Shown in pieces: positions 1 to 64,000 of a DNA stretch of 64,000 bases. The number at the start of each line of letters is the position of its first letter. Within the stretch, counting starts at the first letter, position 1. Made by a program: the position numbers and the translations under genes. The notes below the pieces were generated by a model. It did not search any database and was not told where the DNA came from. It was given only the letters and a program-made list of their open reading frames with translations. The DNA lies in IMG/VR virus record IMGVR_UViG_3300028197_000002; one strand, written 5' to 3'. This stretch comes from a virus. Its lineage: Duplodnaviria; Caudoviricetes.

Positions 1-1
1 A

Positions 2-1810
2 AAAGTAAGAACAGAATTTCCATATAGTGAAAATGTTTATAATATGGAAGAATACAATGGATCTACAAGAGATAGTTATGATCCTTGTGATATAGAAAAA
101 GAATTCATGGAAAGCTGTGGTCAATGTCAGGGATCAAAATTAAATATTGATGTAGAAATAGAAGAATTATCTGAAGATAGAATATTGGAAGCTCAGAGAA
201 CTATAGAAGAATACATCCCTTTTCATAGCATAATCCATTCAATAAATTTTGTTGGTTCGGTGCATGAATTTGTAACCTCTCCAGTTGAGGTTATTAATTC
301 TTTAATTACAAACAATTATGAGGACTCAACAATTTCAGGAAATGCTCAAGTTATATTTAACAGAGCAATTCCACCTGAGCAATGGGATTCTATAAAAAGA
401 AATGTTTTGGCTACAATGTCAGACAAAACAGGTACAGTTACTGGAACTGGATACAATAATAAAATACTTCTATATTGTCCAAGTTCTAGCACTACTGCTG
501 AACTTGAAAATTATGATTTCAAAGATAAGGTTGGATCTTTTATTCAAAGAAATATAAATGAAACTGATTTAAGTGGAGCCGCGTCTGACAACTCTAATAT
601 ATTAGAAATACTTTCTCCTTCTGCAAACCAAGGAGCCTACAGCGTATCTAATGTTCAAAAAGACATGGTTGAAATTACTGTTGGAACTGTGAGTGAGCCA
701 ATTGATACTTCGCAATTTGAATTTAGAATATCAAACAAAATTTTTGAAGAAAGCTCAGTAGACATAACTCAAGATGATCAATATATTTTCTCTGTAGAAA
801 CAAATTTATCTACTTTTGGAATAGTTAGTCAAAAAGACATAGATGATGGAATAGCGACAGGTCCACCTTGGGAAATTCATCTTGAATGGACTCCTTTGAT
901 AAGCGAATATGAAATTCAAGAAGTTCTTCCAAATGGAACTTTGATTTTAAGTGGATCTGCCCCATTGGGTTCTATGCCTTCAGATTGGAAATTGGTAAAG
1001 GATCCTTCATTACCTTCTGAGAGTATTGTTGCTCAAGGAACGTATGACGACGGAACCAACTCTTCTTTAGAAACTGTTTATCAAGCCATAGTTGACTTTG
1101 ATCCGTCAGGAACATCTACAATAACAGATGTTCGAAATCATGTCAAAATTGGAGATTATTTATCTTACAGTTCGTATGACTATAAAATTAAAAGTTTTTT
1201 AAAAAATGAAACTCATAAATTTTATATAGAAACTCCCGCTAGCAGCCCCGGATATCCATTTGGATTGGGTGGAGTTGCGGTCAAGACATATAGAAGAATC
1301 ATAGAGAATGCGGTTGGAAGACTTGGGTATGATGGTTTAAGCCTAGAAACGACAGTAAATTACGAATCTAATTTGCCCATTCAAAATGGAACAAATGCAA
1401 TAGCAATCAAAACATTAGAAAGTGAATTTAAAGAAAATTACTTAATTTTAATAGGTTCTGACTACTACTCTATAACAGACATAGATGGAACCACCATTAC
1501 GTTAAATGGGCCTAATGACAACATTTGGAAAACTACAGGGACACCTGTAGACTTTACTATATACCAATTTATTAATCAACCATTGAGCATACAAGAAAAT
1601 CAATATCCTGTAAATCCCGGACACGACTTTGAAGAAGTTGTGAGATCAGATAATGAAGTCATAACTAATAGCGTGGAATCTTCTGTGTCTTTTCTTGCTG
1701 CTAAAGCTTTGAATAATGCAAATGAACTTTTGGATTCAACGACACAAAACGAAGGTGTGAACTTTAAGATCGAGTATCAAGATGGAACAAGTGAGGAAGG
1801 TGAAATATGA
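2..1810 (+). CDS. Probable baseplate/tail structural protein, 5'-truncated at window edge
   Basis: Frame is open from position 2 (KVRTEFPYSENVYN) into the listed ATG at 44. Acidic beta-rich composition; first of a run of overlapping structural-looking genes. Confidence 0.5.
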   Translation, partial: KVRTEFPYSENVYNMEEYNGSTRDSYDPCDIEKEFMESCGQCQGSKLNIDVEIEELSEDRILEAQRTIEEYIPFHSIIHSINFVGSVHEFVTSPVEVINSLITNNYEDSTISGNAQVIFNRAIPPEQWDSIKRNVLATMSDKTGTVTGTGYNNKILLYCPSSSTTAELENYDFKDKVGSFIQRNINETDLSGAASDNSNILEILSPSANQGAYSVSNVQKDMVEITVGTVSEPIDTSQFEFRISNKIFEESSVDITQDDQYIFSVETNLSTFGIVSQKDIDDGIATGPPWEIHLEWTPLISEYEIQEVLPNGTLILSGSAPLGSMPSDWKLVKDPSLPSESIVAQGTYDDGTNSSLETVYQAIVDFDPSGTSTITDVRNHVKIGDYLSYSSYDYKIKSFLKNETHKFYIETPASSPGYPFGLGGVAVKTYRRIIENAVGRLGYDGLSLETTVNYESNLPIQNGTNAIAIKTLESEFKENYLILIGSDYYSITDIDGTTITLNGPNDNIWKTTGTPVDFTIYQFINQPLSIQENQYPVNPGHDFEEVVRSDNEVITNSVESSVSFLAAKALNNANELLDSTTQNEGVNFKIEYQDGTSEEGEI

Positions 1811-2283
1811 AGATAGAAAATTTTGCAGCCTGTAGAGGCGATGTAACTGTTCTTATTGAACATAAAGATGGTTGCCAACAAACAATAGAGTTCAGAAATA
1901 CAATTTTAAAAGCAGGAAGAAATGCTTTGGTTTCTGGATTAGCTAATGAAATTGGAAATGATTTTGATTTTTTTGTTAGTAGAATGATTTTTGGAGATGG
2001 TGGAACTCAAGGTGGAGTGCCAAAGCAAGTTGAAGAAACCAGAACTGGATTATTTGGTTCGGCAAGGGTTACAAAACCTGTGATTGCGAACATAGATCCA
2101 AATAATAGCACACAAGTTGTATTTACTTCTACTGTGCCTTACGACGAAGGCAATGGATACGCTTTAAATGAAATGGCTCTTCAATTAAATAATGGTGATT
2201 ATTATAGCATGGCTACTTTTCCGGGAATATCTAAAACATCAACCATGCAGATAACTTGGAATTGGAGATTGTCTTTTATCTAA
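1807..2283 (+). CDS. Tail-collar/baseplate fibre-attachment-like protein
   Basis: RMIFGDGGT motif, NEMAL..YYSMATFP.ISKT..MQITWNWRL C-terminus resembling tail-collar fibre N-domains; ATGA overlap with the upstream gene. Confidence 0.55.
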   Translation: MKIENFAACRGDVTVLIEHKDGCQQTIEFRNTILKAGRNALVSGLANEIGNDFDFFVSRMIFGDGGTQGGVPKQVEETRTGLFGSARVTKPVIANIDPNNSTQVVFTSTVPYDEGNGYALNEMALQLNNGDYYSMATFPGISKTSTMQITWNWRLSFI

Positions 2284-2293
2284 TTTAATTAAA

Positions 2294-2548
2294 ATGAAAA
2301 GAAAAGTTTTATTTGAAATCAGAAGATTTAATGGCGAAGATTTAATTTTTATTGATAATCAATATTTTGATTTTGCAATAGATGATTCTTCTTTAGAAAA
2401 AGTTAATTCTTTAGAAGGCGAAGAATTAGAAAAAGTTCATGAAAATATTAAAAATTATCTTCTAACATCACTTGCTCAGGTTCTAGGCAGAGCAGTAGCA
2501 ATGAAAGAAGTTATGGAGGCTATTAAAACAGGCTATATACAACTATGA
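2294..2548 (+). CDS. Hypothetical protein
   Basis: 84-aa ORF in operon, overlapping the next start. Confidence 0.5.
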   Translation: MKRKVLFEIRRFNGEDLIFIDNQYFDFAIDDSSLEKVNSLEGEELEKVHENIKNYLLTSLAQVLGRAVAMKEVMEAIKTGYIQL

Positions 2549-3024
2549 TGCTAGTAGAAGAAAAGGACAAAAGGTTCTACATAAAAGAATCAAATATAAA
2601 AGATGCAGGAATGGGAGTTTTTGCTTCTGAGGATATCAAAAAAGAGTCTTATCTAGAAATAATAGGAGTCATGGTCAATGTAGGTTCGGTTTCGGATCAA
2701 TGCACTGATTTTGCAAAAGACTATAAATTTGCAGCTCAATATGAAGATAAATATACAAGACATATTATTCCAATGGGTTATGCGGCAATAATCAATCACG
2801 CGACAGAAGAAAAAGATCAAAATGCTACAATAAGATTTATAAATAAAAATAATAAGAACCCAGCCGCTTCTTCTGCTGTTTATTTTTTCACAAAAGATAT
2901 AAAAAAAGATGACGAAATATTGGGAAATTATGGAGAAAAATGGCAAACTAGAATTGCAGAAGATGCTGACTGGCAAATGTTTTTAGATTTAGAACTATAT
3001 AATTTAAAGAAATTAAAAAGATAA
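2545..3024 (+). CDS. SET-domain protein (putative protein-lysine methyltransferase)
   Basis: SET signature blocks: SNIKDAGMGVFASEDIKK, AIINHA (NHS-like), FFTKDIKKDDEILGNYG (ELxxxY-like). Confidence 0.8.
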   Translation: MMLVEEKDKRFYIKESNIKDAGMGVFASEDIKKESYLEIIGVMVNVGSVSDQCTDFAKDYKFAAQYEDKYTRHIIPMGYAAIINHATEEKDQNATIRFINKNNKNPAASSAVYFFTKDIKKDDEILGNYGEKWQTRIAEDADWQMFLDLELYNLKKLKR

Positions 3025-3036
3025 TAAGGATTAAAT

Positions 3037-3870
3037 ATGCCAGACATCAGTAAAGTGCCAGAAGTTTTGTATCAAGGTCTTCAACCTTATCATGTACAAT
3101 ATGACAATCTACCTTTAGCAAATATATTAACGAGAATAGACTTAGTTAATAACCAAGTAGATATAAATGCAGATATTCTAAGAGGAGCTAACGGAACAGT
3201 TGGATCTTTAAGCAATAGGCTTTCTGTTGGCATTAATGATGACGGCACTTTAAAGTATGCTGCGGTTAACAATGTTCTTCACAATATAGGATATCATGTC
3301 GATGGAACATATGATGGCGTAGACTATGTAAGAATGAAAAGTGAAGAAAGAGATAAACTTTCTTTAATAGATTCCGAGGCCAATAAACTCTACATAGAAA
3401 TTGAGGATTCAATCCCAGTTTCTGCAATTTCTGCAGTGTCTTACATACCTAGCAACATAACTGTTTCCACTGGAACCCTGAGATTCAGAAGCACAGATAC
3501 AGTTAAGTTTGATTTTGAATCTCCAGATGTAATAAAAGCAAGATCTGTTTTTCCTGTGAGTAGTGCTCACCAACATCATTATGGATTATCTCCAGCTCAT
3601 CAAACACCATCAACTCCAGACTACAAAAACTTTATGACCACTTCTGTCAACACTCCTTTTATGGTAGGGACTCTTAGAGTATATGTAAACGGAATTAGAA
3701 TTTTAGATACAACTCCAACCTTAGTCCCAGCATATTCCGATGTGTCCACTTGGACAGAAACTTTTATAAGCTCTTCAACTGATACAAATGGCAATTTCAC
3801 ATTGAATAGAGCCTTGGCATCTAATGATGTAATAAGAATAGATTTTGATGAAGATCTGTCTGGTTCTTAA
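3037..3870 (+). CDS. Probable virion structural (tail-associated) protein
   Basis: Beta-rich, T/S-rich; C-terminal LRVYVNGIRI...FTLNRALASNDVIRIDF fold seen in phage tail proteins (inference). Confidence 0.45.
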   Translation: MPDISKVPEVLYQGLQPYHVQYDNLPLANILTRIDLVNNQVDINADILRGANGTVGSLSNRLSVGINDDGTLKYAAVNNVLHNIGYHVDGTYDGVDYVRMKSEERDKLSLIDSEANKLYIEIEDSIPVSAISAVSYIPSNITVSTGTLRFRSTDTVKFDFESPDVIKARSVFPVSSAHQHHYGLSPAHQTPSTPDYKNFMTTSVNTPFMVGTLRVYVNGIRILDTTPTLVPAYSDVSTWTETFISSSTDTNGNFTLNRALASNDVIRIDFDEDLSGS

Positions 3871-3881
3871 TCCTTAATGTA

Positions 3882-4418
3882 ATGAACAAAAACTTTGAAT
3901 TTATAATTTTATCTCCAAATTATAATATTGGAGGATTGAGAATTACTCTAAACTCTATAGAATGCTACTACCCAGATTCAAATGTTATTTGTGTAGTTAA
4001 CAAAGATGTTAAAAGCGATCAACTACAAGAAATGAAAAAGCATTGCAATTGCATTAGAAGTGGCAAAACAATTACATCTTTGATTAATAAAGGATATTCT
4101 AAAATAAAGTCTAATTGGGGAGTTTTAGTTCTTGAAGGAGCAAGAGTAAGTAGATGTTTGAACCGCTACAAAAACTGGATGGCTAGCAATGACGATATTT
4201 TCTTTCCTTTGATGGTGGAATTCAAAGGAGATAAAAAAATATTACATGATACTCTTTATAACTGTTCTTTAAATGGAATTTGCATACACAAAGAAATGTT
4301 CGACAAAGTAGGAAATTTTTCTGAAAACCCATTAGAAATATCAAGACGATTTTGGACTCTTCAAGCCTATGACGAAGGAGCGATATTCAAATCTGTCTTA
4401 GGGATCAGAATTTGTTAG
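3882..4418 (+). CDS. Glycosyltransferase-A-fold-like protein, divergent
   Basis: FIILSPNY..GLRITLNSI N-terminus and GNFSENPLEISRRFW resemble a GT2 fold; no clear DxD. Confidence 0.35.
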   Translation: MNKNFEFIILSPNYNIGGLRITLNSIECYYPDSNVICVVNKDVKSDQLQEMKKHCNCIRSGKTITSLINKGYSKIKSNWGVLVLEGARVSRCLNRYKNWMASNDDIFFPLMVEFKGDKKILHDTLYNCSLNGICIHKEMFDKVGNFSENPLEISRRFWTLQAYDEGAIFKSVLGIRIC

Positions 4419-4954
4419 TTGACATTAAAAAAATACCATCTGTCATAAGTTTTGAAATATTTTCCTGAGTCAATATTTCTCAGATATTCTTTTATTTCAT
4501 CCCAACTAGAGAAAATCATTTGATGTGGTATTGTTCCAAACAACCAATCTGGAGCATTTTTCTTTCCTTGTTCCATGTGTATTAGAATAGGCTTTTTTTG
4601 TCTGTTCGCCCAAAAAATTTCTTCATAAGTTCCACAAGGATGAACATCTAAATCTAAATTAACAACTAAAAAATTACTTATATCAACTAATCGAAGATCT
4701 GTTGTCCTTATGGTTTTCATCATCTTAGATATTTCATCGTACTTTTCTTCTGCTTTGTAACGAGTTTTTATTGCATGAGCGTCATCTGTTTCTAAACCTA
4801 TTTCAAGTGGTTTTTTCAAAGGATTAAAAACTACTATATTTAGAGATTCTAAAAAAGGAGTGATGCTGTCTCTCCAAGCAACCCCACGGTCAGGAACTCT
4901 ATCCATCGCTCCTGCTAGGTAAACTTTTTGGTTGTTTAATTTATTCATGATCAC
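4415..4954 (-). CDS. Nucleoside 2-deoxyribosyltransferase / N-glycosidase family protein
   Basis: KVYLAGAMD, VFNPL, DLRLVDISNFLVVNLD, CGTYEEIFWA (catalytic Glu region). Confidence 0.75.
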   Translation of the reverse strand: MIMNKLNNQKVYLAGAMDRVPDRGVAWRDSITPFLESLNIVVFNPLKKPLEIGLETDDAHAIKTRYKAEEKYDEISKMMKTIRTTDLRLVDISNFLVVNLDLDVHPCGTYEEIFWANRQKKPILIHMEQGKKNAPDWLFGTIPHQMIFSSWDEIKEYLRNIDSGKYFKTYDRWYFFNVN

Positions 4955-5004
4955 AGTTTATCAGAATAACATATTTAAAAAAAGACTAAAAATACTCTAA
5001 TAGA

Positions 5005-5727
5005 TTGAATGTTTATATTTTTAGGAGAAATGAAATGAATGAAATGAGCTTGCTATCTGAAGTAGATAATTTATTAAAAAGCAATAAGTTGTCTAATCGA
5101 CACACTTTTTTTCAACTTAAGCACTTTGTAATAGGTAAAGAATTAACAACACAAGCAAAAATGCAAAAATGCCTTAAAGAAATGGAATCGAGAGCAGCTG
5201 CTTTAAAATCAATGAAATTAAGCCAAGATGAGGCAAAAGATGACATTGAATTGATTAATCTAAAAATTATTAATTTAGATAAAAAGAAATCCAAAAATAA
5301 CATAAATAAACAGTATAAAGAAATTCAGATAAGAAAGTTAAAAAGAAAATCGCACCAATTTGAAGAAGCTTTGTCTAGCATTATTTCTAAGCAAAAAGAC
5401 ACAGAAGAAGAAATTGATTTTTTTCTATCTGCATTCAAACAACTAGAACAAATAGAACCATACAAAGGACACGACGACCCAGAATCTAATGCAAAACTTT
5501 GGAATGACACCTTCGGACAAGAATTGCAATTAAGACTATTAATGCAAAAACCTCTAGATTTAGAATTAGTTAAATCCATACTGTGTCTAGATACCAACTC
5601 ACCTGTTCGACAAGAAATGGTTAGCATCTTAGATCAAATACAACATAAGGCAATAGCTCAAAAAAAACAGCAAGAAGCATTGAGCCAACAAAATAACGCA
5701 TTGGAGCAGAAAAATAAAAATGAGTAG
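5005..5727 (+). CDS. Coiled-coil hypothetical protein
   Basis: Heptad-rich helical 240-aa ORF overlapping the next gene; true start uncertain. Confidence 0.5.
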   Translation: MNVYIFRRNEMNEMSLLSEVDNLLKSNKLSNRHTFFQLKHFVIGKELTTQAKMQKCLKEMESRAAALKSMKLSQDEAKDDIELINLKIINLDKKKSKNNINKQYKEIQIRKLKRKSHQFEEALSSIISKQKDTEEEIDFFLSAFKQLEQIEPYKGHDDPESNAKLWNDTFGQELQLRLLMQKPLDLELVKSILCLDTNSPVRQEMVSILDQIQHKAIAQKKQQEALSQQNNALEQKNKNE

Positions 5728-6787
5728 AAAATCAACTTTAGATAATGACTATATCACAGGAAGTCTTTCTAATTTTTCACCAGACCCAAGAACGCTAGCT
5801 ACAGATCCAAAAGTTTTAGACTCTAAAGATAGTTTGTATGAAGTTTCAAATAATGGCGAGACAAAACTAAAAGCAAACTTATCTTACAATGGAAAGTTAT
5901 TAGTTGTAGAAGATACAAGCTCATTTCCAGACAAAGGACTTATTAGAGTAGGTGCGGCTGCTGGGGATTCTGGCCCTGCTGAATTAATCTACTATGGTGA
6001 AAAAACAAAAGGAACTTTTAAAAAGTTGACAAGAGGATTTGCGGGTTCGAGACAAAACCAATGGACAGTAGATAGCTGGGTAACTAATGCTGTGACTGCT
6101 GAACCCCACAATGCTGTAAAAGATGCTTTGCTAAACATAGAAGAAAAAACAGGCGTGAAAAATAATCCTGTAGATACAAGTTTAAATGGAAGAGTGAATT
6201 CATTAGAGCAAAGATTTTTAGCTCCTAAATCATCTTTTAAAGGATTTCCAAAAGAAGGAGAGAGTGGTTTAAAAGTAACTTTTCATGACTTTTCTGAAGG
6301 CGATGTCGTAAGATACTTGTGGGATTTTGGAGATGGTACTCAATCAACAAAAAAAAATCCAACACACACTTATCTTTCTGAAGGATTTTTTACAGTTAAA
6401 CTTAGCATCATAACGAGTACAGGTGGGCAAGGCGCTGCAGAAAAATTAAATTATATAAAAATAGACAATGAATCAAAACAAGCATTTTTTTATGTGTTAC
6501 CACAAGAAACCGGAGTTTCAGTAAAAACAGCTCAAGAAAGAACAGATAGTGGAACTCCGACAGCTGCTACCAGATACAGATTTGTAGACCAAACTGATGG
6601 AGATGTTAAGCAAAGATTTTGGATCTTTGGAGATGGTAGTGAGAATTTAGTTACTGATGATCCAAATGTGCATGAAGTTGAGCACGAATATGAAAACCCG
6701 GGGCAGTACGATCCTTCTGTTCTGGTGGCTTTTGCAGATGATAGTTTGAAAAGAATTTACTTACAAAGGACGGTTATTGTAGAATGA
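5720..6787 (+). CDS. PKD-domain virion protein (tail/baseplate appendage)
   Basis: Two PKD motifs (YLWDFGDGT...NPTHTY...FTVKL; FWIFGDG...HEYENPGQY). Confidence 0.75.
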   Translation: MSRKSTLDNDYITGSLSNFSPDPRTLATDPKVLDSKDSLYEVSNNGETKLKANLSYNGKLLVVEDTSSFPDKGLIRVGAAAGDSGPAELIYYGEKTKGTFKKLTRGFAGSRQNQWTVDSWVTNAVTAEPHNAVKDALLNIEEKTGVKNNPVDTSLNGRVNSLEQRFLAPKSSFKGFPKEGESGLKVTFHDFSEGDVVRYLWDFGDGTQSTKKNPTHTYLSEGFFTVKLSIITSTGGQGAAEKLNYIKIDNESKQAFFYVLPQETGVSVKTAQERTDSGTPTAATRYRFVDQTDGDVKQRFWIFGDGSENLVTDDPNVHEVEHEYENPGQYDPSVLVAFADDSLKRIYLQRTVIVE

Positions 6788-9231
6788 TACCAAATCCAAC
6801 AAAGTTCCCAACAGAATTAGACACAGATGAAAATTTATTTTTAGTTCATGATTCTCTTAGGGTTCGTCTCGTAAGTGATTATAATCCCGGGGATGTATCT
6901 ATAACTGTAGAGGGTGATTCCGATACACTAAGTACATTTCCTCCTACTGGGATAATAACTTTAACAGAACAATGTAGCGATATAGATAAAAGAGCTATAA
7001 GTTTTTTTTACGGGTCGAGAACACAATCAGCTGACGGAAGAACAGGAACATTTGATCAATTAGACATTCTTCCTGAATTTGAAGATGTGGTTAAATTAAA
7101 AAAAATCACAAACATCACAATGAATGTTTTGGACAAACACCATAATCATTTAAAAGATGCTTTGATTGCTGTTGAAACTTTTTTAGGAATCCAAGGTCAA
7201 ACAGACACTATTCCTTTTGGAACAACGATTACAGGGAGGATGAATTTTCTAAAAAAATTAGTTTTGAGTCCAAGAGCTTGGTTTACAGTAGATAAAAGAA
7301 TTGGATTAACACCTTTGTGTGTTGAGTTTAAACAAGAATCTTTTAGAACAGATACTGATGATGTAGTTTACATGTGGGACTTTGGAGACGATACTTCATA
7401 TAATGCCTCTTACATATCAGGAGTTTCTACAATAACTCCTGACAATGGAACTATATCTGTTACCAATCAAGTTCCTGATGGAGCGACTAACGTAACAGTT
7501 AGAGATATAGATGGAGGCAAAATTACAAAATGTTATGATAATGCTGGATTGTATAATGTGAAGCTAACTGTAAGAAATCAGTATGGCGAAGATACAATTG
7601 AATTTAAAGAATTAATTAATGCAAAGATACCAGCTCCTGAATATGCTGCCATTCAGCTTAATCCAAATGCAAGCCAATCTTTTACTGCTGGAATACCAGC
7701 TGGTGGACCTTATACTACGCCACCTAAAATAAGAACTTCTGTTAGTGAATTTGTTCAGATGGAAATTCCAGAAGGAGAAAATCCCAATACTCCGGGTTAC
7801 AGCTTTGGAGGAGAACTTTTAAATTCGAATTCAAATCCTATAGATCCGATTATAAATTGGACTTGGAGTTTGGGAGATGATTTGTCTCACCTGAACTTGG
7901 ATTCAACAAAAGCCTTATATTCAATTGGTGGATATTACGATTTGACTCTTAGAGTAGATACGCAGTTTGGAACATATAGAATAACGAGTTATAAAGATTC
8001 TATAGATGTAGTTGAAACAAGAAATCTTTGGCTATACAACTATCAAACTAAAAATTCCGATGATAGCGGAGTTATAGAGGCGTGGGAATTTGGAATTTTA
8101 GGAGAAACTTTTAAAAAGTTAGGAAACCAAACTTTCGCTTTAGATAGAGACAATAGATTCTTAAAAGAATATTCAAAGTCGGCATACCACACAGGAACAG
8201 AAGATAGAGCAAAAAAAGAATTTTTTCGAAACTTCAACATTGCTCAACAAGGTTCAACGCCTTCTGGAGATAAAGGTAATTCTTTATTGTTTTGGGCAAA
8301 AGGAGCAGACGATAGCAGCTTCAATGCCTCTGGTCCACCTGCCTATCCTTCCGGCACCGAGCCGTCATTTTCCAATCCTTCCGGCTTTGCCCAAATATTA
8401 ACTAAAAAATATAATGGGTTTTCTGACACATATACTACCACTTCAAATATAAATTCTTCCACTGTTCCCCCTGCGTTTCCAGAATGGAATTGGGCACCTT
8501 TAATATCAGCAGACAACATTTATTTTATACTAGGTGTTTATGGCGATGGGCCAAGCTCTCCCGGTGATACCTCATATGACGCAATGTCTGATTCAATTGT
8601 AAACTATGATCTTCAAACAGAAACTTTTGAAATGGAATCAAATAATTCTTTTTCAAATGGAGCTAATGAAGTTCTTAGTATGGTTGAAAACATACAGGAT
8701 GATGGAGGTGGCACTTTATACCCAACAAATGGTTGGTTTGCAACATACCGAACTGCTTGGAAAGATCAAACTGGGTATCTTTTAAGAAACTCTGGTATTA
8801 ATGAATTTTTTAGGATTAGTAATTTTTATAGAACCGAAGGCGTAATTACTAATCCATTTACTAGTCTTTCAAAATTATCTGATATGACAGGCAGCTCTAA
8901 AGTTGAAGGAGAATTAGTAAATTTAAGTAACGGAGTATTTTTCTTTAATAACAGTGGAGAAATATCTGCTTGGAATGATATTACACAAACTTGGGAAATT
9001 GGAAGATCAAATTCTACTACTATTTCTTTTAGAAATTTGCAAGACTCTAACGTTTCTGGATTTGATAGTCGAGCAAATACCTTAATTGCAGCTTCCGATG
9101 GAGATAAAAACGCATACTTAAGTTACGACTATAGCAGGAACGCATTTATTAAATTTAATGGAACAGATCTCACCTTTAGCTCTATCGGTTCAAGGCCTAT
9201 GGAAAATCAATTAAAAATGACAGTTTACTAG
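6784..9231 (+). CDS. PKD-domain virion protein
   Basis: YMWDFGDD..YDNAGLYNVKLTVRN and WTWSLGDD..YSIGGYYDLTL PKD-like motifs; N-domain shared with neighbours. Confidence 0.7.
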   Translation: MIPNPTKFPTELDTDENLFLVHDSLRVRLVSDYNPGDVSITVEGDSDTLSTFPPTGIITLTEQCSDIDKRAISFFYGSRTQSADGRTGTFDQLDILPEFEDVVKLKKITNITMNVLDKHHNHLKDALIAVETFLGIQGQTDTIPFGTTITGRMNFLKKLVLSPRAWFTVDKRIGLTPLCVEFKQESFRTDTDDVVYMWDFGDDTSYNASYISGVSTITPDNGTISVTNQVPDGATNVTVRDIDGGKITKCYDNAGLYNVKLTVRNQYGEDTIEFKELINAKIPAPEYAAIQLNPNASQSFTAGIPAGGPYTTPPKIRTSVSEFVQMEIPEGENPNTPGYSFGGELLNSNSNPIDPIINWTWSLGDDLSHLNLDSTKALYSIGGYYDLTLRVDTQFGTYRITSYKDSIDVVETRNLWLYNYQTKNSDDSGVIEAWEFGILGETFKKLGNQTFALDRDNRFLKEYSKSAYHTGTEDRAKKEFFRNFNIAQQGSTPSGDKGNSLLFWAKGADDSSFNASGPPAYPSGTEPSFSNPSGFAQILTKKYNGFSDTYTTTSNINSSTVPPAFPEWNWAPLISADNIYFILGVYGDGPSSPGDTSYDAMSDSIVNYDLQTETFEMESNNSFSNGANEVLSMVENIQDDGGGTLYPTNGWFATYRTAWKDQTGYLLRNSGINEFFRISNFYRTEGVITNPFTSLSKLSDMTGSSKVEGELVNLSNGVFFFNNSGEISAWNDITQTWEIGRSNSTTISFRNLQDSNVSGFDSRANTLIAASDGDKNAYLSYDYSRNAFIKFNGTDLTFSSIGSRPMENQLKMTVY

Positions 9232-9247
9232 GGTAAATAATCTTATT

Positions 9248-11962
9248 ATGACAGCAGGATTCCCACCACAACCACTATATCCATTGGAATTAGATTCCGA
9301 TAGAACTCTTTTTTTGGTACTTAACACCAGTGAAGCCAAAATCACGAGTGATAATTCTGCATGGTCTGACGAGGTAGAAATAACGCCAGTTGGAGCAAAT
9401 GAAGAAGAGCAGTGGGCTGAAAGTGGGTTTGCAAATATTTCAGGAGAACTTTTTTACTACAATTCTGTAGAAAAAAATTCTGATGGAAAAATAATTAAAT
9501 TCAAAAGATGTGCGAGAAATATTGGAGGAAGACAAACCCAATTTAATTACTCAGGAACTTGGGTAAGAGGCTTTGTGATTGCTGAACATCACAATCAATT
9601 AGTAGATACAGTAGTATCTATACAAAACTATCTTCTTGACTTAGAAGATGAGATCATACTCTTAGAAAGTCAACCAATTTGCCTTGATGATGTTTTATGT
9701 CCTGAAGTCACACTAGAAATCACCGAAATTGCAAGTGATCCGTGTGTTGGTTTAACTATAGAATATAATATAATAATAAATGGATCATATAATAACTTTA
9801 CTTTAGATTTTGGAGATGGAACATCAACCAGATCAACGCAGTCTGGAACTCATACTTATGGGATAAATACAGTTTATGACCCAGTTGTTACAGTTAGTAA
9901 TGAATTTTGTTCTATTGTTCAAACTCCTCCAGATAGAGATGTGCCCACTACTCCGCCATCAGATACACCACCCCCGGCGCCCGACATTCTTTTACCACCG
10001 CCACCAGATTTCCCAAATATAACAATACCTGATTGTCCAGAATTCGATCCAGATTTTGATTTGCCACAAGTAGTATTGCCTACATTGTCCTTTACCCCGG
10101 GTGGAGGAGGAGATATTTCAATATTTATAAGTATTGAACCTCCAATTATAAGCATACCTCCTATAAGCTTAGAGCCTATAAGTTTCTTCGGATCTTTTAC
10201 ATTTGGACCCGCACCTGAAATTACGCCTGTAACATTTATATTTGGTCCTGCACCTGTAATTGAACCTGTAACATTTGTATTTGGTCCTGCTCCTGTAATT
10301 GAACCTGTAACATTTGAGTTTGGTCCTGCACCTTTAATTACACCTGTAACATTTGAGTTTGGTCCTGCACCTTTAATTACACCTGTAACATTTGAGTTTG
10401 GTCCTGCACCTTTAATTACACCTGTAACATTTGAGTTTGGTCCTGCACCTTTAATTACGCCTGTAACATTTGAATTCGGTCCTGCACCTTTAATTACACC
10501 TGTAACATTTGAGTTTGGTCCTGCACCTTTAATTACGCCTGTAACATTTGAGTTTGGTCCTGCACCTTTAATTACACCTGTAACATTTGAGTTTGGTCCT
10601 GCACCTACAATCACACCTGTAACATTTGAGTTTGGTCCTGCACCTTTAATTACGCCTGCAACATTTGAGTTTGGTCCTGCACCTGTTGTACAGCCTGTAA
10701 CATTTGAGTTTGGTCCTGCGCCTGTTGTACAGCCTGTAACATTTGAGTTTGGTCCTGCGCCTGTTGTTTATGGCTCGTTCGAGTGGGGAAGTCCACCTAC
10801 TGCTAGCGGTACGTTCGAGTGGGGAAGTCCACCTACTGCTAGCGGCACGTTTGAATGGGGAAGTCCACCTACTGCTACTGGTACGTTCGAGTGGGGAAGT
10901 CCACCTACTGCTACTGGTACATTCGAGTGGGGAAGTCCACCTACTGCTACTGGTACGTTTACTTGGGGAAGTCCACCTAGTGCTACTGGTACATTCGAGT
11001 GGGGAAGTCCACCTACTGCTACTGGTACGTTTACTTGGGGAAGTCCACCTAGTGCTACTGGTACGTTTACTTGGGGAAGTCCACCTACTGCTACTGGTAC
11101 GTTTACTTGGGGAAGTCCACCTAGTGCTAGCGGTACGTTTACTTGGGGAAGTCCACCTAGTGCTAGCGGTACGTTTACTTGGGGAAGTCCACCTAGTGCT
11201 ACCGGCTCGTTCGATTGGGGAAGTCCACCTAGTGTTGGTGGCTCGTTCGATTGGGGAAGTCCACCTAGTGTTGGTGTTTCATGGGGAAGCCCTCCTTCTG
11301 TAACAGGTACGGTCACAGTAAGTTGTCCGGGAGGAAGTGGTTACGCAGCTCCAAGATCCAAAATGTTTGATGATGAATATAGCGATGATTTTTCAGACAG
11401 TTTTGGAGAAGACTTGAAGTTTGAGATAGAAGGTTCAGATGTAGGCATACCTTCTGAAATTAAAATCGTAGCTCCAGAATTTCCAGAAATTCGAGTTAAA
11501 CATGATTTACCAGAAACTATAAATGTAAAATCATTTTTGCCAGAAAGAATTGAACTTTACCAAAGCCAGCCTTTATTACACACATACGAAGTTAAAATAA
11601 TAAATGAAAATTTAATACCCAAGTCAATTAATTTAGAATCTAAAGATCTGCCTAGGTCTATAAAACTAGACACTAGCGACTTGCCTGAACACATTAGCTT
11701 AGTAGTCCCAGAAATTTCTAATATTAAGATAGATGCTTCTGATATCCCGGACGTAATTAGAGTTGAAGGAGTTCCGGACTTTATTGATGTGAAAATGCCT
11801 AGTGAAATAACCGCAAAGCTAGAACTTCCAGAAAATCTTGAAGTTCCACTAGTTTATAAAGGAGGTCCTTTGCCAATACAATTTGATGCAAAAAATTTAC
11901 TAGGCGGGGATGATGATGATCAACCTTGTTTTGCCTTAGTTCCTTGCAATCCTAAAAAATGA
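9248..11962 (+). CDS. Repeat-rich fibre-like virion protein (PKD plus Pro-rich tandem repeats)
   Basis: LDFGDGT..HTY PKD motif, then ~15 x FEFGPAPLITPVT and ~15 x F(E/T)WGSPP(T/S)A(T/S)GT, then degenerate xxP..I repeats. Confidence 0.7.
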   Translation: MTAGFPPQPLYPLELDSDRTLFLVLNTSEAKITSDNSAWSDEVEITPVGANEEEQWAESGFANISGELFYYNSVEKNSDGKIIKFKRCARNIGGRQTQFNYSGTWVRGFVIAEHHNQLVDTVVSIQNYLLDLEDEIILLESQPICLDDVLCPEVTLEITEIASDPCVGLTIEYNIIINGSYNNFTLDFGDGTSTRSTQSGTHTYGINTVYDPVVTVSNEFCSIVQTPPDRDVPTTPPSDTPPPAPDILLPPPPDFPNITIPDCPEFDPDFDLPQVVLPTLSFTPGGGGDISIFISIEPPIISIPPISLEPISFFGSFTFGPAPEITPVTFIFGPAPVIEPVTFVFGPAPVIEPVTFEFGPAPLITPVTFEFGPAPLITPVTFEFGPAPLITPVTFEFGPAPLITPVTFEFGPAPLITPVTFEFGPAPLITPVTFEFGPAPLITPVTFEFGPAPTITPVTFEFGPAPLITPATFEFGPAPVVQPVTFEFGPAPVVQPVTFEFGPAPVVYGSFEWGSPPTASGTFEWGSPPTASGTFEWGSPPTATGTFEWGSPPTATGTFEWGSPPTATGTFTWGSPPSATGTFEWGSPPTATGTFTWGSPPSATGTFTWGSPPTATGTFTWGSPPSASGTFTWGSPPSASGTFTWGSPPSATGSFDWGSPPSVGGSFDWGSPPSVGVSWGSPPSVTGTVTVSCPGGSGYAAPRSKMFDDEYSDDFSDSFGEDLKFEIEGSDVGIPSEIKIVAPEFPEIRVKHDLPETINVKSFLPERIELYQSQPLLHTYEVKIINENLIPKSINLESKDLPRSIKLDTSDLPEHISLVVPEISNIKIDASDIPDVIRVEGVPDFIDVKMPSEITAKLELPENLEVPLVYKGGPLPIQFDAKNLLGGDDDDQPCFALVPCNPKK
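10195..10770 (+). repeat. 39-bp coding tandem repeat, ~15 copies (FEFGPAPLITPVT)
   Basis: Near-identical acatttgagtttggtcctgcacctttaattacacctgta units read directly. Confidence 0.95.
10777..11295 (+). repeat. 36-bp coding tandem repeat, ~15 copies (FEWGSPPTATGT)
   Basis: Repeated tggggaagtccacct core every 36 bp. Confidence 0.95.
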
Positions 11963-12816
11963 GAATTAAAAAGTATAAAAAAAACGAATATTCTTTGTCA
12001 AAAGATGGAATATGGGTGAGAAACTTATGTTCTAAAGAAAAAAATTTTGATATAAATTATCTTTACAAAGAAGATAAAGAAATTTGTTTAGAAAATGAAT
12101 ATCAAAATATCAAAGGCATAAAAAATATAAATTTTAACAATTTTCATAGTGATGTAATCATATGTTCCGATGGATTTAAATGGAATAAAAAACAATTTGC
12201 TTTGAGCGAAATCCCAAACAGCAAAGCAAGAGTAATAGGAACAAATGGTTCTTTAAGAGAATGGCAAATGGTCGGATCTCTTTCTGACAAAAAAAGAGTT
12301 ATGAATTATTATTTTATAAATAATCCATACAAAGAAGCTTTAAGCTATTTGCCAACAAAACATGCCTACTACCCACCGGTAATTTCATCTTTAAGAACGC
12401 ATCCTGAATTCATAAACGCGTATAGAGATAAAGATGTTTCTTGGTACAGTCCTCCTGAAGAAGATAATTATTCTATTCCAAAAAATAGAGTTCAAACATT
12501 TTTAGATGACTACAGGAATCCAATTTGTGGCGCTGTAAATTTGGCTTATAGAATCGGTGCAAAAAGAATATTCTTATTTTGCTGTGATGAGGCTTTCAAA
12601 GATCATAGAGACGCTTCTATAGAAATGCACAACGGTTTGTATCAATATCCTCAGCAAATAATGTCTCAAAACATATTGGATAAACAATTTTATTGGCTTA
12701 ATAAAAATAATGTTGAAATTTTTGACTGCTCTAGTGGTATAAAATATGAAAATGCAACATATATAACAGAAGAAGAATTAATTTCGTTTTTTCAAAGGAG
12801 TGATAAAAATGGATAA
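11959..12816 (+). CDS. DUF115/MptE-like (Maf-type) glycosyltransferase-fold protein
   Basis: VIICSDG, VIGTNGSL and ICGAVNLAYRIGAKRIFLFCCD match the family layout (AxxLAYxLGxKxIxLxGxD). Confidence 0.55.
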   Translation: MRIKKYKKNEYSLSKDGIWVRNLCSKEKNFDINYLYKEDKEICLENEYQNIKGIKNINFNNFHSDVIICSDGFKWNKKQFALSEIPNSKARVIGTNGSLREWQMVGSLSDKKRVMNYYFINNPYKEALSYLPTKHAYYPPVISSLRTHPEFINAYRDKDVSWYSPPEEDNYSIPKNRVQTFLDDYRNPICGAVNLAYRIGAKRIFLFCCDEAFKDHRDASIEMHNGLYQYPQQIMSQNILDKQFYWLNKNNVEIFDCSSGIKYENATYITEEELISFFQRSDKNG

Positions 12817-13108
12817 CAATAACAAAAATGACTTATCTTTAGACGATTTCAAAAAATGGATAAAAGGTCAGGATGACTTTGCATCTAGATTTTCCAAAAG
12901 ATTCCCAATAGGCGAAAAAGTAATATCGCGTTGTGGCGGAAGAAAACTTTCAGAAACAATAACTCTTGATGAAGGCAATTTAAAAAGAGTTATAAAAGAA
13001 TTTCTAAAAAATGGCGGAAAAATAAAAGAATTCGACGATTACGAATATATTATCGAAGTTAGATGTGGATCTTTTTCTGTTAAGAAAAACTATGTGATGT
13101 TAGATTGA
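12800..13108 (+). CDS. Hypothetical protein
   Basis: ORF overlapping the upstream stop. Confidence 0.5.
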   Translation: MIKMDNNNKNDLSLDDFKKWIKGQDDFASRFSKRFPIGEKVISRCGGRKLSETITLDEGNLKRVIKEFLKNGGKIKEFDDYEYIIEVRCGSFSVKKNYVMLD

Positions 13109-13112
13109 TTAA

Positions 13113-13490
13113 TTATTTTTTCTTTCTTAGCATTGTGCTACGTGTATCTAAAAGAGCATCTTTATTTATTTTGGATATATTATTTGTGATATAGAAATTT
13201 GTTTCTCGAAAAGGCAAATTTCTATATCCTCTTTTTGCTAAAGACCTCTTTAGTCCCTCATACCCTTCTTCAGATGATTCTATCCACATTTCATTAAGCA
13301 TATTATTTTCACGCAGCTCAGTATTGAGTTTTTTTATAAGATCTTTAGAAAGACCTAATTCAATTAATTTATTTATATTTTCTATCTTTATAGGATAAGT
13401 TTTTGATTTAGTAGCAAAAGACAACAAGACTTTCACGCCTCTTTTATCTCTTCTTGCTAGATATATAAAAATTTTATTTTTTGCTTTCAT
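13113..13490 (-). CDS. Hypothetical basic protein
   Basis: 125-aa ORF converging on the upstream operon. Confidence 0.5.
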   Translation of the reverse strand: MKAKNKIFIYLARRDKRGVKVLLSFATKSKTYPIKIENINKLIELGLSKDLIKKLNTELRENNMLNEMWIESSEEGYEGLKRSLAKRGYRNLPFRETNFYITNNISKINKDALLDTRSTMLRKKK

Positions 13491-13609
13491 TTAACAACTT
13501 CTTAAAAAATTCTTCTAAAACTATTTTAGTATGTGAATCCATTTTTCCAAATTGGTTAAAAAAAGATTCAAAAGTTTCAACAATTTCTTTGTCTTTATTT
13601 GTATTTGTC

Positions 13610-13882
13610 ATGATACCACTTTCTGAATACGCAAAAGCATACAACAAGATATGTATATATTATTTCGGGGATTCAATTAATTTCATTAATTCTCTAATTG
13701 ATAGTCAAAAAATTTATAAAGAAAATTTTCCTGATATAAAGGTATTTATATGTTGTAAGGACGAACTTTTTGAAACTTTTGAAAATAAAGAAAATATGAT
13801 ATGTCGGTCTGATCTTATTAAATCTAAAAATAAATTCGCCTACATAAGAGAAGTTAATCCAAATTTCAACAATATTGTTTAA
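13610..13882 (+). CDS. Hypothetical protein (ATG at 13610 preferred over the listed 13481)
   Basis: The 5' extension overlaps the divergent gene start; natural-looking sequence begins at MIPLSEYAK. Confidence 0.35.
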   Translation: MIPLSEYAKAYNKICIYYFGDSINFINSLIDSQKIYKENFPDIKVFICCKDELFETFENKENMICRSDLIKSKNKFAYIREVNPNFNNIV

Positions 13883-13924
13883 GTTTATTTTTAAAATAAT
13901 ATATAATATTAGGAGAAATGATAT

Positions 13925-14497
13925 ATGAGTACTTTTAAAGTTAAATTAACTGGATATGGCACAGGCCCGACAGCGCAAGGAGCCTTGGCATCAGCAGGCG
14001 GCGTTGATCAAAGAACTGTTTGGATAATGGGTCCAGACAGAACAAATAGAAAATTAAAAGATGGAGCTGTTTTTGATGATGTAAATTATTGGAAAAGATA
14101 CGCATATCCACAAGTTCCTTTAGACGAAGCAATTATTGAAGTTGTAACCGATGACGGAATTGAATGGCTAGACGATAGACAAACTAATTTTCCAAGAGTA
14201 TATGACATCACAGCTGCCGGAGGTTCTGCTTTTTCTACCAATATAGCTGACATATTAAGCACCACAGATGGCTATGCTGTGTTTGCTCAAATAACTAATA
14301 AAAGTACAACTCAAGATGTAACTTTAAGACTAAACAAAGATGATTCTGCCATCATAGATCTTCCAGCAGGATCAACTCAATCTTTTCAAGCAGGAGATGT
14401 TTCTATAAGCACTATTGAAATTGGAAATGATGCAGTAGGAGCAGTAGACGCTGAAGTTCAAATCTTAGTCTCAATATCAGTCGTTCCAAGAAGCTAA
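13925..14497 (+). CDS. Probable structural/decoration protein
   Basis: AGGAG RBS, upstream TATATA, and small-residue-rich beta composition like the head proteins. Confidence 0.45.
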   Translation: MSTFKVKLTGYGTGPTAQGALASAGGVDQRTVWIMGPDRTNRKLKDGAVFDDVNYWKRYAYPQVPLDEAIIEVVTDDGIEWLDDRQTNFPRVYDITAAGGSAFSTNIADILSTTDGYAVFAQITNKSTTQDVTLRLNKDDSAIIDLPAGSTQSFQAGDVSISTIEIGNDAVGAVDAEVQILVSISVVPRS

Positions 14498-14552
14498 TTT
14501 ATTATGCATGAATAATTTAACAAGAGCGTTAAAAAAGTTTCAAGGAGGAAAC

Positions 14553-14609
14553 ATGGATGTTGTTAAATTAGCAGGAAGAAAAGACATGGTTTTATATAAA
14601 AAAGATTAA
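14553..14609 (+). CDS. 18-aa micro-ORF (MDVVKLAGRKDMVLYKKD)
   Basis: Strong AAGGAGG Shine-Dalgarno just upstream; not in the ORF track. Confidence 0.3.
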   Translation: MDVVKLAGRKDMVLYKKD

Positions 14610-14645
14610 ATTGCTAAAAGACATGGTTCTAAACTACATTATTAA

Positions 14646-15590
14646 ATGTCAAGATTAGATCGTCAAAATGGACTTTCGATTAGTGAGTTTGTCGAAAAAA
14701 GAAATAAGATTCTTATACTGATGAAAGACGGTGGCTTGGGCGATGTGTTCTCTTACAGAATGATTTTTGAAGATATTAAAAAATTAATTCCAAATGCTTA
14801 TGTGGTTTTTGCGTGTCCAGAAAAATACTTTTCAGCAATTGAAGATCATCCTTTTATAGATGAGGTCACAAATTGTGAAACAATAGATAAAAAAGAATTT
14901 ATTGTTCACTATGACATAACTTCAGTTTGTTTTGAACATGAAATGAAAATTGCTCCATTCTCTGATTTAAATAGAAGCGATATTGTGTCTGAGCATTGTG
15001 GCTTTGCATTAACCAACCATAACATGCATATTAATCTAGAAGAAATTCATGTAAAAGAAGCAAAAGAAAAATTGCCAAATAAAATTAATTTTGCTATATG
15101 TCCTTTTTCAAAAGTTCCAGCTCGATCAATGACAATGAGTCAAATTAAAAAAATAAAAAATAAATTAGACAGTCTAGATATTAATTTAATTTGTTTACAT
15201 AATAAAGAAAACAAAGACTTAGAAAATATTGGAATTCCTGTTTGGAGCGAATTGAATAATAAGCAATGGATGGGATCTTTAGCAGCGGTAGATTATGTAA
15301 TAAGCGTAGATACAGCCAGCTTTCATTTTTCTGGTGGGATTGAAAAACCTTTAATTGGAATTTTTGGACCTACAGATGGAAAAGTAATCGGAAAGCATTA
15401 CAAATTCATTTTAATTCAAAGACACAGGGATGAAGGAGACTGGGATTGTGGACCTTGCCATAACTGGTTTAGTTGTCCAAAAACAAAAAATGCAATAAAA
15501 CCTTGTATAAAAGAAATAAATGATGAAAAGTTAATAAATAGTATTGACGTAATTTTAGAAAAATATCCCATAAAATACTCTAATAACTAA
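14646..15590 (+). CDS. GT9 (heptosyltransferase-like) glycosyltransferase
   Basis: GGLGDV N-motif; DYVISVDTASFHFSGGIEKPLIGIFGPT C-motif; CxPC..CP..KPC tail. Confidence 0.85.
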   Translation: MSRLDRQNGLSISEFVEKRNKILILMKDGGLGDVFSYRMIFEDIKKLIPNAYVVFACPEKYFSAIEDHPFIDEVTNCETIDKKEFIVHYDITSVCFEHEMKIAPFSDLNRSDIVSEHCGFALTNHNMHINLEEIHVKEAKEKLPNKINFAICPFSKVPARSMTMSQIKKIKNKLDSLDINLICLHNKENKDLENIGIPVWSELNNKQWMGSLAAVDYVISVDTASFHFSGGIEKPLIGIFGPTDGKVIGKHYKFILIQRHRDEGDWDCGPCHNWFSCPKTKNAIKPCIKEINDEKLINSIDVILEKYPIKYSNN

Positions 15591-15604
15591 GAATACATAA
15601 TAAT

Positions 15605-15853
15605 ATGGCACATTTAATAAAACCCGGAGAAATAAAAGTAGTTAGTAAAGATAATGAGGTATCAGTCAATATCTCATTAGACTTAAATATTTCTCTAGAC
15701 GGGACTGTAACTGGTGTGAGTACCCAGATTCAAAACTCTCAGCAACCATCTTTAGGCGAAAATAAAATTGATTCTCCTGAAGACACCACATGGGCGATAC
15801 CAGATTTTGAATCTGCTTCAGGCAAGTTGAAATTTGGAAAAGAAGAAAAATAA
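15605..15853 (+). CDS. Small hypothetical protein upstream of the actin-like ATPase
   Basis: 82-aa ORF ending WAIPDFESASGKLKFGKEE. Confidence 0.55.
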   Translation: MAHLIKPGEIKVVSKDNEVSVNISLDLNISLDGTVTGVSTQIQNSQQPSLGENKIDSPEDTTWAIPDFESASGKLKFGKEEK

Positions 15854-15876
15854 AATAAGAAAGAAAGAGGTGAAAA

Positions 15877-16896
15877 ATGGCAATAGGATTTGACGCAGGA
15901 ACTTATCATTTAGTTAGTTGTAAAAAACAAGGCGAAGAATATATTTACAAAAAAGAGGTAAATGCTTTTTTGGAAATGCCTTTAGAAAACAGATTTGTTT
16001 TCAATATGATGAACAACGCAGGAGTCCCTTTAATCGAAAACAAAGAAGCAAATGTTGCTTACGCTCTTGGTGAAAAGGCTGTAGATATGGCTTACACTAT
16101 GAATCAAATAGAACTTAAAAGGCCTATGAAAGATGGATGCTTAAATCCAAAAGAAAGACATGCGCAACAAATAATGAATGTTATGGCGCATAGTCTCATA
16201 GGAGAGATTTCGCAAAATGAAGAAAAGTTGTATTACTCTGTCCCTGCAAATGCTATAAATCAAGAAACTGACGCTGATTATCACTCTAAGATATTGCAAG
16301 CAATGTTCAAAGCTTACGAAAGTGAGCAAGGCTTTAAAGTTGATGCATATCCTATTAATGAAGCTTTGGCTTTAGTGTATGCTGAGTTAACAAATAAAAA
16401 TTGGACTGGAATTGGAATTTCTTTTGGCGCTGGAATGGTGAATCTTTGTTACGCTATTTATGGAGCGCCAATTTTTCAGTTTTCTTTAGTTAACAGTGGA
16501 GATTGGATTGACAAGATGGCTTCAAAAGCAATAGGTGAAGATACTACCACTTATGTAAACAAAGAAAAAATGAAATCTGATCTAACTATTGATCAACCTG
16601 ATACGCTTGTTCAAAGAGCAATCAAAACTCAGTACGAGATCATGATTCAACACACAGTCAATGGAATAAAACAAGGTTTAGAAAATGCTGGAAACAAAGC
16701 AAGATCAGAGGAACCTATTGACATAGTAATTGCTGGCGGTACTAGTATGCCAGTTGGATTCGAAAAAATGTTTTCTACAATATTAGAGCAATCAGGTATT
16801 TCTGATAACATTAAAGTCGGCTCTGTAATTCGACCAAACGACCCTTTGTTCTCTGTGGCCAGAGGATGTTACATCGCAGCTGAAAACGCAACTTAA
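15877..16896 (+). CDS. Actin-fold ATPase (MreB/ParM superfamily)
   Basis: Phosphate-1 IGFDAGT, connect-1 INEALA, phosphate-2 GISFGAGMVN, adenosine IVIAGGTS, connect-2 VARGC; GAGGTG RBS. Confidence 0.85.
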   Translation: MAIGFDAGTYHLVSCKKQGEEYIYKKEVNAFLEMPLENRFVFNMMNNAGVPLIENKEANVAYALGEKAVDMAYTMNQIELKRPMKDGCLNPKERHAQQIMNVMAHSLIGEISQNEEKLYYSVPANAINQETDADYHSKILQAMFKAYESEQGFKVDAYPINEALALVYAELTNKNWTGIGISFGAGMVNLCYAIYGAPIFQFSLVNSGDWIDKMASKAIGEDTTTYVNKEKMKSDLTIDQPDTLVQRAIKTQYEIMIQHTVNGIKQGLENAGNKARSEEPIDIVIAGGTSMPVGFEKMFSTILEQSGISDNIKVGSVIRPNDPLFSVARGCYIAAENAT

Positions 16897-17129
16897 TGAG
16901 AGGAAAAATGAAGAAAATTGTCACGGACCTAGGAGCAGGAGCTTACCTTCTTATGCATGGCCATAAAGTGGTAGGAAGAAAAGGCAAAGAATTTATATTT
17001 GAAGTAAATGAATCAGAGGAAAATGAATTCGAAGAAAGAAAGCTAGAATATCTCTCTAGTGAGTTTCATAGATTTGATTCTTACATTATGTCTTTAAAGA
17101 AAATAGGGGAGTATTATCCTCGAAAATAA
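16896..17129 (+). CDS. Small protein, DUF5659-like (possible nucleic-acid binding)
   Basis: TDLGAGAYLLMHGHK motif; TAATG coupling to the ATPase. Confidence 0.45.
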   Translation: MRGKMKKIVTDLGAGAYLLMHGHKVVGRKGKEFIFEVNESEENEFEERKLEYLSSEFHRFDSYIMSLKKIGEYYPRK

Positions 17130-17167
17130 TAACTAAAAATATTATTTTAATATAATAAATAAGTATT

Positions 17168-18622
17168 ATGAAAAGCATAGCAGATTATTTCAGAGATGTA
17201 CTTATAGAACTTTCGAGCAATCTAAGAAAGCACTTAGAGGAGCTTGAAGCTTCGGTAAGAAAACATATAGCAGATTCAACTTCACCTTCGGGACAGCCAG
17301 CCAATGCAACGAACCGAAGTGAATCTTCAATTGTTGAGTCATACAAGAAAAAAAGAAAACTTTTTGATTTTGTGAAGTTAGAAAGCGAAAACTTTTTATT
17401 AAATTTTCCAGAAGGAAAGTTGAAACAATACACTTTTAAGCAAAATTTTGCAAATAAACTAATTGAATTTGCAATCAATGAAGCAGAAGTAATAAATGAA
17501 GAAGATCTTTCAAAAATCATAAATGATTTTAAAGAAAAAGTTATTAGATCAATGTCTGTGGCTAGCAATTCTATTCGAACAAAACAGCAGTTCACTAAAG
17601 AATTTGATCCTAAAGCAATAGTTGATAACGACGATGATGATGGACCATCTACACAAACGTATGATGATAAATCTGATGATGAAATTGAAGATATTGTCAA
17701 AAATCAACAAGCATCCACAAGCCAAAAGTCAAGTGCAGATGTCAAAAATCAACAAGCATCTAAAAGCCAAAAATCAAGTTCAGACGTCAAAGGAACTGCT
17801 ACCGCTAGTGACGTAGAAGAATTAGAACAACGTGAAGATGAAGAAAAAATAGCTTTAGATGAATTAAATTCTTTTTCAGACGAAGATAAAGAAGCAATAA
17901 TTTCTAATTTTCTTAATGCAGGTATTTTAAATCTTGATGGAAAAGTAAAAATTCCAACTGGAGATTTCAAGGGCATTCTCAAAAGAAGGACAGATAAAGA
18001 ATTAGAAAAGTATCTTCCGTCATTAACGAGCGATCACGTTGCTCATCTTATGGCCATAATGGTACATATAGCTCATGAACAAGAAGAAGATGGCTACGCT
18101 TCTATTTTTGAGAAAATTAAAAAGTTATATAAAAAAACAATAACTGAAATTGGAAAAAAATCTGGCGAGGAAGCAGCTAAACCACAAGATTCTAATAAAA
18201 CAACATCTAAAGCAGCTAAACCACAAGAAGATCCTAAAACAAAGCCCCAGAAAGCCCCAGAATCGTCAGTTAAGCCTCAGATGAAGTCTTACTCGTCTAA
18301 TTCGGTTAAGCCGGAAACAAAGCCTACAGACGATTCTAGGGATACACCGTCTATTCCAAGGCCAAAACTTCCACAAAGTGTCAAAACACCCACAGATTTT
18401 GCCAATTGGATGCAAAAGCTTTCTAGAGACATATATTCTACAAATAAATCAATAGGAACAATGGCTCAAGAAACCGCCAAAACTGCAAAAGATGCAGTTA
18501 GTCGTGGCGCTTTTAATGCCATAAACCCAGAAGAGCAATTTAATGCTTTTATGAATCTGGCTTTATCAGAACTTTCAGAAGAAGATTTATATAAATTAAT
18601 TACTTCAACTTCTGGATTTTAA
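17168..18622 (+). CDS. Hypothetical protein with low-complexity linkers (possible internal head protein)
   Basis: MKSIADYF N-terminus; duplicated KNQQAS(T/K)SQKSS and KAAKPQ segments. Confidence 0.45.
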   Translation: MKSIADYFRDVLIELSSNLRKHLEELEASVRKHIADSTSPSGQPANATNRSESSIVESYKKKRKLFDFVKLESENFLLNFPEGKLKQYTFKQNFANKLIEFAINEAEVINEEDLSKIINDFKEKVIRSMSVASNSIRTKQQFTKEFDPKAIVDNDDDDGPSTQTYDDKSDDEIEDIVKNQQASTSQKSSADVKNQQASKSQKSSSDVKGTATASDVEELEQREDEEKIALDELNSFSDEDKEAIISNFLNAGILNLDGKVKIPTGDFKGILKRRTDKELEKYLPSLTSDHVAHLMAIMVHIAHEQEEDGYASIFEKIKKLYKKTITEIGKKSGEEAAKPQDSNKTTSKAAKPQEDPKTKPQKAPESSVKPQMKSYSSNSVKPETKPTDDSRDTPSIPRPKLPQSVKTPTDFANWMQKLSRDIYSTNKSIGTMAQETAKTAKDAVSRGAFNAINPEEQFNAFMNLALSELSEEDLYKLITSTSGF

Positions 18623-20862
18623 TTAAATAAGTCTTTAATATTAATAGATGGATCTCTCTTTCTAGTCTTAGGATCAGTTCTCATAACTCTACTTTTTCTT
18701 CTTACGTTTTTCGCAAGCCATTTAAGAGCAGAAGTAAAAATTCCGTCTTTTTTGCCTTTTTGAGAAGTATCAACACCACTTTTCTTTGCCTGTTTTTCTT
18801 CAGCATCTTGAGCGACTTTGCCAACCTCTCTGTCAATAGAATCTACATTTGAGGATTGCATCTGTTTTAATTTAGATTTCAATTCATCTTGTCTTTTTTC
18901 AAGTTCTTTATCTAAAGCTTCTCCTGAATGACTAGATCTTCCTAGATTAAGTTCTATATCTTCTATCTCTTGCTCTAAAGAATCAACTTGAGATTCATTT
19001 TGATAAACTTGAGCAAGTAATTGTGGTATAGTTGCTATTTCTTGCTGTGGGTTGACTTTTCGAATAATTCTATTCCATTTCTCAGGAGTTTCTAATCTCA
19101 AGAATATTTGCAATATCATTTTTGCATAATTATCTCCTTGAGTATTTGCATTTGATTTGACTTTATTTGCCAATCTTTGCATTTTCTCTTTATCACCAGA
19201 CTTATATGCTTTTGCATAAGAAGGAATTATATCTCTAGATGCTTTGTCTCTAAAATAAATTAAAGCATTAGGCAATATTTTCGAATCAGCGTTTTCAGAC
19301 AATCCATATACTAAAGCTTTTTGATAAGGATTGTTAGATTTCATCATTTCGCTTTGAAGACGATTTGTTATTCCGTCTTTCACATCTTCACTGACATTTA
19401 ATTCTTTAAACACATGATTGTGAAATTCTTGAAGATCTTGATCTGATCCATCGAATATGTCTAATAATCTTGTGTGTATTTTTTCTTTTTGTTGCCAGTT
19501 TGGATTCATAGTTCCATAACCAGTAAATTTGGTATGTGGGTTCGAAGTTCCACCTTTTTGATAAGCAACATTAAATTTGTCGACATTAAGTCTTCGAGCT
19601 TTATTTCTTATCTTGTCAGTATGACCTTTTACTTTTCTTGAATAAGCTTCTATTTTTTTCTTTATAACACCAGAGATGTATTTTTCTTGTTGTTCTTCAG
19701 AAAGATCTTTTATAATAGGAATTAATTTTTTATATTCATCTTCAAATTTATCTTTTTTACGACTGATGTACTGAGCTGTTTTAATTAAACGATTAAGCTT
19801 ATCTCTTTCCAGTATCTTTTTTCTTCTTTCGCTAGTTCCTTTTTTATTTTCTTCAAGCCATTTGACAACTTCTTCTAGTTCCTTCTCTTTTTTAGAAAGC
19901 TCACTCTTATTTAAAAAAGTTTCGTCTGACAAATCAATCAAATCTATGTAATCTTTAAAATTTTCTTCTTCTAAATCTTTATCAAGTTGTTTTTCTATTC
20001 CACTCCAAATATCATGTGCTTTTTTAGTGGATGTCGCAATCATAAAAGCAGGTTTTAATATTGGAACATTTTCTTCAAAAGTAACAGTTTGGGTAATGCC
20101 ATTTTTACCTTTCTTTTGAACTGTAAACGTCTTAGGTTCAATAGGAATATCTTTTTTGCTGTAGAGAGTTTCTCTTCCTTGAGTAGAACCAACCCACTTC
20201 TCTTTTTTAATTTTACCAGAAGTATTAAATTTTCCTCTTTGATGCTCTCCTATCTCATTGTCATGCCAACCTTCTTCTGTCGCATTTATTAAGGTTCTAA
20301 GTCTTTTTCGAATTGAATTTAAATCAGGGACAATGTACCCAGCAGCTTTTCCAAAATTTTGAGCTTTACCTTTTCCTGTTTCGTTTCCACTCCATTTGAA
20401 ATCTTCAAAACTAAATCCATATTTGCCTTTTTTACCTTCTCTAGATATTTCAGAATACTTATCTGATTTATTGAAAGCTAAAGACGCATAAGCTTCATCA
20501 TCTACATCTGCATTGAGCTTGTCATATAATTTATTAATCCCAGTATCTACATTTGGAACTTTATAGCCATTTTTAAAATTTACTGTTTGGCGGTCCGATA
20601 TCTTTCCATTTTTTTCTCTGGCTTCATGAGCCTTATATAATAACCATCCATATCTTTGATATAAAGCTTGCGACCAAAACTTAGTTGGAAACTGATTCAA
20701 ATAATCAATATCATCTTGATCTAAAAAGATAGGTGTTTTTCTTGTTTCGTGAACAACTTCTTCTGTGCCGTCATCTTTTGTATATTTGATAGGCTTTGTA
20801 GCCATCTCCGAAACTGTTGCTTCATGAATGTCTTTTGCTTTTAAATAATCATTAAATTTCAT
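18619..20862 (-). CDS. Large Lys-rich hypothetical protein (possible internal head/ejection protein)
   Basis: 747-aa ORF; N-terminus MKFNDYLKAKDIHE. Confidence 0.5.
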   Translation of the reverse strand: MKFNDYLKAKDIHEATVSEMATKPIKYTKDDGTEEVVHETRKTPIFLDQDDIDYLNQFPTKFWSQALYQRYGWLLYKAHEAREKNGKISDRQTVNFKNGYKVPNVDTGINKLYDKLNADVDDEAYASLAFNKSDKYSEISREGKKGKYGFSFEDFKWSGNETGKGKAQNFGKAAGYIVPDLNSIRKRLRTLINATEEGWHDNEIGEHQRGKFNTSGKIKKEKWVGSTQGRETLYSKKDIPIEPKTFTVQKKGKNGITQTVTFEENVPILKPAFMIATSTKKAHDIWSGIEKQLDKDLEEENFKDYIDLIDLSDETFLNKSELSKKEKELEEVVKWLEENKKGTSERRKKILERDKLNRLIKTAQYISRKKDKFEDEYKKLIPIIKDLSEEQQEKYISGVIKKKIEAYSRKVKGHTDKIRNKARRLNVDKFNVAYQKGGTSNPHTKFTGYGTMNPNWQQKEKIHTRLLDIFDGSDQDLQEFHNHVFKELNVSEDVKDGITNRLQSEMMKSNNPYQKALVYGLSENADSKILPNALIYFRDKASRDIIPSYAKAYKSGDKEKMQRLANKVKSNANTQGDNYAKMILQIFLRLETPEKWNRIIRKVNPQQEIATIPQLLAQVYQNESQVDSLEQEIEDIELNLGRSSHSGEALDKELEKRQDELKSKLKQMQSSNVDSIDREVGKVAQDAEEKQAKKSGVDTSQKGKKDGIFTSALKWLAKNVRRKSRVMRTDPKTRKRDPSINIKDLFN

Positions 20863-21293
20863 TTTTTTCCTTGGTTCATCATCGAATCCGACAAATTAGA
20901 TAGTTCTCCTATATTTATTTCTTGATCTTTCAAAATTTCTCTTTGTTCTTTTAATTTTTCCAGTTGTTTTTCGGCTTTTTCAGGAGCTTTTTTATTTAAT
21001 TCTTTATAACTGTCTATTTCTTTAGCGTCTTTAGGGTCATTTGGGTTTAATATTTCTTCTTCAGAAAGTCCCACAATGTGTTGCAAAAAGAAAAAGCTTC
21101 TAAGTTTTTTGTTGTTGTTCCACTGTTCTAATGTGACTCCATGACTATTAATTTCTAAAATCTTACCCACAAAATAATGAAATACTGGTTGTGGAAATGT
21201 ATTTGGGTTTTCTGACTTGAAGTCTCTGTTAGTAGGAATTGTGAATATGGTGCATACTCGTCCTTGAAAATATTCTAAATCTTTTATTTTCAC
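20859..21293 (-). CDS. Hypothetical protein, possible Sm/SH3-like beta-barrel
   Basis: GRVCTIFT...FVGKILEINSHGVTLE...FFFLQHIVGL strand pattern. Confidence 0.35.
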   Translation of the reverse strand: MKIKDLEYFQGRVCTIFTIPTNRDFKSENPNTFPQPVFHYFVGKILEINSHGVTLEQWNNNKKLRSFFFLQHIVGLSEEEILNPNDPKDAKEIDSYKELNKKAPEKAEKQLEKLKEQREILKDQEINIGELSNLSDSMMNQGKK

Positions 21294-22306
21294 AGTCTTC
21301 TTCCTCTTAATTGTGTGCTAAGAAAAAAATCGTATTGTTTTTCGTGTTGATGTATATAGTACCTAACAACTTTTAAGCCATCGTGTTGATACATGGCATT
21401 CCAGTCTTTATGTTCCTTAGATGCTCTCACATAAAAAATATTTTTAAATCCTTTTTGTAATAAAAAATCTCCCATTTTTGGCAAGGCGTCAGCACCAGCA
21501 CTGTCCGCATCTAGGCATAAAACAGGAACGTAGGATTTTATAATCTCTATTTGAGCATCCGAAAGTTCTTTTCCTCCAAAAGCAGCAGAGTAAAGACCAC
21601 ATTGACTAAGAGAAATTGCATCAAATTCTCCTTCTGTCAAATAAATTTTTTCTCCATCTTTTGGCCACTCAGGAACGTAAAGGACATCTCCTTTTCCAAT
21701 TCCAAGTTCTTTAGGAGGACCTAAGTATCTTAATTTACTATCACCTATACTTCTTCCATTGTAGTAAATTAATTCTTTATTTTTATTATAATAAGGAATT
21801 AAAATTCTATTTTTATATCTCCCTGATGTACAGACAAATAATTTGTCTGTACTGATCTTTCTTCCTTTCAGATAATCTTCGGCATTTTTTTTATAAAAAT
21901 TATTTGAAGGAAGATCATCAAATTTATACGTTCCTTCAGGAAGTTTTAAAGAAGTATTTTCTATTTCAATAAATGTTTTTTCAATTTTTATTTCAAATAT
22001 ATTCTTAACTTTATTTTCAAGATCTGCAATAGTGTGATTTGAAGTTTCAAGTATTTCTAAAGCATCATCAAAAGAGCATTTGTCAACTTGCATTACAAGA
22101 TTGACTAAAGAGCCTTTGCTGTCTGTTTTCCAGCAATGAAAAACTCCATAGGGAGCTTTGTTTTTACCTCCACTTGGATTACACCACATGTGATGTTTGT
22201 AATCATCGCAAAATATTGAATTTAATTTAACCTCTTCTCCTTTCACAACAACGTCATGAAAGCGAGATTCAGCCCAATCTAAAAATAAATCAAAATCTAT
22301 AGACAT
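21290..22306 (-). CDS. DNA primase (Zn-binding plus TOPRIM)
   Basis: FHCWKTDSKG Zn region, NRILIPYY, YYNGRS, LTEGEFDAISL, LCLDADSAG, HKDWN. Confidence 0.92.
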   Translation of the reverse strand: MSIDFDLFLDWAESRFHDVVVKGEEVKLNSIFCDDYKHHMWCNPSGGKNKAPYGVFHCWKTDSKGSLVNLVMQVDKCSFDDALEILETSNHTIADLENKVKNIFEIKIEKTFIEIENTSLKLPEGTYKFDDLPSNNFYKKNAEDYLKGRKISTDKLFVCTSGRYKNRILIPYYNKNKELIYYNGRSIGDSKLRYLGPPKELGIGKGDVLYVPEWPKDGEKIYLTEGEFDAISLSQCGLYSAAFGGKELSDAQIEIIKSYVPVLCLDADSAGADALPKMGDFLLQKGFKNIFYVRASKEHKDWNAMYQHDGLKVVRYYIHQHEKQYDFFLSTQLRGRRL

Positions 22307-22362
22307 GCGTTTATTATATTAAAAATTATGAAAAAGTCTACTGTAAAACTATTTTAAAAGGT

Positions 22363-23145
22363 ATGAATATAACACACATGAGCGTTTCAAGAAAGAACCT
22401 TTGGGATGAATGCAAAAAAAAATATTATTATAAATATCATGTAAAGCTAAAACCTGAAGAGCCTGAGCCTTTTTACTTCACTTACGGAAAAATAATTCAT
22501 AAAATAGCAGAAGAATATATTGAAAAAAAAGGAGAATTTGATTTAGGCCAAATAACAGAATCTATAGTCAAAGGAGAGATTCCGATTGAAAGGAATGGCG
22601 ATAATCCTGTTTATGCTCCTAAAATTCCATCTTTTTACAAAGCAAGAATTCCTGGAAATTTAAAATCTATACAAAACCTCACTAAATCAATTGGATTTGA
22701 TGGAGAATTAGAATGGGAATTTAAATATGATTTAGATCCTCCAAACAAAAAACTTATGGTTGGATTCATTGACCGATTAATTATTAAAAAAGACCATGCT
22801 TTCATAATAGATTACAAGACAACAAAAAGAGGAAGTAGTTTTAGAAAAAATAAAAATACTATAAAAGATGATTTGCAACTAAGAGCTTATTCTAAAATAG
22901 TTCAAGAAGAATTCAATATTCCAGCAAAAAACATCATGTCTGCTTTGTATTTTCTTGAAGGGGGTGAACTAGTAGATGCAAAATTTTCTCAAGAATCTCT
23001 AGACGAAGCAAAAAATATACTTCTTAAAGGATATGATGAAATTTACAATTGTGACACTAAAGATGCTTGGGGAAATGTGGGGAGCCATTGTAGATTTTGT
23101 GACTACAAGAAAGTTTGTCCTTTTTATAAGAATAAGAAAGGTTAA
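22363..23145 (+). CDS. PD-(D/E)XK nuclease, RecB/Cas4-like with Fe-S cysteines
   Basis: DECKKKYYY, GKIIHKIAE, GFIDRL, IIDYKT, QLRAY, HCRFCDYKKVCP. Confidence 0.88.
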   Translation: MNITHMSVSRKNLWDECKKKYYYKYHVKLKPEEPEPFYFTYGKIIHKIAEEYIEKKGEFDLGQITESIVKGEIPIERNGDNPVYAPKIPSFYKARIPGNLKSIQNLTKSIGFDGELEWEFKYDLDPPNKKLMVGFIDRLIIKKDHAFIIDYKTTKRGSSFRKNKNTIKDDLQLRAYSKIVQEEFNIPAKNIMSALYFLEGGELVDAKFSQESLDEAKNILLKGYDEIYNCDTKDAWGNVGSHCRFCDYKKVCPFYKNKKG

Positions 23146-24116
23146 AACCTTGTTCCAGCTGGCGCTGGAACAAGATCCCAATTGACTTTTTTCAATTCTT
23201 CAGTTAGAGGAATTGGTATGTAATCCCATTTGAATTTATTGCTAGGATTTTTCCAATCATAAATCGGAATATCTCTTCCTATAAATTCATTTGTTTTAAC
23301 TAACCACTCATGATCATTGTCTTTGAAAATTTTATGTATAGATTTCAAAGGAGTGAAATATCCAGTTCCATTACCAGAAGTGGTATCAGAAGTTCCCCAA
23401 CATATTCCAACATACCAGCTAGTATCTGTAATTAGGCCTCCACCAGATCTTCCCGGTCTTGGACTATTACGCCTAGTGACAAGGTCTAAGCCTCTCATTT
23501 CTATATACTCTACTTCATATCTTGCAACTTCTCTTCCTCCGTCACAACCCATAGAATTTAATCTTTCTTTTTCTTTTATTTTAAAGTCTACGGGAGCTAT
23601 AGGATAATACTTAGGCTTCCAGTCAGGCTTGAATCTCAAGCAACTAACGTCATAGCCACGATCATTACTCCAAAATAAAATTTCTGCCTCGTAAGAAGCA
23701 GGTTTGTCTAACTTGGTTTTATTTTTATACCAAGTTGTAACTTTAGCTTTCATCTTAGAGTTTAGATTGTATTTGTGATTTCCGGACCACAAATGACCAC
23801 ATGATATTACATAAGCCCAATTTTCTTCAGCATCATAATAGCATATAGTTCCAGAGCCACTTGCTCCATTAACAATAATCTTTAAAGAACAAGACAATAA
23901 ATCTACAAATTTAGAATCTCTTTGAGCTTTTGGCTCAAAAGAATGTCTAGATAAAGAGATTTCGGGCGATTGATCTCTAACAATTGGCATTTCTACCACA
24001 TTGTTATTTGGTGCCCATTTAAAACTAATTAAATCACTTTTAGCATGATTTAAAATTGAAGCTACTAATATAAGTAGCGAGGCGCTTAAGAACGCCAATA
24101 TCGAATTCCATTTCAT
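23142..24116 (-). CDS. Trypsin-like serine protease with N-terminal signal/TM
   Basis: SGSGT, ISCGHL (His), YDVSCL (Asp), GRSGGGL (Ser). Confidence 0.8.
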   Translation of the reverse strand: MKWNSILAFLSASLLILVASILNHAKSDLISFKWAPNNNVVEMPIVRDQSPEISLSRHSFEPKAQRDSKFVDLLSCSLKIIVNGASGSGTICYYDAEENWAYVISCGHLWSGNHKYNLNSKMKAKVTTWYKNKTKLDKPASYEAEILFWSNDRGYDVSCLRFKPDWKPKYYPIAPVDFKIKEKERLNSMGCDGGREVARYEVEYIEMRGLDLVTRRNSPRPGRSGGGLITDTSWYVGICWGTSDTTSGNGTGYFTPLKSIHKIFKDNDHEWLVKTNEFIGRDIPIYDWKNPSNKFKWDYIPIPLTEELKKVNWDLVPAPAGTRF

Positions 24117-24145
24117 AATAAGCCTCCTGCTTGTTACTTATATAT

Positions 24146-24661
24146 ATGGTAAATAAATTAGCATTATTCATAAATCATAATATTTTTTTAACAAAAGAAG
24201 AGTTAGAAAAAACATTAAACAAAAAAATTGTAAAAGTAATAGGAGCTAGCGTTCCTGTTTGGATGAACGTAAAAACAACAGAAACAACAGAGCCAGCCAA
24301 AGAGTTTTTTTGTGAATATGAAATTTATTATGACTCTGAAGAAGATGAGATTATTAAATCTGAATATGGTTACAATATATTCTTAAAAAAAGTTGATTGG
24401 AAAAAACCCAAAACAATTTCTTTAGAAGATTCATTGAAAATGACGCATCAAGAAAGAATGCTATATGAAAGAGAAATACAAATATTGTGGAAAAGCAATC
24501 CCGAGCCTCCAAATTTAAACAGATTAAGAAGCAAAGGAATATTTAAGAAATCTATAACTGAATTAAATATAACGCTGGATGAAATAGACAATAGCGTGAT
24601 TGACATTCAACATGTGTTAAATATAAAAAATATAAAAGATTTAAATGAAACTTTATGTTGA
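24146..24661 (+). CDS. Hypothetical protein
   Basis: ORF with ATG at 24146, divergent from the protease. Confidence 0.5.
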   Translation: MVNKLALFINHNIFLTKEELEKTLNKKIVKVIGASVPVWMNVKTTETTEPAKEFFCEYEIYYDSEEDEIIKSEYGYNIFLKKVDWKKPKTISLEDSLKMTHQERMLYEREIQILWKSNPEPPNLNRLRSKGIFKKSITELNITLDEIDNSVIDIQHVLNIKNIKDLNETLC

Positions 24662-24671
24662 ACTAAGGAGT

Positions 24672-25208
24672 TTATGTGAAATTTTCTAATCCTAAAGAAA
24701 TCTTCATACTAACACTCTCACCAGCATTAACAGTAACTGCCGAGCTTAAAGATATAGAAGAAATTACAGTATTAATAATAGGTTTAGACCCACTTGAGTC
24801 AAGGCCTGACGTTGTGCTAAGAGTAGATGATAAGAACACATTCTTAACAGGACCCCACAATCCACCAGTAGCTCGAAATAGAACTATAGGGCTATCTGCT
24901 TTGTAATTTGCATCAGGCGATCCGACAATCAAATTAAATTGATCATTACCTACGCTTTGTCTAGCGTATCCATTTGATGAAGGTTCGACAGGAGATATGG
25001 TTTCCAAAGTATCTTCTAATTGCAAGGTTGTTCTGTTATCTAAACCTATATAATAGTCATTAGGTATTCCATATCCATCAAATAATACTCTTAATATGTA
25101 TTCTTGGCCTTTTGAGTGAATTATATTTTTAATATCTTTTTCTTCATAAAGAATATTGCCATTAATGTCTAAATGTCTAAAGTAATCAATTTTTATTAAG
25201 TGTTTCAT
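24672..25208 (-). CDS. Probable tail/baseplate structural protein
   Basis: YYIGL...EPSSNGYARQSV...ATGGLWGPVKNVFL pattern typical of virion beta-proteins; GGAGG RBS. Confidence 0.5.
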   Translation of the reverse strand: MKHLIKIDYFRHLDINGNILYEEKDIKNIIHSKGQEYILRVLFDGYGIPNDYYIGLDNRTTLQLEDTLETISPVEPSSNGYARQSVGNDQFNLIVGSPDANYKADSPIVLFRATGGLWGPVKNVFLSSTLSTTSGLDSSGSKPIINTVISSISLSSAVTVNAGESVSMKISLGLENFT

Positions 25209-25253
25209 GTTTCCTCCAACAAAAGTATTTATTATTTGCTAAATACTTTTGTT

Positions 25254-25508
25254 ATGATTATTATAAATTTTAGAAAGTGGTTAGAAGCTAGTGGTGGATC
25301 TGGTGGTGTCGGAAGTGGAATTCACCCTCCAAAACAAAAGCCCTTGTTGTATAAGGGAGCTTTATCCGATTATCATAGTAAGAGTGGAACAGATCCTTCT
25401 AATCAGAATGGAAAACTTCCTCCTGTCAGCAAAGAATCTAAAAAAAGAAGATACTGGGGCAAGAATCCTACAACTTACATGGGCAAAGAAATAAAAGAAT
25501 TAAAATAA
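25254..25508 (+). CDS. Small basic protein with CTS-like N-terminus
   Basis: ATG at 25254 gives MIIINFRKWLEA; the longer listed start overlaps the divergent gene. Confidence 0.45.
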   Translation: MIIINFRKWLEASGGSGGVGSGIHPPKQKPLLYKGALSDYHSKSGTDPSNQNGKLPPVSKESKKRRYWGKNPTTYMGKEIKELK

Positions 25509-25511
25509 TTA

Positions 25512-25652
25512 ATGAGTATAAAAGTAAAAATAATTATAGCTTTGTTTTTCTTTATGCTTCTTTTAACCATGAACAAAGATTTTCAAAATAAGCATCCATA
25601 TTGGTTCAACATAGATTGTTGTAAGAATATTTTTGAAAAATGGGAAAAATAA
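25512..25652 (+). CDS. 46-aa membrane-anchored protein
   Basis: MSIKVKIIIALFFFMLLLTMNK...WEK; not in the ORF track. Confidence 0.4.
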   Translation: MSIKVKIIIALFFFMLLLTMNKDFQNKHPYWFNIDCCKNIFEKWEK

Positions 25653-25697
25653 ATTTCAATTTAAAGGGGTATTGAAAAAGCCACACTAAATTAATCT

Positions 25698-26435
25698 ATG
25701 GATGTTTCTGTACTGGTTCAAACTTGCGATAAATATGAAAAATATTGGCAAGGGTTTTTTTATTACATGGATATTTTTTGGGACAAAAAAATAAATTGTC
25801 CAATATATTTTTGCAATCAAAATAAAAAAATTGTCACTGAAAGTGATCTGAACATCATCAACATAAACGCAGGGGAAGGAACTTTTGTAGAAAATCTTAA
25901 ATTTGCTTTAGAAAAAATAAAGACTAAATATGTCTTTTATATGTTGGAAGACTTTTGGCCAATTAGAAACTTCGAGGCAGATCTTTTCAAATCACTTTGC
26001 GAAATAATAGAAAAAGAAAAAATTAAATCTCTTCAAGTTAGCCCCATAACAAAATACTATTCTTTAGAAAAAACCTCAATCAGTTTAGATAATTTAAACT
26101 TAATGAAATTTAAAAAAACAAGTGAATGGATTTTTAATTTTCAATCTAGATTTTGGGACAAAGAGTTACTTTTGAATTCTTTACGCGAACCAGACGTGTC
26201 AGAATCTTTAGTAAGTTCAGCAATAACAGTTGAAGATAAAATAAATAAAATATTTGATAGAGATGTTGATTGTTATCTCTATCAGCATTTTTGGTATCCT
26301 CTTAGTGGGGTTTGCTACAGAGGAGAATTTACAGGATTAGGCAAAGAGCTGAACAATAACATGTTGGTTGATTTATATGGAAAACACATAAGTCACCAAT
26401 CTTCTCCATCAAGTTCGCACAAGTCTGTGTCATAA
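25698..26435 (+). CDS. GT-A-fold glycosyltransferase-like protein
   Basis: VSVLVQTCDKY, YVFYMLEDFW (ED in the DxD position). Confidence 0.6.
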   Translation: MDVSVLVQTCDKYEKYWQGFFYYMDIFWDKKINCPIYFCNQNKKIVTESDLNIININAGEGTFVENLKFALEKIKTKYVFYMLEDFWPIRNFEADLFKSLCEIIEKEKIKSLQVSPITKYYSLEKTSISLDNLNLMKFKKTSEWIFNFQSRFWDKELLLNSLREPDVSESLVSSAITVEDKINKIFDRDVDCYLYQHFWYPLSGVCYRGEFTGLGKELNNNMLVDLYGKHISHQSSPSSSHKSVS

Positions 26436-26824
26436 TCATTCTCATCGTCGTCGTCGTCATTGTTATCATCCCATTCTCCATCATACCCATCGTCGTCATC
26501 TTCATCTTCTGCCCAATCCTCATCATCTGACCAGTCCTCATCGTCGTCGTCTTCGTCTTCATCCCAGTCGTCGTCTTCATCATCTATGTTCATTGTGTCG
26601 TCGTCGTCATCTTCACCGACCTCTTGCCAATCGGCATAGCCATCGTCATCATCGTCGTCGTCTTCATCGTCGTCGTCGTCTTCATCTTCATCGTCTTCAT
26701 ATTCATAATCATCAAAATTTGAAATGCATTTTGCAGATCCGTTTTCTAGATCTTCATACCAGCCTGACTCATCGTCATAAATATCACCTTCATGAAAAAC
26801 TTTATCTATGCAAGACATTTCCAA
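26393..26824 (-). CDS. Extremely Asp/Glu-rich protein
   Basis: Long D/E runs punctuated by W/Y; GGAG upstream of the start. Confidence 0.7.
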   Translation of the reverse strand: MEMSCIDKVFHEGDIYDDESGWYEDLENGSAKCISNFDDYEYEDDEDEDDDDDEDDDDDDDGYADWQEVGEDDDDDTMNIDDEDDDWDEDEDDDDEDWSDDEDWAEDEDDDDGYDGEWDDNNDDDDDENDYDTDLCELDGEDW

Positions 26825-26978
26825 CTACGCTCCTGTAATAATAATTATGATTATATTTGCTTTTTATCTATTCATTTGATTCATTTTTTTATTAGGAAAA
26901 AGTAATTTTACTTCATTGCAATTTCCTAATTTTTCTAATACTATAAAATATAGTAGATTTAGTCAATTTAAAGCTAAA

Positions 26979-28424
26979 TTAAGAAATAAAATTTCTGTTC
27001 AATTTGTTGTTTTCAATTTTCCACATTTTATTTAAATCTATATTTTCTAAAGACATAATAGTGTCTAAAGTAATTTCTTTTTCACTAAAGTCTATTTCAT
27101 CAACCAAATTGCCTTTTTTGTCAAATTCATAATAAGTATCATTTGGAACTTCAATTTCCACATTATTTAAAGCAGAAAAATTATTATTATTAGACATTGA
27201 AGAGATTTGGTTTATTTTTATTGATTTGCTATCTTTTAAACAAACGATAGTTCTATTTTTATTTTTTATGACGCTGTCTTCTTTTTTCAAGTTTGCCACT
27301 ACATCCTTCCAAGAAATATTAGAAAGCATTTTTAATTCTGGTTTTGATTGGCCTATAATCTTCCAATCTTTAAACGTATCAATTAAAACATTTTGATATT
27401 TAACATATTTTCTATGACTAGAATAATTGATCATAGATCTTGCTATTGAATTAAAATAATTAATATTTTTAGCACTACTTGGAATCGACTTAATTAATAT
27501 TGAGAAGGAAATGTCTCTTGCATTTTTTAAAGCTTCAAAAGGGCGATTGTGTTTTAGCTCAATTTTGTAAATTTTAATTAAAATCTGATACCAAGCAGCA
27601 GAAAAAACTCTTCCAAAACTATGACATTCCGAGAGTAGTTGGTTATCTCTTCCCTTTGCGGGTAATTTTTTTGGATCTTTATATTTGAATAGTTCTATCG
27701 CTGGATCTCTTAAAGATTTAGCAAGACTTCCTGTTTGACTTCCACCTAATTTTTTGTGAACTAAAATTCCTAATTCTTCTGCTAATCTTGAAGCTAAATT
27801 TGAATTAGAAATATCATTTTCTGTGCTTTTTAAAACACTTCCAATAACAGAATCATATTGAAGTATGCTAAATATTGAACAGATATCGCTAAATGCTTCA
27901 TGAAAAGAAGATATTTCTAAAGATGGAGTGTGCCAAAAATCAGGTCTTATGGCATCTAATATAGCATGTCCTAATTCATGAGTAACTATGTCAGCAGAAT
28001 CAGATGTAAATAATGTCATGCCCCCATGAGGATAATAACAGAACTGCAAGCTTTTTCTATTGTAGAAAGCATTTAACTGCTTTGAAGCTTGAGGCCATAT
28101 TTCAAGTTCATTAGTTCCAGCCCATTTTTTTATTGGGTTGGAAGATTGTTTTTGAATCGCATTAATAGAATTTGTAATTGTTATATGACAATTTAAAGCT
28201 CTTTTTTGTTTTTTGTTTTTTGGAGCAGTGTTTGATCCATGGACCTTATATTTCAAAGAAGAGGTCACAGGAATATTTGTTATTTGATCTACTACAGATG
28301 GAGTAGAAGGGTCGTTAATTAAATAATCAACATTTACAAGATTGTTTACTTTATTATTATTAGAAACTTTATTGTTTTTTTTAAAAAAACTAAAACTACA
28401 CATAATTGCACCTCCATGTGACAT
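26979..28424 (-). CDS. Zinc metallopeptidase (gluzincin, M4/M36-like)
   Basis: LNAFYNR, DIVTHELGHAILD (HExxH), FHEAFSD (third ligand), ECHSFGRVFSAAW. Confidence 0.85.
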   Translation of the reverse strand: MSHGGAIMCSFSFFKKNNKVSNNNKVNNLVNVDYLINDPSTPSVVDQITNIPVTSSLKYKVHGSNTAPKNKKQKRALNCHITITNSINAIQKQSSNPIKKWAGTNELEIWPQASKQLNAFYNRKSLQFCYYPHGGMTLFTSDSADIVTHELGHAILDAIRPDFWHTPSLEISSFHEAFSDICSIFSILQYDSVIGSVLKSTENDISNSNLASRLAEELGILVHKKLGGSQTGSLAKSLRDPAIELFKYKDPKKLPAKGRDNQLLSECHSFGRVFSAAWYQILIKIYKIELKHNRPFEALKNARDISFSILIKSIPSSAKNINYFNSIARSMINYSSHRKYVKYQNVLIDTFKDWKIIGQSKPELKMLSNISWKDVVANLKKEDSVIKNKNRTIVCLKDSKSIKINQISSMSNNNNFSALNNVEIEVPNDTYYEFDKKGNLVDEIDFSEKEITLDTIMSLENIDLNKMWKIENNKLNRNFIS

Positions 28425-28453
28425 AATCGTAATCTATAGTCTTATATACTGTT

Positions 28454-28903
28454 ATGAATAAAAATTTCATTTCTAACAAAGAACTAGTAGAATACAAAAA
28501 ATTTGCTTTAAAAGAAGACATGTTGAAAATGTCTACTGCTTTTATATTAGGAGGTGCATTTAATAGTGTTGTAAAAGGAATATCAGATATTTTGATAATG
28601 CCTTTTATAAATTTTATTATATTGCAAACAGGAGAATCTTGGAGAACATTTAAAATAGAGCCAGTTACAGGATTGGTAATAGAGTTAGGTAAATTTTTAG
28701 GCGTGTCGGTTGATTTCATATTAATATCAATAATACTCTACGTATTTTATATGAAAATACTAAAAAACATAAAACTAAAAGAAGAATTTGAAATTAAATG
28801 TGTAGAAACAAAGACTTGCAGATTATGCAAAAGTTCAATCCATTACGAAGCAACTAAATGTCCAGAATGCACTGGTGATATTGGAGAAATTATAGATGAA
28901 TAG
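28454..28903 (+). CDS. mscL: Large-conductance mechanosensitive channel with C-terminal zinc ribbon
   Basis: EYKKFALKEDMLKMSTAFILGGAFNSVVKGISDILIMPFI (TM1), GKFLGVSVDFILISIILY (TM2), CRLC..CPEC. Confidence 0.85.
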   Translation: MNKNFISNKELVEYKKFALKEDMLKMSTAFILGGAFNSVVKGISDILIMPFINFIILQTGESWRTFKIEPVTGLVIELGKFLGVSVDFILISIILYVFYMKILKNIKLKEEFEIKCVETKTCRLCKSSIHYEATKCPECTGDIGEIIDE

Positions 28904-29549
28904 TCCTGAAGACTTTGAAAAAAGAATAAAAGAAGAAAGAACTCTAGAGGCAAATAAAAAAGGTATTATTGGACCAAGTGGAAAAATAGCCACCATATTA
29001 AGAAATCTTGGAGAGCCTATAGTAGGACAAACTGAAGATTCGATTTATGATTATAATTATGATTATGACATGAACAATCATAATTCAATTCATGAAGTAA
29101 CTAACTCCAAAGATTTAACAAAAAAAATACCCACAATGAACATGGATGAAGGAACAAGGCCCAATTCAGAAGAATCACTTCGCATTGATTCAATAGAATC
29201 TCTATACTCGGGCAACATGCCAGAAGAATTTAATTTTTCAACTAGGGAAATTGGATATTATTTTGAAGGCCTTAATAGAGGAATGCATTTAGAAATAAAA
29301 TACGATGAGTACACTTCTGAACTCATCGTAAATTATAAAGGCTATATTGTTTACAAAGAAGCAAAAGGGGATCTTTTAGCGTACTCCCCACAAGAAGAGT
29401 GGGAAGCGCATATAGAAAAGCTTTACAAAGAAGCAAAAAGAAAACAAATCAAAGGCAAAGAATCAGAATTTGAAAATTCTTTAAAAAATAATGAAAAACA
29501 GAAAGATAATTGGCTTCAAAAAATGAAAAGCAAATGGGGAATTACATAA
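28896..29549 (+). CDS. Hypothetical protein
   Basis: 217-aa ORF overlapping the mscL stop. Confidence 0.55.
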   Translation: MNSPEDFEKRIKEERTLEANKKGIIGPSGKIATILRNLGEPIVGQTEDSIYDYNYDYDMNNHNSIHEVTNSKDLTKKIPTMNMDEGTRPNSEESLRIDSIESLYSGNMPEEFNFSTREIGYYFEGLNRGMHLEIKYDEYTSELIVNYKGYIVYKEAKGDLLAYSPQEEWEAHIEKLYKEAKRKQIKGKESEFENSLKNNEKQKDNWLQKMKSKWGIT

Positions 29550-29916
29550 AAAATATGTAATAAATAAGAGCAACCGCTTGAATTCCAATTAACACAGTTA
29601 AGCCTAAACTAACTGGTGATATCTTTTTATCTTGTATTTTTTTCTCTATCATATCAACAATATTAGAATTTTCTGAAGCCATGCTAGTAACTTTATCGTC
29701 ACAGACCTTTTCAGTCACAGTATTAACAATCTCACCTGTGCTTTCATCAATTGTTTCAATTATTCTTTCACAAACACAATACTTTTCAGTCACTCGTTGT
29801 GCTAGTTTTTTCTCTAATTTAGGCTCAACAAAAATCTCTGTGACTTTGGTCTTGCCCTCATCTTTTTCTATTTTTTCTGCTTTTCGTCCATCATCAAATA
29901 CAATCTCTTCAGACAT
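29542..29916 (-). CDS. Hypothetical protein with C-terminal TM helix
   Basis: AGGAG RBS; hydrophobic tail LGLTVLIGIQAVALIYYIFFM. Confidence 0.55.
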   Translation of the reverse strand: MSEEIVFDDGRKAEKIEKDEGKTKVTEIFVEPKLEKKLAQRVTEKYCVCERIIETIDESTGEIVNTVTEKVCDDKVTSMASENSNIVDMIEKKIQDKKISPVSLGLTVLIGIQAVALIYYIFFM

Positions 29917-30039
29917 CGTTTCTCCTTTATGTTTGTCTTAATTATTGAAGATTTAATAAATATATATCAAAAGCAAATGAAAATATTTTTATAATCTTAT
30001 TACCATATATAGTATGTAGTTAATCAAACAGGAGAAAAA

Positions 30040-30912
30040 ATGACATTTTTTCAGAACCCATTCGCTGAAGACTTTGAAGGAAACTGGGTCTTAGCAGACA
30101 GAGCGCAAATACCAAAATTTGTAGTAGGATGCAATAAAGGAAGAGGTCAAGAAGTTGTTTCTTCTTTTGCCACATTTCCAGTAGATCTATCTGGAAATGA
30201 TTCAGCAGGAGCGACTTCTGCGACTTTAAGCATTTCATTTTCAATGAACAATGCAAATAGCTGGGTAGATCTAGCTATTGACGTAACAGCAACAGCTTCT
30301 AGTTCAGCAGCAGTAACGGCACAAGAAGTCGCTAGTGCATTGCGAGCTAATGGTACTTTTAGTTCATACTTCACAGTAGCAGTTGAAACCTCTACGCAGT
30401 TTCCAGAAGGCAATGTTAAGATAACCCAAAATAAACAAATAACTCAATTTAAATTTTACATTAAAAATGGACAAGCGGAAGAGAGCGTCTTGTTTAATTT
30501 TAAAGGAGGAGTTACTGAAATTCCTTCTTACTTTGACAGACATACAATAGCAAATATTCTTAATTTTGAAGATTGTGTCGGAATGCTAATAGCCTTAGAT
30601 CCATCTGATGCTGTTGATGCTGCCGTAATTAACAATGCAGTTGACTTTAGAGGTAATTCTTTAGGCTTAGACTCGACAGCAGTAAAAGAAGATTACGAGT
30701 TGCTTGAGGGAAGATCTGGATTGTTTATGTTTCAAAAATCCACTGTTGATGGAAGTGGAAGAGTAACAGAAATGATTGAATATCAAGCTGGTGCCGCAGT
30801 AGGAAATATGGCCAAAAAGACAAAGTACACATACACAGGGTCAAACACTGCTCCTGATCAAATGACTCAGGAGCCTTACGTTTTAACTTCGGTCGATCTT
30901 GTTACTCCTTAA
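30040..30912 (+). CDS. Probable virion structural protein
   Basis: AGGAG RBS, upstream TATATA, A/S/T-rich composition, own terminator. Confidence 0.5.
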   Translation: MTFFQNPFAEDFEGNWVLADRAQIPKFVVGCNKGRGQEVVSSFATFPVDLSGNDSAGATSATLSISFSMNNANSWVDLAIDVTATASSSAAVTAQEVASALRANGTFSSYFTVAVETSTQFPEGNVKITQNKQITQFKFYIKNGQAEESVLFNFKGGVTEIPSYFDRHTIANILNFEDCVGMLIALDPSDAVDAAVINNAVDFRGNSLGLDSTAVKEDYELLEGRSGLFMFQKSTVDGSGRVTEMIEYQAGAAVGNMAKKTKYTYTGSNTAPDQMTQEPYVLTSVDLVTP

Positions 30913-30927
30913 TTTTTTATAATAAAT

Positions 30928-30965
30928 AAAAAACCCACTTGAGCATGTGTTCAAGTGGGTTTTTT
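30928..30965. terminator. Bidirectional intrinsic terminator
   Basis: aaaaacccacttga-loop-tcaagtgggttttt between convergent genes. Confidence 0.85.
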
Positions 30966-30984
30966 GATTGGGTTGCAGATGGAA

Positions 30985-31266
30985 CTAAGCCCCACTTGTC
31001 AAATAATCTGTTATAGATTGTTTTGTGAGACTTGCCTTCTTAGTACGAGGATTTGTTGTGATTCCACATTTTTTAAATGACTGAATCTTCGCACGACCTA
31101 AAGTGGTAGTGACATCATTTCCTCTTCTGAGGACATATCCTGTCACTACCTTCGGAGTGTTAGATACAACAGCAATAGTTGTTCTAATTGGCTTCGAATG
31201 ACTTCCCTTGTAGTAGAACTTCCAGATAGGAAGATTTCTAACTAAACTAACGCTACTCTTAGGCAT
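30985..31266 (-). CDS. Small basic hypothetical protein
   Basis: 93 aa, K/R-rich, AGGAG RBS. Confidence 0.55.
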   Translation of the reverse strand: MPKSSVSLVRNLPIWKFYYKGSHSKPIRTTIAVVSNTPKVVTGYVLRRGNDVTTTLGRAKIQSFKKCGITTNPRTKKASLTKQSITDYLTSGA

Positions 31267-31335
31267 TTTTTTTCTCCTTTTGTAATACCCTTGACAACTA
31301 AATAATCATACATTAAACACAAATTCAAATCAATA

Positions 31336-31803
31336 TTAAACATTAGAAAGCATCATTCTAATGTGATCTGCGTCTTTTCTGCTATCGAGTATCTGATCTT
31401 CTAAGAAAAGTTCTATGTATTTTCCATCAATAGCATCTTCGCCACCATTCTCTTGTAATTTACAAGCCTGTTCAATCCTTGCAACATAATTTGAAACAAC
31501 GTCATCTTCCATTTTTAAAGCTGCTTTTAAGATTTTAGAGCAATCACTTAAATTATTATTAAAAGGAGCAATTTCAGTAAAGACTTTGAAATCTAAATTT
31601 CTTCTTTCAATTAGCCCATGCAAAAGCCTTTTGAAGGCTTCAACATGACCCATTTCGTCTTTAGATTGCTCTAGCAAAAATTCGCCAATTTCTTCTCTAT
31701 GAAATCCTTTAATAGAAGTAGCTGCTTGAAGATAAAAATTCCAATGGCTATATTCTCTTGAAAGATCTTTTAGTAGAAGTTCAACTATTTCATTAATGTC
31801 CAT
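31336..31803 (-). CDS. Ferritin/bacterioferritin-like protein
   Basis: Four-helix ligands: REY, DEMGH, MEDDVV..Y, EDQ..D..H. Confidence 0.75.
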   Translation of the reverse strand: MDINEIVELLLKDLSREYSHWNFYLQAATSIKGFHREEIGEFLLEQSKDEMGHVEAFKRLLHGLIERRNLDFKVFTEIAPFNNNLSDCSKILKAALKMEDDVVSNYVARIEQACKLQENGGEDAIDGKYIELFLEDQILDSRKDADHIRMMLSNV

Positions 31804-32081
31804 TAATTTTCTCCAAAAAGAGGTTCTTTGAATTCATCGAACCCAACAACAACTAAATTACCTGATAAGAAATTTTTTAACAGAATGTTTCCCACATTAA
31901 GACTTGTAGCCCAATCGGTCATTTTAACCATATCTTCTGTTTTTATAATTCCTTGCTCAATGCATTTTAAGATTATATCTCTCAATTGCTTTTGAGAAAT
32001 AGCAACATATTTTTGCTCATCTTCATTCCAATGTAGATCATCAGCCGGAATTATTTTATTTATAATTTCTTTTTGACTCAT
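31803..32081 (-). CDS. Hypothetical protein
   Basis: Coupled to the ferritin-like gene. Confidence 0.5.
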   Translation of the reverse strand: MSQKEIINKIIPADDLHWNEDEQKYVAISQKQLRDIILKCIEQGIIKTEDMVKMTDWATSLNVGNILLKNFLSGNLVVVGFDEFKEPLFGEN

Positions 32082-32118
32082 TCAAACATTATATTGTAAT
32101 TAAATATTAAATCAACAT

Positions 32119-33237
32119 TTAATGTTCATGATAATGTTCAAAAGACATGTCAGAATGCCCATGATCATGTTTTAATGGAAGCTTTTTAAAAGAACTTAAA
32201 TTAAATTCAGGAGGATTTTCTTCTTGGGCAATGTTAAAACATAGCTCAAATGCATATTTAGCTACCATTTCCAAACCTTTATAATTAAGTCTTTCTGGAT
32301 CATCTTCTGGCGTATGGTAGTACTTGTTCCCTCCTGTGTGAAGGAAGGCAACGGGAATTTTTTTATTATAAAAACATGCATGGTCAGATCCACCGCCACC
32401 CCGCGCAGTTATTTTTTTTGCAAATTTATATTTCTCATTTAATTTTTCAATATTATTTGTAATATCAACAGAACTATTCGCATTTAAAAAAGAAGCTTGA
32501 TAATATCCTTGATTTAAAAAACCAACCATATCCATGTTTATCATTGCGACATGCTTTTTTATATCTGGGTTCGCTTGAGGAAATTTAGGATTTTCAACAT
32601 AGTGTTTAGACCCAAGCAATCCCATTTCTTCGCCACTATAAGCTTGAAAAACAACCGTTCTTTTAAGCTTAAGTTTGCTCATAGCTTCCGCTATTTCTAA
32701 TAGCGCAGAGGTTCCAGATGCATTGTCATCAGCTCCATTATGTATTGCTATTCTTTTTGAACGACTCATTTTAGGTCCATATCCAATATGATCCATATGG
32801 GCGCCTATAACTATAATTTCATTTTTCAAAACAGGATCCTGACCTTCAATCCAAGCATAGATGTTTTGTGTAAAATTGTCTCCCTTTTCATCTTTAGGAC
32901 CCAAATTGACTCTTGAAATTTTAAATTTATCATACATGGTGGGCAATCCATAACTTTCAAATTCAGATTTTATGTATTCGGCGGCTTTTACATTGCCTTT
33001 TTTTCCGCTCATTCTACCTTCTAAATCATCTGATGCTAAAAAATACACATGTTCCTTGCATTCCTTTTCAGTGATCGTTTCAACTCCTTTTTTATCAGGC
33101 TTTGATGGCTCTTTGATATTTTGATTTTGGCTTTGATTTAAATTATTTAAATTTTCTTTACTCTTATAAACATAGAAAAATGCTAAAAATAAAATAAACA
33201 CAATATAGACTAAAACTAAATTACTTTTTATTTTCAT
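32119..33237 (-). CDS. M28 family zinc aminopeptidase with N-terminal TM anchor
   Basis: IGAHMDH, GADDNASG, SGEEMGLLGS, INMDMVG, SDH, YYHTPED. Confidence 0.92.
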   Translation of the reverse strand: MKIKSNLVLVYIVFILFLAFFYVYKSKENLNNLNQSQNQNIKEPSKPDKKGVETITEKECKEHVYFLASDDLEGRMSGKKGNVKAAEYIKSEFESYGLPTMYDKFKISRVNLGPKDEKGDNFTQNIYAWIEGQDPVLKNEIIVIGAHMDHIGYGPKMSRSKRIAIHNGADDNASGTSALLEIAEAMSKLKLKRTVVFQAYSGEEMGLLGSKHYVENPKFPQANPDIKKHVAMINMDMVGFLNQGYYQASFLNANSSVDITNNIEKLNEKYKFAKKITARGGGGSDHACFYNKKIPVAFLHTGGNKYYHTPEDDPERLNYKGLEMVAKYAFELCFNIAQEENPPEFNLSSFKKLPLKHDHGHSDMSFEHYHEH

Positions 33238-33421
33238 TAGATTCTTTTTCCTTTTGGTCTTTGTTTGTTGAATTTCTATTCCACCATTTTTTCAATAGCT
33301 TTTCTGTCCAAAAACCAACTACAGCTTGAAGCGCCCCTCCAGCTACTACTTGGAATATATTTATAGAAACTATTGTCTCAATGAATTTTTTTTCTTTTTC
33401 TTTTTCTTTTTCATTTTCCAT
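33221..33421 (-). CDS. Small membrane protein
   Basis: Single hydrophobic segment flanked by charged ends. Confidence 0.45.
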   Translation of the reverse strand: MENEKEKEKEKKFIETIVSINIFQVVAGGALQAVVGFWTEKLLKKWWNRNSTNKDQKEKESNENKK

Positions 33422-33442
33422 TGTAATTATATATATTTTAAT

Positions 33443-35260
33443 ATGAAAGAATCTTTACCTAATAATTTGCCGAATAATCTGATTTATCCAAAAGAATCTT
33501 TTGAGGATTTTTACTTTAGGTTCAAAACACCTAGGGAAATGATTACTCATGATGACTGGAAAGAAATATATGCCAATTTTTATAATTTAGAAAATTGTGA
33601 ATTAGACATCCCAATAGGAGAAACTACCAATGATTTAAATTCTTTCTCCGCTGAGGAACAAATACAAGAAGTAATAAAATGTGCAAAAAACTTTTTTTAT
33701 TTTTGTCATAGGTATGTAAAAATTCTTCATCCAAAATTCGGAACAATTCCTTTTATTCCTTACAAGTATCAAAGAAGAACCATTAACTGTTTTGACAATC
33801 ATAGATTCAACATGATTTCTAAATTCCGACAAGGAGGTTTAACTACGGTAACTGTTTTATGGTGCTTGTGGAAATGCATGTATCAAAAAGATCAACAAAT
33901 ATTTGTTCTTTCTAAAACAGATAGAGAAGCTCTTGCTGCTGGAGAGATTGCAAAAAGAGCAATGGATAATTTCCCTTATTGGATGTACGACTCTAGTAAA
34001 GCTGATCTTACAAAACATGAAAAAAAATTCGATGACCTAGGATCTAAGATATGTTTCTATACTCCTGAAGCAGCTCGTGGTAAATCTGCCACATACATTG
34101 TTATTGATGAAGCGGCATTTATAGAAAAAATGGAAGACCATTGGAAATCAATGTACCCAGTTATTGCTACTGGTGGACACATAGAAATAATTTCTACTGT
34201 TAATGGCTTAGGAAACTGGTATGAAGAAACTTATCATGAAGCAGAAGCAGGAAGAAATTTTTTCAATATAATTGATTTAGATTATTGGGAACATCCAACT
34301 TATGCAAATCCTTCATGGGCAAAAGAAATGAAAGCCAACTTAGGAGAAAAAGGTTGGCAACAAGAAGTTTTAAGAAGCTTTTTAGGATCAGGTGAAACTT
34401 ACATTAGTCCAGAGGCAGTTTCCAAATTAGACCAGTTAACAAAATACAACAATCCTTTGAGATCAACTTTTGAAAAATGGACTAACGAAGATCAAATTAA
34501 AAATGATGAAGTAGATGGAGCTTTGTGGATTTGGAAAGAACCTGTCGATGGCAATGAATACATAATAGGAGCAGACTGTGCTGAAGGCGTAGGATCAGAA
34601 GGAGACAACTCCTGTTTCCAAATAATTGACGCTATAAATTTAGAACAAGTTGCAGAATTTTACAGCAACTTAGTTCCACCTAATATGTTTGCTCAGATAT
34701 TAAATCAAATAGGCGTTTATTATAACTCTGCTACGGTGATAATTGAAAACAATTCGATTGGAGGGGCAGTGTTAAATTCGTTGTGTAATGATTTGGCATA
34801 TGAATCTATTTTTTATGAATACAAAAAAACTACTGCTGGGAAGCCCGGGATTAAAGTAACTTCTGCCAACCGGTCTATAATATTGGAAACATTACAACAT
34901 AAAATAATGCAAGGAAGTATAAAAATAAATAGCAAAAGATTTGTCAATGAATTAAAAACTTTTATTTTCAATGCTCAAAGAAAAAGAGCAGAAGCAGTCA
35001 AAGGCAAGCATGACGATGCAGTAATGGCTTTGTGTTTTGCTTTATACGCAAGAGATGAAAGAATGAGAGGCTTACCTGTCGGAGGGGAAACAGAAGGGGT
35101 TATAACTATTGGTGGAGGTTCCTTAGAAGAAATAAAAAATGAGATACTAGAGGGTGGAGTTGAGGGCTGGTCTTTTAACAAAGATGAAAAACCAAAAAGC
35201 AACTTTGACCTTGATTTCAAAAGACCTAAAGATGACGTATTAAAGGAGTTCGGATGGTAA
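33443..35260 (+). CDS. terL: Terminase large subunit (T4 gp17-like)
   Basis: KFRQGGLTT Walker A, VIDEAAF Walker B, ISTVNG, GADCAEG, ENNSIG, HDDAVMA. ATG at 33443 preferred because the listed start overlaps the divergent gene. Confidence 0.95.
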   Translation: MKESLPNNLPNNLIYPKESFEDFYFRFKTPREMITHDDWKEIYANFYNLENCELDIPIGETTNDLNSFSAEEQIQEVIKCAKNFFYFCHRYVKILHPKFGTIPFIPYKYQRRTINCFDNHRFNMISKFRQGGLTTVTVLWCLWKCMYQKDQQIFVLSKTDREALAAGEIAKRAMDNFPYWMYDSSKADLTKHEKKFDDLGSKICFYTPEAARGKSATYIVIDEAAFIEKMEDHWKSMYPVIATGGHIEIISTVNGLGNWYEETYHEAEAGRNFFNIIDLDYWEHPTYANPSWAKEMKANLGEKGWQQEVLRSFLGSGETYISPEAVSKLDQLTKYNNPLRSTFEKWTNEDQIKNDEVDGALWIWKEPVDGNEYIIGADCAEGVGSEGDNSCFQIIDAINLEQVAEFYSNLVPPNMFAQILNQIGVYYNSATVIIENNSIGGAVLNSLCNDLAYESIFYEYKKTTAGKPGIKVTSANRSIILETLQHKIMQGSIKINSKRFVNELKTFIFNAQRKRAEAVKGKHDDAVMALCFALYARDERMRGLPVGGETEGVITIGGGSLEEIKNEILEGGVEGWSFNKDEKPKSNFDLDFKRPKDDVLKEFGW

Positions 35261-35499
35261 ATAAAAAAGCAATAATTGAAATATTAGAAAGAATTCCGGT
35301 AAGTGCAAAAACTAGAAATTTAATATTTCATCTAAATGAAGCAATAAAAGAAATTGAAAAAAATGAAAATTTTAAAGAAGTAAAAAAGAAAACAAAAAAT
35401 GAAAATGAAAATAAAAATTTCCAGAATTTAACCAAAAGTAGTTATGACCAAATTATAAACACTATAGAAAATCTTGTAGAAGAAGAAAAACAAAGCTAA
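35254..35499 (+). CDS. Hypothetical protein
   Basis: Overlaps the terL stop. Confidence 0.5.
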   Translation: MVNKKAIIEILERIPVSAKTRNLIFHLNEAIKEIEKNENFKEVKKKTKNENENKNFQNLTKSSYDQIINTIENLVEEEKQS

Positions 35500-35773
35500 T
35501 CAAGTCAAAGTCTTATGTTCACAGGAGTTTTTGAAATTCATTTAGTTTTAAGCAAGTTTTTAATGAAAGTATTCGAAGTTTCAATTATCCAAAAAGCGAA
35601 AAATAATAAACGATGATGTGATAGTATTTTCATTCTAGAAAAAATTTTTTGTTAGTTTTCGAATGTAGTGAAAATGTTGTTTTTTGGTTGCAAAAGTTAT
35701 AAAAAGCAATATTTTTTAAAATATGAAAAGTATATAAAGGTAGAAGGATTCTATTAATTTTCAAGGAGGAAAA

Positions 35774-36124
35774 ATGGTAAACCCATTGCAAAGATTGCAG
35801 TTAGCTGAACAACAGCTTAAAAAACTTGAGGCATTGGAAACAGAATCAAATGGCTCAAATGAAATAAGCACAATAAATTCAATTAACTCAAACGTACAAA
35901 GTTTTTCAACTGGAGGCGAAGAGCTTGAGAGATTAGAAGAAATAACAGGGACAAATGATTTTCAATCTTTTGTTTTAGTTCCAGATGTCATTCCTAAAAG
36001 ATGGTGTCCAGAAGTAGTTCCAAAAGTCAATACTGATGCAGATGTCACAACAGTAGTATTTAATATTTTTTCTGACCCCTCTGAGCCTGAAGGCCTTTTA
36101 GTGGTTAATGGAGGTACGCCTTAA
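35774..36124 (+). CDS. Small tail-fibre-associated protein
   Basis: AAGGAGG RBS; ends VNGGTP like the downstream fibre (IDGGTP). Confidence 0.5.
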   Translation: MVNPLQRLQLAEQQLKKLEALETESNGSNEISTINSINSNVQSFSTGGEELERLEEITGTNDFQSFVLVPDVIPKRWCPEVVPKVNTDADVTTVVFNIFSDPSEPEGLLVVNGGTP

Positions 36125-36157
36125 AAATAAATAAATAAATAAATAGGAGTTCATAAA

Positions 36158-38581
36158 ATGCCTGTAGAAACACTGATTAAAATTAGAAGAGGCAGCGACA
36201 CCTCTTGGACTACTGCAAATCCAACTTTGGCACTTGGAGAACCAGGGTTTAATACAACTAGTAATAGAATTAGAGTTGGAGATGGAACCCTAGCTTGGAG
36301 TGCTTTAGATTATATCGGAAGCGATAAAGCCGATACTAGCGTAGTAACCGAAATTGATGGTAACGTTGATGATCTTATCACTTTAAGTGGTGTTGTTGAA
36401 AATTCCACTGATCTTGGAACATTTACTGGCACTACAATTGCCGACAACGAAACAGTAAAAGGTGCTCTTCAAGATCTTGAAACAGCACTTGATACAAAAG
36501 CCAGTATTTCTGTAGTAACTGAAATTGATGGTAACGTTGATGATCTTATCACTTTAAGTGGTGTTGCTGAAAACGCTACTGATCTTGGAACATTCACTGG
36601 CACTACGATTACTGATGACGAAACAGTAAAAGGTGCTTTGCAAGAACTTGAAACTTACATAGAAACTATAGCTGGTGGCGGTTCTGCGGCTACAACTATA
36701 GCAACTCAATCAGACTCTACAGACGCAACTTTTTACCTTACATTTGTAGCCGATAATAATGTCGGAGCTACGCAGGAATCAGTTAAAACTGATGCGGGTG
36801 TTTCCTATAACCCCAACACAAACACTTTTACAGCTACTAACATCACTACTAGCAGCCTTTCCCTTGGTTCGACTGCAGTTACTTCTACAGCAACTGAACT
36901 AAATGTTCTTGATGGTATTCCAGCAACATTGACCGCAACTGAACTGGGTCATGTTGATGGTGTAACCTCCAGCATTCAAACTCAGTTGGATGCCAAAGCT
37001 GCTAGCTCTGTAGTTGCCAACCTTGTCACTTTAAGTGGCGTTGCTGAAAACGCTACTAATCTTGGAGCATTCACTGGCAATACAATTGCCGACAACGAAA
37101 CAGTAAAAGGTGCACTACAGGATCTTGAAACAGAAGTTGAAACTAAAGCTGCTAGCTCTGTAGTAACCGAAATTGATGGCAACGTTGATGATCTTATCAC
37201 TTTAAGTGGTGTTGCTGAAAACGCTACTAATCTTGGAACATTCACTGGCACTACAATTGCTGACAACGAAACAGTAAAAGGTGCTTTGCAAGATATTGAA
37301 ACTTACATAGAAGCTATAGATGGTGGCACTATTGTTGACAACCTTGTTACTTTAAGTGGTGTTGCTGAAAACGCTACTGATCTTGGAACATTCACTGGCA
37401 CTACAATTTCCGACAACGAAACAGTAAAAGGTGCTCTTCAAGATCTTGAAACAGCAGTTGAAACTAAAGCTAATAGCACTGTAGTAACTGAAATTGATGG
37501 TAACGTTGATGATCTTATCACTTTAAGTGGCGTTGCTGAAAATGCCACTGATCTTGGAACATTCACTGGCACTACAATTGCTGACAGCGAAACAGTAAAA
37601 GGTGCGCTACAGGATCTTGAAACAGCAGTTGAAACTAAAGCTACTCAAGTTGATCTAACCGAAATTGAAGAGAACGTTGATGATCTTATCACTTTAAGTG
37701 GTGTTGCTGAAAACGCTACTGATCTTGGAACATTCACTGGCACTACAATTGCTGACAGCGAAACAGTAAAAGGTGCGCTACAGGATCTTGAAACAGCAGT
37801 TGAAACTAATAGCTCTTTAACTGTCACTGGAGATGGTGGAACTGGAACTATTATTTTTGCTACTGAGAGTTTAAAAATAGCAGGCACAGCCAATGAGATA
37901 GAAACATCCATGGTAACCAACCAATTGCAAGTTGGGCTTCCTGCCTCAATCACAGTCACCGACAATATAACTGTGGGTGGATACATTGCAGGTCCTGCCA
38001 CATTCACAATTGATCCCGCTGCTGTTGGTAACGACACAGGTACAGTTGTTATTGCAGGCAACCTGATTGTTAACGGAACAACAACAACAATTAACTCAAC
38101 TACATTGACAGTTGATGATAAAAACATTGAACTAGGATCGGTTGCTAGTCCAACTGATGTTACTGCGAATGGCGGTGGTATAACACTAAGAGGAGCTACA
38201 GATAAGACTATCATATGGGGATTAGAGGGCGGCTCTTCAACCAGCTGGAATTCTAGTGAGAACTTCAATCTTGTAAGTGGAAAAGAGTATAAAATTGATG
38301 ACACAAGGGTTTTAAATTCAAATTCTCTTGGAAGTGGCGTTCTTAGTTCATCGCTAACAACCGTTGGTACAATTGGTACTGGAACATGGGAAGGAACAGC
38401 CGTTGGTGCTGCTTACGGTGGAACTGGACTTAGCTCATACACTGCTGGGGATCTCGTTTACGCTTCAGGTGCTACAACAATTTCTAAATTGGCCATTGGA
38501 AATGCAAATTACTTCTTGAAAGTCAATTCAGGCGGAACTGCTCCTGAGTGGTCAAATGAAATTGATGGCGGCACACCATAA
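36158..38581 (+). CDS. Tail fibre protein with 57-aa repeats
   Basis: N-terminal IKIRRG..WTTANPTLALGEPGF (Mtd/hyaluronidase-like head), seven LGTFTGTTIADNETVKGALQDLE repeats, GNLIVNGTTTTINST and YGGTG fibre motifs. Confidence 0.8.
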   Translation: MPVETLIKIRRGSDTSWTTANPTLALGEPGFNTTSNRIRVGDGTLAWSALDYIGSDKADTSVVTEIDGNVDDLITLSGVVENSTDLGTFTGTTIADNETVKGALQDLETALDTKASISVVTEIDGNVDDLITLSGVAENATDLGTFTGTTITDDETVKGALQELETYIETIAGGGSAATTIATQSDSTDATFYLTFVADNNVGATQESVKTDAGVSYNPNTNTFTATNITTSSLSLGSTAVTSTATELNVLDGIPATLTATELGHVDGVTSSIQTQLDAKAASSVVANLVTLSGVAENATNLGAFTGNTIADNETVKGALQDLETEVETKAASSVVTEIDGNVDDLITLSGVAENATNLGTFTGTTIADNETVKGALQDIETYIEAIDGGTIVDNLVTLSGVAENATDLGTFTGTTISDNETVKGALQDLETAVETKANSTVVTEIDGNVDDLITLSGVAENATDLGTFTGTTIADSETVKGALQDLETAVETKATQVDLTEIEENVDDLITLSGVAENATDLGTFTGTTIADSETVKGALQDLETAVETNSSLTVTGDGGTGTIIFATESLKIAGTANEIETSMVTNQLQVGLPASITVTDNITVGGYIAGPATFTIDPAAVGNDTGTVVIAGNLIVNGTTTTINSTTLTVDDKNIELGSVASPTDVTANGGGITLRGATDKTIIWGLEGGSSTSWNSSENFNLVSGKEYKIDDTRVLNSNSLGSGVLSSSLTTVGTIGTGTWEGTAVGAAYGGTGLSSYTAGDLVYASGATTISKLAIGNANYFLKVNSGGTAPEWSNEIDGGTP
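36341..37806 (+). repeat. 171-bp coding repeat, 2 + 5 copies (two partial)
   Basis: gtagtaac(c/t)gaaattgatgg starts at 36341 and 36512 (171 apart); second block from ~37010. Confidence 0.9.
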
Positions 38582-38613
38582 TTAATTTTTAAAATTTAAA
38601 ATAAATAAATATA

Positions 38614-38649
38614 AATAAGCATAGGCAAAAGTCTATGCTTATTTTTTTT
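38614..38649 (+). terminator. Intrinsic terminator
   Basis: aataagcataggc-aaaa-gtctatgcttatt followed by a T-run. Confidence 0.8.
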
Positions 38650-38660
38650 AAGGAGTAAAA

Positions 38661-39005
38661 ATGATATACGAAGCTGAAGGAAAAATAGAAATATTTGGAT
38701 GCGCAAAGGTTACTGTAGAGTTCGATTATCAAGTCGATTATGCAGTAGGACAAAGAGTTTACATAAAACAAAAAGCAAAAACAGAAGGAATCTTAGCTTC
38801 GATAGTAATAAAAGAAACAACAAGAAACGAATATACAGACTTTTCAGGATATGTGGTTGGCTATGTGGATACTTTTAATCGTTTTTGGCTAGAAGAAGAA
38901 CTAGTTGCATTAGCAATCGCTGCTGACCTTGCGAAGCTTTATTGGGCACAAGTTAAGGATGAAGCAGAGCAGCTTATGAAGACTGGCTGTTTCAGTTTTG
39001 ACTAA
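38661..39005 (+). CDS. Hypothetical protein
   Basis: AAGGAG RBS. Confidence 0.55.
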   Translation: MIYEAEGKIEIFGCAKVTVEFDYQVDYAVGQRVYIKQKAKTEGILASIVIKETTRNEYTDFSGYVVGYVDTFNRFWLEEELVALAIAADLAKLYWAQVKDEAEQLMKTGCFSFD

Positions 39006-39661
39006 TGCTTGAGTTTTTTTTAATATGTCAATTATCAATAGATATTTTAATTAAAAACTTAGGGGATGAAAATTACCAAAATAGAAGAATCGCATACAGT
39101 CAATTAGAAAAAATAGGATATGAAAAAATTGACCATCTAAAAGAAAACATGGATCATGAAGATCTTGAAATAAAGCTTAGTTGTATGCATCTTTATGAGT
39201 CGTATTTTTATATAACTGATGAGGAGGGAGAAATTCCTAGCGTCTGGTTTTTGGATAAAAAAGAAAGATTTCCAAATGGATATAAAATAAAAACTTTCGA
39301 AGATAAATCTTTGTGTTATTTAGAATTCGAAAAAGATGTAGCCTTGGAATATTTTGACAATTATAAAAAATTAGATAATTGCTACGATGACTATTGCGAT
39401 TACATAGAATATTGCGATTGCGTTTTTTACAGAAATGTGCAAACAAGCAAATTAGCAATGAAAGACTACATCAAAGACCAGCTATCAAAAGGAAGAGATA
39501 GAAATGAAATAAAAAAAATAGTAATTGAAGCTTCAAAAAAGATGAAAACTCACAAACTCTATTTCAAAACAAAAGATGCAACGGGAAAGAATTGGGATTG
39601 GTGGCATGAAGCTCCGGGTCCAACAATACTATTGAAAGATTATAAGTATCCGGGATATTAA
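39005..39661 (+). CDS. Hypothetical protein with a HEAT-like helical pair
   Basis: ILIKNLGDENYQNRRIAYSQLEKIG...DLEIKLSC motif. Confidence 0.45.
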   Translation: MLEFFLICQLSIDILIKNLGDENYQNRRIAYSQLEKIGYEKIDHLKENMDHEDLEIKLSCMHLYESYFYITDEEGEIPSVWFLDKKERFPNGYKIKTFEDKSLCYLEFEKDVALEYFDNYKKLDNCYDDYCDYIEYCDCVFYRNVQTSKLAMKDYIKDQLSKGRDRNEIKKIVIEASKKMKTHKLYFKTKDATGKNWDWWHEAPGPTILLKDYKYPGY

Positions 39662-40455
39662 TTAATTAGCTTTACAACCTCGTCTACAGAAACATCCCAG
39701 TCTTTTTTTCTTATCACTTTTACTTTTGTATTAAATGGATTCCAATCTTTTTTAAATCGAATATGATTTTTATCATCATACGGATCTCCATACCAAGAAA
39801 CCTGATTGCAACCGCAAAGAGAGGCAAAATGTATTGGTCCACTTGATGGACCAACTATTAAAGTACTAGAAGATAAAACATCTGCGAGTTTTCTTAAAGG
39901 AACTCCTCTTAAATCTTCTCCTCCAATCATAGATGCGCTATTTCTAGTTCCTATTGTGGCTGTTCTTTTATTCTTAAAAAAAGAAGTTAATTCGCTCCAT
40001 TTGGAATCAGACCAATTGCGATAACCGGTTTTATTTTTATTGGTTTTTCGACCATGCCAAACAATGTCATATCCTTTTGTTTTGTTGCCATATTTAAAAT
40101 ATTTTTGATTTTTAAAATTATTAAATAGTGGCTTCTGGTCCAAAACATGCCTATGGTCGTATCGAAGAACAGGTTTGTTTGGCGATATCCATTTATCATT
40201 TCTAAGACGACATTTAAATATCTCTTCAAAGGAAGGAATTTTGTAATCCTTACAATTCCACATGTCTGTTTCTTCACAAAGAATATCTAAAGAAAATATA
40301 TCGTCAGCAAAGTCTTCATAAAGAACTTCATGTCCAGATCTACAAGCAACAACTACTTTTTTATAATTGTTCTTTAAATATCTAATGTGCGCTTGCCAAC
40401 AGAAAAGTTCCCATCCAAATTCTCCGACCCAAGGCCCAGCATATAAAGTGCTCAT
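39658..40455 (-). CDS. GT9-like (GT-B) glycosyltransferase
   Basis: GEFGWEL N-motif; DLRG..L..LADVLSSSTLIVGPSSGPIHFASLCG C-motif. Confidence 0.75.
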   Translation of the reverse strand: MSTLYAGPWVGEFGWELFCWQAHIRYLKNNYKKVVVACRSGHEVLYEDFADDIFSLDILCEETDMWNCKDYKIPSFEEIFKCRLRNDKWISPNKPVLRYDHRHVLDQKPLFNNFKNQKYFKYGNKTKGYDIVWHGRKTNKNKTGYRNWSDSKWSELTSFFKNKRTATIGTRNSASMIGGEDLRGVPLRKLADVLSSSTLIVGPSSGPIHFASLCGCNQVSWYGDPYDDKNHIRFKKDWNPFNTKVKVIRKKDWDVSVDEVVKLIN

Positions 40456-40459
40456 AAAT

Positions 40460-41191
40460 TCACTTTAAAATTCTAGTCAGTTGTGCTTGGCCCCATTTGG
40501 CATCCGTATTTGCAATATATTTTTTTTCAGAGGCGCAATCTATCGTTAAGTTTTCACTTACTTTTTTTGTAAATGTAGGATTTTTCAATTGACAGTTTTT
40601 TGTTCTAGTGTCATTTCCATGGCCTATGCACATTGTATATTTTGGATCTACAATTCTTAACTCCAATTCATTATGCATTCTGCATCTGAATTGAAAGTTT
40701 GTGTCTTCCATACTCCAACCAAGATTTATGGCCTCGTCATATCCATTAACAGAATAAAAATGTTCTTTTTTACAAGTTATCATTCCGCAAGTCCCAAGGT
40801 TGCCTCTATAGTCAGATTCAGAAGCCGCCAATATTATTCCTTTAGGCTCTTGAAATGTAGTAGCAGTAATTTCACAAAAGTTGGGAACTAAAATATTGTC
40901 ACAATCTAAATTGCACAATAAATCTCCATCCGCTTGTTTGTGCGCTATGTTTTTGGCATGAGCAGCAACCCACCATTTAGCTTCAATAGTTTTATAATAC
41001 TTAACAAGGCCAGAGTCTAAATGCTCCTGTAGATTGTCTCTTACCCAAGAATCCATAGAATCCTTGCTATTGTAATTCAAAAGCACAAACTCTCTGTTTT
41101 TATAACTACTTGAGTTTTCAATGCTCTTTAAATATGTTTCTTTTAAATGAAACAAACGATCCATACATGTTGTGCAAAATGATATCTTCAT
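40460..41191 (-). CDS. GT2/GT7C-type glycosyltransferase
   Basis: MKISFCTTCMDR, AKNIAH, CNLDCDN (DxD), VNGYDE..GWSMEDTNF. ATG at 41191 preferred. Confidence 0.8.
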   Translation of the reverse strand: MKISFCTTCMDRLFHLKETYLKSIENSSSYKNREFVLLNYNSKDSMDSWVRDNLQEHLDSGLVKYYKTIEAKWWVAAHAKNIAHKQADGDLLCNLDCDNILVPNFCEITATTFQEPKGIILAASESDYRGNLGTCGMITCKKEHFYSVNGYDEAINLGWSMEDTNFQFRCRMHNELELRIVDPKYTMCIGHGNDTRTKNCQLKNPTFTKKVSENLTIDCASEKKYIANTDAKWGQAQLTRILK

Positions 41192-41204
41192 GTAAATATA
41201 TAAA

Positions 41205-41849
41205 TTATTCTTTATCACATTTTTCATTAGTAAAAAAAGCAACCATCGCAGAACGAACATGATCGCCTGCATCTGAATCAACTCTGTTTATAGAATGCCA
41301 AACTCCACCCTTTGTGTAGACTAGTCTATTTGGCTTTGCTGTAATATACATTCCCATGCCACTATGCCCTAAAAAAGAATCTTCAAAAGTATGGTCTAAA
41401 GAAGGGTCTGGAACATTTGCACAAGGAGGAGTTTGAGCCAACATAAGTTCTCCACCCCAAGTAGAAGCCCAATAAGGATGAGTGTAAAATATTCCTGCGC
41501 CTGTGTAGCCTTTGTCATCATGCCAGTTTAACTTAGATCCAGATGGGTAAAGATAATTTCTAATACATATCTCATTCCAATCAGGAACTAAATCTGGGTG
41601 CTGTTTTGAAGTCTCACTAAATACTCGACTAATAGTATCAATTGGATTGTTATAAGGACCTTTGGAATGATGAAACATTTGACTGCCAATAGTCTCTCCA
41701 TCATTTTGTCTCCAAACTTTTGTCCAACCAGATACATGAGGACTGCTATATTTTAGTTGCTGAACAAGTTGCCAAACTTCTGTAAATGCTTCTGGGCTTA
41801 AAACATTGTCATAAACCACACATTTGTCATTTTCAAAAACTTTATCCAT
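41205..41849 (-). CDS. 2OG-Fe(II) oxygenase (prolyl-hydroxylase-like)
   Basis: WHDD (HxD), WGGEL, NRLV, WHSINRV, distal R. Confidence 0.85.
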   Translation of the reverse strand: MDKVFENDKCVVYDNVLSPEAFTEVWQLVQQLKYSSPHVSGWTKVWRQNDGETIGSQMFHHSKGPYNNPIDTISRVFSETSKQHPDLVPDWNEICIRNYLYPSGSKLNWHDDKGYTGAGIFYTHPYWASTWGGELMLAQTPPCANVPDPSLDHTFEDSFLGHSGMGMYITAKPNRLVYTKGGVWHSINRVDSDAGDHVRSAMVAFFTNEKCDKE

Positions 41850-42432
41850 TTGATACTCTCTGATTTAAATTTTTTAAAAAATAATGATACTTTTCATAAC
41901 TTTTGTTTGCTTGTCTAATAATGGTTTCATTTTCAAAATTGGTTGTATTTAAATTAAAAATATCACCATCGTAGTTCAGTTTAATTTCCAGATATTCCTC
42001 TATTAAGGGAAAAGCTTTTTTGCTTTTCAAATCTTCCCAGTTTAAAATTAAACCACTTTTTGTTTTTTTTGCCATTTCGCAAATTCTTCTAAGTCTAAAT
42101 CTATAATAATCTGAGAATCTTTCAATATTTTGATTTGTAGAATTTTTATGTTTTTCAAAAAACTCTCCAAAAGTTCCCCTTGGAGATCTAATTACATAAA
42201 TAAATTTAGAGAATTCATAAAAACTTTTACTGGACAAGTTATAATTTTTTAAAATTTGATCACCAAAAATCTTGTGTTTTTGATTGATAATTGAGTTTAA
42301 GGCCTCCGGGTGGTCATAAATATTATCATCAGACCCTAATTTAAACTCACATCTTGGATTCTTGTTCAATATTTCAGTTAATTCTACGGACCCAGAATAA
42401 AAATGACTTACGATAAAGCAAAAATTTTTCAT
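41842..42432 (-). CDS. Sulfotransferase-like P-loop protein
   Basis: SHFYSGS (5'-PSB-like), IYVIRSP (3'-PB-like), LNWEDL; divergent. Confidence 0.55.
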   Translation of the reverse strand: MKNFCFIVSHFYSGSVELTEILNKNPRCEFKLGSDDNIYDHPEALNSIINQKHKIFGDQILKNYNLSSKSFYEFSKFIYVIRSPRGTFGEFFEKHKNSTNQNIERFSDYYRFRLRRICEMAKKTKSGLILNWEDLKSKKAFPLIEEYLEIKLNYDGDIFNLNTTNFENETIIRQANKSYEKYHYFLKNLNQRVSNG

Positions 42433-42489
42433 AACTATAATAAGTATAGTAACTAAGTATATAAATGAATAATCAAATGAGGTATTTAA

Positions 42490-45003
42490 ATGGCTTGGTG
42501 GGATTTCTACAAAATTTGGACTTATGAATTTGAAAAAGGACCTTTAGAGTTATCTAAAATTTCCAAAGATTCTCAAATAACCGGCGCAGGAGTAACTGTT
42601 CCTGATGCCATGCCGGATTTGCGGGGAGAATTATGGAGTGGAGGAGCTAAAGGCCAAGTTCGACTTCATGACAGTAATGACTTTATTGATCTTTCTACTG
42701 TTACAAATAGACAGTCCAGATATAACGAATACGAAAGATTAAGAAACATACCAGAAATAGAAATGGCTATGACCACTATTTCTGATGAAGCTTGCGTTGC
42801 TGGAGATACTAAAATCTCCACTCTATTCGAAGGATACGTTCCGATAGAAAAGTTAGCAGCACGATGGAAAAAAGATCCAAGTCCTTTTCTTGTTTATTGC
42901 TGGGACTTTGAAAAACAAGACTACACTTTAGGTTGGGCTTATGATCCTAGATTTGTAAAAAGAGAAAAAACATTAAAAATAAAATTAGATGATGGAAGTC
43001 ATTTCATAGTCACAGCTGACCATAGGATTCTTGATGCAGATCAGAATTGGATTAACGCTGGAGATTTGAAAGAAGGCGGGGAGATTATGCCTTTTTATAA
43101 AATTAATCCTAATAGGTCTTTAAATAAAATTATTCATAACCAATTTCCAAGGATTTATACGAAAAATGGATGGAAAAATGAAAGACAATTCATAGAAGAT
43201 TGGAAATCTAATGGGTCTAATGAAAAACAAAAAGAAGTTCAGAAAGCCATAAGACTTTTGTCAAGTGGAGCTAGCACAAGACAAACAGCAGACATGATGG
43301 GGAGAAGCTGGCCTACGTTAGATTCTTGGATTAAAAAAGAAGGATTTACTACCAAAGAATTAAAATGGCTAGGAGAAAAAAGAAAACAAAGGAAAATTAT
43401 AGGCATTCAAGAATATAACGAAATGAATGTTTATGATCTTTCTGTAAAGAATCACAAAAATTTCTGTACCGACTCAACAATCATGCATAATTGCCAAAGA
43501 GACGATTATAATAATGTTTTGGAAATAGAGTGCGGCAACGAAGAAGTTAAAAAAGAGCTTGAGTTTTTATGTTTTAATAGAAAAATGTTGAACATAAATA
43601 GAAAAGCTTGGTCTATGGTTAAAAGACTTTGCATTTTTGGAGATGGTTTCTATGAACTAATAACAAATCCAGAAAGCCCAAAAGACGGCGTTTTAAAAAT
43701 GCAAGAGCTTCCTCCTGACTCTATGTATAAAATCGTCACTACAAAAGGAAAATTAGTAGAATTTCAACAATCTAAAGAAGGACCTGATTATCAATCCTTA
43801 ACAAGAGGCACTATAACAAAAGCTACAGATTTAGAATTAATGCAATCTACTGCCATAAGATTTAGTCCTCATCAAGTGGTTCATATGTATTTGGGCGAAG
43901 ATAGGAAAACTTTTTATCCATATGGTCAGTCATTGGTTGAACCTGCCCGAGGGCCAGCCCATCAGTTAAGATTAATGGAAGATGCAATGGTGGTTTACAG
44001 ATTAAGTAGAGCACCAGAAAGAAGAGTTTTTTACATTGATGTTGGACAACTTCCTCCATTTAAAGCAGAGGCTTTTGTGGAAAGAATGAAAGATCAATTC
44101 CGAAAAAAGAAGACGGGCCGTCAAGGAGGTCCGAACAACGCCAATGTTGTTGAGGAAAGATGGTCAGCACCAGCAGCAGATGAAGATTATTGGTTGCCTA
44201 TTCGACCTCAAGCTAATACAAGAATAGAAACATTACCGGGAGCGCAAAATCTAGGAGAAATAGATGACGCCCTGTATTTCAGAAACAAGCTTTTTACTGC
44301 GCTTAACTTTCCTAAAAATTACATAAACACAGAAGATCCTAATCAAACAAGAATAACTCTTTCTGCTCAAGATGCTAGATTCGCAAGAATGGTAGAAAGA
44401 ATTCAATCAAGTATAGAAGATGGAATTCTTCAGATATGTGAAACCCATTTAGAGATGAGAGGATTTCCATTTGATCAGTATGAAAATTTAAAAATTAAAA
44501 TGACTCCGCCAAGTGCTTGGAAAGAACTAAGTGAAGCGGAAATTCAAAATAATAGAATAAACGTAGTAACACAATTAAAAAGCTCTTTGATAATGTCAGA
44601 CTACGATTTATTAACTAAATTCATGAAATATACTGAATCTGAGGCTGAAGGTATTATATCTCGCAATAAAATACAAAAATTGGAAGATCTAAAAATTCAA
44701 GTTGTTGGACAAAATCCTCAATTATTAGGAGTAGGCACTCCGGGAAATAATGAAGAAGGAACAGAGATAGGAGTTAATGCAGAAGGTCCAAATCCGATGC
44801 TCGGAATAGATGGAGAAAATCAAGAATCTGGACAAGAAGGAACTCCAAATTTAGAAGATATGTCTGATCAGGGGTCAGATGCTAAATCTAATGTTGAGCT
44901 AGAATCTCCCTCAGATGAAGAAATTAAAAAATATGATTTGGGAATAGAAAATTATAATAAAACAGTTGATGATGAAGTAATTGACTGGAGCGAGGAGGAA
45001 TAA
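42490..45003 (+). CDS. gp20: Portal protein (T4 gp20-like) containing an intein
   Basis: QLRLMEDAMVVYRLSRAPERRVFYIDVGQLP, EDYWLP, IETLPGAQNLGEIDD; T4-like head-module position. Confidence 0.95.
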   Translation: MAWWDFYKIWTYEFEKGPLELSKISKDSQITGAGVTVPDAMPDLRGELWSGGAKGQVRLHDSNDFIDLSTVTNRQSRYNEYERLRNIPEIEMAMTTISDEACVAGDTKISTLFEGYVPIEKLAARWKKDPSPFLVYCWDFEKQDYTLGWAYDPRFVKREKTLKIKLDDGSHFIVTADHRILDADQNWINAGDLKEGGEIMPFYKINPNRSLNKIIHNQFPRIYTKNGWKNERQFIEDWKSNGSNEKQKEVQKAIRLLSSGASTRQTADMMGRSWPTLDSWIKKEGFTTKELKWLGEKRKQRKIIGIQEYNEMNVYDLSVKNHKNFCTDSTIMHNCQRDDYNNVLEIECGNEEVKKELEFLCFNRKMLNINRKAWSMVKRLCIFGDGFYELITNPESPKDGVLKMQELPPDSMYKIVTTKGKLVEFQQSKEGPDYQSLTRGTITKATDLELMQSTAIRFSPHQVVHMYLGEDRKTFYPYGQSLVEPARGPAHQLRLMEDAMVVYRLSRAPERRVFYIDVGQLPPFKAEAFVERMKDQFRKKKTGRQGGPNNANVVEERWSAPAADEDYWLPIRPQANTRIETLPGAQNLGEIDDALYFRNKLFTALNFPKNYINTEDPNQTRITLSAQDARFARMVERIQSSIEDGILQICETHLEMRGFPFDQYENLKIKMTPPSAWKELSEAEIQNNRINVVTQLKSSLIMSDYDLLTKFMKYTESEAEGIISRNKIQKLEDLKIQVVGQNPQLLGVGTPGNNEEGTEIGVNAEGPNPMLGIDGENQESGQEGTPNLEDMSDQGSDAKSNVELESPSDEEIKKYDLGIENYNKTVDDEVIDWSEEE
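42793..43491 (+). mobile_element. Intein (233 aa) in portal, no intact endonuclease, HTH-like insert
   Basis: N-splice EA|CVAGDTKI, block B VTADHRI, block F VYDLSV..HKNF, C-splice IMHN|CQR with Cys+1. Confidence 0.92.
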
Positions 45004-45126
45004 TAATAAAAAACGTATCTTTGATGCATACTATACATCTAGAAGTGATCACTCAATGATTAGTAATTGTCGAACAATTACTTGAATCATTTATTAATAA
45101 ATGAATAAATTAGGAGCATTATACCT

Positions 45127-46869
45127 ATGAAGAGAAAACTCATCGAATTCGATGTCTTCGAACAAATAAAAGAAGGCTCGCTTTCAAAGGCTGAAAGTGA
45201 ATTAATCGAAGCCGCATCGTACTTAGAAAAAACACTAAATTTAGAAGCAGTTAGTTTAAACTGCTTTGATCAAGATCAAGTGTTGTACGAAACAATTGAC
45301 GGTTCTTATGTAAAAGCAAGCTACACAATAAGCGAAGGCGTTGTGGAATTTGATGACATAGAACAATTAGTAATTAATGAAGAGTCAGAAAAGCAAAAAT
45401 CAAAAGAAATAATTTCTCAAATGCTTGAAAGCTTAATTGAATCTGATGACGAAAAAGCAGAACATTTTTTTGAGCAATGGCTAGATGCGCCATTTGCAAA
45501 AAGAATTTATAGCGAAATGAGAAAGAAGAGAGTAGTTCCAAAGCGCAAAGATGGGAAAATTGTCGGTTATACAACAGCTTACTGGAGCGTTACTCCTAAG
45601 AAAAGACAAAAAGCTTCCACAAAAATTGCCAGAACAAAAGGCAAAGTAAAATCCCAAAGAAAAACGTCTCCTGCTTTAAAGCGTATGAGAGCTTCTCAAA
45701 GAAGCAGAATGAAATCCGCTTTAGGAAGAATGGCAGAGTGGCAAAATATTTCTGAAAATACAGCAATGTATGTTCAGAAAAATAATAATGGGAACATAAA
45801 TGTAGAAAGCGCATTTGACAAAAAAGGCAATATAACTTGCGTTAAAGTTCCTACATCGAATTCAAGAGATAAATCTAGATCTTTGCAATTAGATTGGAAA
45901 ACTTTAAACAGTGAAAGCATTCAAAAAAGAAAAGATGCTTTTGTATTAATTGAAAATAATGATTTTGTAAAATTAGTTTCAAACTTAAGAAAGCAAAATG
46001 CATTGTCGAAAACAAATGAATTCCAAGATTTGCTAGAAACACTAGTAACAACATGGTCAGAAGTTGTTTACTTGACAGAAAAAGAGCTTTCTGAAGCTGT
46101 TAAGTTCTGCTTGGAAACAGTTGAAGATAAAAACTATGATGATGAAACTTGCGAATACATAGCAGAAAGCATTCTTAAGACAGCTCATGTAAACTTAGAA
46201 GACAGAGTTTCCAAAATACTAAAGCTCTCTGGCACTCAGTTAAATGAAGACCAAGAGCAAAACACATACGAAAGCTTTAAAAAGGTTTGTGAGGATTATA
46301 TCAATAAAATTGAAGAATCCGCCGCCGAAGAAATGCAAGTTTTTGTTGATCTTTATGAAGCATTAAGAAGTGTTCATGAAATAGCCAAAGAAGAAGAAGA
46401 AAAAGAAATAGTCTCTGAAGTTTCTTCAATATTGAATAATTTAATTAAAGTTATTCAAGAAGAAAAAGAGCCTTCTTTGAAATTAGCTTCGGAAGCATCA
46501 GCATGGCTCCATGACTTTGTTCAAGCTAATTTAGTATCAGAAGATTGGGAAGCAGAAGAGCCTCATGAGTCTTCGGAAGGAGACACAGTAGATTATGAAT
46601 CTGAAGTTCATATCTCTACGGATGGCGCAGAAGAAAATGAAGGTGAAGAACAAGCCAAAGACGGACTTGGAAATGAAGAAGGAAAGGATGTTTATCCAAA
46701 AATAGAAAATCCTTTCTTGCTCAAGAACGCTTCTCATGACGATTGTAAAGTACATGGCGAAGAAGAAAAGGAAGGTTTAGGAGATGACTGTTGTGACGGC
46801 AAAGATGTTTATCCTGAACTTAAAAATCCTTTTCAAAAAGCACACGGCAAGGAAGCACAAGAAAAATAA
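45127..46869 (+). CDS. Probable prohead core protein (gp67/gp68 position)
   Basis: Lies between portal and protease; very acidic with one strongly basic internal tract and many (I/L)xE sites. Confidence 0.55.
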   Translation: MKRKLIEFDVFEQIKEGSLSKAESELIEAASYLEKTLNLEAVSLNCFDQDQVLYETIDGSYVKASYTISEGVVEFDDIEQLVINEESEKQKSKEIISQMLESLIESDDEKAEHFFEQWLDAPFAKRIYSEMRKKRVVPKRKDGKIVGYTTAYWSVTPKKRQKASTKIARTKGKVKSQRKTSPALKRMRASQRSRMKSALGRMAEWQNISENTAMYVQKNNNGNINVESAFDKKGNITCVKVPTSNSRDKSRSLQLDWKTLNSESIQKRKDAFVLIENNDFVKLVSNLRKQNALSKTNEFQDLLETLVTTWSEVVYLTEKELSEAVKFCLETVEDKNYDDETCEYIAESILKTAHVNLEDRVSKILKLSGTQLNEDQEQNTYESFKKVCEDYINKIEESAAEEMQVFVDLYEALRSVHEIAKEEEEKEIVSEVSSILNNLIKVIQEEKEPSLKLASEASAWLHDFVQANLVSEDWEAEEPHESSEGDTVDYESEVHISTDGAEENEGEEQAKDGLGNEEGKDVYPKIENPFLLKNASHDDCKVHGEEEKEGLGDDCCDGKDVYPELKNPFQKAHGKEAQEK

Positions 46870-46883
46870 AAAAGGAGGAAATC

Positions 46884-47690
46884 ATGGAACTTTTAGTAGA
46901 ACATGACATGTCTCCCGGAACAGTTTATGAAAATAAATTAATTTTGGGTGGTGCGTGTTCCGCTGTTTTAAACGAAATGAATCTACATGAATCTTCGGGT
47001 GCTAATGGTACTTTAGTTAAATTCAAAGGTAAATTTCAAGAAGCAGAAGCGGTAAACAAAAACAAAAGAATGTATCCATTTGATGTTTTAGATTCTAATG
47101 TCAACGCATTAAATGAGTGTATTTCTAATGGAGGTTTAATTGGAGAATTAGACCATCCAACTGACTCTATTATTCATTTCGCAAATGCATCTCACAAAGT
47201 TAGCAAACTTTGGTGGGACGGCAAAACGCTAATGGGCGAGGGAGTCATTCTAAATACCCCAAGTGGTAAAATTCTAAAAGCACTCATCAATGATGGTGTG
47301 CGAGTAGGAATTAGCAGTAGGGGTGTTGGAAATGGTAAGGTTAACGAGGAAGGCATATTGGTAATCGGAGAAAGTTACAAGTTAATAACATTCGATGCTG
47401 TGGCTGATCCTAGTACCTCTCAAGCTTTTCAAGAGCGCGTAGTCTCAAAAGAAAGCATAGATTCTATTCCTGTGCCACAAGCAGTAGAAAGCAATAAATC
47501 AGAAGATTCTTTGGAAGCTGAAGTAGCTCAAGAGGCTATAGCGGTAGAGTCCAAAGAAGAAAAAGATGAAGTAATTGCTAATAAAAACGAATCTAGCAGC
47601 ATAGATAGATTAAGTAAAGATTTAATAATTGCTGCTTTTGGTAATATTGTTCAAGAACAAGCTAGTAAATTAAAAACGAGGTCGAGCTAA
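46884..47690 (+). CDS. gp21: Prohead maturation protease (T4 gp21-like)
   Basis: NKNKRMYP, GELDHP (His), GISSRGVG (Ser), ITFDAVADPS. Confidence 0.95.
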   Translation: MELLVEHDMSPGTVYENKLILGGACSAVLNEMNLHESSGANGTLVKFKGKFQEAEAVNKNKRMYPFDVLDSNVNALNECISNGGLIGELDHPTDSIIHFANASHKVSKLWWDGKTLMGEGVILNTPSGKILKALINDGVRVGISSRGVGNGKVNEEGILVIGESYKLITFDAVADPSTSQAFQERVVSKESIDSIPVPQAVESNKSEDSLEAEVAQEAIAVESKEEKDEVIANKNESSSIDRLSKDLIIAAFGNIVQEQASKLKTRSS

Positions 47691-48610
47691 TGGAAAAAAT
47701 CGTAGAAGCATTAACAAAGTTACTACCTGAAGATTCTGTGCAGGAAGTAGCAGAGGCAGTCACAGTTGAGCTTGAAAAAGCAAAGCAGGATTATGAGCAA
47801 GAGTTTAACTCTAAGCTTGAAGAAGCCTATGCAGAACTTTCAACAGAATTACAAGGTACAGAAGAAACAGCCCTTAAGGGTTACCAAGAAGCTTACGCTA
47901 TAATTGAAGATCTTCGAAATAGACTCGGAGTTCAACAAACAGAGTTTGAAGCTTCAATGGAAGAAGGATACGAAGAGGCATATCAAATGCTTCAATCTGA
48001 AAAGTCGAAGAATGAGAATTTAGAAGTAGAAATGTATGATCAATTCAATGATAAGCTTTCAGAAATGAAAGAATACATGGTTGATAAAGTTGATGCATTT
48101 TTGCAATTTAAAGGAAAAGAGCTTTATGAATCTGCTCGTGTTGAATTGTTAAACGATCCAGCAATTGCAGAGCAAAAAGTTATACTTAACAAAGTTGTTG
48201 AAACAATATCTGACTATATATCAGATGAAGATTACAATAACGCTGTTAATTCTAAGTTGACTGGTGCCGAAACTGAACTCGAAAGTCTTAAGAGTCAAAC
48301 AAAGATTCTTGAAGCTAGAAACATCAGACTCAGCACAGAAAACAACAAACTCAATGAAGCTGTCCGTGAAGCTGAACAAGTCATCACAGAAAGCGTCAAA
48401 GAGGAAAAGCAAGAAAGAGTTGAAATGGCCAAGAATGCGCAGGGGAGAGGACGTGCTGTCAACGATTCCGAACTTGTTGCAGAGTGGAGCGACGAAAAGG
48501 CTGAAGGATCAGAAAAACAACAAAACGTTGACACAACTTTAGTAGAAAGTCTTGACCCAGAGTTCTTGAAACAGATTCAAGTTCTTGCTGGAACCAGGGC
48601 TGCAGAATAA
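47690..48610 (+). CDS. gp22: Prohead scaffolding protein (T4 gp22-like)
   Basis: Acidic coiled coil between protease and MCP; VDKVDAFL motif. Confidence 0.8.
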   Translation: MEKIVEALTKLLPEDSVQEVAEAVTVELEKAKQDYEQEFNSKLEEAYAELSTELQGTEETALKGYQEAYAIIEDLRNRLGVQQTEFEASMEEGYEEAYQMLQSEKSKNENLEVEMYDQFNDKLSEMKEYMVDKVDAFLQFKGKELYESARVELLNDPAIAEQKVILNKVVETISDYISDEDYNNAVNSKLTGAETELESLKSQTKILEARNIRLSTENNKLNEAVREAEQVITESVKEEKQERVEMAKNAQGRGRAVNDSELVAEWSDEKAEGSEKQQNVDTTLVESLDPEFLKQIQVLAGTRAAE

Positions 48611-48655
48611 TTTTATATTTCTTTAGTAAAAAAGTATCAAGGAGAAAACAATATC

Positions 48656-50083
48656 ATGCAAGCAAACGCTAAATTTTTAAATGAAGCAAGAGAGCTTGAG
48701 TCTCGTTGGGCGCAAACCGGTTTGCTAGAGAACATCAATGACAAGTACACACGTTCTTGCACTGCCGTTCTTTTAGAAAACCAGAGGCTCATCAACGAAG
48801 CTTCTACTGACTCTGGTGATGTAAGCCAGTTCAAGAGAATCTCAATCCCTCTCGTAAGAAGAATATACCCACAGTTGATCGCAAATAAGGTCGTATCAGT
48901 TCAACCTTTACTTGGCCCAACTGGATTAGTTTATTACCTCAGATTCCGTTATGGAAGTAACAAGGGCGCTATTCGTGGTGCAACAAAAGCTGGATTCCCA
49001 GCTGATGATGCAAACTCGATGCAACAACTTGCTTCTGGTGATGGTAATCTTTCAGTTTACTACTCGCATCAGTTCGTTGAAAACGAAACTCAAGAAGATG
49101 CCGGTGGTGCAGCTGTTGTAAACCACGTTTTAGAGCATACTCCAGTTCTTGCTGGAACTCTAACAGGTACGGCTTATGACGGTGCAACTGCAGTTGCCAC
49201 ATTCGTCATTGACGAAAATGGTGCTGCAACTATGACCGACATTGGCACACCAGCAGTCACTGCTGATGACGCTGCTATTAACTTAACCACAGGCGCTTTG
49301 GATATCACATTCTCTGCTGACCCGGGTGTTAATAGTGTAGTTGTATCTTATGAGTACAACATGGAATGCAATGCTGATCTTCCAGAAGTCAATCTTGTTA
49401 TTGAAAGCGAAGAAATTGCAGCCAAAACTCGTAAGCTCAAAGCTGTTTGGTCATACGAAGCTCAACAAGATCTTCGTTCGCAGCACAATCTTGATGCAGA
49501 AGCTGAATTGACAGCTGTTCTTGCTCAAGAAATTAATCTTGAAATCGACCGTGAAGTTCTTGGTGACCTTCGCAACAATGCTGGTACAGTCGCTTCTTGG
49601 GACTTTAACACAGCACTTGGCGATACCATCAAAGAAAAATACGAGTCCCTCTATGTCAAAGTTGTTGAAGTCAGCAACGTTGTTCATCGTAAGACTCTTC
49701 GTGGTGGTTGTAACTGGATTGTCACAAGCCCAGAAGTTGCTTCGATCTTCGAAACAGCTACTGCCGGTTTTGCACCAGCTCCGGGTGAAGGTTTCACAAG
49801 TAGCCTCGGCATCCAGTATGTCGGCACTGTAAACAATCGCTGGAGACTCTATAAGGACCCACTTTTCCCAAGTGGTCAAGTTCTTATGGGTTACAAGGGT
49901 GATAGTTACATGGATAGTGGATACTTCTACTGCCCATACGTACCACTCACACAAACACCAGTGGTTCTCGATCCAGATTCCTTCTGCCCACGCAAGGGAA
50001 TTCTTACTCGATACGGCAAGAAATTACTCCGAGAAGGAGCAAAATTCTACGCCAGACTTTCGATTGCCAACTTCGTCATCTAA
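48656..50083 (+). CDS. gp23: Major capsid protein (T4 gp23-like)
   Basis: LLENQ, IPLVRR, VQPLLGPTGLVYYLR, AKTRKLKAVWSYEAQQDL, EINLEIDRE, FYCPYVPL, GILTRYG. Confidence 0.97.
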   Translation: MQANAKFLNEARELESRWAQTGLLENINDKYTRSCTAVLLENQRLINEASTDSGDVSQFKRISIPLVRRIYPQLIANKVVSVQPLLGPTGLVYYLRFRYGSNKGAIRGATKAGFPADDANSMQQLASGDGNLSVYYSHQFVENETQEDAGGAAVVNHVLEHTPVLAGTLTGTAYDGATAVATFVIDENGAATMTDIGTPAVTADDAAINLTTGALDITFSADPGVNSVVVSYEYNMECNADLPEVNLVIESEEIAAKTRKLKAVWSYEAQQDLRSQHNLDAEAELTAVLAQEINLEIDREVLGDLRNNAGTVASWDFNTALGDTIKEKYESLYVKVVEVSNVVHRKTLRGGCNWIVTSPEVASIFETATAGFAPAPGEGFTSSLGIQYVGTVNNRWRLYKDPLFPSGQVLMGYKGDSYMDSGYFYCPYVPLTQTPVVLDPDSFCPRKGILTRYGKKLLREGAKFYARLSIANFVI

Positions 50084-50110
50084 TTTTGACGATAATTTGG
50101 ATAAAAAAGA

Positions 50111-50141
50111 AGCCTTGGCCGGAAACGGCCAAGGTTTTTTT
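50111..50141 (+). terminator. Intrinsic terminator after MCP
   Basis: ccttggccg-gaaa-cggccaagg followed by TTTTTTT. Confidence 0.9.
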
Positions 50142-50151
50142 ATGTACTTTG

Positions 50152-50277
50152 CTAATCAGCTTTACTTTTTCTATTTTTAATAACTTTGGATTCTTCTCTT
50201 TTTAGTCCATAAAGCATTAGTAATGCAATTCCTAATTCAATTGCCCATGCTGTTATTCCCGCAAAAAATGCTTTCAT
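50152..50277 (-). CDS. 41-aa membrane peptide
   Basis: MKAFFAGITAWAIELGIALLMLYGLKREE...; directly follows the dipeptidase; not in the ORF track. Confidence 0.4.
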   Translation of the reverse strand: MKAFFAGITAWAIELGIALLMLYGLKREESKVIKNRKSKAD

Positions 50278-50279
50278 TT

Positions 50280-51464
50280 TTAATTTTTCCAACCATTTTC
50301 TAGTATTCTCATAGCATTAGAATACATTATTTTGTTTATAGTAGAATTGTGATATCCCATGCCTTCTAGGTATCTAACTATCCAAGGAAGATCTTCAACA
50401 TATGCTATTTCATCTGGAGGATCTGTAAATCCGTCAAAATCCGTACCTATAGCTGGAACTTCTTCTCCAGCAACATTTATTATATGATTTAAGGTTGATT
50501 CTACGTGATGAAGTCCTGACCCTTCTGGCTTGTGGGGAGAAAGCCAGTAATTCATAAATATAACACCTACAGTGCATTTTCTTTTAGCAAACCATTTAAG
50601 CTCATCATCAGATAAATTATACGGAAGTCTATGAAGTGCTTGTACGCCTACATGAGAAGCTATTACAGAGCAGTCTTTGTCGTAATCATCAACTATATTG
50701 TAAACATCTTGTCGGCCTTTAGGAGTTAAATGAGAAACATCTATTATCATTCCTATTTCTAGCATCTGCTTTGCTATTCGTTTTCCTAACTCTGTTAGTC
50801 CATATCTTTCATCCCAAGTTCTTCTTAAACTTACATAATTTTTAATTGTTTTTCTTTCTGGTTCTGGGTATGGGAAAACGCAAGATTTAGTTAATGGATT
50901 ATTATAAAAATGAGCGAGAGTAAGATAAGCACAACCTTTTTCACTTAGTTTATTCAAACATTCTGTAATCGAATATTCTGAGGATACTAGTGAATGACCT
51001 CCCTCGACAGAATGCACAACAGAAGAAATTCCTTTTTCTTGATTTTCAAACAACTCAATAGGATTTCTAGCTATTTTAATTCCAACTTCTTTTGAAATTT
51101 CTTTTTCTAAAAAATCCATCATTCCAATGCAAGCTTCATAAGGACTTGGATTCAATATTCTCTTTCTAAATAAAGGAGAAAATTTAGAAAGAAATTTTAT
51201 AAGTGGAACATCATTTAGCCATTCTTTTTCTAAAACATAAGTTGTAGCAAGAGTTACATTGATATTATCTCTGAGCAAAGGAATTGTACTTCTTTGACTT
51301 AAAGGCCAAAAACTATCTCTAAATAATTTTCCTAAAAACTTTCTTTTACTCAATGTTCTTTCAAGCATATATCCTTTTAAATGAACATGATTATGCAAGT
51401 CTACAATCTTTACTGGGAAATCGCTTGCAATGTGTCTGTCTGTCTTAAGCATATTACTAATCAT
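50280..51464 (-). CDS. Membrane dipeptidase (M19, amidohydrolase fold)
   Basis: DLHNH, HSVEGGH, LTLAH, DVSHL, ASHVG, IGTDFDG, KIMYSNAMR. Confidence 0.9.
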   Translation of the reverse strand: MISNMLKTDRHIASDFPVKIVDLHNHVHLKGYMLERTLSKRKFLGKLFRDSFWPLSQRSTIPLLRDNINVTLATTYVLEKEWLNDVPLIKFLSKFSPLFRKRILNPSPYEACIGMMDFLEKEISKEVGIKIARNPIELFENQEKGISSVVHSVEGGHSLVSSEYSITECLNKLSEKGCAYLTLAHFYNNPLTKSCVFPYPEPERKTIKNYVSLRRTWDERYGLTELGKRIAKQMLEIGMIIDVSHLTPKGRQDVYNIVDDYDKDCSVIASHVGVQALHRLPYNLSDDELKWFAKRKCTVGVIFMNYWLSPHKPEGSGLHHVESTLNHIINVAGEEVPAIGTDFDGFTDPPDEIAYVEDLPWIVRYLEGMGYHNSTINKIMYSNAMRILENGWKN

Positions 51465-51520
51465 ATGTACACTTTCTAAACAGACAACAATAACCTAAGT
51501 AATTTAAAATGTAAAGTTTA

Positions 51521-51565
51521 AAAATAAAAAAAGCCGGTTAACAACATTTCTATTGTTAACCGGCT
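51521..51565 (-). terminator. Intrinsic terminator closing the ncRNA
   Basis: 13-bp stem agccggttaacaa/ttgttaaccggct, with a U-run on the minus strand. Confidence 0.85.
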
Positions 51566-52545
51566 CTCTTAGGCAGAACTTTCAATTTTCAATCCGCTAA
51601 TCTTTTGGGACAAACGAATCGAGCAAACATAGTCCATCACTGTTATTGTAGTAAATCACGGGTACGTTTCTGCCGTTGTGCTTTTAAACACACCCTTGGC
51701 TTATTTTGCCAACCCATGAGTGATAGTCGTAGTCTTTTAGCAACTCACTTTTCCTTAGCACTAATCAATTTCTTGCAGAATACTTGCCTGTTACCAGCAG
51801 CCCCTTCTGCGATTCTTTTCATAGTGATCCAAATTAATTTACTCCTAAAATTTACCACAACTTTCCTGTTATTATCGTGTTCAGGCAGACACGTCGTTTC
51901 TAAGATCTTTTTTGCGATGTTTACACATCTGATCTAGGCTCAACATCATTATTCACTACCGCCGTAGTTGCTCTGCACAAGGCAGAGGGCTTATCGAAAA
52001 CAAACTACTGAGTTTTCGATTTATCCCATGATGCTTATAGGATTGTTCTCAAGTTCTTTTGAGTTACTTTTCTTTCAAAAAATAATGCGTTCTCAAATTT
52101 CTTTAAGTCATTTGCCAGACTTTAATTTTATAACTATTTCTAATTATAAAATTTATAACCTAGCCATCCCATAACCGAAGCTCATCGTAGAGTTCCAAAA
52201 AGACTCTGCTATTATTAAAAACAATTTCGAATGAAGTTATTTTATAATTAGCACATTCTTGCGAATGTACTAGCTTCAAGATTAAGGCACTCTTGCGAAT
52301 GCAAAACCTTTCAGCAATAGTTCGATCCTTTCGTTCTGCTTCTACTAAGAATTTACAAACTTAGCTTTCACAGACCCAGCTCAAATAGGGTTTTGGCTTT
52401 TGTACTTAAAAATCTGCTTTCACAGATAATTAACCAGCCCTACGATTTATTTTTTTCACAAGCATCTTTCGATACTTGCAAGGACTTTTTTCAATTGTCA
52501 AAGATCAATTCAATGAGTTGTTGCTTCCAACGTGTCATTGATGTT
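51566..52545 (-). ncRNA. Candidate large structured ncRNA (~980 nt; ROOL/GOLLD-class or novel)
   Basis: No credible ORF on either strand. Minus-strand tetraloop hairpins: GAAA (52458-52479, 52412-52427), GCAA (52287-52302, 52251-52270), cUUCGg (52171-52185), GUAA (51916-51929, 51788-51797). Further stems and long-range pairing (51572-51578 with 51668-51674). Bracketed by promoter and terminator. Confidence 0.75.
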
Positions 52546-52549
52546 TCCC

Positions 52550-52577
52550 AATATAACGATTGCGTTTCATGTTGCAA
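52550..52577 (-). promoter_or_regulatory. sigma70-like promoter driving the ncRNA
   Basis: TTGCAA (52572-52577), 16 nt, TATATT (52550-52555) on the minus strand. Confidence 0.55.
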
Positions 52578-52806
52578 GCCCCTTGTCACAAAAAAACAAG
52601 TATTTCTTTTCTACCTCTAAAAAATAAGGGCTTATGCTTTTATTTCTTTGCAAAAATCTGTTTCAAAGTCTCTTCAAAACTCTAAAACTTTTTCTTTAGT
52701 TCAATCACAAAGGCTATAAATTCAACTTTATTTTTAATATTATTATTAAAAATAAAATAAAGCTTTATTTTTAATACATATTTCCAAAGGAATTTGGAGG
52801 TATTTT

Positions 52807-53652
52807 ATGAAAATAATTATATTTTTAATTGCTCTATTCTTTGCAATTTCACCTTGTTTAGCTGGAACTATAGAACCCGGAGTTCCTGATTCAAAATACT
52901 TAAAGTATGGAGAAAAGCACAATTGCGTACTCCCAATAATGGGACATTACGCCGATTCACTAAACAGATCTTTCAAAGGATCATGTGTATTAATTAGTGA
53001 AAATTATATCTTAACTGCTGCTCATGTGGTTTATGGCTCAATGACTCAGTATGTGGTTTATGAAGGGAAAGCCTATCCACTAAGCATTGTCGCTGTTCAT
53101 GCAGGGTTTGATCCAAAAAAAATGGGAACAAATGATATCGCAATAGGAAGACTGCAAAGGCCAATAAAATTAGATTTTTATCCAGAAATTTATAATAAAA
53201 AAGACGAGAAAGGCAAAGTGTGCAGTATGGCTGGATATGGAAACACAGGAACTTTTGACACTGGTTGGAAGCCAGAAAAATACGATCATAAAAAAAGAGC
53301 TGGATCTAATATGATTTTTAATATCGAAAAAAATTGCTTGTTGACATCAGTAACCGATCCTTCTGGTACCGATCTTGAATTTCTCATAGCTCCCGGAGAT
53401 TCAGGAGGAGGTTTATTCATTGACCAGAAGCTCGCAGGAATCAATTCAGCGGTAATTGCCGCAGACGGCAACCCAAACAGCGATTATGGCGATTTGGGCT
53501 GTCACACGCGTGTCAGTGACTATGTGGAGTGGATCTCAAAAACCCAAGAATTAATTGAAGTTCTTATTGATCTAGAGGAAAAACAAAAAGAAAAGAAGGA
53601 TGAGTTGCCGGAACTACTAAAAAAAGCAATTCGATCTAGAAAAGAAAGTTAA
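52807..53652 (+). CDS. Trypsin-like serine protease with signal peptide
   Basis: ILTAAHVV, NDIAIGRL, GDSGGGL; hydrophobic N-terminus with CLA cleavage-like site; GGAGG RBS. Confidence 0.92.
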   Translation: MKIIIFLIALFFAISPCLAGTIEPGVPDSKYLKYGEKHNCVLPIMGHYADSLNRSFKGSCVLISENYILTAAHVVYGSMTQYVVYEGKAYPLSIVAVHAGFDPKKMGTNDIAIGRLQRPIKLDFYPEIYNKKDEKGKVCSMAGYGNTGTFDTGWKPEKYDHKKRAGSNMIFNIEKNCLLTSVTDPSGTDLEFLIAPGDSGGGLFIDQKLAGINSAVIAADGNPNSDYGDLGCHTRVSDYVEWISKTQELIEVLIDLEEKQKEKKDELPELLKKAIRSRKES

Positions 53653-53722
53653 TAAATTAAAATTAATTTATTTATTAATAGTAAATATTTTTGGTTAATT
53701 AACAACGAACAAGGAGGTCGTT

Positions 53723-53914
53723 ATGGCTGATAAAGCAAAAGAATTTGATGGGAAAGAGCTTGCTCTTTTATTTACCACAATAATATTGCCGCCACTAGGC
53801 GTTTTTCTTCAAAAGGGAATAAGCGCTCATTTCTGGCTTAATTTAATTTTAACTTTTTTTGGTTTTTGGGTTTGTGGAATTGTTCATGGACTATATGTAC
53901 TACTCAAAAAATAA
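53723..53914 (+). CDS. YqaE/Pmp3 (UPF0057) small membrane protein
   Basis: ILPPLGVFL...FWLNLILTFFG..GIVHGLYV; GGAGG RBS. Confidence 0.88.
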   Translation: MADKAKEFDGKELALLFTTIILPPLGVFLQKGISAHFWLNLILTFFGFWVCGIVHGLYVLLKK

Positions 53915-53977
53915 TTGAATTAAAACACGTTATTCTCACACTAAATACCAAGTAGTTTCTTATGGACTTCGAAACTC

Positions 53978-54631
53978 TTGGTATTTTTTATGAATAAATC
54001 TGATGTGAACTGGGTATTCCCCAAGCTTTTTCCTGTTGTTGTTTTGACATTTATTTTAATGATATTTTTATCTTCAAGAATACTCTATGTCGAACACATT
54101 TCATCAAGCTTAAAGGCAACCGAATTTATTGTAAACAAACCATATCTTGTCGTCATTGCTGAAATGGCCGACAAAGAGTCTCTTGAAAAAGCTGTTCAAA
54201 ATAGTGGCTCTAAATTAATTAGCAAAGAATGGAAGGATTTCAATTTAATTCAACCTGATCGTAGGTTGCGATTAAAAGAGTACAGGCTTATTGGAGATTT
54301 GTATTTCAAAGTTTCAACAAATGACAGTAGCTTGGGAAATTTAGTTTTAAATTTTAATCAAAAAGTAAATCTAAATAAAAAAGAATTCAAAATAGAAACT
54401 AAATTAAATAAAGAAAACAAAAAAGTTTTAAAGTATGACAAGTTGATTACAATATCTCCTACTTCCGACAAGATTTTTAATACAGTTAAAATAAAAATAA
54501 CAAGTGAACTAAAAGTAAAAAACGAAATACCTTTTTTTGCAAATAAAATAATGGATGAAAAAGTAAAAAGATCAAATGAATTAGACTTAGAAAAAACTAA
54601 AAATTTCTTACTTGATAAATTAAACAAATAA
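53978..54631 (+). CDS. Membrane-anchored protein, possible START/SRPBCC-like fold
   Basis: N-terminal TM helix; beta-rich core with C-terminal helix (weak). Confidence 0.35.
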   Translation: MVFFMNKSDVNWVFPKLFPVVVLTFILMIFLSSRILYVEHISSSLKATEFIVNKPYLVVIAEMADKESLEKAVQNSGSKLISKEWKDFNLIQPDRRLRLKEYRLIGDLYFKVSTNDSSLGNLVLNFNQKVNLNKKEFKIETKLNKENKKVLKYDKLITISPTSDKIFNTVKIKITSELKVKNEIPFFANKIMDEKVKRSNELDLEKTKNFLLDKLNK

Positions 54632-54640
54632 ATTAAATAA

Positions 54641-55573
54641 ATGAAGCCTCTTTCAATATGCATGCTATCTCACCCTAGATCTGGTTCCACACGCCTCATA
54701 GATATCATGAGCAGCCATAATACTTGGCGCAAAGGCAACATAATAACAAAACATCCTAATTTTTTTCCTGAAATTAAAAAACGTAAAGGCACGTTGAGTT
54801 TAGGAGAATTTTTTAGACAAGATAGAATTAAAAACTCATTCGCAACAACCTTTAAAAGTTTAAATGTAGTAAAGGAGTCTAAGTCTATTCTTACTGCTAT
54901 GGAATTTTTAAAACTTAAAAAAATACTCAACGAAGATTTTGGAATTAATTTTCTCACCAAAGTTTTTCAAAACCATATACCTTTGGGCTTCTACAATTCG
55001 GCAGTGGACGGGATGCCGAATAAAGAGATGGTGGAAAGTGCATATTTAACCATAGAAGACCTTATTGGATTTAATGAAATTGTTATTTTGAACTATCGAA
55101 ACAATCTATTAGAAACATGCGTAAGTCACATGATGGCCCCCAAAATAAATCATTGGAATGTTCGTGATGACAAAGAAAAGAAAAAATATGACAATAAATA
55201 TAAAAAGACAAAAATATTTTGGAATAAAGAAGGTTTCATATCATACAGCAAAAGAACTAAAAAATTCATTAATACTTTAGAAACAGAACTGAAAAGAAGT
55301 AATAAAAAATATATAAAAATAAATTATGAGGAAATGTCTTCTTGGGAAAATCCTCAAAATGAAATTCAAAATAAATTAAAATCTATAGGCTATGAGGATC
55401 TTTCAACTTACGATTCTCCATGTAGAAAGTTGTCGCCTGTTTTTAATTCAAAAATTTTCAAGAATGAAAAAAATTTTTTAAAGGACTATTCAGAAATCAA
55501 AGAATTTATTTACATGCATCCTCAACTCCCACGCCCTGTGCGAAGATCATCCAACTACAAAACATTATTTTAA
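54641..55573 (+). CDS. Sulfotransferase-family protein (Stf0-like)
   Basis: SHPRSGST PAPS-binding loop, LNYRNNLLETCVS, INYEEM. Confidence 0.75.
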   Translation: MKPLSICMLSHPRSGSTRLIDIMSSHNTWRKGNIITKHPNFFPEIKKRKGTLSLGEFFRQDRIKNSFATTFKSLNVVKESKSILTAMEFLKLKKILNEDFGINFLTKVFQNHIPLGFYNSAVDGMPNKEMVESAYLTIEDLIGFNEIVILNYRNNLLETCVSHMMAPKINHWNVRDDKEKKKYDNKYKKTKIFWNKEGFISYSKRTKKFINTLETELKRSNKKYIKINYEEMSSWENPQNEIQNKLKSIGYEDLSTYDSPCRKLSPVFNSKIFKNEKNFLKDYSEIKEFIYMHPQLPRPVRRSSNYKTLF

Positions 55574-55708
55574 ATTATTTTTCGTGGTCTTTTTTTCTTG
55601 CTTGTCTTTTACGACTTTAGATTTTTTACCAAAAATATCTTCCCAGTTAGCCTCAAATTTCTTTCTACTGACAGAGAAAGGTCGAGAAGTAGATCCTTTG
55701 CCATTCAT
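55565..55708 (-). CDS. 47-aa basic phage protein (GKGSxxRP type)
   Basis: MNGKGSTSRPFSVSRKKFEANWEDIFGKK; GGAG RBS; not in the ORF track. Confidence 0.6.
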   Translation of the reverse strand: MNGKGSTSRPFSVSRKKFEANWEDIFGKKSKVVKDKQEKKTTKNNLK

Positions 55709-55749
55709 TTTAACTCCAAATAAAAAATTATATTATTTATAATATAGTT

Positions 55750-56250
55750 TTATTTTTTGAATTTTGAATTGTTCCACTCTCCATACAATCTGTAAGCTTT
55801 TTCGGACTCTTTGCTATTTAAATTTCCATCATCCAAATATTTACGAATATCTTTTTCCTCCCATGGACTAGGATCTGTGTAATAGTATTCCCAAGTTTTC
55901 CATCTTACTCTTGTTGAATCTATTTTTTCTATTTCTTTACCTTCTAAATCTGTGTAAGTGAACTTACATATATAAAATTCTTCTCCAAGCAATCCATCTT
56001 CCACCACAGTGAAATTTTCTGGACTATTGTTAAAAGCCCAAACTCTAAACCGACCCCAGTTTTTAACTTGCTGGCAAGTTTTCTCATTGAACTCTGTCGG
56101 GTAAAATATATTTTCTATTGATTTTTGTACTAAATTACTTTTCCAACCAAGCCATTCGGCATTGCAAATAACACCAATAGATAATCCAATAAAAATTAGA
56201 AAAAATTGATAAAATAATGTTCTGCACACTGTTTTAAGTATAATCATCAT
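55750..56250 (-). CDS. Membrane-anchored hypothetical protein
   Basis: N-terminal TM segment. Confidence 0.5.
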   Translation of the reverse strand: MMIILKTVCRTLFYQFFLIFIGLSIGVICNAEWLGWKSNLVQKSIENIFYPTEFNEKTCQQVKNWGRFRVWAFNNSPENFTVVEDGLLGEEFYICKFTYTDLEGKEIEKIDSTRVRWKTWEYYYTDPSPWEEKDIRKYLDDGNLNSKESEKAYRLYGEWNNSKFKK

Positions 56251-56303
56251 CGTCCCCTATATTAAAATAAATTATATTAATATATATTAATTAAAAATCA
56301 AAT

Positions 56304-57155
56304 ATGTATGAACTTGTTATATGTGTAATAATAAAAGATGAATTAGATATAGATGAATGGATTTTTTACCATCAAGAAATAGGCTTTGATCACATATACA
56401 TTTATGATAATAATGATACTCCCGTGAACTTGGAGCATCATGATAACTTAACTCATATTCATTTTCCCGGCGAAGTTCAACAATTCAATGCTTATTCTAA
56501 TTGGATTGAAAATTATAAATATGAATCTGAATACGTTTGCGTAATTGACGCAGATGAATATGTTGTTTTCAATTCGAACTACGACTCTGTCAAAGAAGTT
56601 TTAAAACAGCTTCCAGAAGATCACAATTCACTAATATTAAATGGCAAGTTATTCGTCAATGAAAATGAAAAAAGAGAACAAGGATTGATTTTAGAAAAAA
56701 GTTTAACTTGGCAAAAGTTTTTGTATAGAGAAAAATGGAAAGATGATCCTTTTTTAATTAATTATTCAAAGTCTGTGAAGACGCTTTCTAAAACAAATTT
56801 AATTAAAGAAATTGACAATCCACACACATTTAAGTATTATACAAGTCAGAAAAGCTACGCAGGTGATTTAGTGTCCGAATGTGTCGTTGAAAACTTTTCG
56901 TATTACTTAAAAGAAGAACCACAAATTTGGATTAATCACTATTATATAAAGAGCCTTTCTGAATTTCGTCATAAGTGTTTAGTTCGAGGCAGAGCTACTA
57001 CTAATGAAAAAAGAAATCTCAAAAAAGAACTTAATGGAAGCACTGTGCGGTACAACCCAAATTCTATTTTTGACTCTGAGCCTACTGAAATAGTTTTATG
57101 GAAAAATAAAGTAAAGGAAAGAATAAATGAAGTTGTCGAATCAAGAAATTATTAA
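56304..57155 (+). CDS. GT2/GT92-like glycosyltransferase
   Basis: ICVIIKDE..IDEWIFYHQEIGFDHIYIYDNN, VIDADEY, INHYYIKSLSEF..K..RG. Confidence 0.85.
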   Translation: MYELVICVIIKDELDIDEWIFYHQEIGFDHIYIYDNNDTPVNLEHHDNLTHIHFPGEVQQFNAYSNWIENYKYESEYVCVIDADEYVVFNSNYDSVKEVLKQLPEDHNSLILNGKLFVNENEKREQGLILEKSLTWQKFLYREKWKDDPFLINYSKSVKTLSKTNLIKEIDNPHTFKYYTSQKSYAGDLVSECVVENFSYYLKEEPQIWINHYYIKSLSEFRHKCLVRGRATTNEKRNLKKELNGSTVRYNPNSIFDSEPTEIVLWKNKVKERINEVVESRNY

Positions 57156-57486
57156 TTGTGTTGTTGGCCTAAATCAATTGGCCCAAAAAGAATTCCCTTT
57201 AGCAACAGCTTTTAAGGTGGAGAATTTAAGAAAAGCTTTAGAGCCTTTTGCTGTAAGTGCAACAAAATTAATTGATGACATTAAAAGAGAACATGCAATT
57301 TCTATAAAGGGAAGCAAAGTAGAGTTTCGGCCAGAAGATGTAGAGTTAATCAATGAAAAGATTAATGAAATTGCCAATTCCACTAAAGACTTTGATGATA
57401 ATCTCAAAATACCAATATCCAGCATCCCCACAGAATCAGAAATATCCCCAAATGTAATTAAGCTTGTTTGGGAGGTTTTAGAATAG
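57127..57486 (+). CDS. Hypothetical helical phage protein
   Basis: LNQLAQKEFPLATAFKV pattern common in phage small proteins. Confidence 0.5.
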   Translation: MKLSNQEIINCVVGLNQLAQKEFPLATAFKVENLRKALEPFAVSATKLIDDIKREHAISIKGSKVEFRPEDVELINEKINEIANSTKDFDDNLKIPISSIPTESEISPNVIKLVWEVLE

Positions 57487-57878
57487 TGCTCTCCTTAGCA
57501 GAATATAAAAATTCTAAGAACATAAATTATTTAATTGCCAAGCTATTTGAATCAAGGCAAGTTTCTCATAATGTTCACTTGCAAACAAAAAGCTACAGTG
57601 AGCACAAAGCTTTAAATGAATTCTACGATGAGATTTTAGAATTTACTGATACGCTTGTCGAGTCCTATCAAGGGCAATATGGGATAGTAAAAGGATACGA
57701 GAAATTAATTCAAATAGAACCTGTCGAGGATATAGTTGAATATCTTAATGATTGTGTGAAAATGTTTGAAATAAGCAAAAAGTCTATTAACGAAAATGAT
57801 TCGCATATTAAAAATATCATGGAAGAAATAATATCATTGACATACAAAACTTTGTATAAACTAAAAAACTTGAAATGA
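57468..57878 (+). CDS. DUF5856-like ferritin-fold phage protein (start uncertain)
   Basis: SHNVHLQTKSYSEHKALNEFYDEI..LVESYQGQYG..YKLKNLK. Confidence 0.65.
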   Translation: MGGFRIVLSLAEYKNSKNINYLIAKLFESRQVSHNVHLQTKSYSEHKALNEFYDEILEFTDTLVESYQGQYGIVKGYEKLIQIEPVEDIVEYLNDCVKMFEISKKSINENDSHIKNIMEEIISLTYKTLYKLKNLK

Positions 57879-58246
57879 AGCCAGAATTTACTAAGCCAAA
57901 AATAGTCGAAAAATCATGGGGTAGAGAATTGTGGATTCGAAATACCTCCAGTTATTGTGGCAAAATTCTTGAGTTCGATAAAGATAAGCATTTTTCTATG
58001 CATTATCATCTTAAAAAAGAAGAAACTTGGTTTGTTTTGAATGGAAGTTTTTTAATGGAATATTTCGATCTTGAAAAAGCTATTAGAAAAAACAAACAAA
58101 TAAAAAAAGGAGACGTAGTTCATCTGCGGATGGGAGTGTTGCATAAACTTACCGCCTTAGAAGATGGAAAGATTATGGAAGTATCGACAGAACACTTTGA
58201 TAGCGATAGCTACAGAGTAGAGCCATCATATTTGGTGAAAATGTAG
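57875..58246 (+). CDS. Cupin, sugar-isomerase-like
   Basis: VEKSWGRE, SMHYHLKKEETW, LHKL, EVST..DSYR. Confidence 0.85.
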   Translation: MKPEFTKPKIVEKSWGRELWIRNTSSYCGKILEFDKDKHFSMHYHLKKEETWFVLNGSFLMEYFDLEKAIRKNKQIKKGDVVHLRMGVLHKLTALEDGKIMEVSTEHFDSDSYRVEPSYLVKM

Positions 58247-58320
58247 AATGAAAATTTATAAATTTAATTTCATAAACAATATATACTTCTGTAATGAAAC
58301 TTTAACATAGGAGGTTTATA

Positions 58321-58557
58321 ATGGCTTCATTTACACTTGATTTAGTAGGTGCTCCACGTAACATGGCTAGTGAGGGTGGACTTGACACATCAATTAATTA
58401 TTCTGGTGTCTCTCTACAAAGAACTGGTTACATCGAAACTGTTGACGCTAATGGAAACAGAAAGATGAACGTAAGAGTAGCTGACGGCGCAACTTTCACA
58501 GACGTTGCTCAAGCTCTCACAGATCTTACCAATGCTGGTCACAATTTCATTGTCTAA
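58321..58557 (+). CDS. Small protein, tandem paralog 1 of 3
   Basis: AGGAGG RBS; MASFTLDL...GHNFIV. Confidence 0.85.
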   Translation: MASFTLDLVGAPRNMASEGGLDTSINYSGVSLQRTGYIETVDANGNRKMNVRVADGATFTDVAQALTDLTNAGHNFIV

Positions 58558-58597
58558 TTTTAGACATATATTATAATTTTATTTTATCATTATAATA

Positions 58598-58628
58598 GCA
58601 AGCCTCGCCTTTTGGCGGGGCTTGTTTT
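58598..58628 (+). terminator. Intrinsic terminator after paralog 1
   Basis: gcaagcctcgcc-tttt-ggcggggcttgt followed by Ts. Confidence 0.8.
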
Positions 58629-58714
58629 ATGTAGAATGGAAATTTCTAAATCCAATTTCATTTTTCATAACAGTATATAATTTTGTAATGAAACTTTAAC
58701 ATAGGAGGTTTATA

Positions 58715-58993
58715 ATGGCTTCATTTACACTTGATTTAATAGGTGCTCCACTTAACATGGCTAGTGAGGGTGGACTTGACACAACGCTCGTTAATTTTGG
58801 CGATGATTCTGCGCAAAGAACTGGCTACATCGAAACTGTTGACGCTAATGGAAACAGAAAGATGAACGTAAAAATAGCTCCTCAAGTTCATGAATGGGCG
58901 TTTCAGTCCCTTAATTTTACAGACGTTCCTCAAACTCTCACAGATCTTACCAATGGTAATGTCCGTGGTCACAATTTCATTGTCGGAGCATAA
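58715..58993 (+). CDS. Small protein, tandem paralog 2 of 3 (insertion variant)
   Basis: Same leader and RBS; carries three divergent or inserted segments. Confidence 0.85.
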   Translation: MASFTLDLIGAPLNMASEGGLDTTLVNFGDDSAQRTGYIETVDANGNRKMNVKIAPQVHEWAFQSLNFTDVPQTLTDLTNGNVRGHNFIVGA

Positions 58994-59092
58994 TTTTAAC
59001 AGTCTAGTTTTAGACATATATTATAATTTTATTTTATCATTATAATAACAGTATATAATTCTGTAATGAAACTTTAACATAGGAGGTTTATA

Positions 59093-59335
59093 ATGGCTTC
59101 ATTCACACTTGATTTAGTAGGTGCTCCACTTAACATAGCTAGCGAGGGTGGACTTGACACATCAATTAGTTATTCTGGGGTCTCTCTACAAAGAACTGGT
59201 TACATCGAAACTGTTGACGCTAATGGAAACAGAAAGATGAATGTAAGAACGCCTGATGGTGCAACTTTTACAGATGTAGCTCAAACAATCGACATGCTTA
59301 CCAATGCAGGTCACAATTTCATTGTCGGAGCGTAA
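59093..59335 (+). CDS. Small protein, tandem paralog 3 of 3
   Basis: Same leader and RBS. Confidence 0.85.
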   Translation: MASFTLDLVGAPLNIASEGGLDTSISYSGVSLQRTGYIETVDANGNRKMNVRTPDGATFTDVAQTIDMLTNAGHNFIVGA

Positions 59336-59389
59336 TTTTAACGGTCTAATTTTAGACATATATTATAATTTTATTTTATCATTATAATA

Positions 59390-59420
59390 GCAAGCCTCGT
59401 CTTTTGACGGGGCTTGTTTC
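59390..59420 (+). terminator. Intrinsic terminator after paralog 3
   Basis: gcaagcctcgtc-tttt-gacggggcttgt; compensatory base-pair change relative to the 58598 copy. Confidence 0.8.
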
Positions 59421-59436
59421 ATACAAAAGGAAAAAC

Positions 59437-59931
59437 ATGAAAACTTTTTTTAAAATCAATTACATGACAATTGGAGTGACTATTCTTTTACTTTTGGGAA
59501 TTGCTTCTTATGAGATGGGAATTGGTCAATCAAATAAAGTTTATGAAATAAACAAAGGAACAGTTTTTCAATTAAGAAAAAGCGTTCACTTGAAATCAGG
59601 CAGATGCACTTGGAATAAAAAAGGAGATTCTTTATATGGAATATATTATTCATCAAGACACCTATTGCCTTCTTACGTTTCAAGTAAAACAAATTGGGAA
59701 GTTTTATGGATAACAAAAAAAAGTGTCATTCTTCCGGGACTAACTAGAACCAATAAAGAAATAGATACAACTATTTTATGTCAAAATAAGGAAGATGAAA
59801 TGTACATAGTTGCGACTCATGGAAAAGATCTTAAAATTACATACAAGGACAGAGAAGTTTGTTACGAGGGAAAAGCTGAAAAAATAAGCTTAGAAGATTT
59901 AAATAAAATATTAAAAGTCATACAACCCTAA
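59437..59931 (+). CDS. Membrane-anchored/secreted hypothetical protein
   Basis: AAGGA RBS, ATG at 59437, N-terminal hydrophobic helix. Confidence 0.5.
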   Translation: MKTFFKINYMTIGVTILLLLGIASYEMGIGQSNKVYEINKGTVFQLRKSVHLKSGRCTWNKKGDSLYGIYYSSRHLLPSYVSSKTNWEVLWITKKSVILPGLTRTNKEIDTTILCQNKEDEMYIVATHGKDLKITYKDREVCYEGKAEKISLEDLNKILKVIQP

Positions 59932-61761
59932 ATTGATTCTATCTTGGATTTGTTTTGGATGTAAGCCTTTAAATTTTTTCCATCCGCCTTGCCCAAAAGG
60001 ATGAGTTTCTTTAATTGAATAAGGATCTTCTCTCCATTTTAAAAAAACTTCATCAACATAATTATGTTTGTAATTTCCTGTTTGGTATTTGTAATACTCT
60101 TGTTTTTGAATTATTTTTTCAAAAGGCCTTACCCAAGAGTAATGATAAAAAAGTTTATCATTACTCTCGCATGTTGGAACTAAATTTTTTATCATTTGTC
60201 CTTTGCAAGTAACAAACAAATGATTGCCTCCATCATATCCGTACCCTTCTCTCCATTTAACAACTCTTTCTGCTGCAAATTGATCCCAATATCCTGTCGC
60301 TTGAGTATTTATATTATTCCAAAATGTCCAATGATTTAAATATAAACATTCATATTTTTTCATCAAATTCACTACTTCCCAAATCTGGTTAGGCTTGTAT
60401 ACCTCATCTCCATCCATTAGCCACATCCAATCCCCGGGTTTTAGGAAATCACAATAAGACCTTCTCATTTCAGCTTTGTTCTTCCAAAGCCTATTTGGAG
60501 GAGGTATTACCTTTCCTCCAAATTTTTCAACCATTGAATAGGCTATTTCCATTGTAGAATCATTTGGCAATCCTTTATCATTACACATTTTAGCTTTATG
60601 TGCGTATTCATTTCCTCCAACAACAATTATCCATTCATCAACGACAGAGGACAAACTCTCTACAGAAGGCTGTAAAAACTCTTCTTCATTACAAGCTATA
60701 ATACATCCAACCACTTTTCCATCTATATTTTTTTTAATATCACAGTGAGGAGGATTGTTCCTTTTTGAAGCAACTAAATTGTCAATTCTGCCTGTTTCTA
60801 TCCACCTAGAACTAAAATAATTAATGTTATGTTGCATAAAGCGATGACCGCCTGATCTGCTATGTCCTGACTCATGAGTAATGACCGAGTTCGGCTGGTA
60901 CATTATTTCATACCCTTCAGATCTGACTTTTAAACAAAGATCAGAATCTTCCCAATATCCAATTAAAAAGTTTTCGTCAAATCCTTCTAGGTCATAAAAC
61001 AAATTGTGTAGAATAGCAAAGCAGCATCCTGTGACCATCTCTCTCTTTTCGAGATTGTCTATATCGCTAGGAATATCTTTTATTCCAAAAGGACGCATTA
61101 TCATTTTTTGATGGTAAGAATTTCTTCCTATATGCAAAAAGCTTTTTGTTTCCCAACTCCATTCAGATCCAGCTGAGTCTAGCTGGTCTCTTCTTATTTG
61201 TTTATTCCCTACAATTCCAATGTTATCGCCAGAAGAAAAAACATCTACCATAGGCTTTATCCAATTTTTTGTAAGTTCACAGTCAGCATTTAAAAAAATT
61301 AAATACTTTCCTCTTGCGTATAAAGAGCCTATGTTGCAAGCTTTTCCATAACCACAGTTAGTACTATTTCTAATTACTTTTATGTTTTCTGAATTTTCTT
61401 TTTTATTCCAAGATTGAATTACCTTAGAGTAAGATTCATTTGGACAAAGGTCATCAACATAAATAATTTCTTTGCTTATGTTGTCATCTGTACAAGTCCA
61501 ACTTTCAATTTGTTTTTGTATCACCTTGTCGGAAGTATAAAGAGGCACAATGACAGAGACATCTATCTCCAAGTCAATAGAGTCTTTAAAGTTGCAATAA
61601 ACTAACTTGTGAGAATTGTTTGGAGAAGCTAACTTTGAAAAATTAGCTTTTAAGACTTTAGGTTTAGAAAAAGAATCGTTTGAGCTATGTCTTCTCAAAC
61701 GATTCGAATTTATTATTTTCTTTTCTTGTATTTTGCGAATTTGCTCTAAAGAAAGTCTCAT
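59911..61761 (-). CDS. Two-domain GT2 glycosyltransferase
   Basis: VSVIVPLY, YVDD, GYGKACNIG, IFLNAD, GFDENF..YWEDSDL; second GT-A domain CIIACNEE...LMDGDE. Confidence 0.88.
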   Translation of the reverse strand: MRLSLEQIRKIQEKKIINSNRLRRHSSNDSFSKPKVLKANFSKLASPNNSHKLVYCNFKDSIDLEIDVSVIVPLYTSDKVIQKQIESWTCTDDNISKEIIYVDDLCPNESYSKVIQSWNKKENSENIKVIRNSTNCGYGKACNIGSLYARGKYLIFLNADCELTKNWIKPMVDVFSSGDNIGIVGNKQIRRDQLDSAGSEWSWETKSFLHIGRNSYHQKMIMRPFGIKDIPSDIDNLEKREMVTGCCFAILHNLFYDLEGFDENFLIGYWEDSDLCLKVRSEGYEIMYQPNSVITHESGHSRSGGHRFMQHNINYFSSRWIETGRIDNLVASKRNNPPHCDIKKNIDGKVVGCIIACNEEEFLQPSVESLSSVVDEWIIVVGGNEYAHKAKMCNDKGLPNDSTMEIAYSMVEKFGGKVIPPPNRLWKNKAEMRRSYCDFLKPGDWMWLMDGDEVYKPNQIWEVVNLMKKYECLYLNHWTFWNNINTQATGYWDQFAAERVVKWREGYGYDGGNHLFVTCKGQMIKNLVPTCESNDKLFYHYSWVRPFEKIIQKQEYYKYQTGNYKHNYVDEVFLKWREDPYSIKETHPFGQGGWKKFKGLHPKQIQDRINLGLYDF

Positions 61762-62048
61762 TTATCTTCTGTTTCTGAGTCTTTTATGTTCTGCACAATA
61801 TTAAGAATCTTATCAGTAGAAAATCGTTGACCCTTAATGTCTCCAAGAACGGCGGCTGAAACAACAATTATTTCTCTTAAAAGAGTCAAAGGATCTTCCT
61901 CTTCAAATTCTTTAATTATTTGATCTAACTTTGGCTTAAGCATTGTGCGCAATCTTGCATCGACTGTAACACTCGATCCACCTAAAACATTTCTTAAGGC
62001 AATCTTAGTAACATCATTTTCTTCTAACCATTCTTTTATTGATTTCAT
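61758..62048 (-). CDS. Small protein with CTS-like N-terminus
   Basis: MKSIKEWLEE. Confidence 0.55.
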   Translation of the reverse strand: MKSIKEWLEENDVTKIALRNVLGGSSVTVDARLRTMLKPKLDQIIKEFEEEDPLTLLREIIVVSAAVLGDIKGQRFSTDKILNIVQNIKDSETEDK

Positions 62049-62554
62049 TTGTCTGTCCTTATAATTCTGTTTTTTATTTTTGAACTTTCACTATCTGAGT
62101 TTAATTCAGATTTAAATTTGTTTACTCTTCCGGCCCAACTAGAAACCTTGTCTTTAGGGACATCTAATAGTTCGGCCATAGCTTCTGCATTTGAGCATAA
62201 GTTGGAAAAAACATCCCAAAAATTACCACAATCTTTTTTAATAATATTATTCCCAATTCTTATAATATCTAAAGATTTTGATTCTTCTGCGTCGTTTTTT
62301 GATTCGCAAAATTCTTTGAAATTTCTCATATCTTTATTTATTGTTTTTTTCTTTTTTTTAAATAAAGAATCTACGTTGTATTGGGAATGATCTTTTTCAG
62401 ATCCAGCCATATACTTGCTCTTCAGCTTCTTAAATCCATCGTCTGAGGCCACATTATTCATTTGGTGCGTGAATACTTGTCCCGCACCTATGCTGTTAAC
62501 GTAGCCGCCTGAGCGTCTCATTTCTTTTAATTGGAGCCATTTGGTAAATTTCAT
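62045..62554 (-). CDS. Small protein(s) with CTS-like starts; possibly two genes fused at an A-tract
   Basis: MKFTKWLQLKE and internal MRNFKEFCE at 62329. Confidence 0.5.
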   Translation of the reverse strand: MKFTKWLQLKEMRRSGGYVNSIGAGQVFTHQMNNVASDDGFKKLKSKYMAGSEKDHSQYNVDSLFKKKKKTINKDMRNFKEFCESKNDAEESKSLDIIRIGNNIIKKDCGNFWDVFSNLCSNAEAMAELLDVPKDKVSSWAGRVNKFKSELNSDSESSKIKNRIIRTDK

Positions 62555-62566
62555 TAAGAGTATATA

Positions 62567-63268
62567 TTAATAATTCTTCCAAATATTAATATTTTTATTT
62601 TTTATCTTAATGCAATTCCATTCTTCTAAAATTCTTTTATATACTGGATCATTTGACGAAACGAGCAAAACTTTCCCCCGAGAGAAATTTATAAATTCTA
62701 AGAAGTCTAAGTTCTGATCAATGTCATCATCAAAAAGCATTGAAAAACAAAAAGATTCTTTACAATCTAAAGTTTTTGCTAAGACTAAAGGATTATTATT
62801 TAAAAAATAAACATGTTTAATTCGATCTTCTATTTGAGAAATATTTTCTGCCTGTAGTTTCCAAAAGTTTCGAGCTTTGCTTCTATCTAATTTTTTATAA
62901 TATTTTTCATTGTTTCCAACACTCATTGCAGAAAGCATATATCTAGTTATTGAAGATTTAAGATCGTCTTCTTCTTTTTCTTTAGATTCTAATAACTCAT
63001 TGAAAAAAGTTTTAGTGTATTTTGCTTTTGAAAATTTTCTTTTAAAAAATCTCGAATAATCTTTTATATGATTCCAAAATTCACAATCTTTCTCATTTTT
63101 AAAATTTACTATTTCTTCAATAGACTTTTCTTTATTCAAAAGAACACTTGCGCTGCAAAAGTTTGGAACATAGTATTCTAATTCCTCGTAGTTTTCTGGA
63201 AACAGAGGAAAGACTTCAGATAGACTTTTTAGAATATCATTATTTTTTAATGGAGACTTTAATTTCAT
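62567..63268 (-). CDS. Dam/D12-like DNA adenine methyltransferase homolog with degenerate motifs
   Basis: MKLKSPLK..FPENYEELEYYVPNFCSASVLLNK..EEIVN and KVLLVSSN..IWKNY follow the Dam layout; no GGK, F-G-G or DPPY. Confidence 0.55.
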   Translation of the reverse strand: MKLKSPLKNNDILKSLSEVFPLFPENYEELEYYVPNFCSASVLLNKEKSIEEIVNFKNEKDCEFWNHIKDYSRFFKRKFSKAKYTKTFFNELLESKEKEEDDLKSSITRYMLSAMSVGNNEKYYKKLDRSKARNFWKLQAENISQIEDRIKHVYFLNNNPLVLAKTLDCKESFCFSMLFDDDIDQNLDFLEFINFSRGKVLLVSSNDPVYKRILEEWNCIKIKNKNINIWKNY

Positions 63269-63480
63269 TTTTTTCTTAAATATATTGCATTGTTGCAGGA
63301 AGAACAAAATAAATCATAATCCCCGTAACCCAGTCTTTTACCTTCCCAAAACCAACCTTTATTTTGTTCTTTGGCACATAAAACGCAAAGAGCATCTATG
63401 ACTGCTTCTTCTCCTTCGCCCTTTTGATACCAATAACAGTTTTCTTTTATTTGATTTTCTTGTATTTGTTCTGAACTCAT
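63265..63480 (-). CDS. Small Cys-rich (zinc-binding) protein
   Basis: CVLC and CSSC pairs; ATG at 63480. Confidence 0.5.
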   Translation of the reverse strand: MSSEQIQENQIKENCYWYQKGEGEEAVIDALCVLCAKEQNKGWFWEGKRLGYGDYDLFCSSCNNAIYLRKK

Positions 63481-63514
63481 CACATACCTTTGGAGACTTT
63501 TTATTATAGTAAAC

Positions 63515-63838
63515 TCAACAAAGGTCTGTGTACTTTTTAGAATATTCTTTGTAAATAACAGTTTCGATGTAATCGTAAATGCAACTTCCATCTTTTGAGC
63601 TTGCTAATATGTAGGCTGCTACTTTTTGGTCCTTGTCAATCGAACTTGCAGCAAATAATTCTATTAATTTTTCGCCAATAGATTCTCTTTTAATTTCTTC
63701 GCCATCAAGGATTCTCATTATAAATCTAGGTGGATTATCACCTTTAATTTGGATAACGCGGTCAATACAACCATCTGCCGGTCCTCCATTTAAAATAGCA
63801 TCCCATTCATATCCATGTCCCTGCATTTTCATATCCAA
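63515..63838 (-). CDS. Hypothetical protein
   Basis: LNGGPADG motif; start probably at 63832. Confidence 0.5.
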   Translation of the reverse strand: MDMKMQGHGYEWDAILNGGPADGCIDRVIQIKGDNPPRFIMRILDGEEIKRESIGEKLIELFAASSIDKDQKVAAYILASSKDGSCIYDYIETVIYKEYSKKYTDLC

Positions 63839-63999
63839 CCTTCCAAAATAGCTTTTTTTATATCTTGAATTAAAACTTTTCTATGAAGATATTCCGATAC
63901 AGATTTTACAAATTCTTTTTCTATTTTCTTCTGTTCTTGTGCTAAATAAGACATTCCTTTGCCCTTTGCTTCTAAAAATCTTAAAACATCTATTTTAAA
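63829..63999 (-). CDS. Partial hypothetical CDS running off the window end
   Basis: Open frame FKIDVLRF...EGWI*, whose stop overlaps the next ATG. Confidence 0.4.
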   Translation of the reverse strand, partial: FKIDVLRFLEAKGKGMSYLAQEQKKIEKEFVKSVSEYLHRKVLIQDIKKAILEGWI

Positions 64000-64000
64000 A

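Follow-up and report, generated by a model that had tools for sequence, protein, structure and literature searches.

Does the stretch of about 1 kb that lies near the capsid module of an uncultivated phage, and that holds no open reading frame (ORF) of appreciable size, encode an RNA of its own, and if so, of what kind? The window analysed here (the whole 64-kb stretch of DNA) carries genes for a portal, a prohead protease and a Gp23 capsid protein, which point to a T4-like phage, and the original prediction had placed at this site an independently transcribed, densely structured non-coding RNA (ncRNA) of about 1 kb. The promoter, the terminator, RNA contigs from natural communities and covariation among homologues bear out that prediction, and the locus very probably encodes, as a gene standing on its own, a structured phage ncRNA of very large size that belongs to a new class.

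The transcription unit and its RNA

ORFs of at least 120 aa are lacking for 1,342 nt at 51465-52806, further than anywhere else in the window. The original prediction called it the sole gap of this size, but a second ORF-poor stretch of 1,157 nt, with just 78-93-aa ORFs, is found at 58247-59403. The RNA region is non-coding, as had been proposed: stops number 11-31 per frame in the window copy and at least four in every frame of each homologue, no convincing frame appears over the region under alternative codes (TAG=Q, code 4 with TGA as sense, TAA=Q), and the stop pattern of the window copy and the homologues retains no trace of a former reading frame.

The minus-strand promoter that had been predicted is present and its geometry is conserved, with 12 of 13 homologues keeping TTGnnn, a 16-17-nt spacer and TAnnnT while the spacer sequence itself changes. 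In this A+T-rich region, promoter-type sites amount to 9 against 5.9 expected, a hexamer match alone being at chance level, and the weight of the promoter call therefore derives from its conservation only. To judge from its sequence, the promoter is of the conserved sigma-70 type, the kind used by host RNA polymerase; in the window an A/T-rich tract and GGGGC lie immediately 5' of it. At the other end of the unit, the predicted intrinsic terminator is also present, with a stem longer than the 13 bp first assigned to it (17-20 bp). Paired bases occupy 202 of the 204 cells of this stem, 11 of its pairs covary, and its tip is invariant even in a homologue of 62% GC (L144). By alignment and column mapping, the homologues measure 897-922 nt, against about 1,018 nt for the window copy.

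Marine and estuarine communities contain the RNA as a discrete molecule of at least about 970 nt. In 19 metatranscriptome runs belonging to 17 studies, 91-97% of its sampled words are recovered, and eight studies yielded one contig each (951-975 nt, 99-100% identical), starting at 52515-52534 and stopping at 51559-51584. None of the eight contigs has a loose end, an internal joint or a bridge into a neighbouring gene, including the dipeptidase gene. In four runs no RNA contig covers the flanks (50200-51558 and 52535-53700), and in four other runs the neighbouring genes are represented by low-depth pieces of 150-215 nt; neither is counted here as higher abundance of the RNA, because neither holes nor depth in contigs can rank genes. 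Assembled contigs, the source of all the RNA evidence, give no direct measure of strand, of exact ends or of abundance relative to phage mRNAs; they agree with the discrete RNA of about 1 kb that was foreseen, and its minus strand is fixed by the pairing statistics given below. Independent transcription of the RNA is thus supported by the conserved promoter geometry, the conserved terminator and RNA contigs with coinciding ends. The locus combines the features by which a stand-alone bacterial-type ncRNA gene is recognised, namely a promoter, an intrinsic terminator, no conserved ORF, covarying structure and a discrete RNA.

Sixteen homologues and one distant relative (L145) were found, all on uncultivated aquatic T4-like phage contigs. 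These contigs reach 343 kb, CheckV completeness estimates imply genomes near 0.5 Mb, and the carrier is a megaphage of roughly that size rather than an ordinary T4-like phage. The distant relative was the single weak match (26.6 bits) among ten further related contigs, 10-88% complete; the other nine, without a match, say nothing on absence. A scan with a 22-base pattern recovered just the contig already known, and the last pattern scan returned 44 stretches, with one new true homologue among them. Six candidates (L100, L101, L132, L133, L139 and L141) proved to be chance pattern matches in coding DNA, and 25 pattern matches in prokaryote genomes were attributed to chance by nhmmer. Four different homologues, used as queries for blastn in distant mode against 50,697 GenBank phages, gave zero matches. 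LR756511.1, a record of 595 kb whose capsid is 75% identical, is the nearest phage in GenBank and has no RNA homologue beside its capsid gene; the sole model match in its whole record, of 18.6 bits, falls in coding sequence and was rejected as a false positive.

In the window, an M19 dipeptidase gene lies on the same strand 57 nt downstream of the RNA gene. In L134 and L067, as in the window, the RNA gene has the capsid module nearby. The genes downstream of the RNA vary between homologues, some being on the opposite strand; no RNA homologue lies near relatives of the flanking dipeptidase, and IMG/VR contains no relatives of the flanking trypsin-like gene. The RNA gene is a self-contained module, no neighbouring gene being conserved across the homologue loci. 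Its description as belonging to a T4-like phage without adjacent tRNA genes agrees with our results, given that the 64-kb window contains no tRNA gene and none adjoins the RNA in 12 homologue loci; a tRNA gene stands directly 5' of the RNA in the distant relative L145 only, and 16 of the 17 loci are without a tRNA neighbour.

Covariation and predicted architecture

Heavy covariation supports a dense RNA structure. Of the 173 pairs predicted by RNAalifold, 125 show compensatory changes. The curated structure of 234 pairs has 92.2% canonical cells and 167 covarying pairs, compared with 37-46% canonical cells and 57-79 covarying pairs in controls with slid or random partners. In the sequence-only alignment, 71-75% of the changed cells still pair, the shuffles reaching 46% at most. 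The core aligned with the model is paired in 97.6% of its cells, with double changes in 26 of its 38 pairs and in 110 cells, and none of 500 shuffles comes up to this. About a quarter of the changed cells are unpaired in the full-length sequence-only alignment, which reflects misalignment, the inclusion of some incorrect helices in the variable 5' domain, or a combination of these; the proportion of changed cells that pair is 78-80% in the 3' half versus 69-71% in the 5' half. The fold is also more stable than those of shuffled controls, with a minimum free energy of -274.7 kcal/mol versus -220.4 +/- 7.2 kcal/mol (z = -7.57), whereas the antisense strand reaches z = -2.75. Among paired cells, G-U outnumbers A-C by 364 to 43, which fixes the minus strand as the sense strand.

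The predicted architecture (Table 1) comprises about 35 conserved helices arranged in several domains, with a long-range closing helix, other long-range pairings and an H-type pseudoknot; GUAG/UUAC is a candidate loop-loop pair. Helices are capped by several GNRA tetraloops that are invariant, one of them at the tip of the terminator hairpin, and the long hairpin arm and the terminator carry identical GAAA tips. There are many near-invariant single-stranded blocks, among them AUCUUUGACAAU, GAACGCA, GGGAUAA, GAGCAAC and AGAAACGACG. The invariant columns gather in the 3' two-thirds of the molecule, and large insertions occur in the 5' domain only; the close relative L134 ends 5' of the insertion region and hence gives no cover there. 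On the most conserved core, the covariance model R1 scores 162.8 bits.

Table 1. Positions of the transcription unit and its predicted structural parts in the window
Feature	Position	Strand	Remarks
ncRNA proper	51527..52543	-	About 1,018 nt; start inferred near 52543, end at the terminator U-run; alignment and column mapping
Stretch recovered as a single RNA contig	51559..52534	.	Eight studies; contigs strandless
Sigma-70-type promoter	52550..52577	-	-35 TTGCAA 52577-52572, 16-nt spacer, -10 TATATT 52555-52550
5' hairpin with GNRA-type loop	52509..52543	-	GAAG here, GAAA/GAGA in relatives; compensatory changes
Near-invariant single-stranded block AUCUUUGACAAU	52494..52505	-	Kept in all homologues, including the distant L145
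AGUCC, 5' strand of the long-range closing helix	52482..52486	-	Partner GGACU 51631-51635
GAAA-capped hairpin H1	52456..52481	-	10 bp, 7 covarying pairs; first hairpin of the original prediction
5' domain	52184..52446	-	Closed by AUCGUAGGG/CUCUACGAU; 9 bp, 8 covarying
5'-domain insertions	52343-52387 and 52263-52307	-	Extra GAAA/GCAA hairpins; gaps in all other homologues covering the region
Long hairpin arm	52114..52164	-	Invariant C-A-GAAA-U-G tip; 8/8 and 8/9 pairs covary
Most conserved core	51852..52043	-	Helix AGCAUCAU/AUGAUGUU; hairpins 51994-52020 and 51955-51968; helix 51900-51937
H-type pseudoknot in core	CGUG/CACG 51876-51893 interleaved with CCUG/CAGG 51865-51885	-	Both stems covary
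3' domain	51726..51861	-	Long interrupted helix; 14-bp segment, 13 covarying pairs
CUG-GUAA-CAG hairpin inside 3' domain	51782-51801	-	Conserved; stem with 4 covarying pairs
GGCAGAA	51668..51674	-	Long-range partner UUCUGCC 51572-51578; multiple compensatory changes
GUGAU-GGACU	51631..51640	-	GUGAU pairs AUCAC 51720-51724; GGACU closes the molecule with AGUCC
Hairpin 3' of the closing helix	51589..51622	-	10-11 bp; 140/143 cells paired; 6 covarying pairs
Intrinsic terminator	51527..51570	-	17-20-bp stem, invariant C-A-GAAA-U-G tip, U-run

The pairings that close the molecule are kept through sequence change. The AGUCC/GGACU helix is paired in all 55 cells, with two double changes in L102 (GAUCC/GGAUC), and is likewise predicted by Ribosum-scored RNAalifold; GUGAU/AUCAC is paired in 69 of 70 cells, A-U being replaced by G-C in step. 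The long-range GGCAGAA/UUCUGCC pairing of the original prediction is sustained by compensatory changes across homologues, its equivalents being GGUACAC/GUGUGCC in L130 and GGUAUC/GAUGCC in L131. The seven tetraloop hairpins listed there all exist in the sequence, and the two with GCAA loops turn out to be lineage-specific insertions; compensatory changes back the pairing in GCAAGUAUC-GAAA-GAUGCUUGU, AUCGAAAAC/GUUUUCGAU and CUG-GUAA-CAG. The proposed UAGGG/CCCUA helix is not a conserved pairing: UAGGG pairs instead with CUCUA about 260 nt downstream, in a helix of 9 bp, 8 of which covary.

Nature and possible role of the RNA

A search of the whole 64-kb window with Rfam 15 at gathering score gave no match for the locus, the region 51300-52900 and six homologue loci (37-62% GC) gave nothing relevant at E up to 10, and four more homologue loci had no match at gathering score. 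The unmatched families are GOLLD, ROOL, OLE, raiA, HEARO, RNase P, tmRNA and the group I and II introns, including all those named for comparison in the original prediction (ROOL, GOLLD, OLE, raiA, RNase P and tmRNA). The RNase P types (bacterial A and B, archaeal, nuclear and T-type) had no match at E up to 10 in the window locus and six homologues, and neither ARAGORN nor Rfam found a tmRNA; the reading of the sequence as free of tmRNA, RNase P and group I/II intron signatures agrees with both programs. The literature searched does not describe this RNA. Of the two possibilities initially offered, a long member of the ROOL/GOLLD kind or a new class, the latter holds, as no Rfam 15 model matches.

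We infer that the RNA works in trans by means of its fold rather than serving as a leader, an mRNA or a DNA signal, and that it would accumulate because its compact fold makes it stable. GOLLD and ROOL have recently been reported to form protein-free nanocages and, by analogy, the megaphage RNA could form a compact particle, possibly a homo-oligomer; we consider this the most likely mechanism, though still less likely than not. Conserved tetraloop and loop-loop contacts would hold such a putative particle together, and in the infected cell the particle would serve as a scaffold for some component or keep it sequestered. No self-complementary conserved loop demanding intermolecular pairing was found. 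In a wider proposal, which we put forward tentatively and at somewhat less than an even chance, the RNA would be the founding member of an unrecognised class of giant phage RNAs (about 1 kb, larger than GOLLD), either an RNA-only assembly or the core of a new ribozyme or ribonucleoprotein (RNP), used in infection by half-megabase marine and freshwater phages and abundant enough for routine detection in ocean metatranscriptomes, with L145-type relatives hinting at a wider, unsampled superfamily.

Other roles have to be weighed against an RNA-only particle. An RNP subunit or ribozyme, whether an enzyme that processes the phage's own RNAs or a scaffold on which a protein of phage or host would assemble, seems unlikely to us. 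The many near-invariant single-stranded blocks are typical of active or protein-binding sites, the covarying AGUCC/GGACU helix resembles the P4 helix of RNase P, and the ornate RNA OLE, which is a dimer, works with protein partners; however, there is no conserved neighbouring gene to encode such a partner, no ribozyme or RNase P model of Rfam matches the window or the GC-rich homologues even at E up to 10, and the RNA contigs display no self-cleavage signature or internal joint. We find it still harder to see the RNA as a decoy, that is, an abundant stable molecule soaking up a host factor during takeover (ribosomes, an RNA chaperone, an RNase or a defence protein that senses RNA), which we rate as improbable: a sponge rarely requires a globally closed fold with a pseudoknot and about 35 conserved helices, and repeated binding motifs are absent apart from two identical GAAA-tipped hairpins. 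In its favour, the A/T-rich tract upstream of the promoter suggests that unmodified host polymerase transcribes the gene strongly and early, GOLLD has been reported to bind ribosomes, and many metatranscriptomes contain a full-length contig of the RNA against short pieces of its neighbours, even if depth cannot rank genes.

Two further readings would remove either the novelty or the trans-acting RNA. A very divergent member of a described class (GOLLD, ROOL, RNase P RNA, a degenerate group I/II intron or tmRNA) would account for the GOLLD-like size, the phage origin, the layout with a conserved 3' and a variable 5' part, and the position of L145 directly behind a tRNA gene, but it is very improbable in view of the silence of Rfam 15 on the window and ten homologue loci and of ARAGORN on tmRNA. 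An intron, in particular, is at odds with a unit that has its own promoter and terminator, lies between genes without interrupting any, and is recovered as RNA contigs without a joint. The least credible explanation, to which we attach hardly any weight, dispenses with a trans-acting RNA in favour of a cis leader of the downstream gene, a DNA element (for packaging or as an origin) or what is left of a decaying gene. The closeness of the same-strand dipeptidase gene, and of the capsid module in three of the loci, could be read in this sense, yet the downstream genes differ among homologues, the unit is ended by a covarying terminator and no RNA contig reaches the dipeptidase gene, the excess of G-U over A-C is a signature of RNA and not of DNA, and the stop pattern speaks against a gene remnant. 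A stand-alone gene for a large structured RNA thus remains the best explanation overall.

Apart from rRNA, very few natural RNAs are known to be longer than 600 nt and structured over their whole length, and RNase P, group II introns, OLE, GOLLD and ROOL have each taught something new about RNA capability. The megaphage RNA exceeds all of these in length, has unusually clean support from covariation, and can be demonstrated in natural ocean and estuary samples from many independent studies. Its carriers are ecologically widespread aquatic megaphages whose biology is barely known, and the RNA is a marker of active infection by them in metatranscriptomes. With its sequence, boundaries and 17 natural variants in hand, it is a ready target for cryo-EM and biochemistry.

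Comparison with known large RNAs

Like RNase P RNA, the megaphage RNA is multi-domain and GNRA-rich, and AAAGUCC near its 5' end pairs with a conserved 3' block. Helix P4 of RNase P is formed by AAGUCC/GGCUU, and the likeness of AGUCC/GGACU to it is a single 5-bp resemblance and non-diagnostic; the partner GGACU lacks the bulged U, the megaphage RNA is about 2.5 times longer, and the other conserved regions of RNase P are not recognised in it. OLE and raiA are likewise large, highly conserved, structured bacterial ncRNAs but, unlike the RNA described here, they are chromosomal in Bacillota and Actinomycetota and are not phage genes. ROOL (Rumen-Originating, Ornate, Large) is closer in kind, as a large ornate phage ncRNA with multiple pseudoknots that can be highly abundant and is without a known protein partner. 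ROOL measures about 580 nt, however, against 900-1,018 nt for the megaphage RNA, is usually near tRNA islands, which the megaphage RNA is not, and belongs to gut, rumen and Firmicutes phages rather than to marine and freshwater megaphages.

The megaphage RNA also bears a likeness to GOLLD. Both RNAs are borne by phages or prophages, occur in aquatic metagenomes and have many helices and pseudoknots and conserved GAAA loops (PMC12286853). In the better conservation of its 3' part and the restriction of insertions to its 5' part, the megaphage RNA follows a trend similar to that of GOLLD, which does not amount to a shared architecture. Their sizes are also comparable, GOLLD exceeding 800 nt and the RNA on the T4-type contigs studied here measuring 897-1,018 nt. 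The megaphage RNA is nevertheless the longer of the two (0.9-1.0 kb), and it differs in its helix layout, with a long-range helix closing the 5' and 3' parts. GOLLD is frequently adjacent to tRNA genes or tRNA islands, in contrast to nearly all megaphage RNA loci, and the megaphage RNA is carried by T4-like megaphages and is not matched by the Rfam GOLLD model. Taken together, these comparisons suggest that the megaphage RNA looks like a new class of large phage ncRNA, similar in kind to the ornate GOLLD and ROOL.

A discrete and expressed non-coding gene

The minus strand at 51527-52543 holds a stand-alone, conserved and expressed gene for an RNA of ~1,018 nt, which belongs to a new family and adopts an elaborate closed fold. 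It lies in the longest stretch of the window lacking an ORF of at least 120 aa (51465-52806), although this is not, as first claimed, the sole gap of its size, since a second such stretch, with just 78-93-aa ORFs, occupies ~1.16 kb at 58247-59403. Small genes or a further RNA may be present in this second stretch; a 215-nt contig from an RNA library falls inside it (58323-58537). No frame is open through the RNA region, with 11-31 stops per frame in the window copy and at least four in every homologue, and reassigning TAG, TGA or TAA gains none, in agreement with the non-coding nature originally proposed.

The promoter-like TTGCAA-16-TATATT reported by the original prediction is present on the minus strand, and in 12 of 13 homologues TTGnnn, a 16-17-nt spacer and TAnnnT occupy the same position downstream of an A/T-rich tract, with free variation of the spacer sequence. 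The terminator is also present on this strand, its stem being of 17-20 bp rather than 13 bp and followed by a U-run; 11 of 17 stem pairs covary, and no homologue, including one of 62% G+C, departs from C-A-GAAA-U-G at the tip. An identical tip is found in every homologue on an internal arm (~52140, minus strand), in addition to that of the terminator (~51549, minus strand). Because the tip is invariant and recurs in this way, the terminator hairpin is probably part of the functional fold, and the two copies suggest that paired tetraloop contacts may be formed.

Nineteen metatranscriptome runs from 17 marine and estuary studies (2017-2020) contain 91-97% of the words sampled from the RNA, a share that falls to 70-75% when 150 nt of flank are added per side. 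In each of eight runs examined, from eight studies, the RNA is represented by one contig (951-975 nt, 99-100% identity) whose start falls within 52515-52534 and whose end falls within 51559-51584; among the contigs of these runs there is no loose end and no bridge into either neighbouring gene. An RNA of about the expected length is seen here as assembled contigs, which cannot show the strand. Word depth is 12-44 for the RNA contigs and 2-6 for the few genuine pieces of neighbouring genes (146-215 nt long); as coinciding contig ends are by themselves a weak hint and contig depths or holes cannot rank genes, the claim is one of presence as a discrete RNA and not of an abundance ratio. The contigs miss the first ~10 nt after the inferred start and, on the other side, reach no further than the base of the terminator stem; a k-mer assembly would be cut in this way by falling coverage and by an inverted repeat, so the exact RNA ends stay inferred. 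A variant in the RNA contigs of three 2020 runs (C>A at 52315, extra T after 52449) probably represents a co-circulating strain.

Fold and covariation

Folding of the minus strand gives -274.7 kcal/mol versus -220.4 ± 7.2 for dinucleotide shuffles (z = -7.6), whereas the plus strand reaches z = -2.75. From a 14-sequence alignment, RNAalifold obtains 173 pairs, of which 125 show compensatory changes, or 234 pairs with ribosum scoring; the latter structure, curated with helices from an independent covariation scan, comprises ~35 helices. All seven tetraloop hairpins that had been predicted are found in the sequence, and several double changes confirm the long-range GGCAGAA/UUCUGCC pairing. The proposed UAGGG/CCCUA helix, in contrast, is not the conserved one, the partner of UAGGG being CUCUA, ~260 nt downstream.

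Features of the RNA and of its surroundings
Feature	Position (strand)	Remark
Portal_T4 protein	42490-45003 (+)	split by an intein (Intein_splicing) bearing helix-turn-helix domains
M19 dipeptidase gene	50280-51464 (-)	flanks RNA locus
Trypsin-like protease gene	52807-53652 (+)	flanks RNA locus on the other side
5' GNRA hairpin		5' end of RNA
Closing long-range helix AGUCC/GGACU		55/55 cells paired; GAUCC/GGAUC in homologue L102
GAAA hairpin		part of curated fold
Variable 5' domain		part of curated fold
Conserved core with H-type pseudoknot		both pseudoknot stems covary
3' domain		encloses almost invariant CUG-GUAA-CAG hairpin
Pairings AUCAC/GUGAU and GGCAGAA/UUCUGCC		coaxially placed
Terminal hairpin, then terminator		3' end of RNA

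The covariation anticipated among homologues is extensive. In the full set of 234 pairs, canonical cells make up 92.2% and covarying pairs number 167, as compared with 37-46% and 57-73 pairs when the partner is slid by 1-3 columns, 40% and 60 pairs (maximum 79) with random partners, and 79.0 ± 0.4% canonical cells when the 3' letters are re-dealt within columns. Cells differing from the commonest pair are still paired in 71-75% of cases in the sequence-only MAFFT alignment, a share that does not exceed 46% in shuffles. When the core is aligned to the model, 97.6% of cells are paired, and changes on both sides affect 26 of the 38 pairs and 110 cells, a level reached by none of 500 shuffles; by our count from the tabulated values, 142 of 157 changed cells (90%) remain paired. 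G-U pairs outnumber A-C pairs by 364 to 43, and therefore the minus strand is the sense strand and selection acts on RNA, not DNA.

Homologues and genomic setting

The phage is T4-like, with portal, prohead protease and Gp23-type major capsid ORFs just upstream of the RNA locus. Its major capsid protein shows 75% identity to the one in LR756511.1, a 595-kb uncultured phage, and 79-90% identity to the capsid proteins of 80 IMG/VR contigs (up to 343 kb). CheckV rates related contigs of 89-343 kb (L023, L035, L048, L050, L078, L084 and others) as 18-69% complete, with 69% for that of 343 kb and 24% for one of 122 kb, which implies phages of ~0.5 Mb for this capsid clade. The RNA lies between two peptidase genes that are unusual for a phage structural region, one encoding a membrane dipeptidase of family M19, the other a serine protease that is trypsin-like and has a probable signal peptide; dipeptidase relatives on other viral contigs show 39-53% identity, and no protease relatives were found on viral contigs.

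Homologues were sought by nhmmer over 80 capsid loci, by block-derived patterns scanned against IMG/VR and JGI metagenomes, and by R1, a covariance model of the conserved core, run across entire related contigs. A single homologue came from nhmmer, conserved in scattered blocks as is typical of a structured RNA; all searches combined gave 16 and one distant relative, L145. Phage-type contigs carry all true matches. The 25 pattern matches in 185,579 prokaryote species genomes are chance, and GenBank phages have no blastn-detectable copy. The G+C content of the core regions spans 37-62%, and the relatives measure 897-922 nt versus 1,018 nt in the window, where the 5' domain has two additional hairpin-bearing insertions. 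Each lineage has different flanking genes, with no conserved neighbour, and this makes the RNA a self-contained module.

L145 (R1 score 26.6 bits) has in common with the RNA its 5' and GGGCUUCGG blocks, the UUGAGCCUGG...AGAAACGA core and a terminator. A tRNA gene lies directly 5' on the same strand (L145 2153-2232; Rfam 35.1 bits, not called by ARAGORN). These features suggest a family that may be wider than sampled. On the contig of L145 (L161; IMGVR_UViG_3300025072_002799), an ORF-free gap of ~1.9 kb (763-2658) contains the divergent relative, the tRNA and ~870 nt of further non-coding sequence.

Identity and relation to known systems

In searches with Rfam 15 (4,227 families), the 64-kb window had no hit reaching gathering score, the RNA locus and six homologue loci had none of relevance with E up to 10, and four further homologue loci had only the tRNA by L145. 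These searches place the RNA outside GOLLD, ROOL, OLE, raiA, HEARO, RNase P, tmRNA and group I/II introns, among them every family that the original prediction had listed for comparison. No earlier description was found in the literature searched, and of the alternatives first offered we take up that of a new class. A leader of the downstream gene is ruled out, as downstream genes vary, a terminator lies between and no contig reads through.

We infer that the RNA acts in trans through its fold. By analogy, it might be an RNA-only particle comparable to GOLLD and ROOL, possibly oligomeric, a reading that we hold tentatively although it is the likeliest of those weighed. The pairing of AAAGUCC with a 3' block recalls helix P4 of RNase P; the helix in the RNA is real, but no other RNase P feature is detectable, and the likeness is thus a lead only. 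The core of an RNP or a ribozyme is slightly less likely than such a particle, a decoy for a host factor is distinctly less probable, and everything else, taken jointly, is improbable.

We rate the RNA as a new class among large ornate phage non-coding RNAs; since these are functionally undefined as a kind, it could prove further from known systems than rated. In kind it comes closest to GOLLD and ROOL, which are phage-borne and very large, with a better conserved 3' part, conserved GNRA loops and kissing contacts, are sometimes as abundant as rRNA, and have recently been shown to form RNA-only nanocages (PMC12286853).

Follow-up and report, generated by a model that had tools for sequence, protein, structure and literature searches.

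We know of very few structured RNAs longer than 500 nt outside rRNA, chiefly GOLLD, ROOL, OLE, RNase P RNA and the group II introns. OLE RNA, approximately 600 nt long, is encoded in the chromosomes of extremophilic Firmicutes together with genes for dedicated partner proteins (oapA and others), and the 174-nt phi29 pRNA, specific to phi29-like podophages, works in trans as a multimer. The cage formed by GOLLD is a 14-mer and that of ROOL an octamer. Many GOLLD members are longer than 800 nt (PMC12286853), and ROOL, likewise large, ornate and associated with phages, has several pseudoknots and no known protein partner (PMC12286853, PMC5737381).

Here we describe a locus in a 64,000-nt stretch of viral DNA (IMG/VR record IMGVR_UViG_3300028197_000002; hereafter the window) that is predicted to specify a further large ornate bacterial/phage non-coding RNA (ncRNA): the RNA is longer than 500 nt and non-coding, with a covarying multi-junction fold, pseudoknots and conserved unpaired nucleotides. 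The initial annotation, made from the letters of the window, had left a choice between an unusually long member of ROOL or GOLLD and a new class. We searched Rfam 15 (cmscan) with the whole window at gathering thresholds, with a 1.5-kb region at E ≤ 10, and with homologues at E ≤ 5 (L119, L095 and L094) or E ≤ 10 (the G+C-richer L196 and L197). Neither the window copy nor any of these five homologues matched GOLLD, ROOL, OLE, raiA, HEARO, RNase P, tmRNA or intron models; the sole matches were to small-RNA and miRNA models at chance level (E ≥ 0.12). ARAGORN likewise found no tmRNA in the window or at the homologous loci. These searches agree with the initial annotation, which had seen no tmRNA, RNase P or intron signatures, and they favour its new class over its long ROOL or GOLLD member. 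The RNA has general traits in common with GOLLD and ROOL, being phage-encoded, longer than 500 nt and rich in junctions and pseudoknots (PMC12286853). Membership in a described family is nevertheless already largely refuted by the Rfam results, and we consider it very improbable that the RNA is a divergent or long form of GOLLD, ROOL, OLE, raiA, RNase P RNA, tmRNA or a group I/II intron; against an intron also stand its own promoter and terminator and its intergenic flanks, where it interrupts no gene.

Like GOLLD, which is encoded by phages and prophages, the RNA is very large, folds independently into many helices and pseudoknots, is found in lake and marine metagenomes and has no obligatory protein partner encoded alongside. 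Unlike GOLLD, which often lies in tRNA islands and is conserved in its 3′ half but variable in its 5′ half, it does not sit beside tRNA genes and is conserved over its whole length; it is also longer (0.9–1.0 kb), belongs to a narrow huge-phage clade and has no Rfam GOLLD match at any threshold used. With ROOL it shares phage association, large size, ornateness and multiple pseudoknots, but it is approximately 1.5 times longer, has neither an Rfam match nor a tRNA association, and resides in freshwater huge phages rather than in gut, rumen or Lactobacillales prophages. OLE is similarly large and ornate, and as in OLE the conserved unpaired nucleotides suggest more than a scaffold role; unlike OLE, the new RNA has no conserved neighbour gene and no Rfam match. 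RNase P RNA and group II introns are structural analogues only: they share a multi-domain wheel closed by long-range helices, dense GNRA tetraloops, long-range tertiary pairings and junction-centred conservation, but the new RNA lacks an Rfam match, exon context and a splice-site consensus. Finally, phi29 pRNA resembles it in being phage-encoded, independently transcribed and structured, and in the window the RNA is encoded close to head genes; the two are not homologous, however, and other genomes do not keep this proximity.

A predicted stand-alone transcription unit

The ncRNA gene is predicted to be a stand-alone transcription unit with the following elements.

51527-52543, minus strand: RNA gene, approximately 1,015 nt, covered over its whole length by nhmmer and CM homologues
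52550-52577, minus strand: predicted sigma-70-type promoter (consensus scan)
52577-52572, minus strand: −35 box TTGCAA, with a 16-bp spacer to the −10 box
52555-52550, minus strand: −10 box TATATT (consensus scan)
51521-51567, minus strand: predicted intrinsic terminator H39, with a 17-bp stem, AGAAAU loop and U-run (terminator scan)

Masking of ORFs of at least 80 aa left 51938-52806 as the longest ORF-free stretch of the window, and the only other ORF-free gap of at least 350 nt was 58247-58714. The TTGCAA-16-TATATT promoter and the terminator called in the initial annotation were both recovered, the former at 52577-52550 and the latter as a hairpin at 51570-51527 followed by a T-run (both minus strand), and both are kept in position in every full-length homologue. 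A TTG-type −35 box and a TAnnnT −10 box occur at the same alignment position in all homologues having 5′ sequence (the −10 box of L197 is TAAAAG), and the spacer stays at 16–17 bp while its sequence drifts. Immediately upstream of the window promoter is a G-run; the homologues have A/T tracts farther upstream. A promoter of this type would most likely be read by unmodified host RNA polymerase, which suggests early transcription. The RNA probably starts approximately 7 nt (± 3 nt) past the −10 box and its 3′ end falls within the U-run behind the terminator; the existence of the transcript, its termini and its stability are thus predicted from signals in the DNA. The terminator hairpin is also a component of the conserved RNA structure: 98.8% of H39 is paired, 9 of its 17 pairs show double changes, and its loop is AGAAAU in 11 of 12 aligned sequences (UGAAAU in L145). 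We also considered the sequence GGGGCTTG, 5′ of the −35 box, as a shared phage promoter motif and rejected it because, of three further copies in the window, two form the 3′ half of a terminator hairpin and the remaining one occupies an unremarkable position.

Folding energies pointed to the minus strand. Its minimum free energy was −298.3 kcal/mol, far better than that of dinucleotide-shuffled controls (−231.6 ± 7.8; z = −8.6), compared with −221.1 for the plus strand (shuffles −191.0 ± 8.3; z = −3.6). In 200-nt windows the signal was restricted to 51530-52529, with z between −3.4 and −5.8 in four of five windows, and was approximately 0 in the flanks inside genes. Together with the promoter and terminator and with the homologues and covariation described below, this strand-specific folding supports the proposal of the initial annotation that the minus strand gives rise to an independently transcribed, structured ncRNA of approximately 1 kb.

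We also considered whether the region codes for protein, as a degenerate gene, one read in an alternative genetic code, or the mRNA of a small peptide. Short ORFs do cover the region, two of them antisense (110 aa and 75 aa) and others in sense orientation (32–39 aa, with GTG or TTG starts), and some huge phages use recoded stops. However, the longest open stretch in six frames under code 11 is 125 codons, and with TGA, TAG or TAA reassigned no frame spans the region in any of 10 homologues. The ORFs described as poor in the initial annotation are indeed short. Those on the antisense strand lack conservation: most other members carry at least one stop in every corresponding frame. ATG-initiated sense ORFs (≥20 codons) do not keep their positions, and L097 has none. 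Indels between homologues are not multiples of three, and substitutions in helices are compensatory. A long ORF is already refuted, a conserved micropeptide shorter than 20 aa is still formally compatible with the data, and we regard a coding explanation as a whole as extremely improbable.

Homologues and covariation

Homologues of the RNA were found on 12 other environmental contigs representing approximately nine independent lineages; the collections were scanned with exact patterns, which makes the size of the family uncertain. One of them, L147, comes from the same phage species as the window (96% identity over 5.2 kb). A blastn search of the RNA against 50,697 GenBank phage records gave no match. 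An exact-pattern scan of prokaryotes (one genome per species, approximately 185,000 species) returned 17 matches, all by chance and none fitting the RNA profile, and thus no cellular or prophage copy by that pattern. The RNA occurs only in a small clade of very large freshwater phages.

A MAFFT alignment of 10 sequences gave a consensus of 39 helices with 254 predicted pairs, 93.1% of them canonical compared with 36–45% in controls in which the partner strand was slid. Compensatory double changes were present at 145 of the 254 pairs, against 34–40 in slid controls and 68 ± 5.6 in shuffled ones, and none of 500 shuffles reached 145. The slid-partner control is the fairer of the two, because kinship among sequences from only approximately nine independent lineages inflates shuffle-based statistics. 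A covariance model (R1) built on the most conserved core scored 144 bits in the window and 84–168 bits at 11 other loci. In the core alignment (A7; 12 sequences), which was fitted to the model, 98.1% of cells were paired and 21 of 33 pairs showed double changes (3–7 in slid controls). The core tolerates a G+C content from 41% to 63% across homologues. H1, H15 and several junction features are invariant and hence have no covariation support.

Secondary structure

The consensus folds into a wheel of five or six domains closed by one long-range helix (AGUCC/GGACU), with at least seven conserved GNRA-type tetraloops; sequence conservation is strongest at unpaired junction nucleotides within the central domain. 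All elements below are on the minus strand, listed from the 5′ end of the RNA, ahead of the terminator H39.

52498-52541, minus strand: 5′ leader, H1 (UCAAUGA/UCUUUGA) around the small GNRA-type hairpin H3 (consensus)
52482-52486, minus strand: 5′ strand AGUCC of closing helix H4, paired with GGACU at 51635-51631
52458-52479, minus strand: hairpin H5, GCAAGUAUC-GAAA-GAUGCUUGU, with a GNRA loop
52185-52445, minus strand: domain closed by H6 (UCGUAGGG/CUCUACGA), containing the GAAA-tipped H7 and H8-H14
51936-52183, minus strand: central domain with H16-H23 and H24-H27, plausibly closed by H15 (GAGCUUCG/UGAGCCU)
51871-52034, minus strand: most conserved core, H24-H29, the basis of covariance model R1
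51726-51861, minus strand: long irregular arm H30-H34, ending in the near-invariant hairpin CUG-GUAA-CAG (H34)
51636-51724, minus strand: domain H35-H37, whose internal loops give one strand to each tertiary pairing
51631-51635, minus strand: 3′ strand GGACU of closing helix H4, stacking directly on H35
51589-51622, minus strand: hairpin H38 (UCGAUUCGUUU/UAGCGGAUUGA) (consensus)

In the leader, H3 covaries at two of four pairs and H1 is conserved with G-U changes only; an invariant single-stranded UUGACAAUU follows 3′ of H1. The H4 strands enclose approximately 850 nt and are 100% paired, with GAUCC/GGAUC in L119 representing a double compensatory change at two pairs; H35, on which H4 stacks, is AUCAC/GUGAU (51724-51720 with 51640-51636). 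One strand of this long-range helix, AAAGUCC, and the hairpin CUGGUAACAG recall E. coli RNase P RNA. Helix P4 of RNase P contains near-invariant nucleotides and a bulged U, and the RNase P consensus includes the element ACAGAA...GGCUUA. The resemblance was rejected: AGUCC/GGACU is a perfect 5-bp helix without a bulged U that covaries in L119, there is no Rfam match, and reading the sequences showed that ACAGAA...GGCUUA is absent.

Several hairpins pointed out in the initial annotation recur in the family consensus with covariation. They are the GCAAGUAUC-GAAA-GAUGCUUGU hairpin (H5; nine pairs, six with compensatory changes, 97% paired), AUCUGU-GAAA-GCAGAU, which forms the tip of H7, the helix AUCGAAAAC/GUUUUCGAU (H26) and CUG-GUAA-CAG (H34). 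Others proved peculiar to the window. Its H6 domain contains extra sequence at 52387-52330 and 52310-52258, both gaps in the seven other members covering the region; the close relative L147 is cut off before these insertions. The two GCAA hairpins occupy the second of these stretches (52310-52258). They and GAUGU-GUAA-ACAUC fall at sites where the window has additional sequence and other lineages are shorter or different; at the third of these sites L119 keeps a small hairpin of its own. The proposed UAGGG/CCCUA helix is likewise available in the window only, and the family instead pairs UCGUAGGG (52445-52438) with CUCUACGA (52192-52185), six of these eight H6 pairs covarying; double changes also occur at 7 of 11 pairs in H7 and 10 of 14 in H13-14. 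A proposed cUUCGg tetraloop did not hold, since other members have CAUCG, CGUCG or CAGUCG there and the segment is a strand of the long-range helix GGGCUUCG/UGAGCCU instead. H15, with five invariant pairs that never covary, is only plausible. Separately, 11-nt tetraloop-receptor motifs (UAUGG/CCUAAG) are present in the window copy, and the family does not conserve them.

Within the central domain, H19 is a long AU hairpin with a GAAA tip, and the most conserved unpaired nucleotides are GAACGCA, GGGAUAA, GAGCAA, the loop GGCG and GAAUA. The arm H30-H34 comprises five helices and 44 pairs, 27 of which show double changes, and H38 has double changes in 4 of its 11 pairs and is 97% paired.

Long-range tertiary pairings

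Two further pairings, PK1 and PK2, link the central domain, the 3′ domain and the 3′ tail.

52005-52009, minus strand: PK1 5′ strand AGUAG in the apical loop of H26, paired with UUACU
51650-51654, minus strand: PK1 3′ strand UUACU, paired with AGUAG
51668-51674, minus strand: PK2 5′ strand GGCAGAA, inside the H36 domain
51572-51578, minus strand: PK2 3′ strand UUCUGCC, between H38 and the terminator

PK1 is a long-range loop-to-loop contact in which 98% of cells are paired, compared with 15–75% when slid; three of its five pairs show double changes (for example U-A, C-G and U-G), and the contact is also present by eye in L196 and L197. PK2 corresponds to the long-range GGCAGAA/UUCUGCC pairing of the initial annotation and is a pseudoknot because its UUCUGCC partner falls outside the closing helix. 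It is 95.7% paired (41–68% when slid), shows double changes at four of seven pairs (GGCAGAA/UUCUGCC, GGUAGAG/UUCUAUC, GGUAUC/GAUGCC) and extends to 9 bp in L196.

Genomic neighbourhood

Several homologue contigs are fragments of 143–343 kb, and the source phages, estimated at approximately 500 kb, carry a T4-type capsid gene; the phage that had been called T4-like is better described as a huge phage of that size with such a capsid gene. The RNA was single copy in all three large contigs searched. Its location just downstream of the capsid module is true of the window, in which the major capsid gene is 1.5 kb away, and is not conserved elsewhere: in other genomes gp23 lies about 6 to 79 kb from the RNA in variable orientation, and only 1 of 80 IMG/VR loci around close gp23 homologues (± 8 kb) contains the RNA. 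In the complete relative closest by capsid protein (595-kb record LR756511.1) the RNA appears to be missing, which argues that not every member of the clade needs it; near gp23 of this record no similar ORF-free gap occurs, and its R1 matches (19–20 bits) are spurious, lying inside ORFs of 857 and >1,040 aa.

These observations bear on a role in virion assembly or DNA packaging like that of phi29 pRNA. Such a role would explain why the window RNA lies beside the capsid module, with the major capsid gene 1.5 kb away; in three other lineages the RNA lies 2–3 kb from homologues of a small protein triplicated in the window and adjoins beta-propeller and lectin-like proteins, possibly structural, and the numerous GNRA loops could mediate multimer formation. 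However, the distance to gp23 ranges from approximately 1.5 kb to approximately 79 kb with varying orientation, the promoter is of the early host-polymerase type and not of the late type, LR756511.1 appears to do without the RNA, and neither sequence nor size resembles the 174-nt pRNA. T4-type packaging motors, moreover, are not known to need RNA. We consider a packaging or assembly role improbable.

Downstream of the RNA, the same strand carries an M19 peptidase gene (50280-51464) 63 nt past the terminator stem, an arrangement also kept in L147. Taken alone, it would fit a cis-acting leader of this gene, such as a giant riboswitch, an attenuator or a long 5′ untranslated region. Yet L147 is the same species as the window, and in every other lineage the downstream gene differs or is convergent (examples are a DUF5122 propeller and an unknown 398-aa protein). 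The RNA is absent from all 13 IMG/VR loci around M19 homologues and is thus not linked to the peptidase gene, and the terminator is strong and conserved, with a near-invariant loop and no evident alternative anti-terminator pairing. A cis-leader is already disfavoured by these data, and we give it very little credence.

Flanking genes vary from lineage to lineage, frequently in convergent or divergent orientation, which, with the single copy, argues that the RNA acts in trans. All-against-all comparison of ORFs within approximately 10 kb of the RNA in 11 lineages revealed only one small protein family, common to four lineages, probably highly expressed and tandemly triplicated in the window, which may be read as synteny; a second apparent family turned out to be spurious ORFs on the strand opposite the RNA. 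A pattern search found no IMG/VR relatives of the trypsin-like neighbour. As the initial annotation had said, no tRNA genes are adjacent: ARAGORN detected none in the 64-kb window, and only two of nine homologue loci had any tRNA, in each case more than 3 kb from the RNA. Complementarity between the RNA and the rest of the window reached at best 13–14 nt (E ≥ 0.2), the chance level, and the idea of an antisense target within the window was dropped.

Discussion

We conclude that the locus very probably defines a new class of stable, trans-acting structured ncRNA of approximately 1 kb in freshwater huge phages, likely an RNA particle. The three-dimensional fold, rather than antisense pairing or cis-regulation, would be the functional entity. 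The RNA would most likely form a discrete particle during infection, as proposed for GOLLD and ROOL. Such a particle could consist of RNA associated with itself, or the conserved central junction could attach it to a macromolecule of the host or the phage. As to the mode of action, a homo-oligomeric or RNA-only particle is possible and so, to a similar degree, is a scaffold or decoy whose partner is a protein, a tRNA or the ribosome; a ribozyme seems rather less likely, as does some other mode. More tentatively, the RNA could be the founding member of a class of approximately 1 kb from huge phages of approximately 500 kb that is a new ribozyme or a self-assembling RNA-only particle and acts early on a host component, its pseudoknotted core with invariant junctions perhaps acting on tRNA, the ribosome or a defence protein in early infection.

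The GOLLD and ROOL RNA-only nanocages are a recent advance in structural biology (PMC12286853), and each discovery of such a large RNA newly opens structural biology of its own. The new RNA offers an unrelated, longer example with unusually clean covariation and a well-defined predicted transcription unit, and the range of G+C content tolerated by its core provides ready constructs for cryo-EM and biochemistry. One large-scale IMG/VR screen reported 8,495 motifs of only 29–151 nt (PMC10690425), and RNAs of approximately 1 kb may therefore be systematically missed. Were the RNA indeed a new ribozyme or RNA-only particle, no phage would be known to encode a larger structured RNA other than rRNA. 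Being confined to a clade of freshwater huge phages, the RNA extends the unusual functions of those genomes beyond proteins and raises the question of why a 500-kb phage needs a folded 1-kb RNA.

A structured minus-strand region with its own promoter and terminator

The initial annotation had pointed to an unusual gap in a gene-dense genome, and an ORF scan of the 64 kb bore this out: when ORFs of 80 aa or longer are counted, the longest ORF-free stretch of the window is 51938-52806, the rest of the flagged region being broken by one 110-aa antisense ORF. The promoter and terminator proposed for the minus strand were both found, the former as a sigma-70-like TTGCAA-16-TATATT (52577-52550) and the latter as a long GC-anchored hairpin (51570-51527) followed by a T-run; the predicted non-coding RNA of ~1,015 nt (51527-52543, minus strand) is hereafter called the RNA. 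For the 1,031 nt between promoter and terminator, the minimum free energy of the minus strand was -298.3 kcal/mol, against -231.6 ± 7.8 for dinucleotide shuffles (z = -8.6), and that of the plus strand was -221.1 (z = -3.6); such a difference between strands is expected when G-U pairs help to hold a genuine RNA together. A scan in 200-nt windows limited the folding signal to 51530-52529, where z lay between -3.4 and -5.8 in all but one of five windows, and z was near 0 in the flanking coding sequence. The structured region is real and well beyond chance.

Genes around the RNA in the window
46884-47690, plus strand: S77 prohead protease of the T4-type head module, upstream of the RNA region
48656-50083, plus strand: Gp23 major capsid protein of the same module (Pfam E = 3e-85)
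50280-51464, minus strand: M19-family membrane dipeptidase, directly downstream of the RNA (Pfam E = 1.8e-46)
52807-53652, plus strand: trypsin-like serine protease, diverging from the RNA promoter
58320-59334, plus strand: three tandem paralogous small ORFs (MASFTLDL..., ~78-92 aa)

Homologs of the RNA in environmental contigs

The RNA had no blastn match among GenBank phages, and nhmmer recovered one homolog among 80 gp23-centred loci. Conserved blocks of this first pairwise alignment were used as exact patterns against IMG/VR, JGI/ENA metagenome contigs and GTDB genomes, and a covariance model of the most conserved core (R1; 51871-52034, helices H24-H29), built from the best-conserved 158 positions and applied to 55 related contigs in their entirety, added two members that the first patterns had missed. 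Members were confirmed by nhmmer or cmsearch.

Confirmed members, by locus
L094
L095: in an 83-kb contig
L096
L097: 323-kb contig, also that of L066 and L160
L098: 251-kb contig, also that of L125
L119: contig also that of L135
L145
L147: 5′ end cut; shares 96% identity with the window across 5.2 kb and is therefore the same phage
L163: 5′ end cut
L196: in a 143-kb contig
L197: in a 343-kb contig; core G+C 63%
L202: 5′ end cut

The members, all on viral or metagenome contigs of environmental origin, represent about nine independent lineages; the exact pattern used found no copy in the prokaryote genome collection. Because the collections were scanned by exact patterns only, the family probably has somewhat more members than these. 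The RNA is an independent gene, present as a single copy in each of the three large contigs searched whole. Its promoter elements recur in all members whose 5′ sequence is present: these carry a TTG-type -35 (TTGCAA, TTGTAA, TTGCGA, TTGACA and others) and, except for L197 (TAAAAG), a TAnnnT -10 (TATATT, TACAAT, TATACT, TAGAAT, TATCAT, TAGACT), separated by a 16-17-bp spacer of non-conserved sequence and preceded by A/T tracts, a pattern that looks like that of a functional host-polymerase promoter.

A conserved fold with tertiary pairings

RNAalifold gave one architecture from MAFFT alignments of 7, 10 and 12 sequences.

Elements of the consensus fold (H1-H39)
H1, H3: short 5′ leader
H4: AGUCC/GGACU, 52486-52482 with 51635-51631, long-range helix closing the body
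H5: GAAA hairpin
H6: closes a domain
H15 and H16: close the large central domain, with sub-domains H18-H23 and H24-H27
H28, H29: small hairpins
H30-H34: long arm with a nearly invariant GUAA loop at its tip
H35-H37: domain stacked on H4
H38: hairpin
H39: terminator

Across the 254 pairs of the 10-sequence alignment, 93.1% of cells are canonical, against 36-45% in controls with 3′ partners slid by 1-3 columns, and both sides change in 145 pairs, against 34-40 in the slid controls and 68 ± 5.6 in column shuffles, none of 500 reaching 145. In a 12-sequence alignment of the core, which leans towards the model by construction because it was fitted to it, 98.1% of cells are paired and 21 of 33 pairs show double changes (3-7 in slid controls). 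Two clear tertiary pairings emerged when covarying helices were sought in columns that the nested structure leaves free. In PK1 the H26 apical loop (52009-52005) pairs with 51654-51650, in an internal loop of the H35-H37 domain (98% paired, double changes in three pairs); in PK2, GGCAGAA (51674-51668) pairs with UUCUGCC (51578-51572), which lies outside the closing helix (95.7% paired, double changes in four pairs), and this is exactly the long-range pairing that had been claimed from the window. Both hold in the two most divergent members, as read from the alignment. The fold is conserved, compact and multi-domain.

Several local pairings of the initial annotation fared less well. The cUUCGg tetraloop varies in sequence and its segment is placed by the consensus in a strand of H15, itself only a plausible helix that shows no covariation; UAGGG/CCCUA is specific to the window and gives way to H6, with six of eight pairs covarying; and two GCAA hairpins and a GUAA hairpin (51925-51912) lie in sequence that the window has in excess of other lineages. 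At least seven GNRA-type apical tetraloops are conserved (H3, H5, H7, H19, H23, H34, H39). In the terminator, the loop AGAAAU hardly varies (it is UGAAAU in L145) and matches the loop of H19, which suggests that the terminator hairpin is part of the tertiary structure. Sequence conservation centres on junctions and peaks in unpaired nucleotides of the central domain, for example GAACGCA, GGGAUAA, GAGCAA, a GGCG loop, GAAUA, UGAGCC and GAAACGACG. Such invariant unpaired nucleotides would also suit a ribozyme, a serious alternative to the RNA particle favoured below.

Coding, cis-regulatory and antisense readings

None of ten homologs has an open frame across the region, whether the standard code is used or TGA, TAG or TAA is reassigned to a sense codon; the window's antisense ORFs meet stops in every frame in most other members, and ATG ORFs of 20 codons or more on the sense strand show no positional conservation. 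A protein-coding reading was therefore rejected, in line with the non-coding assignment made from the window. Cis-regulation was rejected because the flanking genes (M19 peptidase, DUF5122 beta-propeller, LamG-type lectin, TnsA-like endonuclease, metallophosphoesterase, unknowns) differ by lineage and are often convergent or divergent, and an antisense role within the window because complementarity to the rest of it is at chance level. An all-against-all comparison of neighbouring ORFs found one small protein family, common to four lineages, which we read as residual synteny; the RNA has no conserved genomic partner.

The M19 dipeptidase and trypsin-like protease flanking the RNA are unusual cargo beside a head module; the former has relatives in 13 IMG/VR contigs (39-53% identity), and a pattern search found none there for the latter. 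Large DUF5122 beta-propeller proteins adjoin the RNA in three related lineages (L096 3978-6479, L097 1999-4332, L098 6704-9118), and in L097 and L098 its opposite flank carries a 949-aa LamG/ConA-like lectin protein; the likely role of these proteins is host recognition or decoration, within a variable region. In L095 alone, a TnsA-like/phage endonuclease I-like gene (3329-4060, minus strand) lies divergently, directly upstream, and might hint at an RNA cassette moving between genome positions. The MASFTLDL... ORFs may encode a structural or decoration protein made in large amounts, and their homologs are found at 2-3 kb from the RNA gene in three other lineages (L097 1473-1937, L098 9180-9617, L201 1703-2257); in the window, at least the first two ORFs precede a strong GC-rich terminator hairpin.

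Capsid type and genome size of the phage

Many IMG/VR contigs encode a capsid protein with 79-90% identity to that of the window. Its best match among deposited phages is LR756511.1, a 595-kb uncultured huge phage (74.9% aa, listed site 523509-524981; all others <34%), which seems to lack the RNA because R1 matches there fall inside long ORFs and are spurious. CheckV completeness of 64% and 50% for the related 323-kb and 251-kb contigs (50-69% across related contigs of 251-343 kb) implies genomes of ~500 kb. From these capsid relatives and genome sizes, the window phage is a huge phage with a T4-type capsid, in a huge-phage clade. The 64-kb window has no tRNA or tmRNA genes. In the contig bearing the L119 copy, ARAGORN called a tRNA with a four-base anticodon (tttg; L135 38-113, plus strand), which may be frameshift-suppressor-like or a miscall.

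A new class of large phage RNA

None of the 4,227 models of Rfam 15 matched the window at gathering thresholds, and permissive filters applied to the window copy, L119, L095, L094, L196 and L197 gave only chance-level small-RNA matches (E ≥ 0.12). GOLLD, ROOL, OLE, raiA, HEARO, RNase P, tmRNA and group I/II introns were therefore rejected on these scans, which agrees with the lack of tmRNA, RNase P or intron signatures noted earlier and favours the new class then offered as one option. A likeness to RNase P (AAAGUCC in the long-range helix) was dismissed, as the helix covaries and has no bulged U. Like the RNA, GOLLD and ROOL are phage-borne, very large and pseudoknotted, have no assigned function and lack a protein gene dedicated to them next door (PMC12286853, PMC5737381); the RNA differs in being unrelated in sequence and structure, longer and not tied to tRNA islands. 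A large IMG/VR screen for structured RNAs reported only motifs of 29-151 nt (PMC10690425), which may include fragments of it.

The promoters suggest expression early in infection, by analogy with the early promoters of T4. Host RNA polymerase would then produce a stable transcript acting in trans through its three-dimensional shape; we favour a discrete RNA particle that would either self-associate like GOLLD and ROOL or bind a host or phage macromolecule via its conserved central junction. The RNA represents a genuine and well-supported class of very large, structured RNA in phages that had not been described before; ornate phage RNAs are a known phenomenon, and what is new is a class among them that is unrelated to the others.
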